From IMG/VR virus record IMGVR_UViG_3300012943_000028, positions 64,001-128,000 of that record: a stretch of DNA of 64,000 nt; one strand, written 5' to 3'. Below, one piece after another: positions 1 to 64,000 of this stretch. A program made the translations under genes and the position numbers. The stretch comes from a virus (Duplodnaviria > Heunggongvirae > Uroviricota > Caudoviricetes). The notes below the pieces were generated by a model, which worked only from the letters and a program-made list of their open reading frames with translations, did not search any database and was not told where the DNA came from. The stretch's first letter is position 1; each line of letters opens with the position of its first letter.

Positions 1-293
1 ATTTCTCCAGGAGATGCTGGCTGCTCGAACACCTTGCGGTTGTCCATGAGCTCGATCTCATAGCCCCATTTCTCGATGTATGGAAGAATCTTCTCGAGCA
101 GCCGCATGTACGACTTGCCAGTCTTCTCGAAGAAACGAATACGTCCATCCCACCTGCCGAGCTTGTAGGCTGGCATGAAGAAGTAACCCTCAACGTGTGG
201 GGCAAACGTCTTCCAAAGGGTTTCGAGATGGGTTGGCGTCAGACCTTGAAAGTGACACCACACCTCATCACGGATGGAGAGGTAACACTTCAT
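1..293 (-). CDS. uvsW: UvsW-like SF2 DNA helicase, N-terminal part (runs off window)
   Basis: Manual translation from ATG at 293: MKCYLSIRDEVW...FAPHVEGYFFMPAYKLGRWDGRIRFF, matching the T4 UvsW N-terminal 'GY.F.P.(F/Y)..G.WDG.IR' motif; ATGA overlap with upstream gene; near uvsY. Confidence 0.85.
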   Translation of the reverse strand, partial: MKCYLSIRDEVWCHFQGLTPTHLETLWKTFAPHVEGYFFMPAYKLGRWDGRIRFFEKTGKSYMRLLEKILPYIEKWGYEIELMDNRKVFEQPASPGE

Positions 294-790
294 TCTTTCG
301 GGTCGAACAACGAGATGCAGAAGGCATCATCACCATGATTGCCAGAATCTTGGATGAACAGGTGGAGGACGCCAAAGCTGGATGCAATTTCAGACCACAC
401 TGGAGTGACTGAAGGAACTGCCCAACTTGTTGCGCCGATGGTAAACATCTGAATGGTGGCGATGAATTGGCAGACACCGACGACGTCTGACTGGTGTGCA
501 AGCTCTGGACAGAACTTGTACGTCGTGCCGTCACTCTTCACCAGAAGGTAGACAGCCTTGGTCACCTTACGTGGTGAGAACGATATGCCGTTGCCGTAGG
601 CAACTAGCGTTGCGTATGCTGGATCACCTTCGAGAAAGTTGAGCGCATCGAATGCACCTGACGTTGAAGATTCTGTTGGCTGAGGAACCTCGATGATGTA
701 GTCGTGGTTCTCGACGGTGAACTTGTCGCTCTCTTGATGACCAACTGGAAGTTCTTCTGGTGAGCCGCTGAAAATGTTAGAGGACTGCAT
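290..790 (-). CDS. hypothetical protein
   Basis: ORF between uvsY and uvsW, overlapping both; start trimmed to ATG at 790. Confidence 0.65.
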   Translation of the reverse strand: MQSSNIFSGSPEELPVGHQESDKFTVENHDYIIEVPQPTESSTSGAFDALNFLEGDPAYATLVAYGNGISFSPRKVTKAVYLLVKSDGTTYKFCPELAHQSDVVGVCQFIATIQMFTIGATSWAVPSVTPVWSEIASSFGVLHLFIQDSGNHGDDAFCISLFDPKE

Positions 791-1238
791 CTTGTAGCTC
801 CGATACACGTAGTTTGGTCATGTGACCGACCATCCAGCCCATCTGCTTTAGGGCCTCGACGATCGAGGCGAGGTGGCTCTTCAGGCGCACCACCTCAATT
901 TGAATCTGGTTGATCTCGACGATCTCTTGGTCGGCGCCAATGTACGCCTGAATGTCCTTGGCGGTCAGCTGGCGTGAGTAGCCTTCTGTGTACTTCTTCC
1001 ACAGCTTGCCGACTTTCTTTTCCTTGATGACATTGAGCCACTCCTCAACAGACTTGACGTCTTGGAGGTACATGTCATAGGAGGCCTGGTAGTGAGGGAG
1101 CGTGCGAGCCACTTCCTCGAGGCGGCGGCCCTCGATCTTGAAGATCGGCTCAGCTGCGTCGACCTTTGCCTGGTACTTTTCAAGTACCGGAATGATCTCG
1201 GGCAGCTTGCTTTCGTCTAGCTGTAGCGTTAGCGACAT
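777..1238 (-). CDS. uvsY: UvsY-like recombination mediator
   Basis: ~153 aa helical protein with 'KKY.EGY...L...D...YI.AD..I' pattern; lies between uvsX and uvsW. Confidence 0.8.
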   Translation of the reverse strand: MSLTLQLDESKLPEIIPVLEKYQAKVDAAEPIFKIEGRRLEEVARTLPHYQASYDMYLQDVKSVEEWLNVIKEKKVGKLWKKYTEGYSRQLTAKDIQAYIGADQEIVEINQIQIEVVRLKSHLASIVEALKQMGWMVGHMTKLRVSELQDAVL

Positions 1239-1506
1239 GCTTGGAATAGTTCCACGTTGTGAAGATGAGCTCTCGAGTGTGCGCATCATAGTCAATGAGA
1301 GAGCGCTCGAGGAGGCGGAAGGTTTTTAGATCAGTGAAGATTCTTGGTGTTGTTTCCAGTATTATACACCCAACAGGCAGCTTTGAAAACGTGAGCGTCA
1401 CGTCGAACCCTCGCGGGTGCTCCTGTAAAAGAACCCCGGCTGCGCCGCTGTCCCTAATCAGACGGCGCAGCCGGTTTTTCGCTGCTAAGGTAAGATACTC
1501 GCTCAC
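1180..1506 (-). CDS. hypothetical protein, weak HesB/IscA-like fold lacking the conserved cysteines
   Basis: LTLAAKNRLRRLI...RIFTDLKTFRLLERSLIDYD resembles IscA LT..A...I..L and VD..S...L.G..IDY segments. Confidence 0.4.
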   Translation of the reverse strand: MSEYLTLAAKNRLRRLIRDSGAAGVLLQEHPRGFDVTLTFSKLPVGCIILETTPRIFTDLKTFRLLERSLIDYDAHTRELIFTTWNYSKHVANATARRKQAARDHSGT

Positions 1507-1515
1507 GCGACCTGC

Positions 1516-1758
1516 TTACTCAGCTGCGTCCTTACCGTCATCCTTCACCAAGCTGACGTTCGCAAGAACCTCACGGATCTTGTGCTGCAGCTTGCGTGGT
1601 GAGGTGAACACCTCACGGACGTTGTACCAGTAGTCCTCATCCTGAATGCCTTCGAGGCCGAACTTTTCCAACTTCGGGTCATTGCCCTTTACTGGATAGT
1701 GAAGCACGAAACCACCTTTGATGACTTCGATCGTAACAGTTGCGTCGAACGTTTTCAT
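1516..1758 (-). CDS. hypothetical protein
   Basis: 80 aa ORF with GAGGAG RBS directly after uvsX. Confidence 0.7.
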   Translation of the reverse strand: MKTFDATVTIEVIKGGFVLHYPVKGNDPKLEKFGLEGIQDEDYWYNVREVFTSPRKLQHKIREVLANVSLVKDDGKDAAE

Positions 1759-1761
1759 CGT

Positions 1762-2817
1762 TTACTCCTCGTCTTCGGCTTCAACGGCTTCAGGCTCGCC
1801 CTGATCACGTACCGGTGTTGCCTTTGGGTGTTTGAACAGCTTGAGCGCAAGTTCCTCGCTCATCTCGCTGTCCTTGAATGCCAGCTTCTCACCATTGACG
1901 ACGCTGACCCACTTCTGCTTCTCACCAGGTGCCGTACCCTTGGCAATGACGCCGAGGTTTTCAAGCAGCTCAGTGAGACCCGAGAATGGGCTCAAGCCGC
2001 TGTTGTACGGAATAGCAAGTTCGACCTTCGTGCCAAGCTTCGCAAAGCGTGACTTGTAGGTCTCGAAGCGCATGCGGACACCGACGATGTCGCCCTCTTC
2101 CTTCAACTTCAGCTTCGTGATGATGCCGATGATTGAGCTGGAGAACTTCGTGCTGTTGGTGATTGCCCATGCACCGTCGCCCATCATGATGTCCTGTGGG
2201 TAGACGTGGTCAGTCGCAACGAATGCGATTGGCAGGCGGCTGATCTGGTTGACGATCAGTCGCAGCATCGCCTTGCGGCGCTTTGCGAGCTGACCCTGGT
2301 CGCCCTTGATCACGCCAGACCCTTCGTAGTTCTCCAACTCGGTGGCCGAGCTGAGCATTGCGAGAGAGTCCAGAACGATGAGCGTCTTCGGTGCGTCCTT
2401 GTTGTCCTTGCCATACGCTTGCGTATAGTTACCAAAGAACTCTGAGAGCACCTTGTTGACGTCCTCGATCATCGCCACCTGGATGTAGGTGAGCTTGTCT
2501 GGGCTGGTGTCAACGCCGATCTTGCCGAGGTAGTCGATGTCAAGCGCGTTCTCAGAGTCAAGCGCCAGAATGTGGTAACCCATCTTCTGTGCCTGAGCCA
2601 TGATGTTTGCCGAGATGAATGACTTACCAGAACCGGCAGGTCCGGCCCAGAGGCTGATGCGGCTGAGTGGAACGCCCTTGGTGAAGTCACCGCTGAGAGC
2701 GTAGTTGAGTGCGTAGTTGCCGGTCGACAACCACTCTTCGGCACGCGAGATGCCGATGTTCAAGGTCTGGACCTTCGACAGGTCCTTCTTGAACTTGTCA
2801 AGAAATGCAAGTGCCAT
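1762..2817 (-). CDS. uvsX: UvsX/RecA-like recombinase
   Basis: STGNYALN, Walker A GPAGSGKS, DSENALD, Walker B IVLDSL, KSRF. Confidence 0.95.
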   Translation of the reverse strand: MALAFLDKFKKDLSKVQTLNIGISRAEEWLSTGNYALNYALSGDFTKGVPLSRISLWAGPAGSGKSFISANIMAQAQKMGYHILALDSENALDIDYLGKIGVDTSPDKLTYIQVAMIEDVNKVLSEFFGNYTQAYGKDNKDAPKTLIVLDSLAMLSSATELENYEGSGVIKGDQGQLAKRRKAMLRLIVNQISRLPIAFVATDHVYPQDIMMGDGAWAITNSTKFSSSIIGIITKLKLKEEGDIVGVRMRFETYKSRFAKLGTKVELAIPYNSGLSPFSGLTELLENLGVIAKGTAPGEKQKWVSVVNGEKLAFKDSEMSEELALKLFKHPKATPVRDQGEPEAVEAEDEE

Positions 2818-2835
2818 GATGCCCTCCTAAGGTAT

Positions 2836-2863
2836 CAAGAAGGCGGGGCCTTGCGACCCCGCC
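2836..2863 (-). terminator. rho-independent terminator after gp32
   Basis: GGCGGGGTC-GCAA-GGCCCCGCC followed by TTCTT on the minus strand. Confidence 0.75.
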
Positions 2864-2869
2864 AGTTGA

Positions 2870-3787
2870 TTACTCAGCCGTTGCGGCTGCGGCTGCCTTG
2901 GCCTTCGAACGGGCCTTCAGCTGCTCGAGCACTGAGCTGGTCTTGGAGGCTGCAGCAGGTGCGGCTGCAGTCGTGGTCTCTGCTGTGGTAGCAGCGGCCT
3001 TAACGGCAGCTGGCTTTGCAGCAGGAGCCTCAGCGGCTGGTGCAGCGGCAGCAGGTGCTGCAGCAGCGTCATCGCTGTCGCCCGAACCATCGTCGTATGA
3101 CTGACCGGTCTGGTCAGCAACGAGGAGGGCTTCAACCGTGGCGGCATCCGTCTTCTTCGAGCGGTAGTCGTTGAGGTTGTAGAGCGTGATGGCCTCGATC
3201 ACTTCATCATCAAGGTCGGTCTGCTTCGGAGCAAAGCTCGAAGTGTTGTACGAGGCGTACTGACCAGACTTGGTCTTCTTGATGCGGAAGTTGTAGCCAC
3301 CCTTGAACTCGTATGGGGCTTCCTCGAGATCGCCAGACTGGAACGCCGCCTGAATCTGCTTGAACACGGCAGGGCCGAATTCGATCAGCTTCACGAGAGC
3401 TGCCTGGTCGTGCTCGATCGGGCTTTCAACCACGATCACCTGACCGATGTAGCTCTTCTTGCGGTAGTAGCGCTTGCCCATCTCTTCGTTCTTCTCATCG
3501 TAGAACTTACGTGAGAGGTTGCAGATCGGGCAATCTTCGCCGTGCATCTTGAGGCATGGAACCTTTTTCTTCTGACCGTTGACAACGAGCTCGTGCTGGA
3601 GGTTTTCCACCAGGAAGCCGAGGCTGTTTTCTTCATCGAGGTCAGGGAGGAAGCGTACGACTGCGGTTGAGTCGTCAGGCATTTTCCAGAATGGATAAAA
3701 GAGCTTCCAGTTTTGGTCTCCGCCCGAAGAACCCTTCTTAGCAAAGTTGGCCTTCAGAGCGTCGAGACGATTTTTTGCGGTAGACAT
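2870..3787 (-). CDS. gp32: single-stranded DNA-binding protein (T4 gp32 family)
   Basis: VRFLP, Zn-binding H...C...CPIC, GYNFRIKK, Y..SSF; Ala-rich C-terminal linker. Confidence 0.93.
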   Translation of the reverse strand: MSTAKNRLDALKANFAKKGSSGGDQNWKLFYPFWKMPDDSTAVVRFLPDLDEENSLGFLVENLQHELVVNGQKKKVPCLKMHGEDCPICNLSRKFYDEKNEEMGKRYYRKKSYIGQVIVVESPIEHDQAALVKLIEFGPAVFKQIQAAFQSGDLEEAPYEFKGGYNFRIKKTKSGQYASYNTSSFAPKQTDLDDEVIEAITLYNLNDYRSKKTDAATVEALLVADQTGQSYDDGSGDSDDAAAAPAAAAPAAEAPAAKPAAVKAAATTAETTTAAAPAAASKTSSVLEQLKARSKAKAAAAATAE

Positions 3788-3850
3788 TTTTGTTTTTCTC
3801 CAAAAGTAAAGTAATCAAACACAAAGTACTCGCCAAACGGCGTGCACCAG

Positions 3851-3858
3851 TATTTATA
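3851..3858 (-). promoter_or_regulatory. T4-type late promoter TATAAATA
   Basis: Exact T4 late consensus about 60 nt upstream of gp32. Confidence 0.7.
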
Positions 3859-3979
3859 CGAGGCGCAACCAAAAGTGCGCTGGTCAACGGAAGTTCAACG
3901 AGAGGTTGGAATGAGGAGCCTGCCGGCTCTCTTATTGGAAGGTAATCGTATCTCAGCTGCCAAAATATGTAAACTGCAT

Positions 3980-4723
3980 TCAGCCCCTTCCAAGAAATGG
4001 GAGACCGTTTTGGATGATCATCGCCTCGTAGAAGTTGAGGTGATCAGGAAGTGAGGTCATGTGCAGGACCGCATCTGCGATCTGCTTTGGCGTTGCGGCG
4101 ATATCCCGGAACCCGCGCGCAAGGCGCACCTCTCGTGGCACGAGCTCAGTCGCAACCATTCCAGGGTTGAGCAGTGAGACGGCGATGTTGAACTCTCTAC
4201 CGTCAATAGCAAGTGCGCGCGTCAAACCCTCAAGGCCAAATTTGCTCGCAGAGTAAGCGGGTGAATTTGCCCGTGGCACTCTCGCTGAGATAGAGCCAAT
4301 GTTCAGAATTCTGCCACGACCCTTTGGCTTCATGATGCGGAACGCTTCACGGCTGCAGATGAATGCTGACGTAAGGTTCGTGTTGATCGTGTGCATCCAC
4401 ATCTCGAGCGAGCAGTCTTCAATTGCAGCCTCACCACCGACACCAGCGTTGTTCACCAAGATGTCAACGGTGCCATAGCGCTCAACGGTTTTGGCAAACA
4501 TCTCAGCGACCTCAGCCTCACTGGTAACGTCTGTCTCAATGGCGACGGCATCTCCGCCTTTAGCCTTGATCTTTTCAGCGACACCTTCAAGCAGGTCAAT
4601 GCGCCGCCCGGTAACCACGACCTTTGAGCCAGCCGCCCCGTAACCAAGCACGCAGGCACGGCCAATGCCAGAGCTGGCGCCAGTGACGATGACAACACGG
4701 TCTTTGAGGATGTCGAGGTTCAT
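3980..4723 (-). CDS. classical short-chain dehydrogenase/reductase
   Basis: TGASSGIG, NNAG, catalytic S and YSASK, PG. Confidence 0.93.
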   Translation of the reverse strand: MNLDILKDRVVIVTGASSGIGRACVLGYGAAGSKVVVTGRRIDLLEGVAEKIKAKGGDAVAIETDVTSEAEVAEMFAKTVERYGTVDILVNNAGVGGEAAIEDCSLEMWMHTINTNLTSAFICSREAFRIMKPKGRGRILNIGSISARVPRANSPAYSASKFGLEGLTRALAIDGREFNIAVSLLNPGMVATELVPREVRLARGFRDIAATPKQIADAVLHMTSLPDHLNFYEAMIIQNGLPFLGRG

Positions 4724-5745
4724 TTCTTGAATGATAGGATGAAGTTGAGCTCGTTGATGGACTGCACTGCCACGTCTTTAGCCTCAGCTGGAACGTGCTG
4801 CATCGGTGGCGAAATGCGTGCAAATGACGGACCGAACATCTTGAACCAGGCCCGCTTGTGAATCGGAAGCTCTGACGTGGTGTAGTACTCGTCACGGCAC
4901 AGCGCGAGGCCGCCAGGTCTCAGGACCCTGAGCATCTCTGAGAGAGCTGCCCTCGGATCGGCGACCTGATCTATTGATCCAAAGTTCATCACGAGGTCAA
5001 AGGCCTCACTGCGGTATGGTAGGTTCTGTGCATCGCAGACCATGAGCCGTGGAACAATGTGCTGCTCCATCAGCCTAGGAAAACCGCATGAGAGGATAGG
5101 GCCAGAGATGTCACACCCGTGAAAGTGAGTGCCAACTGGAAGTAGTGGTGCCACCTTGAGCAGCGATGTGCATGTTCCAGTTCCAATGTCGAGCACGCGA
5201 AGTGGACGCTTCACGTCCAGCCAATCGCTGATGATCTTCTTCACGACTGGATGAGCAGGTGAACGCACCTCATTGTCGAACCAAAGAAATGGAGCCAGCG
5301 GACCGCCTTCTTCGTTGTTGAAGTCGTAGCCGTAGCCCTGCATGATGTCGAGCATGCTCATCGGCTCGAGTGCGATAGGTTCAACGGTGCTCATCAGCCT
5401 GCTGACCGGGTCAATAGACACTCTCATGTCAAGCCTGAGAACGTTGTCGCTCATGAGGAGTTCATTGATGAACTCCACGTACGATGACAGCCTGTCGCAC
5501 TGCTCGGGTGAGAGCTCCTTGGAACGCTCAGAGTAGGTGGCAAGGCGTGAGAGCGCCGACCACACGGTAAACAGATCAGCGGCAACTTCCTTGCGGTAGT
5601 TTGCGGCCAGCGTTGGACTCACCTCTGAAAGCTCGGCGCATGAGCGCTCGTACTCATCGAAGAGCTGACGGAGGAGGGTTGATTCAGAGAGCGTTGCCAG
5701 CATCCGCTGGGCTGACGCATTCTTTATGGCCGACGCTTTTTCCAT
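4720..5745 (-). CDS. class I SAM-dependent methyltransferase (UbiE-like C-terminal domain) with helical N-terminal domain
   Basis: VLDIGTGT, CDIS, CDAQNLPY, FDLV, ALSEMLRVLRPGG; ATGA-coupled to SDR. Confidence 0.85.
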   Translation of the reverse strand: MEKASAIKNASAQRMLATLSESTLLRQLFDEYERSCAELSEVSPTLAANYRKEVAADLFTVWSALSRLATYSERSKELSPEQCDRLSSYVEFINELLMSDNVLRLDMRVSIDPVSRLMSTVEPIALEPMSMLDIMQGYGYDFNNEEGGPLAPFLWFDNEVRSPAHPVVKKIISDWLDVKRPLRVLDIGTGTCTSLLKVAPLLPVGTHFHGCDISGPILSCGFPRLMEQHIVPRLMVCDAQNLPYRSEAFDLVMNFGSIDQVADPRAALSEMLRVLRPGGLALCRDEYYTTSELPIHKRAWFKMFGPSFARISPPMQHVPAEAKDVAVQSINELNFILSFKK

Positions 5746-5969
5746 GTGTACGGTTGACCGTTCGGCAGCTTGCCGTCTTTGACGATGTCACCTGGTGAGT
5801 TGTGGTGACTTGTGCTCGTGATGAACATCTTGCCTTCATCACGCAGCTTTGCGCAAAATGCGAGCAGCTTACTCAGCTGCCCCTCACCCTCGGGGAAATG
5901 CTGGACGCATGGAACCAGTGCGTCTCCTTCGAGCTCACACCAGTACACGATCATTCCATCACGGCTCAT
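5724..5969 (-). CDS. hypothetical protein
   Basis: Overlapping ORF chain; ends GKLPNGQPYTWKKRRP. Confidence 0.65.
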   Translation of the reverse strand: MSRDGMIVYWCELEGDALVPCVQHFPEGEGQLSKLLAFCAKLRDEGKMFITSTSHHNSPGDIVKDGKLPNGQPYTWKKRRP

Positions 5970-6255
5970 TCGGCAGCTCTGGTAGAACGACACCGAACTC
6001 GATGACCTTCTGCATCTCGCCCTTGTCATTCTTGAAGTAGTAGTTGTCGTAGATGTTGCGCAGCAGGTTGTTGCGGTGGCCGTTCACTCCGATGAGACAC
6101 CAGTGCAGCTCAGCGATGTGCTTGCCAACCTTGAACAGCTGGCACTTCTCGCACTCTTTCTTGTTGCAGCGACACCCGCCGTTCAGCTTTGCCAACAGCT
6201 CGCAGATCGGCTTGGTGTTCTCAAGAAGCTCAGCAGTATCAGGCACTGTGCTCAT
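5959..6255 (-). CDS. Cys-rich hypothetical protein
   Basis: CRC...CEKC...HWC; GGAG RBS upstream of ATG 6255. Confidence 0.6.
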   Translation of the reverse strand: MSTVPDTAELLENTKPICELLAKLNGGCRCNKKECEKCQLFKVGKHIAELHWCLIGVNGHRNNLLRNIYDNYYFKNDKGEMQKVIEFGVVLPELPNEP

Positions 6256-6466
6256 GGTACTCCACGATGTCTGGTGCGTCCTTGCACTTGTGGCACTTCG
6301 TGCAGCGATCACCTTCGTAGTGCACCTGCACTCCCTCACCGACGGTGATCCAACCACGACCAAAAACCCAGTCGTGCTTGCACTCATCGGCGAGCGCCTT
6401 ATAGATCGTCCTCACGATGACGATGAGGATCACAAGGCTGATGACGACCGTGAACCCGTTCAGCAC
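6239..6466 (-). CDS. membrane-anchored small Zn-finger-like protein
   Basis: N-terminal TM helix, CKHDW...RCTKC. Confidence 0.6.
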   Translation of the reverse strand: MLNGFTVVISLVILIVIVRTIYKALADECKHDWVFGRGWITVGEGVQVHYEGDRCTKCHKCKDAPDIVEYHEHSA

Positions 6467-7020
6467 GTTGTCTGTCCTTCGAGAACGAAGTTCTCGTTTG
6501 TGGTGTCGATGAAGAGGATGGCGTCGACCTCGGACCCAACGAGCAGGCCCTGCTGGCTCATGTACATGTTGCGCACGACTGCCTCAGGCACGCACTTGTC
6601 ACCGCGCGTCTTCTGACGATCAACGACAGTCTGCAGCGGCGTCATGACCTCGACACCGAAGACGTAGAAGCCCTTCTGACGGGCTTCCTGTACCCAACGA
6701 GCACGGCCCTTCTTCGTGAAGTTCGTGTTGTCGATGAACAGCACGTCAGACTTCAGCGCCTCAGCCCACGCCGTGGCGATGAACTGGTTGAACTCCTTCT
6801 CGTTGTTCTTTGCGTACTCGAAGGTGGCGTTGTACATGTCGGCGTCGGTGTCATTGTCTGACCACCACTGTCCAGCATGGCTCGCATCCATGAACTTGCG
6901 CCGGCAATCATCGAGCGAAAAGACGCTGTGCTCTTTGAAGCCAAAGACCTCAACGAGCCGACGACGCACGGTGGATTTTCCGGCGCCGGATGGACCAACC
7001 ATCAGGTAGCACTTCTTCAC
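6460..7020 (-). CDS. P-loop kinase (AAA_33 / polynucleotide kinase-like)
   Basis: GPSGAGKST, SLDD.R, IDNTN...R, R...R...VPE.VV. Confidence 0.88.
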   Translation of the reverse strand: MKKCYLMVGPSGAGKSTVRRRLVEVFGFKEHSVFSLDDCRRKFMDASHAGQWWSDNDTDADMYNATFEYAKNNEKEFNQFIATAWAEALKSDVLFIDNTNFTKKGRARWVQEARQKGFYVFGVEVMTPLQTVVDRQKTRGDKCVPEAVVRNMYMSQQGLLVGSEVDAILFIDTTNENFVLEGQTTC

Positions 7021-7211
7021 TTTGTCACCTCAACGATCTTGTCGCCAACGACGCAGACCGGCTTCTGTGTTTCTGCTGAAAGCATGACCTTTCCGCCAAG
7101 CTTAGCGCACGCGGCCTCATACTTTCTGGCCATGCCAATCTCACCACCGACCCAGCCAGCGAGAGCGCAGAACAAAATCACTGCGATGGCACGCACCAGC
7201 TTGGAGTTCAT
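7017..7211 (-). CDS. small membrane protein
   Basis: TM helix followed by C..LGG...C; ATGA coupling on both sides. Confidence 0.6.
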   Translation of the reverse strand: MNSKLVRAIAVILFCALAGWVGGEIGMARKYEAACAKLGGKVMLSAETQKPVCVVGDKIVEVTK

Positions 7212-7810
7212 ACGTTCTCCCACTCGGCCATCCACACCGCAACGTCGGCCAGCTTCTTCGGCTGGTCGTCAGAGATGCGGCCATGCTGATCGCTGTTGAG
7301 CAGGTCCAACCATGCCTGGTGGCCGGAGGGACCCATGCGGTTCAGGAATGCGTCCTTGAGCGCCTTACGCTTCTGCTTGTCCTTCAACGCAAACGGCACA
7401 TGATGCTCCAGCATCAGCGCCACGTCCGAGATGTCGGCGAGTGAAAAGCCGGTCAGCTCAGTGACGAGCACGCGGTTCGACAACGCATAGTCCACCCACA
7501 TGCGGGCCGAGACCTGCTCATGGCCGTGGTAGGCACGATAGTTGCCACGCTCCTCAGAGAACTTGAGGATTTCGGACGGCGGCTTACCGACATCGTGGAA
7601 CAGGCAGCCGACGAGAGACAGCATGCGCTGCTTCTCGTTGCGGTGATCGAAGAAGTTGGCCATGTAGTAGTCGAGCAGCATCTGCGTGTGAACGGCCACG
7701 TTGGCCTCACGGTGCCACGGCGAGTTCTCGACGGTGCGCACCATCGCCGCCCACTCAGGCGTCTGCTTGAATGCGGCGTGCAGGGCAGTGAATTGTGCGT
7801 ATGCGCTCAT
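7208..7810 (-). CDS. HD-domain phosphohydrolase
   Basis: ENSPWHRE.NV..HT, LFHDVGKP, HGHE..SA, HH, D..GR. Confidence 0.88.
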   Translation of the reverse strand: MSAYAQFTALHAAFKQTPEWAAMVRTVENSPWHREANVAVHTQMLLDYYMANFFDHRNEKQRMLSLVGCLFHDVGKPPSEILKFSEERGNYRAYHGHEQVSARMWVDYALSNRVLVTELTGFSLADISDVALMLEHHVPFALKDKQKRKALKDAFLNRMGPSGHQAWLDLLNSDQHGRISDDQPKKLADVAVWMAEWENV

Positions 7811-7811
7811 G

Positions 7812-8012
7812 TTAGTCTGGGATGAACTTTGAGATGGTGAGGTACGGAACTCCATGACCGTCGGTGTAGGCATCGATCTCGAAGACGTTTCCATCGTCGT
7901 CCTCAATCACGAGCTGGTTGACGGCAGATGCGTCGATCGACACGATCTTCTTGCCCTTCAAGACCTTGAAAGCATCTTCACGGGCGGACTTCTTTCTCTT
8001 CTTGGCGGCCAT
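7812..8012 (-). CDS. hypothetical protein
   Basis: 66 aa ORF with GGAGGAG RBS. Confidence 0.7.
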   Translation of the reverse strand: MAAKKRKKSAREDAFKVLKGKKIVSIDASAVNQLVIEDDDGNVFEIDAYTDGHGVPYLTISKFIPD

Positions 8013-8063
8013 CTCTCCTCCGGTTCTGGAGGAGATTGTATCACGATTGAGCTGGCCGGAAAA

Positions 8064-8234
8064 CTACGGGCAGATGAACCCGAACATCATCAGCAGAACC
8101 GCCGAAACACCGACGACCCAGAGGTGGCTCTTCGATGCCTCGTCCCGACCGTTCAGGTACCTGAGGCCGCTGTAGACGAAGGCAAAGACAAGCACGCAGA
8201 TCAGGAAGATGAATCCTAGCGCTTCAAAGTCCAT
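8064..8234 (-). CDS. 56 aa two-TM membrane protein (not in ORF track)
   Basis: Manual translation MDFEALGFIFLICVLVFAFVYSGLRYLNGRDEASKSHLWVVGVSAVLLMMFGFICP; AAGGAGG RBS. Confidence 0.7.
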   Translation of the reverse strand: MDFEALGFIFLICVLVFAFVYSGLRYLNGRDEASKSHLWVVGVSAVLLMMFGFICP

Positions 8235-8243
8235 GGTGCCTCC

Positions 8244-8714
8244 TTAGAACTCTGGATTCCACTTGCTGATGTGACCCTCAACGAGGGACCAGGTACCACC
8301 GACCATCGCCCAGCGTGAGGTGTTCCTGCGGCGCAGGTACTTCTTGCCGGTGGACGTGGTGATCTGGTACGTCTTCGTAATCTTGACGATCTCGCCGTCG
8401 GGGTAGTAGTCGCCATTGAAGGCGTACGACACCTTGTCACCGACCTTCCACGGCTCGATGATAGAGTAGCGTGGCGATACGTGGTCGCCCTCATCGACAG
8501 GCAGGTACTTCTTGCCGGTCGTCGCCTCGAGCAGGCGGCAGATGCGAGTCACCTGTGCGAAGGAGTTCCAGTCGACCCGGTTCTTCCACACCTCGTGATC
8601 GATGGTCATGTAGCTGTGGTCACCGTCGTTCGTCTTGTAGGTGACGAGCTTTTCCTTCGGCGGATCGTACGAGGTGTCGACCGGAATATCACCATGGAAT
8701 TTCACGTACAGCAT
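8244..8714 (-). CDS. hypothetical phage protein
   Basis: GAGG RBS; KVGDKVSYAFNGDYYPDGEI SH3-like segment. Confidence 0.7.
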   Translation of the reverse strand: MLYVKFHGDIPVDTSYDPPKEKLVTYKTNDGDHSYMTIDHEVWKNRVDWNSFAQVTRICRLLEATTGKKYLPVDEGDHVSPRYSIIEPWKVGDKVSYAFNGDYYPDGEIVKITKTYQITTSTGKKYLRRRNTSRWAMVGGTWSLVEGHISKWNPEF

Positions 8715-8721
8715 GTGAACC

Positions 8722-8826
8722 TCACTTGCTCTTGCTGTTGATCCACTTCTGCCAACCACCAGGCTTGATGTCCTTGCGGTACCGGCGTCGAAGCTTCTTG
8801 GTCTGGCTGCGAATCAGCTTACTCAT
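8722..8826 (-). CDS. 34 aa basic peptide (not in ORF track)
   Basis: MSKLIRSQTKKLRRRYRKDIKPGGWQKWINSKSK; ATG sits 6 nt after a -10 box, so possibly leaderless. Confidence 0.45.
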   Translation of the reverse strand: MSKLIRSQTKKLRRRYRKDIKPGGWQKWINSKSK

Positions 8827-8832
8827 GAGGGC

Positions 8833-8862
8833 ATTGTAACCTACAACCTGAGGAAAGTACAA
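8833..8862 (-). promoter_or_regulatory. sigma70-like early promoter
   Basis: TTGTAC-18nt-TACAAT in an intergenic gap. Confidence 0.55.
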
Positions 8863-8869
8863 CCCTACA

Positions 8870-9286
8870 TTATGTTAACTGGTCGTCATACCTGCGGATC
8901 AAAACGGCCTGCTCTCTCAAGGCCTGGATTTCCCAAGGCCGCTGGCTGAATGGAACCTTGTCGAACTCGTATCGCTTGCCTCGCCACAGCGCCGTACGTG
9001 GGCTATGTCTGAGCAGACCTCTAGCGATCTGCTTCACATGCACAAACTCGTGGCAGATCGTGGTGCCGAGTTCTGATGGTGGGATTTTGTCGAGGTTGAG
9101 AAGGACGAAGACGTGGTCCTTTTTGGTGTGCGCCGTGCAGGCGAAAACCTTTGAGCGCTTTTGCGTGGCCGACACGATCACTGTGTAGCGGCTGTTGGTC
9201 AGACCGAGCTGTTCAATGCAGTACTCGCTGACAGACTTGATGTACCTCGCGCGGTAGTCCTTACCGCAGAAAACGGTGAGCTTCAT
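8870..9286 (-). CDS. HExxH zincin-like metallopeptidase
   Basis: TICHEFVHVKQ...PWEIQA. Confidence 0.8.
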   Translation of the reverse strand: MKLTVFCGKDYRARYIKSVSEYCIEQLGLTNSRYTVIVSATQKRSKVFACTAHTKKDHVFVLLNLDKIPPSELGTTICHEFVHVKQIARGLLRHSPRTALWRGKRYEFDKVPFSQRPWEIQALREQAVLIRRYDDQLT

Positions 9287-9462
9287 TCTTCTGACCAGAC
9301 AAGCGTCAGGCGAAACTTCCCCTTTGCAATTCCATGCTCATCCGCTGGAACATCTTCGGCAGCACCATTGAAATGTGGGTCGAGTGCCTCACTGAGGTCT
9401 CGCTCCATATCGATGATGCCTTCACCGTAGTAATCCATCTCGAGAAGCGTGATTGTTTTCAT
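9283..9462 (-). CDS. hypothetical protein
   Basis: 59 aa ORF, ATGA-coupled to the peptidase. Confidence 0.6.
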   Translation of the reverse strand: MKTITLLEMDYYGEGIIDMERDLSEALDPHFNGAAEDVPADEHGIAKGKFRLTLVWSEE

Positions 9463-9475
9463 GGTCTTTACCCTC

Positions 9476-9503
9476 AAAAGGAGGGGCCCTTTCGAGCCCC
9501 TCC
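9476..9503 (-). terminator. rho-independent terminator after flotillin gene
   Basis: GGAGGGGCTC-GAAA-GGGCCCCTCC-TTTT. Confidence 0.85.
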
Positions 9504-9518
9504 AGTTTCAATCAGCCG

Positions 9519-10901
9519 TTAGGCTGAGGTCGTGCTGTCTTCCTTGCCGCCGGTCGCCTTACCGACCGTCACGAGCTTTTCGAAGATCGCTGCGCCAGCA
9601 GGAGTCTGCTTGAACGCTTCGACCATACCTGCCAGGCTGGTGCCACCCTTCGTCGTGAAAAGGTCCATCAGCTTGGTCACGCCGCCACCGACATCACCAG
9701 AGTTGGCGATGACCTTGAGGTCGCCCTTTGCAAGGGCTTCGGCCTGCGCCACGCCAACGACCTGGTCCTTCTTGACCATTTCGATCTTGACGAGGTAGTC
9801 CTGGTAGCCAGGGTTCGAACCAATCTCGCGAGCGAGCTCGATCTGCGTGGTGATCGGAGCCATGAGGATGGCCTGCTCTGCAGTACCCTTTGCCTTACCT
9901 TCAGCTTCGATACCCTGTGCTTCAAGGCGCTTGGCCTCAAGAGCACCGGTGGCGATCGTAACCGTCTGCTTGGCGGTACCTTCGGCCTCGATGACGGCCG
10001 TCTTGGCTTCCTGTTCGGCGATAACCACCGCCACGTCCTTGTTGATTTCGGCCTGACGAACTTCGTTCACCTTCTTCACGGCCATGTCCTTCTCGGCGGT
10101 CGTTGCAGCTTCAGATGCGATCTGCTGAAGCGACTTCTGCGCTGCGATACCGACCTGCTGTTCCTTCTCGGCAGTACGGATACCGACCTGCTGCTGAGCT
10201 TCCTGATCACGAAGCTGAACGATCTGCTTCGCAGCAATTTCTGCCAGCTCAGCTTCACGCTTGTTGTTCGCAACCTGAACGCGCGACTGCATCTCGATTT
10301 CCGACTTCTTCTTCTCCATGATCTGCTTGATCACCTGAGAATTGCCGCTGTCGTTGATGTTCATGAACTCGATGTTCTTGACTGTCGTGACACCCCAGTT
10401 CTTGAGGTTGTTGTTCACTTCCTGCGTGAACGCTTCACCGAACTCGCTGCGGCCTTCGAGAATCTGCTCGATCTCCGACTTGGCGAGAATGGAACGGCAG
10501 GCGCCCTGCAGAATACCAACGAGCTGAGCGTTCAGCTGCTGGAAGTCACTGATGCGCTGGGCGGCGAGGACGGCGTCTTCGATGCGGAAGAACGACATAA
10601 CGTCCACAACGAATGGCAGACGACCCTTGTCGTACGCTTCATAGTCCTTCAGGGTCACCTGAAAGTTGGACACTGGCAGCTTGATGGCGGTGATACCGAG
10701 GACCGGCAGCCATGAAGGCCATGAGTAGTACACGTTGCCCGAAGTCTGGTCCTTACCGTAAACGGTAGACTTCTTCTTCGACTGTACGATGTGCACGTCG
10801 TTTGTCGAAACGACGGTACGGAAGCTGATAGCGACTATCAGCGCAATGATGATGAAGGCAGCGACGCCAGCACCAAGCATCCAAACGGGAATACCAAACA
10901 T
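9519..10901 (-). CDS. SPFH/band 7 flotillin-like membrane protein
   Basis: N-terminal TM, SPFH domain, long EA/AE-rich coiled coil. Confidence 0.9.
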   Translation of the reverse strand: MFGIPVWMLGAGVAAFIIIALIVAISFRTVVSTNDVHIVQSKKKSTVYGKDQTSGNVYYSWPSWLPVLGITAIKLPVSNFQVTLKDYEAYDKGRLPFVVDVMSFFRIEDAVLAAQRISDFQQLNAQLVGILQGACRSILAKSEIEQILEGRSEFGEAFTQEVNNNLKNWGVTTVKNIEFMNINDSGNSQVIKQIMEKKKSEIEMQSRVQVANNKREAELAEIAAKQIVQLRDQEAQQQVGIRTAEKEQQVGIAAQKSLQQIASEAATTAEKDMAVKKVNEVRQAEINKDVAVVIAEQEAKTAVIEAEGTAKQTVTIATGALEAKRLEAQGIEAEGKAKGTAEQAILMAPITTQIELAREIGSNPGYQDYLVKIEMVKKDQVVGVAQAEALAKGDLKVIANSGDVGGGVTKLMDLFTTKGGTSLAGMVEAFKQTPAGAAIFEKLVTVGKATGGKEDSTTSA

Positions 10902-10919
10902 CTTTTTCTCCTTACAAAG

Positions 10920-11222
10920 TTACAAATCGTTCAAAACAACGGCTTTGAGCTTGCTGAGCTGCCCATCTGGTGCTTCGGCGTGGAACACCCACTTAACGAA
11001 GCTGTCATCTTCAGCCCTCTCGGCTTCTTTCAAAACGAAAAACAAAACACGACCGGTCTTACCCGATCGGATACCGAACCCAATGTCAAGTGAATCTTCC
11101 CACAGCGTTCGCAAAACGCCTGGCACCTTTGTGATCGTTGATGTGAAGGTACCAGCTGCGGCATCGTACGTGAAGTCGCTAGATGGATAAACCTTTCCGG
11201 CGATGAGCCTAAGATTTTCCAC
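10920..11222 (-). CDS. hypothetical protein; paralog of the C-terminal module of 14394..15335
   Basis: Shares F.YD....TF, W.D..D.GFGIRS..T, W.FH, KA.V.ND with that module. Confidence 0.75.
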   Translation of the reverse strand: MENLRLIAGKVYPSSDFTYDAAAGTFTSTITKVPGVLRTLWEDSLDIGFGIRSGKTGRVLFFVLKEAERAEDDSFVKWVFHAEAPDGQLSKLKAVVLNDL

Positions 11223-11484
11223 GTTGAGACCTACGGAGGTAGATCAGAAGACTGATCCACACTATGTTGGCTGCCATTATAGCAAGACCACCGATGAAAG
11301 AAAACCATTGGTCAAGGTGAGGGTAGAAGAACAGGTTCCACACGCCCCAGGCCGCAAAGAAGATTGTCGACAGGATGGAGACGCCGTGTGCCTGCTTGGA
11401 TTTCCACAGCACACGACAGTGATTGAGGATGAACAATGATCCAAGCGCCTCGAAGGCGCCGTTCACGAGATCAGGAGCTGCCAT
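11209..11484 (-). CDS. 3-TM PQ-loop/SemiSWEET-like membrane protein
   Basis: 91 aa, three hydrophobic helices, 'K.K...GVS' loop, W..Y and N in TM3; the PQ motif itself is absent. Confidence 0.5.
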   Translation of the reverse strand: MAAPDLVNGAFEALGSLFILNHCRVLWKSKQAHGVSILSTIFFAAWGVWNLFFYPHLDQWFSFIGGLAIMAANIVWISLLIYLRRSQRGKS

Positions 11485-11511
11485 TTGAATCTTCTTAGAA
11501 TGAGAGATTCA

Positions 11512-11541
11512 ATTGTAGCCTAAGTGCAACCGCCGTTACAA
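11512..11541 (-). promoter_or_regulatory. sigma70-like early promoter
   Basis: TTGTAA-18nt-TACAAT, same pattern as 8833..8862. Confidence 0.55.
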
Positions 11542-11544
11542 CCT

Positions 11545-13197
11545 TCACAGAATCGCAAATGGTACCGCTTCATCGCCGAATTGGTCGTCACTTTCACCAA
11601 CCACGTCTGAATCAGGATCAACAGACTCGTAGACGATCTTGCGCGCGCGCTCATCGTAACCTGCAACACGGTTGAGAACCTTCATGACGATGATCATGGC
11701 CATGATGGCGTCGTCGGTGGTACCCTGCTTGGCAACGTATGTGCCGCCCTTCGAGATGAAATTCTGCAGCTCAAACAGCAGAAGGTCTGAGTTGATGCGA
11801 AGGCCGATGTCTGGTCCCTTCTCAACGAGGTTCTTCATCTGCATACATGAGAGCAACTTCGTCTTGCCGGTCGTGTAGCAGCCAAGGCGCTTGTCGTTCT
11901 CATTGTAGAGATCAACGCCGTCAAGGTAAACACCACCGTCTGGCGCCTCATCGTTCTGAATCATGGCAACAAGGGATTCACCCACGCCGTTACGCTCGAA
12001 CGACCACACTATGTCGGCCTTACCACCCTGCACGCCAGTCTTTCTCAGGTACTTGAACAGCCACTTGAGCTTTGCGTAGATGAGCGGGATGTTGACGGAG
12101 TTCAGGCGTAGCTCGGCGATCTGCTCCATCTTCGGGAACTCAACGACCTGAATGACAGTGAAGTCCTGGCCGTTGCCGGTTCCAGGGTCTACGCCAATGA
12201 GGTACGTCTTGTTGCGGCCACCGATCTCCTCGTCGGTTCTCCAGAAGCGGAAGCCCATGTTCTTTGAAACAGGCTGACGTGCCTTGAGGAACGACAGCTT
12301 GAAGGAGTCGATGAGCATTGCGTCTGACGAGATGAACTCGCACAGAACTTCCTGGCGGAAGCCGATTGGACCAAGCTCTGCCTGCATCTGGCGCAGGTAG
12401 GCCTGTCCACGGTCTGGGTGGCGGCTCCATGGGAAGAACACCGGCTTGAAGGTAGTGACTGGTGTGCCGTCATCCTGCTTCTTGGCCATCTCTTCGGCAG
12501 GAATTTCGGTGATGGCATCTGGGCCGTTCTCATCCACCTCAGAAGCATTGGCGTTGCGCCACAGCGTTGCGAATAGATCGGTATCGCCGTTCGGCGTTGA
12601 GGAGATGATGGCCTCACCACCAGTAGACAGGGTTGGTGCAAGCGAGCGCCACATGGCGGTCTGAATGCGTGGGTTGATGAACGCCAACTCGTCGAGGTAC
12701 AGCTTGGAAATTGCGAGACCACGACCCGTCTTTTCAGTCGTAGCTTCTGACTTGATGCGTGAGCCGTTGTCGAACTCAATGTTGTGCTTGTTGTAGTAGC
12801 GGCACCCAGCCTTGAGCCAGTGTGGCACTTCCTCGTACGCAAAGCGGATACGGTCCATGATCTCCATAGCGTGCGAGTTGTTCTTCGACGCAATGACTAT
12901 CGTCTTGTCCTTGTGGAACATGGCGTACCAAAGGAGGAACATGGAGATTGTCTGAGTCTTACCCATCTGACGCGAGATGAGAGCGATGACTCGCTTTTCT
13001 TGATGGATCATCTTTACGAGCTCTTCCTGGTAGTCGTAAAGATTGAAGAGCATCTTGCCCTTCGTTGGGTGCTGCAGCCAGACGTAGTTACGAATGAAGT
13101 AGACGGGATCGCGCTGACAGCGAATCAGCTCTTGAATCTTGTCTGGCGTGTACTCGGATTCGGCGTACGCGCGCTTGATGAGGTTGTTGCCGGCCAC
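11545..13197 (-). CDS. gp17: terminase large subunit
   Basis: LYDYQ, SRQMGKT, LYLDE.AF, SSTPNG, FRQE..CEF, GVDPGTG.G.D, DDAIMA. Confidence 0.97.
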   Translation of the reverse strand: MAGNNLIKRAYAESEYTPDKIQELIRCQRDPVYFIRNYVWLQHPTKGKMLFNLYDYQEELVKMIHQEKRVIALISRQMGKTQTISMFLLWYAMFHKDKTIVIASKNNSHAMEIMDRIRFAYEEVPHWLKAGCRYYNKHNIEFDNGSRIKSEATTEKTGRGLAISKLYLDELAFINPRIQTAMWRSLAPTLSTGGEAIISSTPNGDTDLFATLWRNANASEVDENGPDAITEIPAEEMAKKQDDGTPVTTFKPVFFPWSRHPDRGQAYLRQMQAELGPIGFRQEVLCEFISSDAMLIDSFKLSFLKARQPVSKNMGFRFWRTDEEIGGRNKTYLIGVDPGTGNGQDFTVIQVVEFPKMEQIAELRLNSVNIPLIYAKLKWLFKYLRKTGVQGGKADIVWSFERNGVGESLVAMIQNDEAPDGGVYLDGVDLYNENDKRLGCYTTGKTKLLSCMQMKNLVEKGPDIGLRINSDLLLFELQNFISKGGTYVAKQGTTDDAIMAMIIVMKVLNRVAGYDERARKIVYESVDPDSDVVGESDDQFGDEAVPFAIL

Positions 13198-13252
13198 TAT
13201 CGCTCCTATATGGCGGGAACACGTCTGACGTTTTAACTAACCCGCAGGTTAG

Positions 13253-13259
13253 TATTTAA
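13253..13259 (-). promoter_or_regulatory. late promoter-like TTAAATA
   Basis: NTAAATA motif upstream of terL. Confidence 0.5.
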
Positions 13260-13550
13260 TCAGCGCTCAACCTGTTCGTTGAGAATATCGTTGTCGCTGA
13301 TCTTAAGCTCGCCAGCAGTCTTGAGGTCCTTGCGGATAACAGCATAGCGAGTGAGCTCCTTCTTGAGGAACGCTATCTGACTAGGGCGTGGCTGCTTCTT
13401 ATGCTGCGCAACGTACTTTCTGACTGCAGCATCTGCCATGTGATCGATGACGTCAGCGTAGTGCTGGACGCGTGCCTGGTCTACGGTCGCATGCATGCGA
13501 ATCGGCTTGCCCTCATCGTCATGGATTCCTATACCATCAATACGGTTCAT
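13260..13550 (-). CDS. hypothetical protein
   Basis: 96 aa ORF in a coupled chain. Confidence 0.65.
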   Translation of the reverse strand: MNRIDGIGIHDDEGKPIRMHATVDQARVQHYADVIDHMADAAVRKYVAQHKKQPRPSQIAFLKKELTRYAVIRKDLKTAGELKISDNDILNEQVER

Positions 13551-13711
13551 AGCGCAGAGTGAATCCGGAGCTGTGAAGCCTGAAGGGCCTTGAGTGAAGG
13601 CTTGTCCTTCTTCATACGATAGCGGCGTGTCTTTTCACCGAGGTCCCACACCATGCGCTCGATCTTCTTTGCCGAGCATTCAAGTAGGAACTGCTTGAAC
13701 GTGGTCTTCAT
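13547..13711 (-). CDS. 54 aa basic putative internal head protein (not in ORF track)
   Basis: MKTTFKQFLLE|CSAKKIERMVWDLGEKTRRYRMKK...; capsid-targeting-like leader; coupled to neighbours. Confidence 0.6.
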   Translation of the reverse strand: MKTTFKQFLLECSAKKIERMVWDLGEKTRRYRMKKDKPSLKALQASQLRIHSAL

Positions 13712-13712
13712 G

Positions 13713-14384
13713 TTACTGACGAGCGAGCTGCTTCCAGATCACGAGAGGCATCTGTGCAAGGTCCGTGAACATCTTGTCACCACCACGACGAAGAACGATT
13801 TGCTCATTTGGAAGAAGCATGACACGGTAGTCGCCGGCCTTGGCGATCATGCGTGGCTCTTCGACGTCGTCAGTGTTCTCATCTGCCTCATTCACGCGCT
13901 CCTCATCGTAAAAGCCGTAAACGTCCTTGAGGTCGGCAATGAGCTCACGCATTGATTCGAAGTAACCATCAGCACGCTCCTTAAAGTCCTCATCATCTTC
14001 ATCATCAGAGGTATAGGCGTTCTGGAATTCCTTGTTGACGGCATCAAACTGCTTCTTGATTGCGTCTGCCTTCTTCTTGTCTTCCTTAGCGGCCTTCTTG
14101 TAGTGCTTCTCAAAGTCTGTAGCGAGATCAGCCTGGTCATCTTCAACGCTCTCAAGGGTTGGAACATGGGCGAGCTTGATCAGGTTCTTGAGCGCCTCGT
14201 CGCTGAGGCCCTTGGTGATACCATCGTCGTCTGTATCACGCACCATCTGCATGATCTTGGCAACATCGTCGCTTGAGAACTTGCCCTTCTTATGCATGCG
14301 GGCATTGAAGTGGATGAGGTCATTGATGCGCTTCTTGGTAGAAGTCTCTGACGACATCTTGTGAAGTTCTTTTAGAAGTGACAT
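13713..14384 (-). CDS. putative internal head protein
   Basis: MSLLKELH leader; internal TLE|S and VNE|A sites. Confidence 0.6.
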   Translation of the reverse strand: MSLLKELHKMSSETSTKKRINDLIHFNARMHKKGKFSSDDVAKIMQMVRDTDDDGITKGLSDEALKNLIKLAHVPTLESVEDDQADLATDFEKHYKKAAKEDKKKADAIKKQFDAVNKEFQNAYTSDDEDDEDFKERADGYFESMRELIADLKDVYGFYDEERVNEADENTDDVEEPRMIAKAGDYRVMLLPNEQIVLRRGGDKMFTDLAQMPLVIWKQLARQ

Positions 14385-14393
14385 GCTAGTTCC

Positions 14394-15335
14394 TTAATCG
14401 TTCCAGACAATTGCCTTGACACCATTTAGCTTTGGATCGCGGCTGTAGTTGTACACATGGAAGGTCCAGTGAGTGATATCACCTTCACCGTCTTTGTGTT
14501 CCTGCATTGACGTGAAGGCGGCAAGATCATCAGTGCGGATTGATCTGATACCAAAACCTTCATCAGCAGCATCGTTCCAGATGCGACCTTTCCAATTACG
14601 GCCCAGCGATGAAGCTTCAGCGCTGAACGTCTTATCACCCTTGTCATAGTGAAACAGCCTTGAGCTGTGGACAGGGCCGATGAAATGTGGCTCATGGTGC
14701 TTTGGGATTCCAGCCTCAGCAAGACTTTCATACTGACTTGGATGACCCATTGGGTCTTCAAAGTGATCATCGCTGTTGAGGTGGTCTTCAATCTGGCGCA
14801 TTGATGGCGCATTGTACGCCTTCAAGAAGTGGTCAACCTCATGCTCACCAAGTGGTCCCTTCTTCTCAGCTGACTTGCCAAATCCCTTTGGATAGATGTA
14901 GAAGTCGCCGAATGCCTGCTCGATGTGGATCGTCTCACCGCCCTTGCTGACAGTGAAGCGCTCGATGCGAGTTGGATCAGAACCGCGCGTGTTGTAATGG
15001 TGCGTTGAAACACTCCATCCGTCCATGTCAGCGCTTTCAGTCACCTTCTCATGTTCCTTTGGAAAGAAGTAGGTTGACTTTTTGTTCTGCTGTTCCTTAG
15101 GAGGAGAGACGCGAGCGTACTTGTCACCACGATAGGTGAACACTTCAACTACCCATGGGCCTTCAGCGGTGTCAACGAACTTGTGCGACACGCGCTTGGC
15201 CTTCATCAACGTAGCGGCATCTGCCTCTGACGTTGTGTCAAGCTCATCAGTACCAAGGGCAGCACGAACCATCTTGAGGATTTTGTCCTCAATTAGCGCC
15301 TCAGCAACGAACGTCTTAAATGAGTTCTTGCTCAT
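14394..15335 (-). CDS. putative internal head polyprotein (3 modules)
   Basis: MSKNSFKTFVAE|A leader; VTE|S and LAE|A junctions. Confidence 0.65.
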   Translation of the reverse strand: MSKNSFKTFVAEALIEDKILKMVRAALGTDELDTTSEADAATLMKAKRVSHKFVDTAEGPWVVEVFTYRGDKYARVSPPKEQQNKKSTYFFPKEHEKVTESADMDGWSVSTHHYNTRGSDPTRIERFTVSKGGETIHIEQAFGDFYIYPKGFGKSAEKKGPLGEHEVDHFLKAYNAPSMRQIEDHLNSDDHFEDPMGHPSQYESLAEAGIPKHHEPHFIGPVHSSRLFHYDKGDKTFSAEASSLGRNWKGRIWNDAADEGFGIRSIRTDDLAAFTSMQEHKDGEGDITHWTFHVYNYSRDPKLNGVKAIVWND

Positions 15336-15649
15336 TCACCACCTGCTGGGGCTGCTGCACCGCCGTCACCGGCAGGTGGAGTTGGGAAACTGCCTGGGGC
15401 TGGAGGAGGTGGAGGACCTGGTGGCTGTGGCTGTGTACCGTGGTTGTGACAGTTGTGGCCGTGACCGCCGGCCCATGGCATGCCAGGGCGGAAGCGTGGA
15501 CCAAGCCAACCGAGGTAGTAAGGAGGAAAGAGCGATGGCTTCTTAGCAGCCTTCTTTTTCTTCTTTTTCTTCTTCTTTTTTGCCTCGCTCAGAAGCTCAT
15601 CAGGAGTTCCTTCAATCTCGAGGAACTCTTTGAAAGTTGTGTTAGCCAT
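15332..15649 (-). CDS. poly-Lys / Pro-rich putative internal head protein
   Basis: MANTTFKEFLE...LLSE|AKKKKKKKKKKAAKK, then Pro-rich tail. Confidence 0.6.
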   Translation of the reverse strand: MANTTFKEFLEIEGTPDELLSEAKKKKKKKKKKAAKKPSLFPPYYLGWLGPRFRPGMPWAGGHGHNCHNHGTQPQPPGPPPPPAPGSFPTPPAGDGGAAAPAGGE

Positions 15650-18347
15650 TGTTGCGCTCCGAAAGAACCTTACCTTCTTCAATGCTCTCGTCCCACTCAC
15701 CGAACACTCGATCACCAGCGCTGGCGATGATGGTGGTCTTCTCACCTTCCATCTTTGCACGGAACTTGATGTCCTTTGCGTGAGCTGGGAATGACAGCTT
15801 GATGATCTGCTTCCAGTCAGCATAGTTGGTGTAGACTGACTCGTCGAACACGTTGGTCGTGTGCATGATGCGCTTGAGCTTCTTGATCTGAGAGCCCTTC
15901 ATGAAGATCACAGTGTCGTGTGGATAGTTCTTCTTTGCGCGGGCCTTGTCAGCATCACTCTTAACACGATCGTGGATGAACACGGTGTCATTACGATTGG
16001 ACTTTGTTGTGGCGTATTCTTCGTCGTCTGCGATATCCTTAACGCTTCTTAGCGCTTCGGTAGTAACCGCGTCCTTCACACCCATCTCGTGAGCTGCTGT
16101 TCCCTCAGCGTCGGTACGATCGTCAGTGTGGTAATCAGCCTCTTCCTGATGCTCGCCATTGGCGTAGAACTTGACGATGAACTCGTCCCAATCTCTATCT
16201 CTGTAGACCTTTGCCATGCGCTTTCCATCTGGGCTATGGATGGTCTTGATGAGCTTCTGTGCCTCGTCAATGATCTCCTCAGAGACCTCTTCAGCAGGAA
16301 CGACCTTTGCATCAACGACGCTTGGGTAATATGCACCACGATCAGTGTAGACACGGCCTGAGCTACCTTCATGGTGGCCTGGTGCCCAGTCCTTGATGGT
16401 GTGCTCTTCACCACGGAAGTCCTTCACCTTGTCGCCAACCTTGAGAACCTTACCGTCCTTGTCAACAAGGCGATGGGTCTTCTGGAAGTTGGCCTCAACA
16501 ATGGTGGTGTCGATTGGAACAAAGCGCTGGCCTGGCTTGAGCAGCCACTGCCTGTTGTTGATTGCAGCGTCGTCCTCGGCTTCCTTCTTTGACTTGTAGC
16601 GCCAAGCCTTTTCTGGCTTCTTCGTCAGCTCCTGATCGTCAGAGACGTAGTAGCCCTTGACCTTACCACCCTGGCGAAGACCAAGAATCCAAACGTCCTT
16701 GACACCTTCAAGAATAGGACGTAGCTTCTTTAGGAAGTCCTGCTCATCGCCACCATCATTGATGACGTTGAGCGCGCGGGTTGCAAGGCCTGGACGAATA
16801 GCATTGAGTTCAGCGCGGGCCTTCTTTAGCGCATCATCATCTTCCATTCCATATGCGCTGGCCATAGCAGAGAATGCCTTCAGTGCCTTCTTAAGGTTTA
16901 TCTCAGCAGAGCTGGCAGCCTCATTGAGGGTATCACGATACAGCGATGCCTCATCGTCAAACACGGTGAGCTTCTTGAGAGCGTTGAAAACCTTGGCGGC
17001 GCTCTTCTCACTGGAGAGAGCTGCGACCTGTTCACGTGCTGCCTTCTGCTCGCTCTTGTCAAGGTGGCGGATGCCTGCCTTAGCGATGTTCAGGAGGTAG
17101 CGAATGGCAGCTGCGTCATTTGCGAAGTATGCTTCATCGTCAGTGCGACTATTGTGGAAGATGAAGAACTTTGCCTCGTTCAGGGATTCTGCAAGCTTGC
17201 CCCAGTTGTGGGACACATGCTCTTCGGCCTGAGATGCGTCGAAGAATGGACCCTCGATCTCGATGCTGCGTGGGTAGCTGCGACCGATGGTATCACGAAT
17301 GTCGTCAGGCGTGAGGAACGCCTCGTATGAGTGGCCCCAGCGGTATTCAGGCTTGCCCTTATATGGCTTCTCGTGCCACTTGCCACCGTGTTCCTTGCTG
17401 ACGAGGCCGATCCATGGACGCTCTTCGTCATGATCATAGAACGCGAGGTAGAACTTGTTCTCATCACCCGTGGCAACAACTTCCTTCTCCTTGGCCTCAC
17501 GCTCGGTGACGTCCTTGGAATGGAATGGGTGATCACCACCGTCGTCAAGCTTAACGACGACGAGCTTCTTGCCGTTGTCCTTGAACTTAACGATCTTGCC
17601 TGGCTCGCCCTTGAACTGGACGTCACCAGAAATTACGACCTCATCACCAAGCTCGAGCTGGTCGGCGGTGCGGCGGCCAGACGTATCATCGTCTGAGCTA
17701 TCGTCATCATCCGAATCGGAGCTGTCGACGCCAACATCGTCGCTATCGTTTGCAACGTCAGCAAGAGCGGACGTTGATGCTGGCTTTGCTGGCTCTTTCT
17801 TCACCTCAGGCTTTGGATCATCGAGATCGCCAATGGCCTCAGCGATGTTCTTTGGGTCGAGGTTGTGAGTGTGAACGAGGTTGTTGTGATCGAGGAGCTT
17901 GTCGATCGCTTCGTTCTTTGACTTGAGATGGTCCCACTTCTTCTTTGACGCGTCGTCAATAGCGTGCCAGCCAGCCTTGTCCTGGTAGACGTGACCGATG
18001 TGGCGACCCTTGAAGCTGACGTTGAAACCCTGGGCAGCGTTGTCCTTCGTCACCTTGACGTGAAGGTTCACAAGTTTGGCCTCGCCAACGGTTGCAGGGC
18101 CAGCAACTGACGAAACGTCAGTGCGCACCTGAGTTGGCTCTGTTGTCTTCTTTCCGGCATCATAGCCTGCCATGTAGGCAGCAGCGATGGATTTCTCCAT
18201 GTTCGTGGTATCGATTGCGCTACCACCGCTTGCGCCGTGCCTGAAGCCGGCGGCATATGAACGCGAGTGTGCTAGGTCCTTGGTGAATTCAGCAGGAATG
18301 TGTCCAGTTTCCTGGATGAGATCAACAAGTTCTTTTAACAGGTTCAT
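15642..18347 (-). CDS. 901 aa putative internal head polyprotein (~10 modules, including SH3/KOW-like domains)
   Basis: MNLLKEL leader; repeated [LIV]xE|[AGS] junctions; own late promoter. Confidence 0.7.
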   Translation of the reverse strand: MNLLKELVDLIQETGHIPAEFTKDLAHSRSYAAGFRHGASGGSAIDTTNMEKSIAAAYMAGYDAGKKTTEPTQVRTDVSSVAGPATVGEAKLVNLHVKVTKDNAAQGFNVSFKGRHIGHVYQDKAGWHAIDDASKKKWDHLKSKNEAIDKLLDHNNLVHTHNLDPKNIAEAIGDLDDPKPEVKKEPAKPASTSALADVANDSDDVGVDSSDSDDDDSSDDDTSGRRTADQLELGDEVVISGDVQFKGEPGKIVKFKDNGKKLVVVKLDDGGDHPFHSKDVTEREAKEKEVVATGDENKFYLAFYDHDEERPWIGLVSKEHGGKWHEKPYKGKPEYRWGHSYEAFLTPDDIRDTIGRSYPRSIEIEGPFFDASQAEEHVSHNWGKLAESLNEAKFFIFHNSRTDDEAYFANDAAAIRYLLNIAKAGIRHLDKSEQKAAREQVAALSSEKSAAKVFNALKKLTVFDDEASLYRDTLNEAASSAEINLKKALKAFSAMASAYGMEDDDALKKARAELNAIRPGLATRALNVINDGGDEQDFLKKLRPILEGVKDVWILGLRQGGKVKGYYVSDDQELTKKPEKAWRYKSKKEAEDDAAINNRQWLLKPGQRFVPIDTTIVEANFQKTHRLVDKDGKVLKVGDKVKDFRGEEHTIKDWAPGHHEGSSGRVYTDRGAYYPSVVDAKVVPAEEVSEEIIDEAQKLIKTIHSPDGKRMAKVYRDRDWDEFIVKFYANGEHQEEADYHTDDRTDAEGTAAHEMGVKDAVTTEALRSVKDIADDEEYATTKSNRNDTVFIHDRVKSDADKARAKKNYPHDTVIFMKGSQIKKLKRIMHTTNVFDESVYTNYADWKQIIKLSFPAHAKDIKFRAKMEGEKTTIIASAGDRVFGEWDESIEEGKVLSERNNG

Positions 18348-18374
18348 GTGAAAGAAGCTCCTATCAGTGTTCTG

Positions 18375-18381
18375 TATTTAT
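18375..18381 (-). promoter_or_regulatory. late promoter ATAAATA
   Basis: NTAAATA ~28 nt upstream of the 901 aa gene. Confidence 0.6.
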
Positions 18382-18412
18382 TTGAGCGGCAGGCTATCGG
18401 CAGCCCGGGAGC

Positions 18413-18898
18413 TCAAACTTGCTTCTTTTCACCGTCCACGGTGACCATCTTGAGGATTTCTTCACGGCTGGCGATGACCACGTTGGTCGTACTGCGCCCG
18501 CCACCTGACCCATGAGGCACGAACACCTGGTTGGCACGCTTGCGATCTACCTTCACACGGGCTCGGCTGTTTGCGGCCTGAAGAGCTAGGTTCAAGAAGT
18601 TTGCTGCCACCTCAGCATTGCGAGCTGCATAGCGTGGGTCGATGATCTCGATGTGGGCCGTCTGGTTCGTGTACGCATCCATCGCTGCATCGTACACAGA
18701 GTCAAGGCGCTGCTCAACAAGAACGTCGTCAGCGTCCTTTGGGTCTGGGGCTGGAGTGTCGCCTGCAGCAGGTGTGAGCGCAGTTCCTGGCTGAGGCTGG
18801 CCTGCTGGCACCTCTGCAACTGCGTACTGTGTTTCAATGTCGATCACGTCGTCCGCATCAACGTTGAACACCTGATCTAGTGGGTGTTGCTGGCTCAT
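18413..18898 (-). CDS. gp16: terminase small subunit (gp16-like)
   Basis: Size 161 aa; 'PR....AEVA' helix and C-terminal 'TNVVIASREEILKM' like gp16; head cluster context. Confidence 0.6.
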   Translation of the reverse strand: MSQQHPLDQVFNVDADDVIDIETQYAVAEVPAGQPQPGTALTPAAGDTPAPDPKDADDVLVEQRLDSVYDAAMDAYTNQTAHIEIIDPRYAARNAEVAANFLNLALQAANSRARVKVDRKRANQVFVPHGSGGGRSTTNVVIASREEILKMVTVDGEKKQV

Positions 18899-19371
18899 CT
18901 TGTTCCTCCTGTCTTACGTGTTGGTCGAGTACCACGCGTTCTCTTTGTCTGGCGCGTGGAGTTCGACTTAAACAAATCTCTTTCCGTCACTACCCTGAAG
19001 CGCGCGCCGATCGATTTTGCAAAGCGATCGGCAACGGCCCATTTGGCAGCGTTCTTGACGAGCTGAAGCTTGTCATACGTTGCTCCTGCCTTTTCAAGGA
19101 TTGTCTCCTTGATTGGTTTCAGCTCGATAAGATCAACGCTTCCATCTCTATACTGCACCAGAAAATCTGGCCAGTACTTGTGCATCTTCTTGTCTAGAGG
19201 GTTCAGATAGCTGATATTTAGCGTCTTCGGTTCACTGATCCACTTTACAACAAGCGGAGAATTGTCCAGCTTCTGCATGTAGAAAAGTTCCCACTTTGAG
19301 CGGGCCATGATGCGTCGAGAATCGCCTGCGTATTTGTCAGGATTCCTGCACGTGTACCGGTAGCTTGCCAC
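18895..19371 (-). CDS. head completion nuclease gp4-like / TnsA-like, copy 2
   Basis: NPDKYAGD...RSKWE, W.SE, Y.PDF, IELKP, N.AKW, FRVVTE. Confidence 0.85.
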   Translation of the reverse strand: MASYRYTCRNPDKYAGDSRRIMARSKWELFYMQKLDNSPLVVKWISEPKTLNISYLNPLDKKMHKYWPDFLVQYRDGSVDLIELKPIKETILEKAGATYDKLQLVKNAAKWAVADRFAKSIGARFRVVTERDLFKSNSTRQTKRTRGTRPTRKTGGTR

Positions 19372-19795
19372 GTTTTACTCCCTGGAAGAAGATCGATTTC
19401 TCGGTCAACACCAAAAATTCCATTCCATTCTGCTCACAAAAAATCTGCGCAGCTTTCCATTTTGCATTGTTCACAATGAGGGCCTCTTTGGCACGCTCAT
19501 GCTTTGCGTATTTTTCCTCAGCCTCATGGCGAGGTTTGATCTCTATCACCCAGTGCTTTACAACGCCATCCTTGTCTTTGATCTTTGCAAAGAAGTCTGG
19601 GATGTACGTATGCACTTGACCATCTGTCGGCTTGATGTATGCGATCTTGATCTCTTCACTTCCCCATTTTTCAACTGCTGATCTGCTGTCTAACCAGATC
19701 ATCACTCTGTGCTCCCATGAGGAGCGCCACATGATGTTCTCAGCGTCACCTACGTACTTCTCAGGAAAGCGAGGTATGAAACGTCCGTATGCCAT
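19337..19795 (-). CDS. gp4: head completion nuclease gp4-like, copy 1
   Basis: G.F.P..PEKY.GD...RSSWE, WGSEE, Y.PDF, IEIKP, N.AKW.AA, F.VLTE. Confidence 0.9.
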   Translation of the reverse strand: MAYGRFIPRFPEKYVGDAENIMWRSSWEHRVMIWLDSRSAVEKWGSEEIKIAYIKPTDGQVHTYIPDFFAKIKDKDGVVKHWVIEIKPRHEAEEKYAKHERAKEALIVNNAKWKAAQIFCEQNGMEFLVLTEKSIFFQGVKRGKLPVHVQES

Positions 19796-21084
19796 TATGA
19801 CTGCGACTTAGTTGAACCACCCGCGCTGTTGTCGGTGACAGGAGGTGGCTTTGGGGCCACGATGCCATCAGCAATGCCGTTGCCAGCAGTGCGCAGCGTC
19901 TTGGCGGCCTGGGTGCCGAGCGTACCGCTAAGCAGCGACGTTGCATTTGCAAGCTCGCCACCAGCAATACGTCCTAGACCAGACTTGTGGATTTCGTTTG
20001 AGATGGTTGTTTGGATCATGCGACCGCCCTGGTTGGCGATGATGTTGATGAACGGTGATGCCATCGTTCCACCAAGACCACCAGGCTGCGTTGGACCATT
20101 GAGACGGATGCCGCCCGCTGGAGCCTCGCCAGAGAGAATGTCGTTGATTGCCATGAGACCCGTCGCTGATCTCTCAATCGTGTCTGCGATAACACCAGTC
20201 TGCATGTTCAGCGCATCAAAGTCGAACTTGCAGTTCAGCATGTTCGGTGTATTTCCATTCTCATGATCTTGATCATCAAGATCAAACGATGAGATGCGCG
20301 GGTTCGTGAACGTAAACACGTTAGCGTAGATGGCCTGCCTGATCTGTGTTCCTTGCAGGTTCGTGTTCGTGCGGTTGAGATAGTACTGCTCAATCGTCAG
20401 TGAGCGGAGGATGTCTTTAGACTCCATGCCGTTCAGTGCCCTGATGGCAGCACGCATCGATGAATCATTTCCACCGATTGTGTCGGCGAATGCAAAGCCA
20501 TAGTCTTCAAGTGGGGCGTCAGTCGACCACTTACGGCGGGCGAGTGGCTGCAGAATCTGCAGGTACACGTTCATGAACTTGATGGCGTTGTTTGCCACGT
20601 CATCGTAGAACGAGAATGAGAGCTCTTCATGGTTGATGCGCTTTAGAACCTTCGTTCTGAAGTTGTACATGTTGACCTCTTCGTACTCGAGCGTGTACTT
20701 AGGCATGTCAATCTGTTTGACGATGTAAGTGATGTCACGGTCGAGCGAGTGCTCAACGTCCAGGCCAAGAGTTGCAGCAATGCGCTTTGCGGCCTCATGA
20801 AATTCGAAGCGTACCTTGAAGAGGAACTTGTTCTTTGGGTCGTAGCCACCAGCGCCAGATGCGATGACAGCTGCATACTTTGTGGTGTTCCAATCACCGT
20901 GCGTTGCAATGCGATCACGCGGGATAGGGTTGACGTTCTGGTTGATCGTCGTTCCGTTGTTGGTACCGAAGATACCACCGAGAACATTACCGGTTTGGTT
21001 CGTTACTGCAGCACCAAACGTGCGAAACGCCTGGGCCTCCAGCGCCACGCCGGTTGACGAAAGTAGTCCTGAGATATCTGGCAT
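19795..21084 (-). CDS. tail tube-fold baseplate/tube initiator (gp48/gp54-like)
   Basis: PK.KFLF, VKQIDMP, N.YN, F.FYDD, F.FD gp19-like motifs. Confidence 0.65.
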   Translation of the reverse strand: MPDISGLLSSTGVALEAQAFRTFGAAVTNQTGNVLGGIFGTNNGTTINQNVNPIPRDRIATHGDWNTTKYAAVIASGAGGYDPKNKFLFKVRFEFHEAAKRIAATLGLDVEHSLDRDITYIVKQIDMPKYTLEYEEVNMYNFRTKVLKRINHEELSFSFYDDVANNAIKFMNVYLQILQPLARRKWSTDAPLEDYGFAFADTIGGNDSSMRAAIRALNGMESKDILRSLTIEQYYLNRTNTNLQGTQIRQAIYANVFTFTNPRISSFDLDDQDHENGNTPNMLNCKFDFDALNMQTGVIADTIERSATGLMAINDILSGEAPAGGIRLNGPTQPGGLGGTMASPFINIIANQGGRMIQTTISNEIHKSGLGRIAGGELANATSLLSGTLGTQAAKTLRTAGNGIADGIVAPKPPPVTDNSAGGSTKSQS

Positions 21085-21110
21085 GGCTTAACTGGCCTCC
21101 GCTGCTCAGG

Positions 21111-21118
21111 TATTTATA
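21111..21118 (-). promoter_or_regulatory. late promoter TATAAATA
   Basis: Exact T4 consensus. Confidence 0.75.
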
Positions 21119-21132
21119 CGTGCCGGAAATGA

Positions 21133-21157
21133 CAAAGGGCCCATTGCTGGGCCCTTG
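21133..21157 (-). terminator. rho-independent terminator
   Basis: AAGGGCCCA-GCAA-TGGGCCCTT-TG. Confidence 0.8.
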
Positions 21158-21175
21158 ACGTCTTAGTGCAGTCGC

Positions 21176-21601
21176 TTACAGTACTACAGCTGGGGTAGTA
21201 GCTGTGGTTACCGTTGTAGAACCGGCTGCGTTCGTTGCAGTTACCTTTGCGTACAGACCGAAGCCAACGTCGCCAGGGACTGGCGTGTAGGTTGCAGTAG
21301 TAGCAAGAACAGTCGTTGGGCTGTTCGAGTTATACCATGCGTAGGTGTACGTGATGGTTGCGCTACCGGTCCAGGTGCCGTTGCCGACAGTCTGAAGCTC
21401 ACCAGTTTCTGGTGCACCGACCCAACCAGTGATGACTGGAAGAACAGTGTTGGCTGGAAGAACTGGAGCTGCGGCACCTGCAAGGGCGTCGAAGTCAAAC
21501 TTCCAATCCTGCTTTGCGTCTTCCTTGAAGTTCGTCTTGTAGTCTGCCTTGAGACCCTTGACTGAGTTGAGAAGAACTGCGATTTTACCTGCTGCTGGCA
21601 T
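21176..21601 (-). CDS. Ig-like virion decoration protein
   Basis: P.NT.LP.I.G...G..L....GTW.G....YTY.W......TYT....DVG..L...VTATN..G pattern. Confidence 0.7.
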   Translation of the reverse strand: MPAAGKIAVLLNSVKGLKADYKTNFKEDAKQDWKFDFDALAGAAAPVLPANTVLPVITGWVGAPETGELQTVGNGTWTGSATITYTYAWYNSNSPTTVLATTATYTPVPGDVGFGLYAKVTATNAAGSTTVTTATTPAVVL

Positions 21602-21617
21602 GTGTGTCTCCTAAGTG

Positions 21618-22208
21618 TTAGAGCTGACCAGCGAGGGCAGTGCCGTAACCCTGGCCTGTGAGAATCTGGCGGGCGTGGTCGAAGCGAACCGAAAGTTCGA
21701 TCGTGACTGCGTCCGAGCTTGAAGAGTCGAGCTGACCGTAGTTGACGGACTTGATGAAGCAACCCTCAACGAGCCACTTCTCAACAATACCCTCATCACC
21801 GTCGAGCTGCTCGAGCGTCATGCCGAACTTGTAGTCGGAACCAGTTGCAGCGCTGTTGAGCCACTGACCTGGGAGATCACCACCGACGAGGCGCTGCTGC
21901 GTCTCGAGCTGACCCTGAATTGCGGCAGAAGCCAGACCCGTAAGATCGTCCTCGACCGTGAGGGCGAGTGGTTCCCATGAGTACTTGCCTGCAACGTATG
22001 CAGTGCTGTTGTAGCGGTGAATTGGAACTTCTTCGAACGAAAGCTGTGGACGATCGATGACAGTTGCCTGACGGGTAAGGTCACGCGATGTTGCGGCTGG
22101 CACAAGGCGTGCAAGGTTGGTGAAGGTCACCTGCCAGCGGTACTTCTGCTTTGGCTGCAGAATACCAAAACCAGCCTGTGGTACACCCATCTGTGAAAGA
22201 GTTGCCAT
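21618..22208 (-). CDS. gp19: tail tube protein
   Basis: PKQKYRW, RP.LSFEE, Y.AGKY.W, E.W..EGCF..SV.YG.LD, RFD. Confidence 0.9.
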   Translation of the reverse strand: MATLSQMGVPQAGFGILQPKQKYRWQVTFTNLARLVPAATSRDLTRQATVIDRPQLSFEEVPIHRYNSTAYVAGKYSWEPLALTVEDDLTGLASAAIQGQLETQQRLVGGDLPGQWLNSAATGSDYKFGMTLEQLDGDEGIVEKWLVEGCFIKSVNYGQLDSSSSDAVTIELSVRFDHARQILTGQGYGTALAGQL

Positions 22209-22262
22209 TGTGTCTCCTTGATTGAATCTTTTGAGCGAGTATTGCCGCTCGTGCGTCTTCTC

Positions 22263-22269
22263 TATTTAT
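22263..22269 (-). promoter_or_regulatory. late promoter ATAAATA
   Basis: NTAAATA upstream of the tail tube gene. Confidence 0.6.
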
Positions 22270-22303
22270 GTGGGTCGTAAGATTTTGGCGCCCGGGCACC
22301 AGG

Positions 22304-22660
22304 TCAGGTGAGGTTCTCGAGCTTGTATTTCGTACGGTTGACCAGGGACATGAACTCATCCCACTGGTTGACGATGAAGGTGTCAGCTGGGTTCAGCTGG
22401 GTGCGAACACCCTCTGCCCAAGCAGCAACACCACGGATAAAGGAGATGGCGTCAGATGAAACGAACGCTGGCGGTGTACCAAGCTTGACATCAACTGGTG
22501 CGTAGCGACCAGCGTACGACTCTGCCAGTTCATCGGCAAGGTCAACGATCTTGGTGTAGAAGTCGCCGAGAGCGATGTGCTGGGCGAACGAGCGGGTGCG
22601 GAGGTGCAGGGTGTGTGCGATGTCCCTAGCATTGAAAAGCTGAGCGATAATCTCGTTCAT
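22304..22660 (-). CDS. ferritin/Dps-like four-helix bundle protein (DUF5856-like)
   Basis: H.LH....SFAQH.AL..FY.....LAD.LAE.Y.G.Y...TKYKL. Confidence 0.7.
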   Translation of the reverse strand: MNEIIAQLFNARDIAHTLHLRTRSFAQHIALGDFYTKIVDLADELAESYAGRYAPVDVKLGTPPAFVSSDAISFIRGVAAWAEGVRTQLNPADTFIVNQWDEFMSLVNRTKYKLENLT

Positions 22661-22662
22661 AG

Positions 22663-23040
22663 TTACTCTTCGTCTTCGTCTTCGTCTTCGTCTTCATCTT
22701 CTTCGTCAGTATGGTCGAGAGCCAGTTCAATGACGCGCTTTGCGTGTGAATCTTCCGCAGAGTAGAACTTAATGTTGCCAACCTGGATAGTGTCGCCATC
22801 GTGGACGTACTCAAAACCGCCGTAGTAGTCGAGTGACTTGGCGTGCTTCGTTGCGACCCAATGCTCGGTCACGTAGACGGTGCCGGCGCGCGGGTCGAGG
22901 CCGATCTGCTTTCCTGAGAAAGTCTTCACACCGCTGAGGAAACCCTCAGCGGTGGATTCGATATCATCTCTAACTTGTTCAAAGTCAGAGTCATGAGCCT
23001 CTTTCAGAAGCTTATTTGCAGCAAACTGTATGAGCTTCAT
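22663..23040 (-). CDS. hypothetical protein with acidic tail, possible internal head protein
   Basis: LLKE|A near the N-terminus; (ED)n C-terminus. Confidence 0.65.
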   Translation of the reverse strand: MKLIQFAANKLLKEAHDSDFEQVRDDIESTAEGFLSGVKTFSGKQIGLDPRAGTVYVTEHWVATKHAKSLDYYGGFEYVHDGDTIQVGNIKFYSAEDSHAKRVIELALDHTDEEDEDEDEDEDEE

Positions 23041-23053
23041 CTACAAATCTCAA

Positions 23054-24901
23054 TTAAGGCATTGCTGCGCCGGTTGAGAGGACGCGGATTGGGATGTAGA
23101 TGAACTCTGCGGCCTTGACTGGCTTGAGAGCTACGTCCATGATCAGCTGGTTGTTGTCGATGACGGCTGGCGTGTTGTTCGACGTGTCGCACAGCGTTAC
23201 GAAGTCGTAGAGACCGCGCTTTGCCATGACGTCGTTCAGGAAGCTGTCAGCAACTGCCTTGAGGTTGTCACGAGTGACCTTGTCATTTGGCTCGAAGACG
23301 AATGGGAAGGCACCCTTGCGGAGAGCGCGCTTGATGTACATGACTTCACGTACAACGTTGACACGGTCAAGCGCAGAGGCTGCAGCTGCCGACGTCTTCT
23401 GGCCCCAGACGATGAGACCCTGACCAGGGAAGAACACGATTGGGTTGATGTTCTTGTAGTTTTCGTACAGGATGTCACGCTGACCCTGGTTGAGGTTGAG
23501 CTCAACGAAGGTAGTTGGCTCGCCGAGATCGCCAGATACGTAGCCGACCTTTGCGACGCCAGTGACTGAACCACGTGACACACCGGCTGGAGCAAACCAG
23601 ACGTATGAGAGGTTGTCGCTGTAGGCGTACGTGCGGAGAGCGATGCCTGAAGCGGCGATCGCAACCTCTGCACCATCGAGGTTCGATGCGAGACCTGCTG
23701 GGTAGTAGTACGCAACGTTGGTGCCAGACTTGCGGCCAGTCGTGACAGCCCAAGCGGCAGTCTGCTCAGCAGTGAGGGTCATTGGCGTGTCAGCGATGAC
23801 GAAGGCTTCATCATTGATGTCTGTCGAAAGAGCGAGCAGCTCGTCGACAACTTCTGGATAACCAGGAGCGACGATGAGGTTGTACTCGAAGATTTCCGAG
23901 CGAACTTCGGTGTTGCTGTTGATTGCAGCTGAGAGAGCGGTCGTGATGGACACGCGCTTTGCTGCATCGTCGGCACCAAGTGGGTTGAACACGTTGATCT
24001 CAGAGAGGGTGAGGGTGAACTCGTCGGTTGCGACGAATGCAGTCAGACCCGCAGTGATGAGGAACGTGATGTGGCTCGTACCATCGGTGAACGTGGTACC
24101 GACGGTGCCGGTGCCAAGAGGACCAGAGATAGAACCTTCAACAGTGAATGCTGTTGGCGAGGTGAACGTGACCGTGATGTCCTCAGCGACTGCGTCGACG
24201 AGAGGAGAAATTTCGGTCATGGTGCCGTTGCCGACACCAACGTAGGTCGTTGCTTCGTACACGAGGTCAAAGGTGAAGTAGTCGCCTGCAGAGAAGGCCG
24301 TCATACCGGCGGTGACCGTGAAGTTGACCTTGCTCGAGGTGAATGGTGTGCCAACCGTGCCGAAGCCGATGATACCAGAGAGTGAACCCTGAACCGTGAA
24401 GGCTGTAGCAGAAGTCATGATGACGTCGATTGATTCTGGCTTTACGAAGGCTGAGGTGGCGGTGATCGAACCGATCGTGCCGTTACCCACGCCGACGCGC
24501 ACAGCGGTGGTTGCCACTGGAACACCGATACCGATGAAGGTCTCAGCTGCGTCAGTGAGGTCAACGTTGGCGCGCACTACGTATGCAACGTTGCCAACGC
24601 CGAGGAACTGGTTGAGTGCAAACAGGCCGTACTCGTTACGAGCATCGCCGTGGAAGGCGTTACCAGAGTTGTCGGTCCAGAAGTATGGAACGCCGTAGAG
24701 CTGCACTGACTGGCCGATCGAGGTGACCGTACGAACAACGTCGTGTTCCTCAGTACCTGCAGCAGGAGTGATTCCGTCTGGCTGAGTCTTGTTTGCGCGC
24801 GTGGCTACGAACAACAGTGGAACTGTTGGAGCTGCGGCTGGGATGTAGAACGACTCGTTGATAACGGTTACGCTCACACCTGGGCTTACGAGGGATGCCA
24901 T
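23054..24901 (-). CDS. gp18: tail sheath protein
   Basis: LVSPGVSV, W.APAG..RG, RD.LY...INPI, WGQKT, DRVNV.R, FEPND, KPVKAAEFIYI. Confidence 0.97.
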   Translation of the reverse strand: MASLVSPGVSVTVINESFYIPAAAPTVPLLFVATRANKTQPDGITPAAGTEEHDVVRTVTSIGQSVQLYGVPYFWTDNSGNAFHGDARNEYGLFALNQFLGVGNVAYVVRANVDLTDAAETFIGIGVPVATTAVRVGVGNGTIGSITATSAFVKPESIDVIMTSATAFTVQGSLSGIIGFGTVGTPFTSSKVNFTVTAGMTAFSAGDYFTFDLVYEATTYVGVGNGTMTEISPLVDAVAEDITVTFTSPTAFTVEGSISGPLGTGTVGTTFTDGTSHITFLITAGLTAFVATDEFTLTLSEINVFNPLGADDAAKRVSITTALSAAINSNTEVRSEIFEYNLIVAPGYPEVVDELLALSTDINDEAFVIADTPMTLTAEQTAAWAVTTGRKSGTNVAYYYPAGLASNLDGAEVAIAASGIALRTYAYSDNLSYVWFAPAGVSRGSVTGVAKVGYVSGDLGEPTTFVELNLNQGQRDILYENYKNINPIVFFPGQGLIVWGQKTSAAAASALDRVNVVREVMYIKRALRKGAFPFVFEPNDKVTRDNLKAVADSFLNDVMAKRGLYDFVTLCDTSNNTPAVIDNNQLIMDVALKPVKAAEFIYIPIRVLSTGAAMP

Positions 24902-24963
24902 CTGTGTTTCTCCTTAGTGATCTCTTTTGCGACAGGCTAGGCCATGTGGCTGTTGTCTGGCGG

Positions 24964-24970
24964 TATTTAT
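24964..24970 (-). promoter_or_regulatory. late promoter ATAAATA
   Basis: NTAAATA upstream of the sheath gene. Confidence 0.6.
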
Positions 24971-25023
24971 CCCAGGACCGGGTCCGGTGCTAGAATTTGG
25001 CTGCCTTTCATACCCCTGGCTGC

Positions 25024-25782
25024 TTATGGAGCATCACCATTGATTTCAATGGTGCCATATTCAGACCCTGGTGCAAATGGTGACAGGTTACCATCGCTAT
25101 CGTACTCGTCCACCCTGAAGCCGTTCATGTCTCCGATCCTAATGAGGATGCTGCGGACCAGCTCACTACGAACATCAACTGGCATGGACAGCCAGATCGG
25201 CATGTCAAAGTTCAAGGTCCAGACGATGACCCTGCGGTCACCACCTGGTGGGTAGTTCTCTTCATTGTTGATGCCGGTAAGCTCAACGGACGTGATCTTA
25301 GTCCAGTCAAAGGCAGCGTCGGTCTTCTGGAGCTGGAGAGTTGGGTCAAACAGCACGAGCAGCTGCTCAAGAATCTGGTGAAGCTGGTCGGTGTTCGATG
25401 CGTACAACGCCAGCTCAAGCGACATCATGTACGGGATTGGCATGACACGGGTCACGGTCTTGATGTCGTTAGGCCAAGCTCCACCTTCTGGTAGGAAGGC
25501 ACGACGATCTACGACACCAACACCCTTACGAAGCTGTGGGGCCATAGAGATGGCAGTCATCTGGGCGGCCATCATTGGCAGCGAGATTGGCTTGTTCTGC
25601 GTGTTGCCTGCCTCGATAGCTGCCACAACACGGTCCTTGCTGCCGATGCGAATTGGAACGGTGATGAATTCTTCCTCGGCGCACTCACCCTTGCCTGTCC
25701 TCACATTGAGGCCGGCAAAGATGTAGCAGAACTGAAGCAGGTACTTCCTGATCTGCTGGTCGTAGAAATAATGGTTGATCAT
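25024..25782 (-). CDS. gp15: tail terminator / sheath stabiliser
   Basis: YFYD.QIR...QF..IF, VPI..G, LP.M, P.PY...EL, QILEQ...FDP, WTL.F. Confidence 0.9.
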   Translation of the reverse strand: MINHYFYDQQIRKYLLQFCYIFAGLNVRTGKGECAEEEFITVPIRIGSKDRVVAAIEAGNTQNKPISLPMMAAQMTAISMAPQLRKGVGVVDRRAFLPEGGAWPNDIKTVTRVMPIPYMMSLELALYASNTDQLHQILEQLLVLFDPTLQLQKTDAAFDWTKITSVELTGINNEENYPPGGDRRVIVWTLNFDMPIWLSMPVDVRSELVRSILIRIGDMNGFRVDEYDSDGNLSPFAPGSEYGTIEINGDAP

Positions 25783-25785
25783 TCG

Positions 25786-26892
25786 TTACACTCCGAAGTC
25801 GCGCTTGAACTTCAGCCTTGAGGCCTTGTCGTGGCCAAAATATGCGTCGGCATCGGCGCCCTGAAGTGATGCAGTACGGATAAGCTTCTTGATGAAGCGC
25901 TCCTCACTTGGGTCAAACGATGAGTTGAGCTTCTTAGCAGTTCTTGCAAGTGTATTTACAAGCACCATCAGCTCATCACGACCGCTACCTTGCTCTGAAG
26001 CGTCTGCGTAGTTCTTCCACGCACGAGCGATCTCGTGCTCATGGCGATACAGGCGCATGAGTTCTTCAGGCAACGGCTCATTCGTTGTTACAGATGAGTT
26101 GGCCTCACCTGATGGGTTGAGCAGCGTTGCGAGGCGCTGAACGTATTCACCTTTCTGGATGGCTGGGTTGCTTGCCGTTTCAACGGCGTTTGCCATCTTG
26201 TTGACCTTCTTAGCAATGCCTTCAGCGTCCTTCTCGTAGCCAGAACCACCAGTTATCTTCAGCTCGATGAGACCGTCTTCCAGGCGGTCAAAGTTTGCAT
26301 GACCATCTGACCTCTTACCGAGATAGTTGAGGGCGGCCTTGTTGAAGGCCTCAGCTCCGAGTGGAAGGCGACCATTGGTCTTCACCTTGTGCATCATCAC
26401 CTCAAGCTGCGATGGGGTGAATGAGCGGCTCTGCTTTGCGAAGGCCGTCGATGCGCCAGGTGCGTCCATGAAAAGAACAAGCTTGACTGGGTCGAGCTTG
26501 TCGCTCAAGCCAGAAACGTGTGCTGAAGCTGTAAGGTAGTCACCATCGTTTGTGCGAAGGCCATTCTGCTCCATCCAGCTGGAGAGCTTACCAACGTAAT
26601 CATGGACTTTAGAAACTGGGATGAGCGGAGAGCTGATCTCCACGGCGCTAGTCGTGCCGGGAAGAACAGTCCACTTAGTGTTCGAGCGACGGGTGCGCTG
26701 CTGCTTTGCATCAGCGATCTCACCGAGTTCACCAGACAGAGATGATGCAACGTTCTTGAGAGTGTCGAGCTTTTCATCGGCCGTGAGTGGGTTACCGGCA
26801 AGCGCTGAGCTTGATGGAACATCAAGCCTGAACGTGAGCGCCACCTTTGGTGAGGCGCCAGCTTTTTCGGTAAGGAACTCTTTGAACTTCAC
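25786..26892 (-). CDS. degenerate amidoligase-2-like protein with capsid-targeting-like leader
   Basis: MKFKEFLTE leader; VEISSP, LDPVKLVLF, IELK..GG..YE resemble phage amidoligases. Confidence 0.5.
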   Translation of the reverse strand: MKFKEFLTEKAGASPKVALTFRLDVPSSSALAGNPLTADEKLDTLKNVASSLSGELGEIADAKQQRTRRSNTKWTVLPGTTSAVEISSPLIPVSKVHDYVGKLSSWMEQNGLRTNDGDYLTASAHVSGLSDKLDPVKLVLFMDAPGASTAFAKQSRSFTPSQLEVMMHKVKTNGRLPLGAEAFNKAALNYLGKRSDGHANFDRLEDGLIELKITGGSGYEKDAEGIAKKVNKMANAVETASNPAIQKGEYVQRLATLLNPSGEANSSVTTNEPLPEELMRLYRHEHEIARAWKNYADASEQGSGRDELMVLVNTLARTAKKLNSSFDPSEERFIKKLIRTASLQGADADAYFGHDKASRLKFKRDFGV

Positions 26893-27065
26893 TGAAAGTA
26901 CCTTGCGTTAGAAACACCATGAACAGGCGGTTGACCGCTGTTGTTTGAGCGCGGTTGCGCTTCACCTGACGTTGCACGATAGCGCTTCAGCTCTAGCTTA
27001 GCCTTGATGTGCTTTCTCTTGAGCTCAGTCGCCGGGCCAGCGCTTAGAAAATCTTTGAACCTCAT
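26889..27065 (-). CDS. 58 aa basic protein with capsid-targeting-like leader (not in ORF track)
   Basis: MRFKDFLSAGPATELKRKHIKAKLELKRYR...; ATGA/GTGA coupling on both sides. Confidence 0.6.
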   Translation of the reverse strand: MRFKDFLSAGPATELKRKHIKAKLELKRYRATSGEAQPRSNNSGQPPVHGVSNARYFQ

Positions 27066-27502
27066 GCGTCGTACACTTCCCTGCGCATGTCTTCTGGTGC
27101 GTAACCAGGTTTGCGACGCGTTCTCTCTGGAAGACCGTACAGCTGAGCTGGGATCGATGCTCCATGGGCAGGGTCACCACCTAGGTGGTAGTTCTGGTGG
27201 TTGCGATCAACCATCTGGTGCTCAGCCTTGTTGAGCGCCTTGAGAACTCTTTCTTCCTTGCTGAACGTGAACGTTCTCGTAACGATGTGGCCGCCCTGTT
27301 TCACAACACGAACCTTAAGCTCTCTGCTGATTGGAGAACCATCAAACAGGGCATCGCGTGCCGCCTTCTTTTCTGCCTTGGCCTTTGCTTCAGCCTCAGC
27401 TGCGGCCGTGCGCTCACCTGCTCGGCGAGCCTTACGCTCTGCCTTCTTTGCGGCCTTGCCAGGGTAGTTCTTACCCTCAGTGATGAATTCTTTGAATCTC
27501 AT
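27062..27502 (-). CDS. putative internal head protein
   Basis: MRFKEFITE|G leader, then Lys/Ala-rich helix. Confidence 0.65.
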   Translation of the reverse strand: MRFKEFITEGKNYPGKAAKKAERKARRAGERTAAAEAEAKAKAEKKAARDALFDGSPISRELKVRVVKQGGHIVTRTFTFSKEERVLKALNKAEHQMVDRNHQNYHLGGDPAHGASIPAQLYGLPERTRRKPGYAPEDMRREVYDA

Positions 27503-29418
27503 GTGAGCTTCTTCCCAATTGGTTGGTTCGTGTTAGACTGCAAGATCTTCTGAACGGATGGCTTGTGAGAGCTGTACTCGCCACGGCGATCCTGCTCAAG
27601 GAAGATCCAACGGTTTTTAGCCGCTGAGTATCTATAGAGACGTGGTGCAATGCGTGTCTCAGGCGCATAGCATAGACGGAAGTAGTCTCCATCTGCTGGT
27701 CCTGGCGTCGTTGGCAGTGAGAACCCCTCTCCATATGGCTCGCCATTTGGTGGCAGGCCAGCCTCGATGTAGAGGTTTGGATGCGCCGATGGAGATGGAT
27801 TTGAGAGAGCGGTTGGCTGTCCCTTTGCATTTGCAGGCGGAAGCGCCTGGCGAACTGGAATTCCAGCAACAGAGCGGATGTCATCTGACCCAATCTCTGG
27901 CACCGCATCAGAAGCGTTCTTGATGATCTCTTCTGTGGCAGTGAGAGGTGTAACGTTGAGCTGCTCGCCGATGCCATCAGTGAGGATCGCATCTGGTGTG
28001 AGGTACTTCTGCGTGTCGAGCGTACCAAAGATGTCGCGCGTTTCCTGTGATGGCAGAGCAATCTGTGCGTTGACACGGTACGTCAGCGGCTTGTTTGCTG
28101 GGTTGAAACCAGATGATGCCCAACCGGCATCGGTAACTTCTAGGAACTTGCGGACAGGCAGCAGGTTCTGGTCGTACTGCATCTCAGGGATGAGCTCGAT
28201 GATGTCGCCAATAACGATAGGGCGACCAAGCGCATAGGCCATCTGCGCAAATGAGAAGATGAAGGTGTACTGATCAAGGATGCTGAAGCCGAGCTTGCTG
28301 AGGTCGGTAACAGAATCTGTTGGAGAGTACTGTGCTTTCAGGAATACTGGCGTTGGGCTGTAGTCACGATCACGGTTCTCATTCAAGAATAGGTCTTGGA
28401 TGATGTTGATGTCTGTGCTCGTCTGTGGAGCGTCAAACACGTCAAGCGCTGCAACTTCCCAGTTGTTTGCGCCAGTAAACAGTGATGGGGTGACGCGTAC
28501 AGCCTTCACCTTCAGCGTTGTCTGGAAGTTGAGCATCTGCGGCGATGGTGACTGAATGACATTGAACAGCGCAACGCGTGTCCACACATAGTCGATCGCA
28601 ACCGAGAACATGTCGCCGCCAGCAAATGGTGTTGGGCCAGCGGTGATCGTAAAGTTGATGTACGTGCTGTAGAACGGCGTGCCTACCGTGGCGGTACCGA
28701 GACCGATGACAGTGCTGTCTGGCAGCATTGCATAAACGTTGAACGTCGTTGCAGTAATTGCAACGGCAGTAAGAATGCCCTGTGTGACATCTGATCCAGA
28801 GCTGTTTATCGTCATCAGCCCATCGCCAACACCAGTAAACGCTGGTGCGCCAGCGGTGACAGCACCATTTGTTACCTCAACGCGCACCTGCTGCGCGAAG
28901 TAACCAGGCGTGTTTGACTGTGTGATGGAGATTGCGCCAACGTTCGTCCACTTCTGCTTCTGTGGTTCATACTCGCTGTCGTTGTTCTGCGTCAGCTTAA
29001 TGCCAAAGTCAACACCAACGTAGGCGCTGCCTGGAACAGATGACCCTGAAACAAACGAGCGCCAAGGTGTGATGCCGTTGATGCCAGTTGGTGGGTAACC
29101 TGGAAATGATTGTGACGTGATGAGGCGACCGGCACTAAGCACAGAGCCATCGCCCTGCTGGTGGACACCGAGCAGAGGATAGATGTTGAGCGGAACGCCT
29201 GCGATGTTGAGCGTCTCGGCGATGTACTGCTCTTGGTTTGCTTGCTCGTTCTGAGCGCAGTTGTCAGGCGTAACATCGCTGATCTCCCAGTCACCAGTTG
29301 GAATGTCATGTGGGACATATGGGCCAATTGGCGGGTTTGGAGGCGTAATGTTTACGCTGCCGATCTGATCAGCGCATGCTAGCTCAGGCGGAAACTGCGG
29401 CTGCGGAGGAGTTGGCAT
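27499..29418 (-). CDS. gp14: neck protein gp14-like, enlarged
   Basis: IQDLFLNENRDRDY, DLSK.G, LGRP...GD.IEL; located between gp13 and gp15. Confidence 0.7.
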   Translation of the reverse strand: MPTPPQPQFPPELACADQIGSVNITPPNPPIGPYVPHDIPTGDWEISDVTPDNCAQNEQANQEQYIAETLNIAGVPLNIYPLLGVHQQGDGSVLSAGRLITSQSFPGYPPTGINGITPWRSFVSGSSVPGSAYVGVDFGIKLTQNNDSEYEPQKQKWTNVGAISITQSNTPGYFAQQVRVEVTNGAVTAGAPAFTGVGDGLMTINSSGSDVTQGILTAVAITATTFNVYAMLPDSTVIGLGTATVGTPFYSTYINFTITAGPTPFAGGDMFSVAIDYVWTRVALFNVIQSPSPQMLNFQTTLKVKAVRVTPSLFTGANNWEVAALDVFDAPQTSTDINIIQDLFLNENRDRDYSPTPVFLKAQYSPTDSVTDLSKLGFSILDQYTFIFSFAQMAYALGRPIVIGDIIELIPEMQYDQNLLPVRKFLEVTDAGWASSGFNPANKPLTYRVNAQIALPSQETRDIFGTLDTQKYLTPDAILTDGIGEQLNVTPLTATEEIIKNASDAVPEIGSDDIRSVAGIPVRQALPPANAKGQPTALSNPSPSAHPNLYIEAGLPPNGEPYGEGFSLPTTPGPADGDYFRLCYAPETRIAPRLYRYSAAKNRWIFLEQDRRGEYSSHKPSVQKILQSNTNQPIGKKLT

Positions 29419-29421
29419 TCA

Positions 29422-31302
29422 TTATCCCAAGAAGAACGACGTGTTGCCAAAGTTGACGCCACCGTTACCGACCTCATAGTCGTTTACCTGGCGGCGAAGC
29501 TCTGCCTTAAGCTCGGTTGAACGAGCGAGCAGCGTGTCACCGTTGAGGGTGAGGCCACCCTGAGCGCCAGGAAGGGTGCCGTACTTGCTGCGAATCAGAC
29601 CAAGCTGTTCCATGGCGTCGGCATATGCCCAATCCTGAATCCACATCTTTGTCCAGCGATCGTTGATGAGCTCCTGCTCCTCACGCTCCATGGTGCACTC
29701 AAGCACAACGCGTTCCTGCTGCTGAAGGAGGCGGCGCTGAAGTGTGAGCTCGCGGCGTGCCTCATTCCACGTGAAGGCGATGCTGCCTGCGAAGATGCGC
29801 TCATACACCTCTGAGAGCTGGTTCATGAGGTGGATGGAGAGCACGTCAACGTTCGAACCCTGGTAGAGCTGGTTGAAGAACGCCTGAGCATACAGGCCCG
29901 TCTCTGCTGATAGCGAAGAGATGCCGAGCTGGTTGATGCGGTGAATCTTGATCACGTTGACGACCTTGTCGGTCTTGTCACGTGGGTCGTTGAGGTAGTA
30001 GGTCTGCTGCCCACCACCTGCACCACCCGTGAGCGTGTATGAGATGAAGCGTGGCTCATAGGCATTGTCTAGGCGGCGACGTGCCTCGCCAAGTGCGTTG
30101 TTGATTGCGAGCTCGAAGTTTGCGTCTTTCAGCTCGATGCAGATTGCTGGGAAGCCCATCTGCGTCTTGACGGTCTGCTTGAGCTGCAGGCGTGCTGCGG
30201 CTGTACCATCTGTACCAACGCCGACCTTCTGCTGAAGTGGAACGCCCTGCTCTGCGGTATCTGCACGCTTCCAGCCCTCATCACCGGTCCAGACAAGAAG
30301 CTCGCGCGACGACGTCTGATAGAAGAAGTCGCCAACGTTTGGAATCGTTGGAAGGTATGGGCCGAAGTTGCTGTGATACGATGACGCAGCAACTGGGAAC
30401 CAGTCGGCGCCAATGAACACCTCGACCATGTCAGGTGTTGGGTTGTACCACTGGAGAACGCTTGCAAACTTGAGGTAGTACGTGTTAGGCGCCGAGATGG
30501 CAGCCTGATACGTGATGAAGATGAAGTCGCCAGTTGCAGGAGTTGCTGGGTACGTTGCGGCCTCAGTGATGCTCGTGAACGGTGCCCACGTACCACCCAT
30601 CTTGACGCGAGTGTTGGCGCCGGTGCAGAGCACCCATGCGGTGCCGTTGAAGTACTTCAGCTGGTTCGTGCCGTTGACGTAGAATAGCTGGCCTATTTCA
30701 ATCGGTGGAACTGGAGCTGTTGGAACTGGAAGCTGGTTGGCCTTGAGCCAAGCGCTCTGCGCGTTGTTCCATACAAGCACCGTGTTGGTGCTTGGATCGT
30801 AGTAGAGCTGACCCTCAGTTGGATTCTGTGGTGGAACCGTTGCCTGAGGAATTGAGCCCGCAAATGGGCTGCTCTTGCGCACCTGAGGATCATTGGCCTC
30901 AAGTGGGTACGACTGCACGCCTAGCGTGTAGTACTGAAGAACGTTTGACGCAGCGTGGATCGAAGCGTAGTAGAGCTTGTTTGGGTCAAGCGAGTTGACG
31001 GTGACCGTGGTCTGCGTCGTGCTGTCGCCAAAGAAGCCGTAGAAGGCAGCGACGACCTGGGCCTTACCGATCATGTCGACTGGAGTGCCGAACGCCGTAG
31101 AACCAGCGTAGCGGGTACCGTCGATTGGGAAGTCCTGAGCGGTCAGCGGTTCCTCAGAGACAAGAACGACCGCACCGTCATAGGCGACAGGTGTAGTTGG
31201 AAGTGTCCAAGTAAGCTGAAGGGTCGTAGGCGTTGGCTTGACGGCCGTCAGCGTCATTGCTCGACCATCAGTCCAAAGGTCGTGTGTTGTAACCTGAGTC
31301 AT
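29422..31302 (-). CDS. gp13: neck protein gp13-like with long N-terminal extension
   Basis: C-terminal MGFP.I.IEL....AI..AL, WI.D.A.A, G.IRSKY..LPG..G..TLNG..L. Confidence 0.85.
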   Translation of the reverse strand: MTQVTTHDLWTDGRAMTLTAVKPTPTTLQLTWTLPTTPVAYDGAVVLVSEEPLTAQDFPIDGTRYAGSTAFGTPVDMIGKAQVVAAFYGFFGDSTTQTTVTVNSLDPNKLYYASIHAASNVLQYYTLGVQSYPLEANDPQVRKSSPFAGSIPQATVPPQNPTEGQLYYDPSTNTVLVWNNAQSAWLKANQLPVPTAPVPPIEIGQLFYVNGTNQLKYFNGTAWVLCTGANTRVKMGGTWAPFTSITEAATYPATPATGDFIFITYQAAISAPNTYYLKFASVLQWYNPTPDMVEVFIGADWFPVAASSYHSNFGPYLPTIPNVGDFFYQTSSRELLVWTGDEGWKRADTAEQGVPLQQKVGVGTDGTAAARLQLKQTVKTQMGFPAICIELKDANFELAINNALGEARRRLDNAYEPRFISYTLTGGAGGGQQTYYLNDPRDKTDKVVNVIKIHRINQLGISSLSAETGLYAQAFFNQLYQGSNVDVLSIHLMNQLSEVYERIFAGSIAFTWNEARRELTLQRRLLQQQERVVLECTMEREEQELINDRWTKMWIQDWAYADAMEQLGLIRSKYGTLPGAQGGLTLNGDTLLARSTELKAELRRQVNDYEVGNGGVNFGNTSFFLG

Positions 31303-31332
31303 TTAGCAAACCTTGAGGTGTAGCCCATCCGA

Positions 31333-31364
31333 TATTTATGCTGATTGGGCGGTGTTCCTAAATA
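31333..31364. promoter_or_regulatory. divergent pair of late promoters (ATAAATA minus 31333-31339; CTAAATA plus 31358-31364)
   Basis: NTAAATA motifs facing gp13 and the LysM-like gene. Confidence 0.6.
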
Positions 31365-31382
31365 CCCGGGAGAGGAGAAAGC

Positions 31383-31604
31383 ATGACACTCAAAACACGT
31401 CCCAAGGTAGTCCCACACCTTCTCATGCCTGGCGAGACCATCACGGCCGCCATCAAGAAGCACAACCTCTACGATGTCAGCAAGCAGGAAATGGCGCAGC
31501 TTCTCAAGACCTTTACGGCCACAAACACCGCTGAGATTTTCCGTCCTGGAAACAGGGTGCTGGTACCAATCCTAGAGCGGCACCAGGCAGCCGTGTTTGG
31601 CTGA
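31383..31604 (+). CDS. small LysM-like protein
   Basis: H.LMPGETI..A....N.....PG..VLVP; GAGGAG RBS; own promoter. Confidence 0.6.
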   Translation: MTLKTRPKVVPHLLMPGETITAAIKKHNLYDVSKQEMAQLLKTFTATNTAEIFRPGNRVLVPILERHQAAVFG

Positions 31605-31817
31605 TCAGCCAGTAAGGAATTCGTTCAGAACGTCGATTTGAACCTCGAGCTCGACCTTCTTGGCCTTGAGGTTTGAGACTGCCGCAGCGCAGACGTCAGC
31701 ACCATGGGCGCGAGCCTGGCGTGGCCAATCTTCGGTCGTGAGGCGGTTGATGGACGCTGATACGAGCTTGTGCTCGTTGATCAACTTGTCTCTGTATTCT
31801 TCTGAGAACTGCTTCAT
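31605..31817 (-). CDS. hypothetical coiled-coil protein
   Basis: TAAGGA RBS before ATG 31817. Confidence 0.6.
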   Translation of the reverse strand: MKQFSEEYRDKLINEHKLVSASINRLTTEDWPRQARAHGADVCAAAVSNLKAKKVELEVQIDVLNEFLTG

Positions 31818-31871
31818 CGTAGATTCCTTATGTGATTTTCTGATGAGTGATAAAAGTCTGCGGAACATGCG

Positions 31872-32405
31872 TTATCCTATATTGTCGATCTCGTTTTCAA
31901 CCCAATCAAGGACGAGATCACGCTCTTCCTTTGACAGCACCTTCTTCTGGCGCTCTGTTGCGTAGGACATCAGGTACTTTAGCGCTGCGGTTGCAGAGTG
32001 GGTCTTGCTGTCGTGCAAGAAGTCCTTGAGGTACAGAGAGCAAAGCGCCTTTAGAACGTCCTCGCCTTCTGCTGAAACTTCGGCAGCTGCCTCAACGTCT
32101 TCCTTCACCTTCTTGCCAAAGTTCTTTGGCAGGCCCTTGCGAGCGGCCTTGATGATCTCTTCACGGTATGCGCCAGCTTCCTTCTTTGAAAGTGGGTCGG
32201 CGGTGACCAGCTCTACCTTTCCATCAGGGCTGAACACGACGTTAACGCCGTAGTACTCAACGCCCTTGTAGTAGCTGTCGTCAGTTGGGTTTGAGACGAC
32301 GAGCACCATGATGTCGCCTTCCTTAGGACCACCATGATCTACGGTGTCCACTGAAAATTTGAGCTTGCCCTCAATGAGGCTGTGAAGTTCTCTTAGAAGT
32401 TCCAT
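31872..32405 (-). CDS. putative internal head protein
   Basis: MELLRELHSLIE|G leader. Confidence 0.65.
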   Translation of the reverse strand: MELLRELHSLIEGKLKFSVDTVDHGGPKEGDIMVLVVSNPTDDSYYKGVEYYGVNVVFSPDGKVELVTADPLSKKEAGAYREEIIKAARKGLPKNFGKKVKEDVEAAAEVSAEGEDVLKALCSLYLKDFLHDSKTHSATAALKYLMSYATERQKKVLSKEERDLVLDWVENEIDNIG

Positions 32406-32412
32406 GTTTACC

Positions 32413-32691
32413 TCAACGCCTTGATGCGGCGCCCTCAAGATCACGAATGATCTTGTTGAGCTGGTTGCGAACGATGTTCATGTTTGTCATGATGGCTGAA
32501 AAGTGTCTCTTCTTGGAGTCAGCGTCTTTCAGCTTGTGTGCAAGGCTAAGCGCCTGACGAGCAGCGGCAAGGCGCTTCTCAAGAGTTTCAATGATGCCCT
32601 CAAGCGGCATGGACGTTGGGTCGATGGCGACGGTCTTCTCATCGAGACGCTCTGTCTCTTCGATGATTGCGGTAAGTTCCTTGATGAGCAT
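32413..32691 (-). CDS. putative internal head protein
   Basis: MLIKELTAIIEE leader, then helical hairpin. Confidence 0.6.
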   Translation of the reverse strand: MLIKELTAIIEETERLDEKTVAIDPTSMPLEGIIETLEKRLAAARQALSLAHKLKDADSKKRHFSAIMTNMNIVRNQLNKIIRDLEGAASRR

Positions 32692-32699
32692 GTCGTTCC

Positions 32700-34031
32700 T
32701 CACTTGGCCTGCGGGTAGTGCGTGCCCGTCTCATTCGTAAAAATTGCTGCACGAAGAACATCGACGGCGCTGCTTACGGCGCTTCTCAACTTGATCTTGT
32801 CACCATCAACGATGACGTACAGTGCAAACTTGCCATCACTGCCCTTCAACAGGAAGTCATGGTCACGGCGCTTGAACTTGATCTCATCGTCCTTGACATC
32901 AATACCCGAGACCTTTGAGTCGGCCTTCAGCGCCTTGATGATGTCGGTCCATGAGTCCTTAGTTGACAGTTGGTGTGGCACAACCGACTTCTCGTCAAGC
33001 TCAACGCTCTCATTGAAACCGAGGCGCTTGAACAGCTTGTCATAGTCTTCCATGTCTGGGTCGAAGTCGTGCTTTGGTGGCTTTGCGCCAAGCTCGTTGA
33101 AAAGCATATCGGCAAACAGCGCCCAGATGTCGACGTCAAAGCTGTGGAACTTTGACCACGTCTTATCAAACTCGCTCTTACCCTCAAGCGCCGCCGCCTT
33201 CAAGAGGTTACCGAAACGCTTTGAGATGACGCCATATCCAAGGTGGTCTTGCGTCAGCGGTTCATGGTGCTTCTGTTCCCACTTTGCGATCTTGGTGATG
33301 ACCTTGTCGATCGCATGGTAGATTTTCGTCTGAACTGGTGAGACCTTCGACTGCACTGCCTCAGTCAAGTCCATCTTAAGGTGCTTCTTGACGGCAGCGC
33401 CAATCTCACCATCGTGTGGCGTGTTCTTGTTTGCAACGATGAGGCTCGTCTTTGGCTTCACGTAGCCTGGTGCGAAGTTCATCGAGTTGGAGAAATAGTT
33501 GTTGATGCGCTCTGACATTGCGAGGACTGCATCTTCGATGGAGCTGTACACTTCACTGTAGCTCCACTTCTTTGGGTTCTTGATGTGATCCTTGACGGCG
33601 TGGGCGACCTCATCGAGCTCATGTCCCCAAAGCTCATCAGTGTGGTACATCAGGCGCTGAATGCTGTTGATGATCGCAGGGTCGATCTTGCTACCGCTCT
33701 GCTTTCTGATGGCATTGAGCGTCAGCTCATAGATCATGTCGTTGATGTCGCCCTGGCTGAAGGTGCTCTCTTCGAGAGTCGATTCACAGAGGCCCTTGAG
33801 AAACTTGACAGCGCCCTCATAAGGAATGCCTGATGGAAGATCGTGCTCAATGTATGAGCTTACAGATGGCTCACGCTTGTCATCGCCGGTCCAAGCGCAA
33901 TCGATGACGTCGACACCACCACTCCACTTCTTGAAGTCTCTAAGAAGCTTTTCCTGCTGAGCTGGTGTCAGGTCCTTGACTGCTCCTACCTTTGCTTCAT
34001 TGATGGCATGTAGTTCACGGAGCAGCTGCAT
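32700..34031 (-). CDS. putative internal head polyprotein (~4 modules)
   Basis: MQLLRELHAINE|A leader; LEE|S, LTE|A, FNE|S junctions. Confidence 0.65.
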   Translation of the reverse strand: MQLLRELHAINEAKVGAVKDLTPAQQEKLLRDFKKWSGGVDVIDCAWTGDDKREPSVSSYIEHDLPSGIPYEGAVKFLKGLCESTLEESTFSQGDINDMIYELTLNAIRKQSGSKIDPAIINSIQRLMYHTDELWGHELDEVAHAVKDHIKNPKKWSYSEVYSSIEDAVLAMSERINNYFSNSMNFAPGYVKPKTSLIVANKNTPHDGEIGAAVKKHLKMDLTEAVQSKVSPVQTKIYHAIDKVITKIAKWEQKHHEPLTQDHLGYGVISKRFGNLLKAAALEGKSEFDKTWSKFHSFDVDIWALFADMLFNELGAKPPKHDFDPDMEDYDKLFKRLGFNESVELDEKSVVPHQLSTKDSWTDIIKALKADSKVSGIDVKDDEIKFKRRDHDFLLKGSDGKFALYVIVDGDKIKLRSAVSSAVDVLRAAIFTNETGTHYPQAK

Positions 34032-34063
34032 TTTTCGTGCCTCAGGCTGTAAGAATCGATAAG

Positions 34064-34411
34064 CTATTTAGTGGGTAGCTTACAGAAGTCCTTTAGAATG
34101 GTCTCCTCCACCTCTTCTGAGACAGCCTGCGCAACGTTCCCGTCCTGCACCTGCTTTCGAAAGCTGTAGCGGACGGCGCATTCTGCCGATTCCTGAGCTG
34201 TCTTGAACGGCATTGGATAGTTGCGGTCAGCAACTCGCGTCTCGAGGAAGGCGAGGCGCTTGCGCGCATATTCCATGTTTGCACCACGCGCCTCAATGCT
34301 CTCAATGGCGGGCATGTATTGAGCTGTGAGCGGTGGAACTGCGACTTGCGAGAAGGAAACTACAGGGGCCGTAGCGATGACGGTAGCAAGAAATTTGTAG
34401 AGGTCTTTCAT
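34064..34411 (-). CDS. exported protein with signal peptide
   Basis: MKDLYKFLATVIATAPVVSFS-Q; two Cys; CTAAATA late promoter at 34438-34444. Confidence 0.6.
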   Translation of the reverse strand: MKDLYKFLATVIATAPVVSFSQVAVPPLTAQYMPAIESIEARGANMEYARKRLAFLETRVADRNYPMPFKTAQESAECAVRYSFRKQVQDGNVAQAVSEEVEETILKDFCKLPTK

Positions 34412-34457
34412 TGTGGTGGGGTGGTGGAGGGACCAAGTATTTAGCCTTCCTCCGGAC

Positions 34458-34487
34458 AAAAGAAAGGACCTGCAAGAGGTCCTTTCT
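34458..34487 (-). terminator. rho-independent terminator ending the putative ncRNA
   Basis: AGAAAGGACCT-CTTGC-AGGTCCTTTCT-TTT, 11 bp stem. Confidence 0.85.
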
Positions 34488-34558
34488 AGGAAAACGCGGG
34501 ACGGGTGTTTTTCAGATGGTTATCCTGTCCATTACGTGGAGCCTAAGCTGTATCCACG

Positions 34559-34632
34559 TGGTGCCTCGGGAATCGAACCCAAGCCCTCCCAGTAGAAAAC
34601 TGGGTGTGCAGCCCACCTACACTAGTGCAACC
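34559..34632 (-). tRNA. non-canonical tRNA-like element (TTC in anticodon position; defective acceptor stem)
   Basis: D arm GTGT/GCAC with GG, anticodon arm CCCAG-TTTTCTA-CTGGG, T arm TTGGG-TTCGATT-CCCGA; acceptor GGTTGCAC/GGCACC needs 2 bulges; U at position 37. Confidence 0.45.
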
Positions 34633-34682
34633 TCCATCTAGCATGCTTCTTTTGCGACGTCATTGCCATTCGTCGATAAGTC

Positions 34683-34711
34683 ATTCTATCACGCAGCAAT
34701 CTGAAGTAAAC
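34683..34711 (-). promoter_or_regulatory. T4-early-type sigma70 promoter
   Basis: GTTTAC-17nt-TAGAAT with extended TG. Confidence 0.7.
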
Positions 34712-34736
34712 CTGATGTTACATAACAAGTTCGAGA

Positions 34737-34766
34737 CAAAAGAGAGGGGACCGAAGTCCCCTCTCT
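34737..34766 (-). terminator. rho-independent terminator
   Basis: AGAGAGGGGAC-TTCG-GTCCCCTCTCT-TTT (UUCG loop). Confidence 0.9.
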
Positions 34767-34789
34767 GGCACATCAACTTCTAGAGTTGA

Positions 34790-35062
34790 TTAGAGGTGGT
34801 CGAACACCTGAACGTCGTGCTTGCTGCCCGATGCGTCAGCTGAGCCCCATGGGCCAGTTGCGCCGGCAGTGCCGTCGTTGGTTGCGAACGTGTAGTCAGT
34901 TGGGTCGTCCTTGCTATTGACGATCTCGCTGAGCACACCGCGGCGGTTCTTCAGATAGGTTGCGATCTTGGTCATCGTGTCCTTGTTGTTGCCTGCGCTG
35001 AGAGCTGCAACTGCGGCATCGAGGGCGGCTGCTGCGCCAGAAACTTTCTTGAGTACGGCCAT
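34790..35062 (-). CDS. small protein downstream of MCP, possible capsid decoration
   Basis: Own late promoter GTAAATA (35118-35124), AAGGAG RBS, own terminator. Confidence 0.7.
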   Translation of the reverse strand: MAVLKKVSGAAAALDAAVAALSAGNNKDTMTKIATYLKNRRGVLSEIVNSKDDPTDYTFATNDGTAGATGPWGSADASGSKHDVQVFDHL

Positions 35063-35130
35063 GAGAATTCTCCTTGGAATGGCGTGAGAGACAGGTATGC
35101 TCTATATGAGATGCGCGTATTTACACCGGA

Positions 35131-35161
35131 AAATAAGAAGGGGAGCTTCGGCTCCCCTTCT
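35131..35161 (-). terminator. terminator after MCP
   Basis: AGAAGGGGAGC-CGAA-GCTCCCCTTCT-TATTT. Confidence 0.85.
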
Positions 35162-35208
35162 CTATCATCGATGCAATCAACTTGACGTTTGCGAACGTCG
35201 TTCGTGGA

Positions 35209-36444
35209 TTAGACGAACGAGAGGTTGGCGACGCTGATACGACCGTAGTAGTCGGCTGAGTTACCGAGCGACGTTGCCGTGCTGGTGAACGTTGCCTTAC
35301 CGTAACGGGTCATGAGCGAAACGTGTGGGTTGAAGGTGTTTGGATCCACAACCACGCCCGAGGACATCAGTGGGATGTATGGGCAGTAGAAGTAACCGGA
35401 GTCCATCTCACCAGAACCGCCCTTGTAACCAAGGAGGACTGGCTCGGTGCCCTGGTCGAAGTAGATGTACGAGTACACCTTGATCGAACCGTTGAGCGTG
35501 CCGACGAGCTTGGTGTTGTTTGGACCAGCGAATGAACCGGCGACAGCTGGTGCGAAGACGGACTTCGAAGCAGACTGCAGAACCGATACCACGAGTGGCG
35601 AAACAACGATCCAGTTGGCTGGACCCATGCGGGTCTTGCGTGCGATCTCGTTGGCAACCTTGTTGATCAACACACCGAGAACTGCGTGGCGGTCGCCAAC
35701 GTAGTTTGGAACACCCGTGAAGGTGCCGGCCATGTCGAACGACTCAGTGGTGCCTGCGAGGGCGATGAGGTCGTTGATGATTTCGTTGTCGATTTCGGAC
35801 ACAACGGCAGCGGACAGAGATGCAGTGATCTCAGCTTCGAGGTCGAGACCGTGTGAAGCCTTGATGTCCTGCATTGCTTCTGGAGTCCAGCGAGCCTGCA
35901 GCTTACGGGAACCAGCGGTTACCGTCTGCTTGAGGACTTCGAGGGTCAGAGCACGACCACCGAATGCTTCGTAGTCAGAGGTTGAAGCAGCGACGCCGGC
36001 TGAGGACGAAGTTGCTGGACCACCTGATGGTACTGGAGCATCTGAGGTTGAGTAGAAGCGCTTGGTCTTGCTGTTGTTTGCGAAGACTTCATCGCCTGCT
36101 GAGATTGCGAAGCTGTTGTCAAGACCCGATGGGGTGCTGACTGGACCAGCGACGGCCTCAGAGAAGAGGAAGCGCAGTGAGTAGACCAGGCCGACTGGAC
36201 CGGACATTGGCTGAACACCAACGAGCTCGGTTGCGACGGTGCCTGGGATGATACGACGGATCATCGGGATGACGATCTTCTGGAAGTTGCCAATTGCGCC
36301 GGCAGTGGTGTTACCCGCATCGGCAGTTTCCTGCAGGTGCTTCAGCTGGTTCTCAAGCACTGGCTCGAGAATGCGCTTCTTGCTGTCGGTCAGACCCTCG
36401 AGAAGGGTCTCTTTGGTTTCTGCCCAATTTTCGAAAAGTTCCAT
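35209..36444 (-). CDS. gp23: major capsid protein
   Basis: LENQ, IRR..P, GVQPM.GP.GL, SRKLQA.WT.E..QD....HGLD.EAE, YCPYIPL, P..F.P....MTRYG. Confidence 0.98.
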   Translation of the reverse strand: MELFENWAETKETLLEGLTDSKKRILEPVLENQLKHLQETADAGNTTAGAIGNFQKIVIPMIRRIIPGTVATELVGVQPMSGPVGLVYSLRFLFSEAVAGPVSTPSGLDNSFAISAGDEVFANNSKTKRFYSTSDAPVPSGGPATSSSAGVAASTSDYEAFGGRALTLEVLKQTVTAGSRKLQARWTPEAMQDIKASHGLDLEAEITASLSAAVVSEIDNEIINDLIALAGTTESFDMAGTFTGVPNYVGDRHAVLGVLINKVANEIARKTRMGPANWIVVSPLVVSVLQSASKSVFAPAVAGSFAGPNNTKLVGTLNGSIKVYSYIYFDQGTEPVLLGYKGGSGEMDSGYFYCPYIPLMSSGVVVDPNTFNPHVSLMTRYGKATFTSTATSLGNSADYYGRISVANLSFV

Positions 36445-36469
36445 TGATTTCTCCTTAGGGACTGTGGGG

Positions 36470-37375
36470 TTAGATGCCAGCAAGCTTCTTCAGCTGAAGA
36501 TACTTGTCCTGCTTGGCTGGTTCTGCTTGCTTGGCTGGAGTCTCAACAGACTCGTCACCGGTAACGACTGACGTAGCGGCCTCAGTTACGATTGGCTTGT
36601 CAGCTTCCGACTTGGCGGCTGGGGCAGCTGCTGCTGGTGCAGCCTCTTCCTTCAACACGCGGCCGATGAAGTGGTTGTAGGCTTCTTCGAGGCGTGCAGT
36701 CTCGACATTTGCAAGCACAAATGCCATCTGCTCACGCTTCTTGCCCTGAAGTGGTGCGAGAATCTTCTCAAGCTTGGCTTCACGAACCATCTTGGCGTTG
36801 GATGCTTCCAGTGCCTTGATCGTTGCTGCAGCTTCCTCGACCTTGCCGAGTGCTGCCGTGAGCTGAGTCTGAATCGATGCCTCATCGACATAGTTCTTGC
36901 TGAACTCGGAAACGAAGGCTTCAAACATGCGACGACCGAAGTCGTTCTGCTTGACCACTTCCAGGTCTTCCTTGAGTTCCTTGAACTCTTCCTCGAGACG
37001 GTGCTCGAAGAATGCGTCCATCTTGTCGATCAGCTGGTCGAGTTCACCGCTGAGCTTCTCTGCCATTGCGTGCTTCTCTTCGACGATCTTCTCGGCATAC
37101 TCTGCCTCGAGATCACGGAAGCGCTCAATGTCGGCCTTCAGCTCTGCGACTTCCTCTTCGAGCTTCTTGGCCACGAATGCTTCGACGTTCTCAACGAGTG
37201 CGTCGCGTTCGGTCTGCCACTGCTCTGAAATCTCGTGTCTCACTTCGATGGAAACTTCCTCACGAACAGTTTTCTTGTACTCTTCGACGGCGGAAGCCCA
37301 CTTGGTGGAGATTTCGGTCTTAGCTTCCTCGCTGAGGAGCTCGGAGCTAAGCAATTTCTGTAGGATTTCATCCAT
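36470..37375 (-). CDS. gp22: prohead core scaffold protein
   Basis: Acidic coiled coil, FGRR.FEAF, directly upstream of MCP. Confidence 0.9.
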   Translation of the reverse strand: MDEILQKLLSSELLSEEAKTEISTKWASAVEEYKKTVREEVSIEVRHEISEQWQTERDALVENVEAFVAKKLEEEVAELKADIERFRDLEAEYAEKIVEEKHAMAEKLSGELDQLIDKMDAFFEHRLEEEFKELKEDLEVVKQNDFGRRMFEAFVSEFSKNYVDEASIQTQLTAALGKVEEAAATIKALEASNAKMVREAKLEKILAPLQGKKREQMAFVLANVETARLEEAYNHFIGRVLKEEAAPAAAAPAAKSEADKPIVTEAATSVVTGDESVETPAKQAEPAKQDKYLQLKKLAGI

Positions 37376-37489
37376 GCAGTTTCTCCTTCTTATGGGGGTG
37401 GTTAGAGACTTGGTCGCCGTCTCTAAGGGCTTGAACCTTACGCGTATCGTGTCTGAAACAAGTTCAGACCTGCGTTGAACGTACGATTC

Positions 37490-37496
37490 TATTTAC
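37490..37496 (-). promoter_or_regulatory. late promoter GTAAATA
   Basis: NTAAATA ~115 nt upstream of the scaffold gene. Confidence 0.55.
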
Positions 37497-37567
37497 AAGA
37501 TCACACAAAAAATCGCAAAAAACCAATCACATTTGGGCAGCTATCGACTGCCCGTATGCCGATATGA

Positions 37568-37810
37568 TTACTCTGCAGCAGTTTCAGCTGATTCCGGAGG
37601 GGTGTCCCCTGCTGGAGTCTCGTCTGCATCTGCGGTAGCAACCTCTACAGCACCGTCAACTTCTGCCGGTACCTCTTCGTCGCCTGCAGAGATGCCTGCA
37701 ACGTCCTTCATCTTGGCAGTCACGTAGTTGTGAAAGTCAAGCGTTGCCTCTTCAGGCTTGTCGTTGATCAGGTTGTTCAACATGCTCTTAAGAGCTTCTC
37801 TCTTGTCCAT
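37568..37810 (-). CDS. small acidic prohead core protein (gp67-like)
   Basis: 80 aa; 'L..LIND..E.A...FH....K' followed by acidic tail; head cluster. Confidence 0.6.
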   Translation of the reverse strand: MDKREALKSMLNNLINDKPEEATLDFHNYVTAKMKDVAGISAGDEEVPAEVDGAVEVATADADETPAGDTPPESAETAAE

Positions 37811-37897
37811 TTGATATCTCCTAGTGGCTGTGAGCCATTGGGTGGGAAGCGGTAACCGGCTTCTCAACGGTTTGTCAGGCGGTTGCCCAACGAAATC

Positions 37898-38176
37898 TTA
37901 CGGCGCGCGTGCGAGGTTGCCGTGGGTATCAGGTGGACCGATCAAAACGATACCGTCTTGGTTCACCTGATAAATGTCTTCCTTGTCTTTCTCTGGGTCC
38001 TTACCAACAGCGATGACGTCAATCTCGTAGTGATTGTCGCTGATCTTGTGGAAGTCCAGAATCTTTACCTTCTCAGCAGGCGTGCCGAGGTATCGAGATG
38101 CTTTGACCATCATCGTGTCGCCGGTTTTTGGCGCCTTAACAACCTTGACGGTCTTCTTGATCTCATTGAGCAGCAT
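37898..38176 (-). CDS. hypothetical protein (MLLNEI leader)
   Basis: Coupled ORF with SH3-like 'PKTGDTMMV'. Confidence 0.6.
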   Translation of the reverse strand: MLLNEIKKTVKVVKAPKTGDTMMVKASRYLGTPAEKVKILDFHKISDNHYEIDVIAVGKDPEKDKEDIYQVNQDGIVLIGPPDTHGNLARAP

Positions 38177-38177
38177 G

Positions 38178-39008
38178 TTACTTGCCCTTACCTTCGTAGC
38201 CGAGCGCAAGGTCTTCTACCTTGTCGACAAGCTTCTTGTAGCCACGCAGCTTTTCCCAGCCGTGCTTCGTCATGTTGAGCGTGCGAAGCACGCGCTTTGC
38301 AAGCGTGCGAAGCTTCGGCGAGTTTGCGTAGTCAGCTCTGTCGAACTTCTCACCGAGGATCATAAGCACGTTCATTGGGCCGTGCGTGTTGAACTCATTG
38401 CCACGATCCTTGAGAGCCTTCTCAAGGTGCTCGATGGCATGATTGACCATCTTCCTGCGAATGTTGTACCATGCGTCTGAGGCGGCGTCGGAGTGGCCAA
38501 CAGTTACACCATCCATTTGACCTTCAGTGAGCGACTCATCGAGGTCTTCATCATCCTCATCTTCGTCCTCGTCTTCGTCCTCGTCTGCGTCTTCCTCAGA
38601 GAGGGCTTCGATCCACTCAGGAACGTTCTGTTCCTTGATCCACTCGACGATGGCGTCCATTGCGCCAGGATTGTCCGAGAGGAATGATTCGACTGGAGTA
38701 CCGTACTTGAAGCCATGTCCCTTGTAGCCGATGTCGCTGACGAGCTTCTCGAGGTGCTTCACACCAGTGTCACCCTCGAAGTGGTACATCTTGTTGGCGT
38801 CAAGGTACTTGTCGATGAGCTTTTCAAGCTTGCCTTCAAGAACAACCGCCTCAAATGGGTTCTTCTTGAGCTCCTTCTTGGCGACGTCGAGGTCCTTAGC
38901 AGCTTTCTTCAGCTTGTCAAAGGATGACTTACCGTCTTTCATGTCCTTCTTGGTAGCGTCCTTAGACGTGTCAGTGTCGACCTTTTCAACCAGCTCTTTG
39001 ATTTTCAT
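38178..39008 (-). CDS. putative internal head polyprotein
   Basis: MKIKELVE leader; VLE|G and LDE|SLTE|G junctions; acidic linker. Confidence 0.65.
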   Translation of the reverse strand: MKIKELVEKVDTDTSKDATKKDMKDGKSSFDKLKKAAKDLDVAKKELKKNPFEAVVLEGKLEKLIDKYLDANKMYHFEGDTGVKHLEKLVSDIGYKGHGFKYGTPVESFLSDNPGAMDAIVEWIKEQNVPEWIEALSEEDADEDEDEDEDEDDEDLDESLTEGQMDGVTVGHSDAASDAWYNIRRKMVNHAIEHLEKALKDRGNEFNTHGPMNVLMILGEKFDRADYANSPKLRTLAKRVLRTLNMTKHGWEKLRGYKKLVDKVEDLALGYEGKGK

Positions 39009-39265
39009 TTGTCACTCCACTGAGACTCTTTCTTCTTGTCAATAACCTTCGACACTACCTTACGAGCTTCGTTGATCGAATCCTCGTTCTTGAAGTTGAA
39101 GTAGTACGTACCCATTGAAAGCGCCAGATCAACTGCGAGGCCCGCCTCGAGCAGCGCATCTACCGCCTTCTTCATGTTGCCTTCATCGCTGAGCGTGAAG
39201 TGCTGTCCAACAGGAAGAGCAGCTTCAGCCAAACCTGAAAGCTTACGAAGTTGCTCTAGCTTCAT
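39005..39265 (-). CDS. putative internal head protein
   Basis: MKLEQLRKLSGLAE|A leader. Confidence 0.65.
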   Translation of the reverse strand: MKLEQLRKLSGLAEAALPVGQHFTLSDEGNMKKAVDALLEAGLAVDLALSMGTYYFNFKNEDSINEARKVVSKVIDKKKESQWSDK

Positions 39266-40131
39266 TACTTGCCCTTAGAAACGGTGACCGATACCGAAGA
39301 TGGCTTCACGTTGAACTCGTACAGCGTGTCAAGGAAGCGATCCTGATCATCGAGCATGTCGCTGATGGTTGCCGCTACGACCTTCTTGATCTTTTCTTCA
39401 GATGAAGGCTTGCCTTCGTTGAAGAATGCACGAACGTGGAACGTCATTGGAACGTCCACCTTCACCTCAGTTTCCTTAGGCTTGGCAGCCTCATCAACCT
39501 TTTCCTTGTCATCCTTCTTGTCTTTGCCCTCGCCCTCTTCGTCGTCCTTTGGCTCTTCCTCTTCAGTCGACTTTACGCCGTCCTTGAAGCCAGCGTCATA
39601 GACCTTCATGAGAAGATCGGCGAGCTCTTCCTCGCTCTTACCGACTGCCTTCTTGGCGATCTTCAGAACGATCTTTGGAAGTGAGTTCTCTTCATCCTCA
39701 TCCGTTGGGTCTTCAGCTGAAGCATCACTGTCGTCGGCTGGAAGCTCCATATCTGGGTCTTCGTTGTCATCTACCTTTTTGCGCTCGATGACGACGCCGG
39801 CACGACGTGCTGCCTGCTCAACCTCTTCCTTCATGGTTGCAATCTTCTTCGAGAGCGCATCCTTGGCCTTCTCGAGACGCTCCTTATCCTCACCCTTGAG
39901 CTTGGAACCGGCACGGTTGATGTAGAAGTTCAAGCGTGACATTGCCTTAGCGTGACCACCTGGTGCGGCGAGCAGGCCCTTGACAATCTCAGTTGAGCTG
40001 TTGCTGAAGAAGCCCTCTGGTGGGGTCCACTTTGTGTCGACCTTGGCAACCCACTTCTTGGCCTTCTTCTTTTTGGCCTCCGTGAGAATATCGGCGATGC
40101 CAGCGAGGCGGCCGAGACGTGAGTTTTCCAT
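39265..40131 (-). CDS. putative internal head polyprotein with DUF3175-like module
   Basis: RLGRLAGI...ILTE|A, then KKW..KV...AMSRLNFYINRAG..L...LEKAKD.L (DUF3175 signature); VDE|A junction. Confidence 0.7.
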   Translation of the reverse strand: MENSRLGRLAGIADILTEAKKKKAKKWVAKVDTKWTPPEGFFSNSSTEIVKGLLAAPGGHAKAMSRLNFYINRAGSKLKGEDKERLEKAKDALSKKIATMKEEVEQAARRAGVVIERKKVDDNEDPDMELPADDSDASAEDPTDEDEENSLPKIVLKIAKKAVGKSEEELADLLMKVYDAGFKDGVKSTEEEEPKDDEEGEGKDKKDDKEKVDEAAKPKETEVKVDVPMTFHVRAFFNEGKPSSEEKIKKVVAATISDMLDDQDRFLDTLYEFNVKPSSVSVTVSKGK

Positions 40132-40142
40132 GTTCGTGTTCC

Positions 40143-41045
40143 TTATTTGACGACTTTACCGTCGCTGTCGATCTTGATGGCCTTGATCTGCTCAGGGTCA
40201 AGCTTGACGACGGTGTAGAAATGTGAGCTCTTAGACGTTGGTGCTGAACCCCTGAACGGCGCCCACTTGTCGCCATGGTCGACGACTGTATGCTTTAGAC
40301 CAAGCTTGTCAAGAGCGCTGATGACGCTCTTCGTGTGGCCCTCATGATCTTTACCCATGCGGTAGAAATAGCCACGACGGAAAACGTAGTTTCCATTCTT
40401 GTCCCTTCCACCTACCTCACCATGGTAGCCAACAGAAGACAGCGCCTGTGTAAGCTTCGATGGTGCGCCTTCGTTGATCTGTTCAACGAGGTGCTTGATC
40501 TTTTCCCAGTACGCACCCTTGTCCTTGTGACCTAGACGGGTGGCAGTACGCTCTGCGTGGCCCTTAATGTCGCCAGCAGAAAGATCAGATGTACCACGCT
40601 CTTCAGCGGCGTCCTTCTTGATCTTCGAAAGCAGCTCAGCTGGGGCGAGCTTGTCAAGGCGAGCTTTGTGCTCAGCCTTACCGGCATCACGGCGTGGCAT
40701 TGGAGGAGTGTCGAACGCACCTTCCTGCACCTTGTACGATGCGAGGTAGATGAGCTGAATCAGCTTGAACACCTTAGCAAGCTCAGCGCGCTTTTCGTCA
40801 GAGACGAACTGCTTCCTTTTGTTGACGATGACAGTTGATTCGGCTTCCTTGAAATCAGGAAACGCCTTAGCGCTGTTGACACCGCCATTCTTGCGAGCAA
40901 ATGCCTTCCACTTCTCAGACCACTTTTTGGCAGCGGCAAGGCTGAGGCCAACCTTGGCAGCACCTTTCTCAAGTGTCATCGCCTCGATAATGAGGCGCTT
41001 ATCATTGTTGCCGTTGATGACGAGCAGTTCTTGAAGAAGTTCCAT
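40143..41045 (-). CDS. putative internal head polyprotein
   Basis: MELLQELL leader; IIE|A, VQE|G, INE|G junctions. Confidence 0.65.
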   Translation of the reverse strand: MELLQELLVINGNNDKRLIIEAMTLEKGAAKVGLSLAAAKKWSEKWKAFARKNGGVNSAKAFPDFKEAESTVIVNKRKQFVSDEKRAELAKVFKLIQLIYLASYKVQEGAFDTPPMPRRDAGKAEHKARLDKLAPAELLSKIKKDAAEERGTSDLSAGDIKGHAERTATRLGHKDKGAYWEKIKHLVEQINEGAPSKLTQALSSVGYHGEVGGRDKNGNYVFRRGYFYRMGKDHEGHTKSVISALDKLGLKHTVVDHGDKWAPFRGSAPTSKSSHFYTVVKLDPEQIKAIKIDSDGKVVK

Positions 41046-41053
41046 GACGCTCC

Positions 41054-41668
41054 TTACTTCTTGGTAAGGCCATCAACGAACTTGAGAATTGCTTCCTTCA
41101 GGTACTTCTGTGCCTTTGGATCGCCGACGACTGCCTCAGCGAGGGACAGAATCTTTCTGTCTTCCTGAGCTTCACGAACGACGTCTGGGTAGCAGCCTGG
41201 GCCAGATGGCTGGGCTACGATGTCAAGCGTGACGAACGAGAAGTCCTCAACGATGCCCTCATGGTTCACGTTACCGGTACCACGTGAGGAAACGCCGAGA
41301 CGAACACCACCCTCAATGAGGTTCTGAACGATCTGTCCAGATGGGGTGTTGAGAATCTTGCACTTGCCGACGGCGTTGTTGCCGTCCATCCATGCCTCAG
41401 TGATGACGTGCGAAACGTTCTTGAGGTCGATGGAGAGGTTGTCTGGGTGGTTGAGCTCACCCATGATGGACGTACCTTCCTTGATACGACCGTTGATGAG
41501 GCCAACCGCGCGCTCAATCTCAGAGCGTGGGTAGTTACGACCGTTCAAATTCTTCTGCTCGGCTGCCATCATGCGGCCGGCCAGGTAGAGGTTTCTCTGA
41601 GAGTCACGAGACTCAGTAAGCTGTGCCTCACTTGGAGTGAAGTGCTCGATGAGGATTTGCTGTTTCAT
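41054..41668 (-). CDS. gp21: prohead protease
   Basis: N.NGR.Y, GELNHP, VSH.I, TP.G, GVSSRG.G, DIV..PS. Confidence 0.97.
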   Translation of the reverse strand: MKQQILIEHFTPSEAQLTESRDSQRNLYLAGRMMAAEQKNLNGRNYPRSEIERAVGLINGRIKEGTSIMGELNHPDNLSIDLKNVSHVITEAWMDGNNAVGKCKILNTPSGQIVQNLIEGGVRLGVSSRGTGNVNHEGIVEDFSFVTLDIVAQPSGPGCYPDVVREAQEDRKILSLAEAVVGDPKAQKYLKEAILKFVDGLTKK

Positions 41669-41721
41669 TGAGGCTCCTTAAGGACTCGGGAATCGCGAGT
41701 CAACCTGAAAGTATTCGTCGG

Positions 41722-41729
41722 TATTTATA
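41722..41729 (-). promoter_or_regulatory. late promoter TATAAATA
   Basis: Exact consensus upstream of the protease gene. Confidence 0.75.
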
Positions 41730-41784
41730 CCGAACTGTCCACGAAGTGTGAAAAAGCGCCAGAACTTAGTGTCTGGCGCTTTTC

Positions 41785-43422
41785 TCATGCTTCTGGCTCT
41801 TCGGCTGGCGGTGTTTCTTCAGCTGGCTCTTCAGCACCGGCCTCAGGGGCTGGAGCCTCTCCACCGTCTGGTGGCGGTTCCTCTTCAGCATCGACCTTGA
41901 TCTTGTCACGGTTCTCGTAGACAACTGGGTCGTAAATCTGCTGAATTTCATCAACGGACACAACGCCCTGGATGTTGCGCTCCTGCTTGAGCATTGCCTC
42001 GTTCATCTGGATGTCATCCTTGGTCATGCCAAGGTAGCGTTCCTGCATGTAGCGCTTCGACATGTAGCTCGTCTCTTCAATTGCCTTGAAGGTAGTTACG
42101 AGCTCGGAATCGATTGCTGCACGACGGTAGATGTCAAAGTTCTGCGGCTCAATGAGCTTGAGTGTGAACAGCTCTGGGTCGATGTTGACGCCAGTGGCGG
42201 CAAGGTATGCCTTGAACTGCGCGTCGAACACTGAGTCAACGCTTGCTTGCAGGCGAATAACGAAGTTGGAGAAGATGCGCTCTTCCATGTATGCAACGCC
42301 GCCCTTACCATCGTTGTCAGTTGCGCCTGGTGGCGTCTTCTCTTGACCACGCATGTATGAGGATGGAACGCGCAGTGCACGGAACACGCGGTCAAGGAAG
42401 TAGTCGAGCTCTGGAATTTCCCAGTTGGCACCAGCCGGCAGCGTCTCAACGCGTGAGCCACGGCCTGAGCCGGTGACAGGAAAGAAGTAGTCTTCCTGAA
42501 TCGACTCTGGGTTGTACTGCGAATCCGTCGTCTCATGGTTTGCAGTGTTCGGCATGCGCTTCTGGCGGATGTCGTTGCGAACACCTTCAATGTATTGCTT
42601 CACACGCACTGGTGGCATGTTGCCGACATCGAGGTAGAACACGCGGCGCTCAGGAGCACGCACGATACGATAGATGATGGCAGCATCTTCAAGCATTGAC
42701 AGCTTCTGGAAGTCCTTGAAGGCGGCCTGAAGAACTGACATGCCGAATGGTGCTGAAGAGCCCATATCGTCAGACAGCGTAAAGTGAATCATTGCCGCAG
42801 CCGGCGTAACTTCAACCGCATCTGCAGTTGTATTTGCGCCCTGGTAACGAACACCCTTAACTGAATTCTGGAAGCTTGACGGGCGGATGTGGTAGGCAAC
42901 CTTGTTGCCCTCAGCGTCGACCTCAATGCCGATGACGCGAGTTGGGTCAATGTATTCCCAAGTCTTTGTATCTGAAGTCTTTCTGAAGAAGCAGTCGCCG
43001 TACTTGACCATCATGCGGCAGATGTTGAACACGCGGCGGTTGAGAGTATGGAACTTTGACCAGTGGCGCAGCGCAGCACGCACGGTTGTAACCGTTGTGT
43101 CAGGGATGCTTTGGTTGTCTTCAGTCTGGTAGTTGATGACGAACGGAAGATCATTGCGCTTGTCAGCAGCGGCCATCTCTTCAGCGATGATGTCGAGGGC
43201 GCGGTTGACGTCGCCAAGGTCCATCGAGTCGTACTGCTTGTAGCGCTGCATGCGGGCGGTTGAGCCCTTAAGCAAATTTGAGAACCAGGCAACAGTAGAG
43301 AATGAGGCGTAGCCAGCGCTGTTGAGGTCCATGCCGTCGTCGAGGTTGACGGATGGGCGCTTGTACATCTCCTTGCGAGATGCTGGTGTAATGATGCGCC
43401 AGTAATTTTGCCAGGTGGCCAT
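41785..43422 (-). CDS. gp20: portal protein
   Basis: LEDA.IIYR..RAPERRVFY.DVGNMP, EDYFFP, RGS.VETLP, L.VP.S. Confidence 0.97.
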   Translation of the reverse strand: MATWQNYWRIITPASRKEMYKRPSVNLDDGMDLNSAGYASFSTVAWFSNLLKGSTARMQRYKQYDSMDLGDVNRALDIIAEEMAAADKRNDLPFVINYQTEDNQSIPDTTVTTVRAALRHWSKFHTLNRRVFNICRMMVKYGDCFFRKTSDTKTWEYIDPTRVIGIEVDAEGNKVAYHIRPSSFQNSVKGVRYQGANTTADAVEVTPAAAMIHFTLSDDMGSSAPFGMSVLQAAFKDFQKLSMLEDAAIIYRIVRAPERRVFYLDVGNMPPVRVKQYIEGVRNDIRQKRMPNTANHETTDSQYNPESIQEDYFFPVTGSGRGSRVETLPAGANWEIPELDYFLDRVFRALRVPSSYMRGQEKTPPGATDNDGKGGVAYMEERIFSNFVIRLQASVDSVFDAQFKAYLAATGVNIDPELFTLKLIEPQNFDIYRRAAIDSELVTTFKAIEETSYMSKRYMQERYLGMTKDDIQMNEAMLKQERNIQGVVSVDEIQQIYDPVVYENRDKIKVDAEEEPPPDGGEAPAPEAGAEEPAEETPPAEEPEA

Positions 43423-43435
43423 GAATTATCCTATG

Positions 43436-46396
43436 TTAGCTGGCCGTCTGACGACCAGTAATGAATGAGTTAGCCGTTGGAACCTGTCTCGATGGCTCAG
43501 AGCGCATGCGTGAAGCGACCTCATTCAGCGGTGCTTCATTACCTGCGGCGGCCATTGCTTGGAGCAGCTTCACCGCCTGGACCATGTTGTCGGCGATTGA
43601 GGACAGGTAGTCATGAGCCGTCATATCCTGAACGGTCATGCTCTTGTTTCCTGATTCATCGGAACTGGTGGTACCAGACAGGTTATTTACTGCTTCCTCG
43701 GTGGTTGACTGGCCTGGTTGAGTGACCGAAGGAGGACGAATTGCGGCAGGTTGAACTGATGCCGCCTCACGAGCGGCGCGAGCAGCTCTACCTCTGGCCA
43801 CTGCTTCCTGCATCGCCTTTTCTTCGGCGACCTGTCTTGCCTTCTCTTCGTCACCATGCAGCCAATCATAGAGACCGAGACCTATCTTGCTGCCAATGCC
43901 AGTCTTCTTCTCAATGAGGGTTCCTAGACCATATCCAGCAGCTCCAGCACCAAGAACACCTGCTGCCGTTCCAGCTGCACCAGTTGTCAGCGCACCAGCG
44001 CCACGAGCCAACATTCCACCGCCACGACCCAAAAGAGAACCGGCCCCGCTAAGAACGGCCCTGCCACCACGTGCAAGGGTTCCTGCTGCACCACCTAGAA
44101 CTCTGCCGCCGAGCCTCTTGGCGCCACCTAGGATGCTTCCGCCTCCCATTAGACCAAGAGAACGTGATGCCGAGAAGGCGCTGATGGTGAGGGCGGCAAG
44201 TGCGGCCGTGCCAGATGTGACGGCGGCAACGAATGAGTTGTTAAGCACCGAAGAAATTTGGTTGAAGATTTGGCTCAAGCCTGCAACGAAGGCTGAACCC
44301 TCGGCGGCCTTTCCAGACCTTGCGAGATCAGCGTCTGTTGCCACGGCACCAGAACGCTCACGACCATAGATCTTCATGCCAGCTTCGATCTGATCTTCAG
44401 CGCCTGTTGTCAAGCGCTCCCACAGGGCTTCAACGCCCTGCTGTGCGCCTGTTCCACCTGTCTCTTGAGCGTTGCGAATCTGCTGTTCACGAGCAACACC
44501 GATCTGACCGTAGATTTGCTGCAGCTGAGTTTGCTCTGCGGCGCTTGCCGTTCTGCCCTTGGCCCTGATACGCATTGCGGCCATCGCCTGCTCATCGCTA
44601 AGGCCTGCCTGCTTTGCTGCAACCATGGTCATTGCGCCTTCACGCATGCGCTGTACAACGCCCGCTCTTGCGGCGCGCTGCTGCGCCTTCAACAGATCGT
44701 TTGCGGCCTCAGTTGAACCAAGCATTACGGCATAGCGATCACGCTCAGCAACTAGGTCTCTCGAGTATGCAACTGCCTGCTGCTGGCTAAGACCAACGAG
44801 AGAGCCCTGAATGTCGGCCGAGCTGAGAAGCTGTGCGTTGAGGCGCATGTACTGCTCAGCAGTAACGTCGAGAACGCCACGAACTCTGCTGAACGACTTC
44901 ATTGAATCATCAATGAACGCATTGAGAGCATCGCCGTTGCGGATGTTGACACCTGCACCGATTGCGCTATCAACTGCCTCAGGAATGATCGCTGAGGCCT
45001 GCTTCATGTTGTAGCCGAAAGTGCGGAACGTTCCACCAAGCTGTGATGACAGCTTGCCAAAGCCATCACCGTAGATGGCCATCGTGTTCTTGTTCTCACG
45101 CATGAACTTGACAGTTTCTTCAAAGCTCATGCCGAGGCGCATGCTTGCTAGCTGAACACCAGCAAAGCTCGCCGGAATACCCTCAGTGTTGAACGACACC
45201 ATCTCCTGCCAGCCCTGCTTGATCGCCTCCTTGAACTTGGCGAAGTGGGCAGCTGCGGCGCCGGCTGCGAAGAGGTTCTTACCGAAATAGCGGAACAGAA
45301 CACCCATCTTCTCACCACGCGACTTAGCGTTATCAAGAGAGGTGTTAAGCCCCTTGATGCTGTAGATGGTCTTTGCAAATGGGCTGTTAGCGGCATTGGC
45401 AGTTGAGTCTGCGCTGCCTGAGAACTTTTTGTTCTGCTTCTGAATCTCAGCAAGGTTTTCAATGGCCTTAGCGAGCTTGGCCATATTGTCTTTAGAATGA
45501 AGCGCTTCGATCTCGGAATGATCGACCTTGCCATTCTTTATAATGCCCTCGCCTACGTCGTAGCCCATGTTTGCCATCTTGGCGATGGCCTCAATGGTCT
45601 TTTTCTTGACTGCCTGCTGGGTCTCGGTGTTGTCACTCAGCATCTTCTCAAGGGCTTCTTTCTCCAGTGATGCGAGATCGCCGAACGAACCAACGTTCAA
45701 GCCCTTGAGCGCCTCGTTAAGCACCACCTCAGTTTCACCAGCAACAAGACGCAGACCAGCGAAGGTGTTCTTGTTGAGACCGCCCTTCACGCTGTTTGTG
45801 GTTTCATCCCATGCACCAAGCGACTTAAGCAGCCCCTTGTTGAGAGAGCCTGCTGCCTTCTGCAGGTCGTTGATCATTTCCTGGTATTCGATGGAACCCT
45901 TCTCGATCTCCTGGCTACCAGCGATCATTGCAGCGCTCAGCATTGATGAGCTGCGTGCCTGCTTGCTGAGATCATTAGTGAGGCTCTTGACCGATGACGA
46001 GTAGTTTCTGAGGTACTCGATCTGATCTGGCACCGACTTGTGCGACATCTCTTCGACCTCACGCTCAAGAGCGCTGAAGGCGACAGATGAACTGCGCAGC
46101 GCTTTCTTGGCACGCGAGAGGGTGTCAACGTATTCTTGATTTGCAGTCTCAACTAGGGTGTTGGTGTCTTCCTGCTTTACAAGCTGCGTCTTCTGAGTTT
46201 TGGCAGCCTGCTCATAGATGTCAGCCAGATCGCCAGTGGCTTCTTCAAGGCGCTTAGTTTCCTTGGCAAGCTTGGCCTCGGCGGCGCTGATTGCCTTGTA
46301 ACCGCCTCTTGGCTTTGGTGCGCTCTTAGATGAGTCGGTCAGAAGGCGCCTGACAGCATCTAGAACTTCTTGGATTTGTTGATCACGCTCGGCCAT
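43436..46396 (-). CDS. tape measure-like protein
   Basis: 986 aa helical Ala/Gly-rich protein with hydrophobic Gly-rich C-terminal region; divergent from the gp26 gene. Confidence 0.7.
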   Translation of the reverse strand: MAERDQQIQEVLDAVRRLLTDSSKSAPKPRGGYKAISAAEAKLAKETKRLEEATGDLADIYEQAAKTQKTQLVKQEDTNTLVETANQEYVDTLSRAKKALRSSSVAFSALEREVEEMSHKSVPDQIEYLRNYSSSVKSLTNDLSKQARSSSMLSAAMIAGSQEIEKGSIEYQEMINDLQKAAGSLNKGLLKSLGAWDETTNSVKGGLNKNTFAGLRLVAGETEVVLNEALKGLNVGSFGDLASLEKEALEKMLSDNTETQQAVKKKTIEAIAKMANMGYDVGEGIIKNGKVDHSEIEALHSKDNMAKLAKAIENLAEIQKQNKKFSGSADSTANAANSPFAKTIYSIKGLNTSLDNAKSRGEKMGVLFRYFGKNLFAAGAAAAHFAKFKEAIKQGWQEMVSFNTEGIPASFAGVQLASMRLGMSFEETVKFMRENKNTMAIYGDGFGKLSSQLGGTFRTFGYNMKQASAIIPEAVDSAIGAGVNIRNGDALNAFIDDSMKSFSRVRGVLDVTAEQYMRLNAQLLSSADIQGSLVGLSQQQAVAYSRDLVAERDRYAVMLGSTEAANDLLKAQQRAARAGVVQRMREGAMTMVAAKQAGLSDEQAMAAMRIRAKGRTASAAEQTQLQQIYGQIGVAREQQIRNAQETGGTGAQQGVEALWERLTTGAEDQIEAGMKIYGRERSGAVATDADLARSGKAAEGSAFVAGLSQIFNQISSVLNNSFVAAVTSGTAALAALTISAFSASRSLGLMGGGSILGGAKRLGGRVLGGAAGTLARGGRAVLSGAGSLLGRGGGMLARGAGALTTGAAGTAAGVLGAGAAGYGLGTLIEKKTGIGSKIGLGLYDWLHGDEEKARQVAEEKAMQEAVARGRAARAAREAASVQPAAIRPPSVTQPGQSTTEEAVNNLSGTTSSDESGNKSMTVQDMTAHDYLSSIADNMVQAVKLLQAMAAAGNEAPLNEVASRMRSEPSRQVPTANSFITGRQTAS

Positions 46397-46423
46397 GTGT
46401 CCCCGGGAAGGTATCTCCGATCG

Positions 46424-46448
46424 CTAAATAAGCGATAGGCATATTTAT
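46424..46448. promoter_or_regulatory. pair of late promoters for the divergent genes (CTAAATA plus 46424-46430; ATAAATA minus 46442-46448)
   Basis: NTAAATA on both strands between the tape measure and gp26 genes. Confidence 0.6.
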
Positions 46449-46489
46449 CCAACCTGCCGACATACCCAGAACACATACAGGAGAATCGG

Positions 46490-47287
46490 ATGTCCCAGAC
46501 ACCAAACCCACTCCTTGAAGGGCTAAAGCTACCGGGACGCGTGTTCCAGCTGCCTTCGAGGGGACTTTTCTACCGGAATGGAGAGCTGGCTGACAACATC
46601 TCTAACGGCGAAATTCACGTCCGCCCGATGTCAGCCCTCGATGAGATCAACATGAAGAACCCTGATCAGCTGTTCAGTGGTGCTGCAATCAACACAGTCT
46701 TCAGCCGCTGCGTCGACGGGGTGCTTAAGCCATCCGAACTTCTGTCAAAGGACGTAGACGCCATCATGATGATGCTGCGCACGGTCACGTACGGACCTTC
46801 GTACGAGTTTGTGGCAAAGCACACGTGCGCTGAGGCCAAGGACCACAACTACACATCGAACATTGACAACCTGATCAATGCGATGAAGCTGCTTGACCCA
46901 ACGACGATCAACAGCGTCTACTCAGTAGATGTGGTGGTGGCTGATCGAACCTACAACGTGAGACTGCGCCCTAACAAGTACCAGCAGGTCATCGACCTGA
47001 TCAGGGAAAATGAGAACAAGCAGGAAGTGACGGTTGAGGATCAGCAGAAGAACCTCGTCATGCTTCTTCTAGGCGTGATTGAGTCGGTCAACGGTCTGAA
47101 CGACCGTGAGATGATCAAGGAATGGATCAGCGCAATTCCAACGACCGCAGTTGGTAAGATCGCTGCAAAGCTTGAGAACGTGAACAGCTGGGGTTCAGAC
47201 CTACTCGCGCCGCTGGTCTGCCGTGACTGCGGTGAAAAGTTCAGCGTAGAAATTCCAATCAACCCGGTGTCTTTCTTCACCGAATGA
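46490..47287 (+). CDS. gp26: baseplate hub assembly protein gp26-like
   Basis: LPS.G.FY, V.PM.A.DE, D.DAI...R..TYG, C..CG....P...FF. Confidence 0.85.
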   Translation: MSQTPNPLLEGLKLPGRVFQLPSRGLFYRNGELADNISNGEIHVRPMSALDEINMKNPDQLFSGAAINTVFSRCVDGVLKPSELLSKDVDAIMMMLRTVTYGPSYEFVAKHTCAEAKDHNYTSNIDNLINAMKLLDPTTINSVYSVDVVVADRTYNVRLRPNKYQQVIDLIRENENKQEVTVEDQQKNLVMLLLGVIESVNGLNDREMIKEWISAIPTTAVGKIAAKLENVNSWGSDLLAPLVCRDCGEKFSVEIPINPVSFFTE

Positions 47288-47508
47288 TCATGGCTGGCGA
47301 CATGAAGGCGGTCGGCGCCTTCACCGTCAGAATGGGTTCAGAAGTTAGAGCGATCATCAAGTCAGCACAGGATATTTCCTACTTCTCAAGAGGCGCGTGG
47401 CCATACCACACGGTGCTACAGATGACGCAGGCGGAGAGAGAGATGGCAGTTGACTTCATCAACGAACGTCTCAAGATCGCCGCAAAGTCAATGTTCCCAG
47501 TCTACTGA
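47284..47508 (+). CDS. baseplate hub assembly chaperone gp51-like
   Basis: Small ORF coupled to gp26; 'Y...L.M...ERE...FI.E.L' pattern. Confidence 0.65.
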   Translation: MIMAGDMKAVGAFTVRMGSEVRAIIKSAQDISYFSRGAWPYHTVLQMTQAEREMAVDFINERLKIAAKSMFPVY

Positions 47509-47541
47509 TCGAGCCCGGAATTCAAACACTTTCAAGGGCAC

Positions 47542-48798
47542 CTAGTCAACAGAGACTCGAATAGATGTCTCTCGTGTAATGTGGTGGCTCAATTCTTCTG
47601 GAGCCAGATCGGTTTTCACACCGTCAATTCCATCATGGAGCATCAGTCCAGTCTTGCCTGATGCTTCCCAAATCTTGTAGCGTGCCTCGCGCTCCCACGA
47701 AAAGTACTGCCTGAAGATGTCCTTCTGGTTTTGCTTTGTCGGCCTCTTGCCGGCAAACAAACAAAGGTCTCGACGTGCTGCAGCGAATTGGCGGGCAACT
47801 ACGGATAGCCGGCCACCAACAACTAGCCGTTCAGATGGCGTCATGTCAGGGCAGGCCTCATGAACGAGGCGCACTGCCTCCGAACGACCAGAGCCGTTCG
47901 TCATCATCGTCGGTGAGATGTTTGAACCATTGGCCAAGGCCATGATGATCTTCTTCACCTTGTCAATGTTGTCATCTGACGGCTCAAGCCCGAGAGTTCT
48001 GCACAGCTCAAGGCGGAAGGCGGTCTTGTTTCTATTGGCGCGCAGCAGCTCGGGGTATTTCAGCTCGAGGCGGCGAGGATTGCTCGCATACTTCTTCTCG
48101 AGCCGCTGCACGACAAATTGAAGGTAGGCGTTGTCAATGTCGACGGACGCCCCAAACATCTCACGACGCAGCCAGCTTGGCCACATCTCGATGGAACGAA
48201 TGGGCCAGATGGACTTGTCCCTCGCCATGAGGGTGCCAGCTGGCTCAAAGTAAAAGGTGATTGGTGACTGCTGCTTACAGAGCCACTCCACTGGAGCGAT
48301 GAGATCGTCTCGACCAGTTCTCTTAAGCTCCGCAACAACCCATGTAGCCTTTCCTGGCTGCACGTGAACGCTGCTCATTGTAAGCTTCTTGCACGTCGGC
48401 GCCAGCCCAGGTTCAAACACCACGTCATCACTGATGGCGGCGATGGCGTGCCACATCTTACGGTTGAGGCGGCGTGGCGTGATGATGGATGGAGAGCGCT
48501 TGTTGCTGTCGAAGTAGTAGCCGACTCTCTTGACAGTAAAGAAGCGCTCAAGGATTACCTTAGCGTCCTTTACCTGGCGTGTGAGGTTCGTGATGAAGGT
48601 CTCACGCTCGACAAAGCCCTCAGCTCCAGGATGGTTCTTGACGATGCGGTACCAGGCAAGGGCGATAGAGATGATGAGGCCTTGGCGCTGCTTACGCTTG
48701 CGCCACCACATTCCCTTGAGGGCGAAGAAGTTGCCGACGTACAATGGGTTTGAACGATCAAGCTCTTTTTCAATGTTGACAGGGTAGAACGTCAGCAT
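47542..48798 (-). CDS. hypothetical protein with family A polymerase-like palm motifs
   Basis: SVDIDNAY (motif A-like), KVKKIIMALANG (motif B-like), LMLHDGI (motif C-like). Confidence 0.5.
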   Translation of the reverse strand: MLTFYPVNIEKELDRSNPLYVGNFFALKGMWWRKRKQRQGLIISIALAWYRIVKNHPGAEGFVERETFITNLTRQVKDAKVILERFFTVKRVGYYFDSNKRSPSIITPRRLNRKMWHAIAAISDDVVFEPGLAPTCKKLTMSSVHVQPGKATWVVAELKRTGRDDLIAPVEWLCKQQSPITFYFEPAGTLMARDKSIWPIRSIEMWPSWLRREMFGASVDIDNAYLQFVVQRLEKKYASNPRRLELKYPELLRANRNKTAFRLELCRTLGLEPSDDNIDKVKKIIMALANGSNISPTMMTNGSGRSEAVRLVHEACPDMTPSERLVVGGRLSVVARQFAAARRDLCLFAGKRPTKQNQKDIFRQYFSWEREARYKIWEASGKTGLMLHDGIDGVKTDLAPEELSHHITRETSIRVSVD

Positions 48799-49298
48799 GA
48801 ACGAGCGAGAGCCTCAGAGTAGCGAGGTTCTGCGAGACCAGTCCCATATGCCCACTCAAAGCCAGAGTAGACACGGTAGCCGTAGCTGCCGATCTCAAGG
48901 CCACCAAGCTCGAGGTCAATGCCGTCGAGGGTGTTCACCTCAGTACCACCGAGAAACGCGTGGGCATCATACAGCACGTGAGAGAAGTCGATGGTGCCGT
49001 ACTCACACAACTCTACCTTGAAAAAGTATGGGTGATGGTGAACTGACTTCACCACATCGTCGAAGCGAAAGCACGGACCGGCCGAGACATACTTTCCAGG
49101 CTTGATCTTTCGGTTCACCATGAGGTCGATAAAGCCCTGCTCTGCCGAACCAACGAGATACCCACCGTGGCACTTCTCAAGCGTGCCTGGAAAGGTGACG
49201 GCCTTTATGTGCTGGTGAACTACCCATGGGGTGTCCACGTATTTGTAGCCGAGCTTCTCGTAGAACTTGATAGCGTCGGCGATGCGTTGATAATTCAT
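48792..49298 (-). CDS. minimal class II aminoacyl-tRNA synthetase-like catalytic domain
   Basis: GY..VDTP (motif 1), GSAE, GPCFR...F.KVE (motif 2), EIGS, GTGLAEPR (motif 3). Confidence 0.75.
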   Translation of the reverse strand: MNYQRIADAIKFYEKLGYKYVDTPWVVHQHIKAVTFPGTLEKCHGGYLVGSAEQGFIDLMVNRKIKPGKYVSAGPCFRFDDVVKSVHHHPYFFKVELCEYGTIDFSHVLYDAHAFLGGTEVNTLDGIDLELGGLEIGSYGYRVYSGFEWAYGTGLAEPRYSEALARSC

Positions 49299-49546
49299 GT
49301 TCGTGGTTGGCGGGTGCCGTCTTTGAAGGCTCGTTCAGTTACCTCTTGCATCTTCAAGAGGTCTTCAAGCGTGAATCCCATTGTCTCTGCAACACCCTTT
49401 GCGGCGCCGATGATGTCGGCGAGCTCACAGGCTGCCATGATCCTGTTGCCCTGTGCTATGGCATCTTCTAGCTCTTCGAGCTCTTCACGAATCTTCGATG
49501 GTTTTCCGAACTCACCGCGTGGAATCTGCGCTAGGTGGTAGCCCAT
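49295..49546 (-). CDS. MazG-like NTP pyrophosphatase
   Basis: KIREELEELEDA...ELADIIG. Confidence 0.75.
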   Translation of the reverse strand: MGYHLAQIPRGEFGKPSKIREELEELEDAIAQGNRIMAACELADIIGAAKGVAETMGFTLEDLLKMQEVTERAFKDGTRQPRT

Positions 49547-50027
49547 GGTGTTTTGCCAATGCACGAATGTAGGTAATGAAGTCGTCGAAGTTGTCAACGA
49601 GCCCAATGGTCGCACGATCGCAGATGATCTCGACATTGCCCCTGCGCCAGAAGCCCTGAGGGCAACACACGATCGTGAGTGGCCTGGAGTTTCCCATCCC
49701 AGCGATGTAGCCAAGCTCCATCAACGTGATCGGAGACTTGGTGTTGGGATCGAAGTAGAATGCGGCGATGTCACAGGTGTAGATGAGATTGTCCAGTTCC
49801 CAGTTCACCTGCTCGGAGAAACGAGGATCCGACATGGACTGCTTGATGCTGCTGTCCCAGTCATCACGCCGGGGATTGAAGAACACCACGCTCTCGTTGA
49901 GACACGCGGCCTTTACCCGATCTTGCCAACGCTCGGCGGTGTCCATCTCAATGGAACCGCCGAGAAAAACCTTTGGCCAAGAGTTGTAGTGGCCATCGAC
50001 CTGGTTTGGGGGTTGGACTTCAATCAT
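49512..50027 (-). CDS. nucleoside 2-deoxyribosyltransferase-like (NDT/Rcl fold)
   Basis: VFLGGSI, WQ, NPRR..W, QV.WEL, SPITL.ELG, CP.GF.R.GNV. Confidence 0.85.
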   Translation of the reverse strand: MIEVQPPNQVDGHYNSWPKVFLGGSIEMDTAERWQDRVKAACLNESVVFFNPRRDDWDSSIKQSMSDPRFSEQVNWELDNLIYTCDIAAFYFDPNTKSPITLMELGYIAGMGNSRPLTIVCCPQGFWRRGNVEIICDRATIGLVDNFDDFITYIRALAKHHGLPPSADSTR

Positions 50028-50033
50028 GCCGCT

Positions 50034-50042
50034 ATTCTATCA
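50034..50042 (-). promoter_or_regulatory. extended -10 promoter TGnTAGAAT
   Basis: 6 nt upstream of the NDT-like ATG, so possibly leaderless. Confidence 0.45.
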
Positions 50043-50306
50043 TCAGGCCTTGCCGGCGAGAACTGCCTGTGGACCTGCCTTCTTCATGCGCAGGTAGACA
50101 CCACGTGGAGACATCGGGTCGATCACACGGGCATTGCGGGCAACGTGATGAACGATCTCTACGCCGCTTTCGTCGAACTTGCCGGTCTTGATCTCACGAT
50201 CACCCTGCTTGACCGTTCCGTAGCGGGTCCAAGGCTCCTTGATCAAGTCCTTCTTCACCATCTGACGGACCAACATGCGGAGGGCTTTGGCTTTCTTGAG
50301 GTTCAT
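50043..50306 (-). CDS. basic hypothetical protein
   Basis: MNLKKAKALR...RGVYLRMKK; TAAGGA RBS. Confidence 0.65.
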   Translation of the reverse strand: MNLKKAKALRMLVRQMVKKDLIKEPWTRYGTVKQGDREIKTGKFDESGVEIVHHVARNARVIDPMSPRGVYLRMKKAGPQAVLAGKA

Positions 50307-50877
50307 TTGTATTTTCCTTATTTTCGATTGGGGTACCATCGTACCAAAATTCTTTGAACTTGAGCATATCTTCAAGCAGCGCAATCCGAACACCATTTGG
50401 TTTTGTTGCATCATCTGCATAAACATGCATCATGCGACACACATCATTCGAGTATGGTAAGTTGATCCAGGCTGATGTTGCGCAGTAAATCGGGGTGTTG
50501 TTCCACTTGAAGATCAGGAGTGGCTGCTTACCTACCTTTGCAGAATCTTCTTCGGCTTCCCTCATCCACTTATAGATGTTGGCCTTACCGTTGAGAAGAG
50601 ATGGAAATGGATCGGGGGTTTTGTAGAACTTTGTTTCGATGCCCCACTTGAATTTCACACCCGCTTCACGCTCGTTCACAGGAACGACGTCGCCAACGAA
50701 CAACTTCAGTGCATCTGCACCGAACATCTGCCCGATAGTATCGAAGTTCTTGCCACCAACCCTGGCACCAGAACCCTGCGTTCTGATGAACTTCAACGGT
50801 GGTAGCGCAGCACCTAGAATCTTAGCAACAGTCGATTCGAAGCCGTTACCTTTCGCTTTACCGCCACCCGGTCTCAT
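50200..50877 (-). CDS. Holliday junction resolvase (PD-(D/E)XK)
   Basis: K.KG..FE..VA..L, F.RT..SGA..GG, GD, IETK.Y, PLLIFK.N. Confidence 0.85.
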   Translation of the reverse strand: MRPGGGKAKGNGFESTVAKILGAALPPLKFIRTQGSGARVGGKNFDTIGQMFGADALKLFVGDVVPVNEREAGVKFKWGIETKFYKTPDPFPSLLNGKANIYKWMREAEEDSAKVGKQPLLIFKWNNTPIYCATSAWINLPYSNDVCRMMHVYADDATKPNGVRIALLEDMLKFKEFWYDGTPIENKENTNEPQESQSPPHVGPSDGEEGLDQGALDPLRNGQAG

Positions 50878-51047
50878 TTTGGCTCCTTATCTAGAAGGGC
50901 GTTTTTGTGTTTACCAAACACAATGCACGCATCATTGATGAGTCGATTCTCATCAGTAGTAAGTCCATTATGATCGAGAGATTTGACTGGGCCGAATACT
51001 ATTTTCGCAGCCTCAGTCAAAAGCTCATTAAGCCTTTCATTTGTCAT
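50874..51047 (-). CDS. 57 aa hypothetical protein (not in ORF track)
   Basis: MTNERLNELLTEAAKIVFG...; ATGA coupling on both sides. Confidence 0.55.
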   Translation of the reverse strand: MTNERLNELLTEAAKIVFGPVKSLDHNGLTTDENRLINDACIVFGKHKNALLDKEPK

Positions 51048-51415
51048 GCAGCCATGTCCTTGGACAGAGCGCTGATACCGAGGAACGAAAACTCGGAAAC
51101 ATTGCCATCCTTGTCAATCTTACCAGTTCCCATTGGACGGAAGACGATCTCACCGGCGTCCATGAGCTGCTTCAGCGTCTCACCACCTGGTGTCTTGAGA
51201 ACCGTCATGTCACCGACGAGGTATCCATCTTCAACACGAAGGTTGTTGACAGCATGGGAAACCTCAAGGAGGTTGATCGGCTGCTTGAAATCACGATCGC
51301 CGATCGTTCCATGTATTGCGCCCTTCACGAGTGACACGGCTTCAGTCATTGCTGCGGTCGTGTAGACACGGCCGTTGCGGTTTTTCTCGTCGAGCTTTTG
51401 AATCAAAATCTTCAT
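51044..51415 (-). CDS. prohead protease paralog lacking catalytic residues
   Basis: NRNGRVY, VSH.V, L.TP.G, G.G retained; GELNHP->GTIGDR, VSSRG->FRPMG, DIV->SAL. Confidence 0.75.
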   Translation of the reverse strand: MKILIQKLDEKNRNGRVYTTAAMTEAVSLVKGAIHGTIGDRDFKQPINLLEVSHAVNNLRVEDGYLVGDMTVLKTPGGETLKQLMDAGEIVFRPMGTGKIDKDGNVSEFSFLGISALSKDMAA

Positions 51416-51633
51416 TGGTCCTCCGTCCAGCGCTTGCCGCACAACGTGCAGTCAAACTCTTTCCAGTAGCTGTCGGCAGATGGGTCGTAGTTGCCAGTGT
51501 TGGAGCGTGGTGTGATGCTCAACCCTTCCTTTGGGTGGGTGCACTCGGCCTGAACTGCAGCAAGTGCAGCGGTTGCATCTGCGATCATGCGCTTGGCATC
51601 ATCTGCTCGCTGCTTGATGGTTCTGTTGGTCAT
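51412..51633 (-). CDS. small Zn-ribbon protein
   Basis: ECTHP...YW...C.LCGK.W. Confidence 0.65.
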   Translation of the reverse strand: MTNRTIKQRADDAKRMIADATAALAAVQAECTHPKEGLSITPRSNTGNYDPSADSYWKEFDCTLCGKRWTEDQ

Positions 51634-53387
51634 GCGGCTTCCTCTAGCTCTTCTTGTCCAACCACCCTCGAGAAGCCGTGCTGCTTGCGGATCAACAATG
51701 AGTGATCGAAGCGGCCGACTGCCTCTGGGCGGTGCGAGATGATCCACAGCGCAAGGTCCTCATCACGTGACTTAGTCTTCAACAGCTTGAAGACGCTCTC
51801 GACACCTGGTGCATCAAGCGATGCATCGATCTCGTCGATGAACAGGCAGTTGACGCGAGAGTGCAGGTGGTGCAGCACGTCACGGAACGCCAGCGAGAGT
51901 GAGAGGTTGACGCGCTTCTTTTCACCGCTGGACAGGTTGCCGAAGTCAAGCTCACGTCCCATCTCAGCGACGGTGCAGCTCATATCATCGTCGAACTTGA
52001 CGATGTGCGGCAGACCAAGCTCCTTGGTGTAATGGATCAACCGATTATTTAGGAATGGAATCGTCCTGTTGATGATCCTACGGCGGATGAAGGAGTTCTT
52101 GTCGGTGAGCAGCTTGAGCAGGAACTGCTGATGGTCGGCCTCCTTCTTCAGGTGGTCAAGCTCCTCATACGAAATCTTCTTGACGGCCTGGTTCTTGAGC
52201 GCCTCGTAGGCGTCCTCATGTGGATTCTCGGCCGCCGCCAGCTCATTGATGCGCTGCTGTGCGGTCGTTGCAGACGTCTCAGCTGCCATGGCCTCAGCAA
52301 GGTTCTTGTACTTGGTGATGCCCTTGGCCTCATCACGCTGTGCCTCGGCGCCACGCCTCTCATCCTCGAGAGCGTCAAGCGCTGCCTTCAGCTCATCGAC
52401 CTTGAGAGACTTGTTGACGAGCAGCTGCTCCTTGGCAGCCAGCTTTTCCTGTGCGCCAGCGTATTTCTGCAGGCAGTATGGGCACTGATCATCCTTGAGG
52501 TGCGTCAGCTCATCAGAGAGCTTCTTAACCTCTGTCTGTTGTGCAACCCAGTCCTTGCGAGTGGCGCTGATCTTGCTACCGAGCTTGTCAATCTCCTTGA
52601 TCTGCTCAACGATGAACGTGTGCAGGCCCTTCTCGACCTCGAAGTCTACCGTCTCAGACAGCTCGAGCGAGCTCTTCAGGCTGACAATCTGTGTTTCACG
52701 GTCACGTTCCCACTTCTCAACACGGCCCTTGGCAGCCTCAAGCTGCTTATTGAAGACCTGAGCTTGTGCTTCCTGTTCCTTGATGACGGCTTCCTGGATG
52801 GCGATCGAGCCATCAGTGTTGCGGATCATCTCCTTCAGCTTCACGGCCTTTTCAGATAGCAGCGTGATGTTGAAGAGCTCTTCGATCTGGTTGCGCTGCT
52901 GAGAAACAGGCATCATGAGGAATGGAACCGAGTTGCCCGAGAACACCACGATCTTCGTGAAGAGCTCGTACGAGATGCCAACGATCTCCTCAATCAGCTT
53001 GTCATTCTCGGCAACCGAGTCAAGCGTGATGAAGTCGTTGTTCATCTGGATGTAGATGTTGTACTCCTCACCACGCTTACGGTGAACGATGTACTCGTCA
53101 TCACCCTTCGTGAAGCAGAGCTTCACCTCCATCATTGTGTTCTTGGTGGCGTTGGTAGAGTTGATCAGCTTCTGCAGACCAATGTTGTCGAACGGCTTGT
53201 TGTAGATGGCGTAGCAGATCGCATTGATGATCGTCGTCTTGCCAGCCCCGTTGTTGGAGCCAGTGTCGAGGTTCTCACCAATGATGAGCGTTGATCCCTT
53301 GCCGCTTAGGTCGATCCTCGTGAGGATGTTGCCGAAGGAAAGGAAGTTGCGGATTTCCATCCACTTGAAGGTTAGTGGTGTGCTCAT
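51630..53387 (-). CDS. gp46: recombination endonuclease ATPase subunit (Rad50/SbcC-like)
   Basis: NFLSFG, NGAGKTT, CPYC hook, LSSGEK, IDE, ISH. Confidence 0.96.
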   Translation of the reverse strand: MSTPLTFKWMEIRNFLSFGNILTRIDLSGKGSTLIIGENLDTGSNNGAGKTTIINAICYAIYNKPFDNIGLQKLINSTNATKNTMMEVKLCFTKGDDEYIVHRKRGEEYNIYIQMNNDFITLDSVAENDKLIEEIVGISYELFTKIVVFSGNSVPFLMMPVSQQRNQIEELFNITLLSEKAVKLKEMIRNTDGSIAIQEAVIKEQEAQAQVFNKQLEAAKGRVEKWERDRETQIVSLKSSLELSETVDFEVEKGLHTFIVEQIKEIDKLGSKISATRKDWVAQQTEVKKLSDELTHLKDDQCPYCLQKYAGAQEKLAAKEQLLVNKSLKVDELKAALDALEDERRGAEAQRDEAKGITKYKNLAEAMAAETSATTAQQRINELAAAENPHEDAYEALKNQAVKKISYEELDHLKKEADHQQFLLKLLTDKNSFIRRRIINRTIPFLNNRLIHYTKELGLPHIVKFDDDMSCTVAEMGRELDFGNLSSGEKKRVNLSLSLAFRDVLHHLHSRVNCLFIDEIDASLDAPGVESVFKLLKTKSRDEDLALWIISHRPEAVGRFDHSLLIRKQHGFSRVVGQEELEEAA

Positions 53388-54418
53388 AGTCTCTGGTAGA
53401 TGTCAATCAAACGGGATGGGTCGATGGTGCTGGTGCCGGTCACGCCAGCTTGCAGCATGCCAACAACGGCGTCGTTCAGTGATGTGAGGTCGAAGTCCTC
53501 AATGCTCTCACCTTCAGTCAGCGCATCACGACGCTCGTAGAGGTTCTCCTCAAGAGAGAACTCACGAAGGTTTAACTCCTTCGTCATCTCATCACGCAGC
53601 GCCTGCGCATCTGAGTAACCAATCTCAGCGTCGATGATGCAGCGCACTCGACATTTCTCTGGGAACTCAAGCATGGAACCGTCGAAGATGGCCGACAGCT
53701 TCACCTTGCGGTACTTCGGACAGTCTTCCCAGTCGATGAAGTCAACCTCATCAGTCTCTGTGTTGAGGACGCACATGCCACGCTCGTCGTCCCATGCATC
53801 GCCGTAGTCCATTGGGAAGCAGTTGCCGATGTACACGACGTTGTCGCAGGCCTGACGCTTGTGGAAGTGGCCTGAGAAGATGTACGTCGGTCCTGCAAAC
53901 ATCGTGTGCTCAGGGCCGTGCTCCATACGGCGGTCTGAACCCGTGACGACGAAGTTGCGGAACTCGAAGTGACCCATCCAATATGGAAGGTTCGTGTGCT
54001 TCACGAGATCGGCGTACTCGTCCTTGAACATGAACGGTGCGAGCAGCAGCTTGTCCTCAATGACAATAGGATCGTTCACGAGGTTGATGTTCTTGAACTC
54101 ACCGAAAACCTTCGTCGAGTAGACGCTGCGGTTCTCACGGTGATAGAGGTCGTGGTTGCCGATGATGATGTACACGGGCAGGCCAAGCGAGTTCAGCTCA
54201 ATGAGCGCCTCATGGGCGCAGTTGAGCGTCATCACGTTGACTGAGTTGCGGTTCTCAAACCAGTCGCCCATGAAGACGACGCGTGAAATCTCTGGGTCCT
54301 TGCGCACGTTTGCGCAGAACCAACGCACAAAGTCCAGGCAATCCTGGTTGTGTTGCACGGAATTGTTCTTCTTGCCGAAGTGAATATCCGTGAACATCGC
54401 TACTTTCTTTAGCGACAC
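53384..54418 (-). CDS. gp47: recombination endonuclease subunit (Mre11/SbcD-like)
   Basis: DIHFG, GDWF, GNHD, GHFE, SGHFH. Confidence 0.96.
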   Translation of the reverse strand: MSLKKVAMFTDIHFGKKNNSVQHNQDCLDFVRWFCANVRKDPEISRVVFMGDWFENRNSVNVMTLNCAHEALIELNSLGLPVYIIIGNHDLYHRENRSVYSTKVFGEFKNINLVNDPIVIEDKLLLAPFMFKDEYADLVKHTNLPYWMGHFEFRNFVVTGSDRRMEHGPEHTMFAGPTYIFSGHFHKRQACDNVVYIGNCFPMDYGDAWDDERGMCVLNTETDEVDFIDWEDCPKYRKVKLSAIFDGSMLEFPEKCRVRCIIDAEIGYSDAQALRDEMTKELNLREFSLEENLYERRDALTEGESIEDFDLTSLNDAVVGMLQAGVTGTSTIDPSRLIDIYQRL

Positions 54419-54420
54419 GG

Positions 54421-55230
54421 CTACTTCCTCTTGGCTTGCTTCTTTGCCTTTTTCTTGGCAACCTTCTTGAGCGGCTTCTTGACCACCTTCTTCGCCTTCT
54501 TTTTAGGAGGCGCTTCCACCTTCGGCTCTTCTGGTGGTTTTGGTTTGATGGTCAACTGCTTAGTGATCGGATCGTACTCGTACTCACTCGGCTTGTAGAC
54601 CTTCACTGGACCTGGGTTCATGTCCTTGAAGCGGCTCAGACGCTTATCGCCTGGCTTGCCAGGATCCATCATGGAGAACTGCTGTTGACCATACGATGGG
54701 TTGCGGACTGGAGCAACAGGCGCACCAGCATGGGTCTCTGGCATTGTGAGAACAGAACCCTCAGTCTCGAGGTGGTTTTCACCGCTGATCACCGTATCGT
54801 CTGACATGTTGATCGTTGAATCTTCGGCCTGCTTTCCAGCATTCTCGAAGCCATACGATGGGTTGAAACCCGACTCTACGAGGAGCGTGTCCCTGATTTT
54901 GCGATGGTTCTTCTCTTCCGCCATGTACTGGAGGAATGAGTGGTAGATGCCCGTCGTATAGTAAGCAAATGGATTGCTTGACTTTTCTGGATCGAACTTC
55001 AGCGCATTGTTGCAGAGGTTCGTGACAGCAGACGCCACCATATCCTCACGGTACGAATACCCGATAAAGTTGCCCTTATGGGAGTACCGCTCAGCAATCA
55101 TCCAGATCATCTTGATGAGCTTCTCGGTTACCTTGCCAAGCTTCTTAGCTTCAATTACGGCAGGTAGGAGATCAGCATTTCGTACGTAGTGGCCTTCAGT
55201 AGAAGTACTTTTGGCTCTTTTGATTTTCAA
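54421..55230 (-). CDS. gp55: late transcription sigma factor
   Basis: HYV.N, IA..YS...NF.GYSYREDM, FDPEKS.NPFAY.T; TTG start with GGAG RBS. Confidence 0.92.
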   Translation of the reverse strand: MKIKRAKSTSTEGHYVRNADLLPAVIEAKKLGKVTEKLIKMIWMIAERYSHKGNFIGYSYREDMVASAVTNLCNNALKFDPEKSSNPFAYYTTGIYHSFLQYMAEEKNHRKIRDTLLVESGFNPSYGFENAGKQAEDSTINMSDDTVISGENHLETEGSVLTMPETHAGAPVAPVRNPSYGQQQFSMMDPGKPGDKRLSRFKDMNPGPVKVYKPSEYEYDPITKQLTIKPKPPEEPKVEAPPKKKAKKVVKKPLKKVAKKKAKKQAKRK

Positions 55231-55269
55231 ACTATGTCTCCAGGACGTTGACGCCAGGAGATAGAGTGC

Positions 55270-55275
55270 ATTATA
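55270..55275 (-). promoter_or_regulatory. -10 box TATAAT upstream of gp55
   Basis: Perfect -10 about 40 nt upstream of the start. Confidence 0.5.
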
Positions 55276-55325
55276 CACCATACCGCTGGCTGGAAAACTA
55301 CTGTCCGGTGAAGCTACCCTGATTG

Positions 55326-55332
55326 ATAAATA
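55326..55332 (+). promoter_or_regulatory. late promoter ATAAATA
   Basis: Heads the plus-strand baseplate operon. Confidence 0.6.
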
Positions 55333-55364
55333 CCTTGCTCGACAACGCAACGTCAGGATTCTCA

Positions 55365-56033
55365 ATGAGCTCAACCCCAAAATCGAAAGCTGAACCTAAA
55401 AAGGAACTTCCTCCTGTAGGTTCAAAGAAGGTTGCCGTCGTCATTGGACGCTTCAACCCTCCAACGAAGGGTCACTATGCTGTGGTCGATCAGGTCAAGA
55501 AGTTCATTCGAAAGAATCCAGCGCTTGGTCTGGAGGCTGCTCCTGCGGTTGTCATCATTGGTGGTAGCAAGTCGGACGCTGACAAACAGCGTAATCCTCT
55601 TTCGGCCCATGATCGTCAGATATTTATGAAGGCCTCCGGCCTGGCAAATGGGGTTAACTTTTCAACCGCACCTAACGCCTTTGCTGCATTTGCGCAGCTG
55701 CGCGAGGCAGGTTATGAGCCGATTGCAGTCGCCGCCGGCGAGGACCGTGCTGAGGACTACCTTCGCATCCTCAACGGTTACTTCAAGGACGGCGAGAAGC
55801 CGATCAAGCACTACAAGATCACGCTAGCCCGCACAGGTGAAGATGGTGATGGCGTGCTGAAGAAGATGAAGAAGAGCGGTGACGTCGATGTCAGCGCCGT
55901 ATCTGGATCAATTGCACGCCGTGCTGTTGAGCTTGGCTATCTGCCTGAGTTCACGAAGATCGTCGGGCTTGAGCACAAGCCGGCCCTCGCAAAGAAGCTG
56001 TTCGACAAGATCGCAGCTGCCATCAAGGAGTAA
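55365..56033 (+). CDS. cytidylyltransferase-like (HIGH superfamily) protein
   Basis: GRFNPPTKGH, NPL, AG.DR, VSGS.AR. Confidence 0.85.
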   Translation: MSSTPKSKAEPKKELPPVGSKKVAVVIGRFNPPTKGHYAVVDQVKKFIRKNPALGLEAAPAVVIIGGSKSDADKQRNPLSAHDRQIFMKASGLANGVNFSTAPNAFAAFAQLREAGYEPIAVAAGEDRAEDYLRILNGYFKDGEKPIKHYKITLARTGEDGDGVLKKMKKSGDVDVSAVSGSIARRAVELGYLPEFTKIVGLEHKPALAKKLFDKIAAAIKE

Positions 56034-56036
56034 GCT

Positions 56037-57179
56037 GTGGGCCCTGGATCAACATACGTTCCTAAGAAAGGCAACGCACCAGCTGGATCACCAGCAACGA
56101 CAGTTGACGTTCAGAACTCGCAGGCCACAACGAACTACACGATCCCAACTCAGGGTCAGCAGACGGTTGAGCTCGCCAACAAGGTGATCGCCCAAGGAAG
56201 TGCGGCTGGTCTCAAAGCGCTCACCAACAAGGTAGACGTCACCCAAGTAAATGGAAGAATGGTGGCAACTGCTGTTGGCAGCACGCCGCAGGGCATCGCC
56301 GCAGCCGCAAAGGTCGCAGACATTGGTGCAGCGCCAACGAACTCTACGCCAGCGTCGACGACACGCTTTGAGCCACATGACGACAACACGCAGATTTACA
56401 AAGTCACGCTCATCTCTCAGGTAGATGGTGAGATGATCACGTTCGAGGCAATGCCAGAAATTGGTGAAGCACAGTCAGCTCAGTACGATGAGTTCAACCC
56501 GCTCCAGCACCCTGGTTCAATCCTTAAGTACCGTGGCACTGGCAACCGTGAGTGGCAGGTAACAGTCAAGCTCGTTAGCCGCACTGCAAGTGAGGCCACG
56601 AAGAACCTCGACAAGGTAAACCTGCTTCGCTCATGGGTGATGCCGTACTACGGTCAGGGAACCGCAAACGATCCAGAGACGTCTCAGTACCTCGGCGCTC
56701 CGCCACCTGTACTGACGCTCAGCGGATATGGTCCTCACGTGATTGGTCCAGTGAAGGTAGTTCTTGCAAGCTACCAGTGGAACTGGCCTAACGACATCGA
56801 CTACATTCAAACGAACGACTCACCACCAGTTCCGTTTCCAGTGCTCGTCAACGTGACACTCACGCTAAAGGAAGCTTGGTCGCCGCGCGAGTTCAGCTCG
56901 TTCGACCTCAAGGCTTTCCGTCGTGGTGAGTTGCCAACTGCATACCAGTCAAGCACATCAAGCCCACAGAACAGTAAGACAGCACCAAGCGCAACGTCAG
57001 GCAACGCTTCGGCAATCGATCCATCAGAGGTGGCAGCAACAACACAAGAGCAGCGAGTGGCAGCAAGCAATGCCGCAAACACGGTGGCAAGTGGCAACAT
57101 CTCAACGGCTCAGAAGAGCGTTGTTCAGAAGGGCAGCGCTGCCATCTCCAACACCGTAAAGAACTTGGGTGGAGGCTGA
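56037..57179 (+). CDS. baseplate tail-tube-fold protein (gp48/CIS tube-like)
   Basis: P.I.E...A.Y, Y.GT..R, LRSW.MP, GAPPPVL.LSGYG, P....V...LKE. Confidence 0.65.
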   Translation: MGPGSTYVPKKGNAPAGSPATTVDVQNSQATTNYTIPTQGQQTVELANKVIAQGSAAGLKALTNKVDVTQVNGRMVATAVGSTPQGIAAAAKVADIGAAPTNSTPASTTRFEPHDDNTQIYKVTLISQVDGEMITFEAMPEIGEAQSAQYDEFNPLQHPGSILKYRGTGNREWQVTVKLVSRTASEATKNLDKVNLLRSWVMPYYGQGTANDPETSQYLGAPPPVLTLSGYGPHVIGPVKVVLASYQWNWPNDIDYIQTNDSPPVPFPVLVNVTLTLKEAWSPREFSSFDLKAFRRGELPTAYQSSTSSPQNSKTAPSATSGNASAIDPSEVAATTQEQRVAASNAANTVASGNISTAQKSVVQKGSAAISNTVKNLGGG

Positions 57180-57180
57180 T

Positions 57181-57591
57181 ATGGCAAACACCGTCAAAAC
57201 TAAGACGCCGACGTCTAACAACAACACGAACAGCCTCTACAACCGCTACTCTCGCTATGTGGCTGGTGGTGTGACTGAGCGTGGTAATGACATGCTTGAG
57301 TGGTGGGAGCGCAGCAATTTTCCGCGTGATGATTCTGACATCGTCTACGCTGTAGAGAACTTCTATGAGCAGCGCCTCGACCTCATTGCCTCAGTGTTTT
57401 ACCAGGAACCACGCTACTGGTGGTTCCTCGCTCAGTACAACAACATCCTCGATCCATTCACCGAGATCGTGGCAGGTCGCCTCCTTCTTATCCCAACGCA
57501 GGAGCGCCTAACGCTGTTGCTTGGAACGAAGAAGGGCGGTGAGGACTCAACGCGCGAGGCAGTGACGGTCATTGCTCCAATCATCACATGA
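57181..57591 (+). CDS. gp53: baseplate wedge protein gp53-like (LysM)
   Basis: RLDLIA..FY.....WW..AQYN.I.DP......G..L.IP. Confidence 0.85.
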   Translation: MANTVKTKTPTSNNNTNSLYNRYSRYVAGGVTERGNDMLEWWERSNFPRDDSDIVYAVENFYEQRLDLIASVFYQEPRYWWFLAQYNNILDPFTEIVAGRLLLIPTQERLTLLLGTKKGGEDSTREAVTVIAPIIT

Positions 57592-59804
57592 CGACAATTA
57601 ACCAATCACAACTCCTAAACGAATACAAGAACCCCCTAGACGCATATCGTTCCTACTCTTACCAGTTCCTTCTTACTCTCTCATCGACAACTCAGTCGCT
57701 TAGAGAGATGATCGGCAACTACAAGGGTGGGCGTGGGGGTCCGGTTACCAGTGCCTCTCCCTTGCTGGCAGCCTCAAAGACGGTGAAGCGTCCTGGCGAT
57801 GCGTTCACCGTCAATGGCCAGACCGCCTACCTTCTCGTAGACACGCGCCGCTTCTCACAGTACTCCATCACGAAGCTGGACATGGAGCACGTGTATGGGT
57901 CAGGCTCTTCGAACAACCCTACGGTTCCAGTCAGCGCAACTCACATGCAGCTGATCGACACGACTGGCATGTCGTTCTTCAACCTGTTGATGGAGACGTT
58001 CCGCAACAAGCTGCAGACCACGCGCTCATCGGCGTTCTTCCTTCTGACCATCATCTTCACTGGCCACAAGGACGATGGCACAACTGAGACCATCTCTACG
58101 TGCTTCATTCCAATGATGCTGCTGACCATGGGGTTCAAGCTTGACCATCGTGGTACCACGTTTGAGATTGACTTCATGGAAACTGAGAGCGCTCCTCAGC
58201 GTGGTGGCGCAATGGAGATCATGAACAGCCTGGGCAAGGTGACATCGATCTCTTCAAAGGGAAGTTCATCGACAGTTGGTGGATTGGTGTCGGCGCTTGA
58301 AAGGCGCCTCAACGTTCAGTCGATGACGTTCTTCAAGAAGTACACAAACTCTGCGCTGCAGACCAACGCCAACGCAAAGGCTGGAAAGCTGGTGCAGTAC
58401 ATGATCACAGTGCCTAGCACGTGGGAAAAATTCCCAATTACCACGGCCGCCCGTTCAAAGAACAAGGAACAGATTTTCCTTGCGGCTGAACAGGCTGGTG
58501 CCACAAGGGATGCAGCAGCCGCCGCCTTCGATTCTGTTAAGCTGAAGGACGAAGGCGAGTACACGCAGATGTCGTTCTCACAGACCGTCACCATCACAGA
58601 TGCGATCAAGTCAATCCTTGAAAGCTCAACAGAATTCCTCGCTCTTGCCAGCGAGGATAAGGTAAAGGCTGGCACGGCACAAACGTTCAAGACGTCTGTC
58701 AATGTCACGTGCGATGACAACTCATACGTCGTACACTTCGACGTCTTCCCTTACTATCTACCAAAGGTCAACACCGATAAGGGAAACGAAACTGCAAACA
58801 CCTCGGCGGTTTCTGCTGGTGGTAAGACCGTCATTGGTCCATCTACCGAGATCAGAAACCTGATGACGTACAACTACATCTTCACAGGCAAGAATAGCCA
58901 CATCAAGGACTTGACGATCGAGTACCTACCAGAAAGCGCTGTTGCCCTTGACACAAACCTAGACCTCGGTCAGTCACGCTTCAAGACGGTAAGCGGGCAG
59001 GGGCAGAAGGCTGTCAGCGTTGACAAGGCATCTGAGAGCGCAGTGAAGAAGACGACAAGCTTCGTTCCAGACCTACGTGGTAGCGATCCAATCTTCTTTG
59101 CTATCCAGTCGCAAGACCAGCAGAACAACGTAGCAGCACAGAAGAACGAGCGCATGACCAGTGATGAAGCGCGTGATGCGTTCAAGAAGAAGCAGGAATA
59201 CACTAACACGATGGCGTACGTCCACTTCATCAGCTCTATCGAGCTCGACATGACAATTCGTGGCAACCCGAACATCATCAAGAAATTTGCCGACCGCAAC
59301 GAGCGTGGTGGTGTGGGGCCGCATAGCTCGATCATTGACGCAACTGGTATTTCCAGAATCAACGCAGCAACTGGCGAGCCAGATGACATCTACAACAGCG
59401 TTCTAGCTCAAAAGATTTCTACAGCAAAGAGCCTCTACTACTCGGAATACGTGCAGCCTCGTATTGCAGGCGTCACGAAGGCCGGGCCACCTGGTTCAGA
59501 TCAGTTCATGACCGGCCCTGACGTTTCAGTTTCGCCGGTGTTCTGCAAGATCAACATCCTCGCTCCTAACGTCGACAGCATGGGCGACTACCTGCGTGAT
59601 CTATCAGATCCAAACCGCCCAGATAAGCCTCCGTACTTTACCGACGAGTTCTTCTTCAATGGCCCTTACATGGTGCTGTTCGTCAAGACCACGTTTGAGG
59701 ATGGAGATTTTCAGCACACGCTCTCCATGATTCCATACATCGCCTCAGAGACGGTGACGAAGAAGGATGAGCCAACCAAATCAACAGCGACGAAGACAAA
59801 ATGA
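57588..59804 (+). CDS. baseplate hub protein (gp27-like, enlarged)
   Basis: NPL..Y.SY.Y...L, Y.Y.FTG.N, I.G.P, G.Y.V....F..G.F...L; between gp53 and gp5. Confidence 0.65.
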   Translation: MTTINQSQLLNEYKNPLDAYRSYSYQFLLTLSSTTQSLREMIGNYKGGRGGPVTSASPLLAASKTVKRPGDAFTVNGQTAYLLVDTRRFSQYSITKLDMEHVYGSGSSNNPTVPVSATHMQLIDTTGMSFFNLLMETFRNKLQTTRSSAFFLLTIIFTGHKDDGTTETISTCFIPMMLLTMGFKLDHRGTTFEIDFMETESAPQRGGAMEIMNSLGKVTSISSKGSSSTVGGLVSALERRLNVQSMTFFKKYTNSALQTNANAKAGKLVQYMITVPSTWEKFPITTAARSKNKEQIFLAAEQAGATRDAAAAAFDSVKLKDEGEYTQMSFSQTVTITDAIKSILESSTEFLALASEDKVKAGTAQTFKTSVNVTCDDNSYVVHFDVFPYYLPKVNTDKGNETANTSAVSAGGKTVIGPSTEIRNLMTYNYIFTGKNSHIKDLTIEYLPESAVALDTNLDLGQSRFKTVSGQGQKAVSVDKASESAVKKTTSFVPDLRGSDPIFFAIQSQDQQNNVAAQKNERMTSDEARDAFKKKQEYTNTMAYVHFISSIELDMTIRGNPNIIKKFADRNERGGVGPHSSIIDATGISRINAATGEPDDIYNSVLAQKISTAKSLYYSEYVQPRIAGVTKAGPPGSDQFMTGPDVSVSPVFCKINILAPNVDSMGDYLRDLSDPNRPDKPPYFTDEFFFNGPYMVLFVKTTFEDGDFQHTLSMIPYIASETVTKKDEPTKSTATKTK

Positions 59805-61144
59805 GCCGCATCTACCGTAAGGATCAAACTCCAGCCGACTTCTTCCCTGACAACGTTCCATTCATCATGGAAGGTTCAGTGGTGTCTACTGCTGATCCTG
59901 ACCAGATGGGCCGTGTGCGTGCATGGGTTCCTGCCCTTGACGGTGAGAACTTCGACATCGACCAGATTCCATGGGCTGACTACGCATCGCCATTCATGGG
60001 CTTCACTGTTGACTACCCCGCTGGCGCAGGAACCGTAAAGAACAGCTCACATGCTGCATACGGTTTCTGGGCAATCCCAAAGGTTGGAGCAACCGTGCTC
60101 GTGTTCTGCATGAACGGCAACCCAGCATCTCGCTGCTACTTCGCTTCCACGGTACGCCTCCACCGCAACCGCTCACTGCCCGCTGGCCGCAACGCTGACG
60201 GTAGCAACAAGGCTGGTCCATGGGGCGATGCTGGCGATGGCAAGGGAAACTTGAACCCAATCCAGCCAGCGTATGACAACCTACGCCAGCAGTTCCAAAA
60301 CCAGCTCACAAAGTCTGAGGCCATCACTCGCGGCGCCTATGAACGCCAGGTGGCGCAGGCTAAGGATGACAAGGATGGCCTCGAAGGATACGCAGCAAAC
60401 CCTGCTGATCCTTCATACCTTGATCCACAGACGTACTGCCTTGTAACACCGGGTCGTCATGCGCTCATCCTTCAAGATGATCCACACCATGCCCGCCTCC
60501 GCCTTAAAACTGCTGAGGGTGCGCAGATCATTCTCGACGACGCCAACGAGCGCATCTACATCTCCACCCCAGCTGGCAACACCTGGTTTGAGATGGACAA
60601 GGATGGTCACGTCAACATCTATGGAGCGCAGTCGTACAGCGTCCGTGCTGGAAAGGACATCAACTTTTTCGCTGACGGCAACATCAACCTTGAGGCTGGT
60701 AAGGGCATCAACATGAAGGCTGACACAGCCGACATTCGCATGACCACACAGACTAAATTCCAAGTGAAGGCCAACGACAGCATCGTCATGTCAGCGTGTG
60801 GTATCTTTGACATCGACTCTGAGAAGGCGCTAAAGATCACCGCTGCCCAGTCAATTGATGTCAATGCTGGACAGGGCCTCAACGCCACGGCATCGAGCAG
60901 CATGAACCTCAAGGCTGGCGATTCTCTCAATGCGCAGGGCGGTAAGATGAACTTGAACGGCGGTAGCGCTCTCACTGCATCTGCTGGCAAGATCAACCTC
61001 AACAGCGGTTCGGCTGGTAATGCTCAGGTTGCAGCTAAGGCATCGTGCGCTGAGGTGGCCGAAGGCCCAGCAATCGTCCCTGGTCATGAGCCTTGGACTC
61101 GTCCAGAGTCTGAGGAAGAGCGTGGTCCGTTCTGGAAAGCCTAA
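59801..61144 (+). CDS. gp5: baseplate central spike gp5/VgrG-like (no lysozyme domain)
   Basis: DP...GRVR, PWA, G.W..P.VG..V.V, TP.RH....DD, beta-helix repeats, P.HEPW tip. Confidence 0.9.
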   Translation: MSRIYRKDQTPADFFPDNVPFIMEGSVVSTADPDQMGRVRAWVPALDGENFDIDQIPWADYASPFMGFTVDYPAGAGTVKNSSHAAYGFWAIPKVGATVLVFCMNGNPASRCYFASTVRLHRNRSLPAGRNADGSNKAGPWGDAGDGKGNLNPIQPAYDNLRQQFQNQLTKSEAITRGAYERQVAQAKDDKDGLEGYAANPADPSYLDPQTYCLVTPGRHALILQDDPHHARLRLKTAEGAQIILDDANERIYISTPAGNTWFEMDKDGHVNIYGAQSYSVRAGKDINFFADGNINLEAGKGINMKADTADIRMTTQTKFQVKANDSIVMSACGIFDIDSEKALKITAAQSIDVNAGQGLNATASSSMNLKAGDSLNAQGGKMNLNGGSALTASAGKINLNSGSAGNAQVAAKASCAEVAEGPAIVPGHEPWTRPESEEERGPFWKA

Positions 61145-61165
61145 CCTGGAAGGCCTATCAGTTCG

Positions 61166-61172
61166 ATAAATA
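61166..61172 (+). promoter_or_regulatory. late promoter ATAAATA
   Basis: Upstream of gp25. Confidence 0.6.
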
Positions 61173-61196
61173 TCGAATCAACGGCGTGGTGAAGGC

Positions 61197-61568
61197 ATGA
61201 GCAAGGTCATCTACAAGGGGTTCTCAACGGCCAACTGGCTGAAGAACAAGACGTTTGCCCTCAACAATATAGACCTGGTGAAGCAGGATTTGCTGACCCA
61301 CATCTATACGATCAAGGGCGAGCGTGTTATGATGCCAAACTTTGGCACCAGAATCCCTGTGCTCACGTTTGAACCGAATGACGAGAAGACAAGGAAGATC
61401 ATTGAGGATGACCTAACTGAGGTGTTCAAGTACGACCCTCGAGTAAGGCTTCTGTCGCTTAGCGTGCTGACACTTCCCGACAACAATGCCATTCTTGCGC
61501 TTGCCGATCTGCTGTACGTTGAGTTCAACGTAACAGACGTTCTTAGAATAGAGGTTACATCGCAGTGA
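61197..61568 (+). CDS. gp25: baseplate wedge subunit
   Basis: LVKQDL..H....KGERVM.PNFGT.I....FEP, YDPRV. Confidence 0.93.
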   Translation: MSKVIYKGFSTANWLKNKTFALNNIDLVKQDLLTHIYTIKGERVMMPNFGTRIPVLTFEPNDEKTRKIIEDDLTEVFKYDPRVRLLSLSVLTLPDNNAILALADLLYVEFNVTDVLRIEVTSQ

Positions 61569-64000
61569 CGATCATCAACACGTACGCCGCAGAATCATGG
61601 GACAAGGTGTATTCTGCCTTCCAGCAGATCAACTTCACCTCCTATGACTACGACACCGTCAAGGAATCCCTGCTTCAGTACCTTCAGATTTACCACCCTG
61701 AAGACTTCAATGACTTCATTGAGTCGTCAGAGCTCGTTGCTCTGCTCGAGTTGTTCGCCTACGCCGCTGAGCTCATGGCCTACCGCACCGACATGGCGGC
61801 CCATGAAAACTTCATCACGACAGCACAGCGCAAGCAGTCAGTCCTCCGCCTCGCAAAGCTGATCTCTTACTCCGCCTCACGCAACATTCCAGCACGCGGC
61901 CTCGTCAAGATCAACACAGTTCGTACCAATGAGACCGTGTTTGACTCTCTCGGCAACAACCTTGCCAACGTCACCATCACCTGGAACGACCCGAACAACA
62001 CCAACTGGAAAGAACAGTTCTTCCTAGTTATGAACCTCGTGCTGACCTCACGTTTTGGTCAGCCATCGAAGTCATTCCAGATTGCTGACGTGCTGATGCA
62101 GCTCTATACGTTCAACAACTCTCAGGACGCCTTCCGCAACGGCGTGTACTCGTTCAACGCAACTGGCACAACTGACACCCTCCCAATGGAGGTCGTTCCA
62201 ATCGACATCGATTCGAACGGTCCGTTCGAACGTGCACCAGACATCAACGCACAGCTCAACATCGTCTATGCTTCTGACGGTCGTGGCGATGGTTCTGACT
62301 ACACCGGCTTCCTCATGTTCATCAAGCAGGGCAACCTCGTTCTGACGAACTACACGATCACTGAGCCAACTGCAAATCGCCGCCTCGTGCTGAACCAGAC
62401 GAACGTCAACGACACTGACGTTTGGGTCTATGGCGTTGACGACCTTGGCACCATCACTGAGAAGTGGGTTGCCGTCGACTCAATTGCCGATCAAACGCTA
62501 GCGTTCAACAACCAGCAGGGTCGCAAGAAGTACGAGGTCGAGACCCTCGAGAACGACCAAATCGCGCTCCTCTTCGGTGACGGCAACTTCAGCGACGTTC
62601 CAGTTGGAAACTTCCAGCTGTGGACGCGTACGTCAACGAACCAGGACATCACGATCCCAAAGAACCGCATCGCCGGCGAGGCAATGTCGTTCAGCTACCA
62701 GAACGCTCAGAACGTTCAGCAGAATTTCAACCTTTCGTTCTCGCTCACGACAGCCCTGCAGAACAACTCTGCCTCTGAGACGATCGAGCACGTTCGTCAG
62801 TCCGCTCCTTCTACCTACTATGCGCAGAACCGCATGGTCAACGGCCAGGACTACAACACGTTCATGCTCAAGGACTCAACGATCCTCAAGCTGAACACGA
62901 TCAACCGTACGTTCGCTGGTCAGCCAAAGTACATCGAGTGGAACGACGCATCAGGCGCCTACCAGAACATCAAGCTCTTCGGCGACGACCTCAACATGAA
63001 GCTCGTCACCACCGTCAACCTTGTGCAGACGACTGCTGGTTCCAAGGGCATCATCGACAGCTTCATTGAGCCAGTGCTCTCATCGAACGCCATCCTCAAC
63101 GTGCTCACGCACATCATGGCAACGTCTGAATCTTCGGCCGGTATCATCAGCTACCCACGCCGCAAGTTCATTGAGGACAACCGCAAGATTTACTACGACG
63201 TCGATGGCAACTTCGTCACGCCATACGGCATCGACACGTCACCAGCTCCAGTGCAGGTGGGTGACGGTAGCCTCCTTGAGAAGACCGCCATGCAGGGTGC
63301 TCTCGACTCTCACTGGTATGGTGAGCCGCTCTCAACTGTCACGATCAACAGCACGCTGCACGGTGTGATCCCTGACCCGATCCTGAACCCAAAGAGCAAC
63401 AGCAAGCTCTACATCGCAGACCTTCCACGCACGATTGACGGTGTCAACACCTACCCACCAGGTGATACCGGCTCTGGCCTTCAGCCAATCCCACGTCAGA
63501 CGTACTTTGGCCTGCAGTTCAACCGCTTCCTCTCGGCATTCGGTAATGGCACCATCACGCTCGCAAACCCAACGATCTCAGGCCCAGCAACTGGTTCTCC
63601 AGCCGTCGCCAATGGTCTTGACTCAACCAAGTTTGTGATCTACAACGACGTTCTCGCGCGCAACCAGACGATCTCAAAGATTGAGACGCTCACTATTGAG
63701 ATGACGTCAGACGGTACCACGTTCACCGTCACTAGCAACCTTCGTGGTCGCCTACCAGATTACAGCCTCACGCTCGCTGTGACCACAGCTAACGGCCGTT
63801 GGTCAGAGCAGACCGACGTTGAGCTTCCAACAGACTTCGCCATCGCAACTGGCTCGACTCCATTTGAGGCCGGCGATGCCTTCGTCGTTGACATTGAGTT
63901 CTTTGATGATGCATTCCCGCTGAACGACCCACCAATCCCAACATCAGACTGGTACGCAATTACCCGTACGTTTGGTGTAGGTAACGTTCCACGCGTTAAC
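61565..64000 (+). CDS. gp6: baseplate wedge protein gp6-like, runs off window (not in ORF track)
   Basis: GTG start; DYDTVK..L..YL....PE.FND..ESSE, ENF..TA....SV..LA..ISY, FGDG.F...P, QNRMV.G.DY. Confidence 0.93.
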   Translation, partial: MTIINTYAAESWDKVYSAFQQINFTSYDYDTVKESLLQYLQIYHPEDFNDFIESSELVALLELFAYAAELMAYRTDMAAHENFITTAQRKQSVLRLAKLISYSASRNIPARGLVKINTVRTNETVFDSLGNNLANVTITWNDPNNTNWKEQFFLVMNLVLTSRFGQPSKSFQIADVLMQLYTFNNSQDAFRNGVYSFNATGTTDTLPMEVVPIDIDSNGPFERAPDINAQLNIVYASDGRGDGSDYTGFLMFIKQGNLVLTNYTITEPTANRRLVLNQTNVNDTDVWVYGVDDLGTITEKWVAVDSIADQTLAFNNQQGRKKYEVETLENDQIALLFGDGNFSDVPVGNFQLWTRTSTNQDITIPKNRIAGEAMSFSYQNAQNVQQNFNLSFSLTTALQNNSASETIEHVRQSAPSTYYAQNRMVNGQDYNTFMLKDSTILKLNTINRTFAGQPKYIEWNDASGAYQNIKLFGDDLNMKLVTTVNLVQTTAGSKGIIDSFIEPVLSSNAILNVLTHIMATSESSAGIISYPRRKFIEDNRKIYYDVDGNFVTPYGIDTSPAPVQVGDGSLLEKTAMQGALDSHWYGEPLSTVTINSTLHGVIPDPILNPKSNSKLYIADLPRTIDGVNTYPPGDTGSGLQPIPRQTYFGLQFNRFLSAFGNGTITLANPTISGPATGSPAVANGLDSTKFVIYNDVLARNQTISKIETLTIEMTSDGTTFTVTSNLRGRLPDYSLTLAVTTANGRWSEQTDVELPTDFAIATGSTPFEAGDAFVVDIEFFDDAFPLNDPPIPTSDWYAITRTFGVGNVPRVN

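Follow-up and report, generated by a model that had tools for sequence, protein, structure and literature searches.

A stand-alone tRNA-like gene with a broken acceptor in a jumbo phage that carries Ro60 and Y-RNA-like genes

Bacterial Y RNAs combine tRNA-like arms with a site for the protein Ro60. The Deinococcus radiodurans Y RNA Yrn1 places a potential anticodon arm between its D and T arms (PMC4201824), and the tRNA-like domain of Y RNA is described as binding an "unknown factor" (10.1101/312249). Other papers link phage Ro60 to counter-defence (PMC12135203, PMC11482910), report a counter-defence role for the RNA repair genes of jumbo phages (PMC7824862) and describe phage tRNAs that counter tRNA-cutting defences by serving as resistant working tRNAs (PMC10264068, PMC11555353). 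Within the literature searched, which included few subscription papers, neither the element described here nor phage Y RNAs of D-anticodon-T order were described.

We analysed a tRNA-like RNA unit on the minus strand at 34458-34711 of a 64,000-nucleotide window, the whole stretch of DNA studied, which corresponds to bases 64001-128000 of a 358,444-base phage record (G000); the unit thus lies near 98.5 kb in that record. It sits about 500 bases downstream of a capsid gene whose product is ~62% identical to its counterparts in Ralstonia phage RsoM2USA and Xanthomonas phage XacN1, and it is flanked by ORFs of 90 and 115 amino acids. The features of the unit and its borders, in window coordinates, are:

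34790..35062, minus strand: flanking 90-aa ORF, a slot marker outside the RNA
34741..34766, minus strand: upstream intrinsic terminator of 11 bp that closes the 90-aa ORF, the left border of the cassette
34683..34711, minus strand: promoter GTTTAC-17-TAGAAT with an extended -10, putative start site near 34677
34655..34675, minus strand: 5' hairpin, pair probability 0.88-0.97
34629..34649, minus strand: 5' side of the interrupted terminal stem in the predicted fold; C34645 is bulged, and 34638-34634 reads GAUGG
34606..34632, minus strand: acceptor-like 5' strand, U8-A9 (34624-34623) and D arm
34588..34604, minus strand: anticodon arm of 5 bp (6 with U32-A38)
34566..34587, minus strand: 5-nt variable loop with C48, then a T arm of 5 bp whose T loop is canonical
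34559..34565, minus strand: what is left of the acceptor 3' strand, in which the CCA at 34561-34559 is buried
34534..34559, minus strand: closed hairpin of 7 bp, which would correspond to the closed acceptor stem in a YrlA-order reading
34515..34532, minus strand: weak D-arm-like hairpin, in which 34525-34515 exactly complements a conserved Y RNA 11-mer
34490..34512, minus strand: A-rich junction leading into the 3' side of the terminal stem, where CCGUC (34504-34500) precedes a U run
34458..34487, minus strand: the element's own intrinsic terminator, 11 bp followed by three U
34064..34411, minus strand: flanking 115-aa ORF, a slot marker outside the RNA

As originally predicted, the unit has the makings of an insulated, early-type non-coding gene. 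The -35 hexamer GTTTAC (34711-34706) is separated by 17 nt from a -10 hexamer TAGAAT (34688-34683) with an extended TG, and the proposed 11-bp terminator forms at 34487-34461 with pair probabilities of 0.85-1.0; having three U, it does not appear in a terminator scan that requires five T. The promoter belongs to a common class in this genome (20 sites, every one on the minus strand), and its strict 17-nt form occurs 4 times versus 0-1 in five shuffles. Promoters of this class also precede two of the phage's Y-like RNAs, the one in front of the Ro60 gene (G000 297441) and the one at 353996. Small ORFs in the unit, at most 33 aa on the minus strand (longest ATG frame) and 41 aa on the plus strand, had no support as genes.

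The closest relative, with a capsid protein 96% identical and ~75% nucleotide identity over matched stretches, retains both flanking ORFs and the upstream terminator (80% over 81 nt). In its partial records (157 kb, plus a 108-kb record syntenic with the tRNA arrays), the slot lacks the element and holds a 122-aa ORF (L057 5833-6201) that matched nothing in Pfam at the cut-off; a terminator-like hairpin, as judged by eye, comes after it. Because a protein gene occupies the slot there, the cassette is exchangeable as a unit, which favours an autonomous transcript and is silent on function. Elsewhere in the capsid region, a structured leader upstream of the gene preceding the capsid gene (about 37375-37500 of the window, minus strand) contains three hairpins, one of them T-loop-like; the closest relative conserves this leader, with changes in the stems.

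The element lies outside the tRNA arrays of G000, which span about 303-358 kb and 1-3 kb. Two tRNAs with CUA anticodons are encoded at G000 333454-333621 (minus strand), although TAG terminates 26 of 189 long ORFs. Separate from the element are a tmRNA at G000 14953-15296 (minus strand) and a partial match to RNase P RNA (L198 5404-5661, minus strand, 63.9 bits).

The D, anticodon and T arms all form (pair probabilities 0.67-1.0), bearing out the near-perfect arms seen in the original prediction. ARAGORN calls a tRNA-Glu(TTC) at 34557-34631, its sole call in the window, and the Rfam tRNA model scores 28.6 bits (E 7.5e-4), just below its gathering score of 29; together these results indicate that the cloverleaf exceeds chance. 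At gathering thresholds Rfam returned zero matches in the window, in keeping with the earlier view that the RNA belongs to no known family, and at E 10 the best match was again tRNA. The 4-bp D stem is extendable to 6 bp (pair probability 0.98), with G18G19 present and A21 absent; the anticodon stem (0.98-1.0) closes the loop UUUUCUA, with UUC at 34597-34595; and the T arm pairs at 0.67-0.89. Nucleotides of the tRNA elbow (U8, A14, G15/C48, G18G19 and the T loop) are in place. All 14 core stem pairs are intact at a best identity of 37/59 to any of 371 tRNAs, an intactness that is partly an ascertainment effect.

The acceptor, by comparison, is broken, as its non-chargeable appearance had suggested. 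It forms 1 of 7 pairs in the strict register and 4 of 7 in the better of two registers, its bulged pairing has a probability of at most 0.003, and the encoded CCA sits 4 nt past the T stem, where a cut would leave about 3 acceptor pairs. Among the 56 intron-less tRNA calls in G000, 55 carry a terminal CCA, the element being the sole exception, and 52 have the 7 acceptor pairs that it lacks. Position 37 is indeed U (34594); in 51 of the 53 loops that could be located, a purine occupies this site. The other exception is a tRNA-Asp(GTC) with a full acceptor (G000 307717-307790, minus strand), and because this otherwise normal tRNA of the same phage shares U37, the feature is unusual without being diagnostic. 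The tRNA-Asp is possibly an anticodon-nuclease-resistant variant.

Around the core, the proposed local hairpins were recovered, at 34675-34655 and, for ACGTGGA/TCCACGT, at 34559-34534 (pair probability 0.73-1.0). Positions 34674-34667 formally fit the YrlA motif GNCGAAN0-1G, here within the local 5' hairpin and outside the terminal stem. In the favoured fold, 34649-34629 pairs with 34509-34490 as a 16-bp interrupted terminal stem (GAUGG/CCGUC), the 5' strand of which weakly resembles the handle of phage Y RNAs. The longer-range pairings of the original prediction fared less well: the outer helix AGATGG/CCATCT exists as sequence but has a pair probability of 0.0002 and costs 6.2 kcal/mol to enforce, while the pseudoknot GGACAGG/CCCGTCC offers 6 of 7 pairs and -8.5 kcal/mol as a free duplex before loop penalties, yet excludes the favoured stem. 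ViennaRNA cannot score the fold that combines helix and pseudoknot, and neither it nor the terminal-stem fold is established by modelling.

The proposal that structured flanks enclose the cloverleaf did not hold up statistically. The joined flanks are about as stable as their shuffles (z -0.27), removing the terminator leaves the transcript at z -1.27, and the leader-trailer duplex ranks 17th of 56 among tRNA flanks, with 1939 of 3000 random windows pairing equally well. We rejected an apparent significance of the terminal duplex (5 of 2000 own-strand shuffles), which reflected a post hoc choice and was erased by a same-geometry control.

Homologue searches returned no second copy of the element. 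By BLAST and nhmmer, 86 INPHARED phage records matched, none across more than 32 nt of the element, and searches of plasmids, 79 capsid-gene loci, 33 related records, three relatives and 400 bacterial genomes of one class were negative. A single-sequence covariance model of the element, run on 35 + 4 records, its own genome, 57 pattern loci and 10 loci, returned just ordinary tRNAs or motif-only matches (best 26.9 bits). Pattern scans of viral contigs gave 1, 78, 48, 1 and 3 matches, those of metagenomes 0 and 44, and those of genomes 12; all were chance or ordinary tRNA matches, plus a Y RNA of the relative G002 among the viral contigs. One further scan gave 5 matches, 3 of them Y RNAs. Neither outcome named beforehand as refuting the prediction was obtained: Rfam gave no family, and ordinary tRNA-Glu homologues, which would have pointed to simple decay, were not among the matches. 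These searches returned no homologue of any kind, however, and with zero homologues there is nothing to covary.

While looking for unannotated T arms, we came upon a family of RNAs that share a handle. A Ro60 gene is present in 4 of 5 records examined, including G000 (295.9-296.8 kb), and an RtcB gene in none of the five. The handle motif AACCG-N4-13-GGTTATC occurs 10 times in G000 (0 for the reversed control) and in 6 of 6 near-complete virus records versus 0-1 for the reversed control, with seven to nine matches per genome in five near-complete relatives. From sequence, we read these RNAs as Y RNAs because one copy lies beside Ro60, the stem carries a bulged C, and the YUAY motif described for YrlA (PMC4201824) is present. 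That copy is directly upstream of the Ro60 gene in both G000 and G002; most G000 Y-like genes are more than 4 kb from it. The Rfam YrlA model is insensitive to them, giving one weak match (E 0.19) in 34 kb. The family includes minimal, YrlA-order and tRNA-ordered CCA-ended forms, and a further D-(anticodon)-T subfamily is found in four phages, at G000 305807, G002 114271, G034 49015 and G036 13043. The loci are:

G000 1433-2053, 297368, 305807, 309091-309683 and 352957-357211, minus strand (loci L198-L200): at least ten unannotated Y-RNA-like genes with one handle
L200 11669-11806, minus strand: D-(anticodon)-T subfamily member
L201 14267-14402: D-(anticodon)-T subfamily member
L269 375-512: D-(anticodon)-T subfamily member
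L272 331-446, minus strand: D-(anticodon)-T subfamily member

About 19 cases are tRNA-ordered hybrids of Y RNA and tRNA, including those near 357211, 309683 and 309448 in G000; they consist of an acceptor, a D arm, a small-loop-closed Y handle in place of the anticodon arm and a T arm, often with a CC or CCA end. To judge by this layout, the hybrids could be RNase P substrates and perhaps chargeable. In members of the D-(anticodon)-T subfamily the handle encloses a D arm, a middle arm that varies between the phages, a T arm and an acceptor of 3 bp. The G002 copy has a canonical anticodon arm in the middle position, with a stem similar to that of the element; in G000 and G034 the middle arm is enlarged, and G036 lacks it. 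In the four-sequence alignment 98.9% of cells pair and two pairs are changed on both sides, a covariation that is not significant with four sequences (29 of 500 shuffles). This repertoire of linear, tRNA-ordered CCA-ended and D-anticodon-T Y RNAs is better supported than the element itself.

The element shares the D-anticodon-T order, and its enclosing terminal stem is predicted with high probability yet at background level. It is colinear with two D-T-order Y RNAs plus a 52-nt insert. In a post hoc comparison by eye, 11 of 15 positions of its 5' strand agree with one G000 Y RNA, and a bulged C is kept. Two invariant Y RNA motifs (the AACCG/TTGTT helix and TTATC) are missing. After three of 37 linear Y RNAs with misassigned partners had been dropped, 34 remained for the handle models, and the 27 of these from outside G000 were used for training. 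The strict model gives the element -18.8 bits, versus +25 to +42 for eight full-handle Y RNAs. A covariance model of four D-T-order Y RNAs recovers its T arm only (10 bits, E 3.3) but gives as much as 41 bits to other Y RNAs of G000, and a profile of hybrid 5' halves did not report it at E 50. A lenient handle model trained without G000 chooses the register of the predicted terminal stem, a score matched by 4-5% of background peaks, and ranks the 3' half 35-47 among all minus-strand positions.

Nor did the YrlA model RF02553 match the element at E 10, and to read T-AS-D order into its 3' half one must allow an insert of 7 nt and accept a weak hairpin as a second D arm. The element lies ~197 kb from Ro60; the YrlA criterion is a distance within about 4 kb. 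Pairwise scores against the 37 Y RNAs were set aside as evidence, the top match sharing the T arm and the second having one. Membership of the Y RNA family by sequence was therefore rejected, by the strict handle, D-T covariance and hybrid-profile tests, and was borderline in the lenient model: missing invariant motifs and failed models place the element outside the family. These tests are biased against the element because the training set was chosen on a motif that it lacks, and descent from the phage Y RNA family is plausible and unproven.

Our tentative preference is for a divergent, Y-RNA-style tRNA mimic or decoy that cannot be charged and whose Ro60 site has eroded. This reading is favoured by the shared promoter class, the exchangeable slot, the intact arms beside a broken acceptor and the clade's Ro60 and Y RNAs of the same design, and further by the colinear alignment, the register chosen by the lenient model and the D-anticodon-T order of Yrn1. 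It is weakened by the lack of any homologue in the collections searched, and hence of covariation or proof of conservation, and by the failed handle, covariance and profile tests, the background-level duplex, the distance from Ro60 and the occurrence of U37 in tRNA-Asp. Under this model, the early-type promoter would drive a transcript of ~220 nt that would fold into an L-shaped tRNA-like elbow with the UUUUCUA loop exposed. The interrupted terminal stem would seal the ends in place of an acceptor, and the RNA, unchargeable and probably derived from a phage Y RNA whose Ro60 site has eroded, might titrate host factors that read the tRNA elbow or the anticodon loop, such as a tRNA-directed defence nuclease. 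We consider a tRNA-cutting defence nuclease the likeliest target because phages of this clade invest in supplying and repairing tRNA, and because counter-defence roles have been reported for phage Ro60 and for the RNA repair genes of jumbo phages.

Almost as likely, and the main rival to a Y-RNA-style mimic, is a decayed or captured tRNA gene caught between a promoter and a terminator, its flanks incidental and its RNA without a specific role. The element is a singleton across every collection searched, is absent from the slot of the closest relative, and has flanks and a terminal duplex that resemble background; moreover, the phage already owns a tRNA-Glu(TTC) at G000 310021-310096. Simple decay, however, must explain why the lesions are concentrated in the acceptor while every arm pair survives at such low identity to known tRNAs, why the promoter and terminator are intact, and why a shortened acceptor within a terminal stem is a conserved design in the clade.

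A more specific form of the mimic reading, which we regard as rather unlikely, is that the element is a Y RNA now free of the Ro60 particle, encoded by a mobile early cassette and baiting a host defence nuclease directed at tRNA-Glu. Anticodon nucleases such as RloC prefer tRNA-Glu, and a full elbow with a UUC loop, no chargeable end and a second, YrlA-like module might suit such a bait. If true, the element would be a phage counter-defence RNA that acts as bait and not as a replacement tRNA.

We judge it improbable that the element represents an unrelated new ncRNA class with an outer helix and a pseudoknot, possibly a two-conformation switch. Both alternative pairings exist as sequence and are mutually exclusive, the Y RNA tests failed and no Rfam family applies. 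Against this stand the near-zero probability of the outer helix when no pseudoknot term is included, the lack of homologues and the need to dismiss the Y-like traits as coincidence; the novelty first claimed is also weakened because D. radiodurans Yrn1 and Y RNAs of this very clade already have the same design.

The original prediction had also proposed a partner for the RNA, encoded in the same window:

48792-49298, minus strand: 168-aa stand-alone class II aaRS-like protein

It is highly unlikely that the element is processed into a tRNA-Glu that can be charged despite its odd acceptor, perhaps with the help of this protein. The ARAGORN call, the encoded CCA and the phage's RNase P RNA and Thg1 gene would allow it, and the element and the aaRS-like gene are both missing from the closest relative, a single observation. 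Yet the few acceptor pairs left by a cut after CCA, with their negligible pair probabilities, speak against charging. GluRS is a class I aaRS, whereas the protein shows class II traits. It has 326 relatives and no solved-structure match by sequence; its gene is patchy in the clade (3 of 20 records searched), and in the carriers XacN1 and G015 the covariance model of the element finds ordinary tRNAs only.

The Thg1 gene has one further link to the element. The complement of the Y RNA 11-mer at 34525-34515 recurs on the minus strand only once, in the 5' hairpin of the Thg1 leader, just behind a promoter (G000 53823-53885, minus strand; L294) in which an inverted 8-mer pair flanks the -10 box. 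Least likely of all is an antisense sponge that opens phage Y RNAs through this loop-displayed complement, which could pair with 7-11 nt of 10 of the 12 Y-like RNAs in G000 but is missing from 13 of 13 other Thg1 leaders, gains no more in co-folding than shuffles do (-4 to -8 kcal/mol versus a mean of -6.1, sd 3.8) and, in scans for a T arm plus the complement, gave only ordinary tRNAs or coding matches.

As a singleton, the element cannot yet carry claims about decoys. An unchargeable cloverleaf in a swappable early cassette would nevertheless offer an easy way to ask whether a decoy alone can counter a tRNA-cutting defence, and what the tRNA-like domain of Y RNA binds. Such RNAs are mislabelled as tRNA-Glu by tRNA scanners.

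Set beside known RNAs, the element resembles tmRNA in placing tRNA mimicry inside a larger RNA; tmRNA, unlike the element, has a chargeable acceptor and no anticodon arm, and neither ARAGORN nor Rfam made a tmRNA call for the element. With phage-encoded tRNA-Glu(UUC) it shares the D, anticodon and T arms and the UUC at the loop centre, but it lacks the 7-bp acceptor, the terminal CCA and A21, has U37 and lies outside the arrays. Like YrlA (PMC4201824; 10.1101/312249), it mimics a tRNA elbow without a free CCA; a formal fit to GNCGAAN0-1G lies near its 5' end, and its 3' half could be read as a T arm, a closed 7-bp stem and a D-like hairpin. YrlA is permuted (T-AS-D) with the Ro stem at the anticodon position, whereas the element keeps the D-anticodon-T order, lacks the YUAY motif and has a 7-nt insert after the T arm.

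In Yrn1 (PMC4201824), a terminal stem encloses T, potential anticodon and D-like arms, and the free acceptor end is missing, a layout also predicted for the element. Yrn1, which is encoded beside Rsr, keeps both strands of a metazoan-type Ro helix; its loop has 6 nt and its D arm is poor, whereas the element lacks an intact Ro helix, lies far from Ro60 and has a 7-nt loop, a full D arm and two extra hairpins. The clade's D-(anticodon)-T Y RNAs, finally, run parallel to the element from a handle, which its predicted stem resembles weakly, through the D arm, the middle arm and the T arm to an acceptor of 3 bp and an A-rich junction; they carry an intact AACCG/TTGTT helix and TTATC, both missing from the element, and lie in tRNA arrays, whereas the element stands alone.
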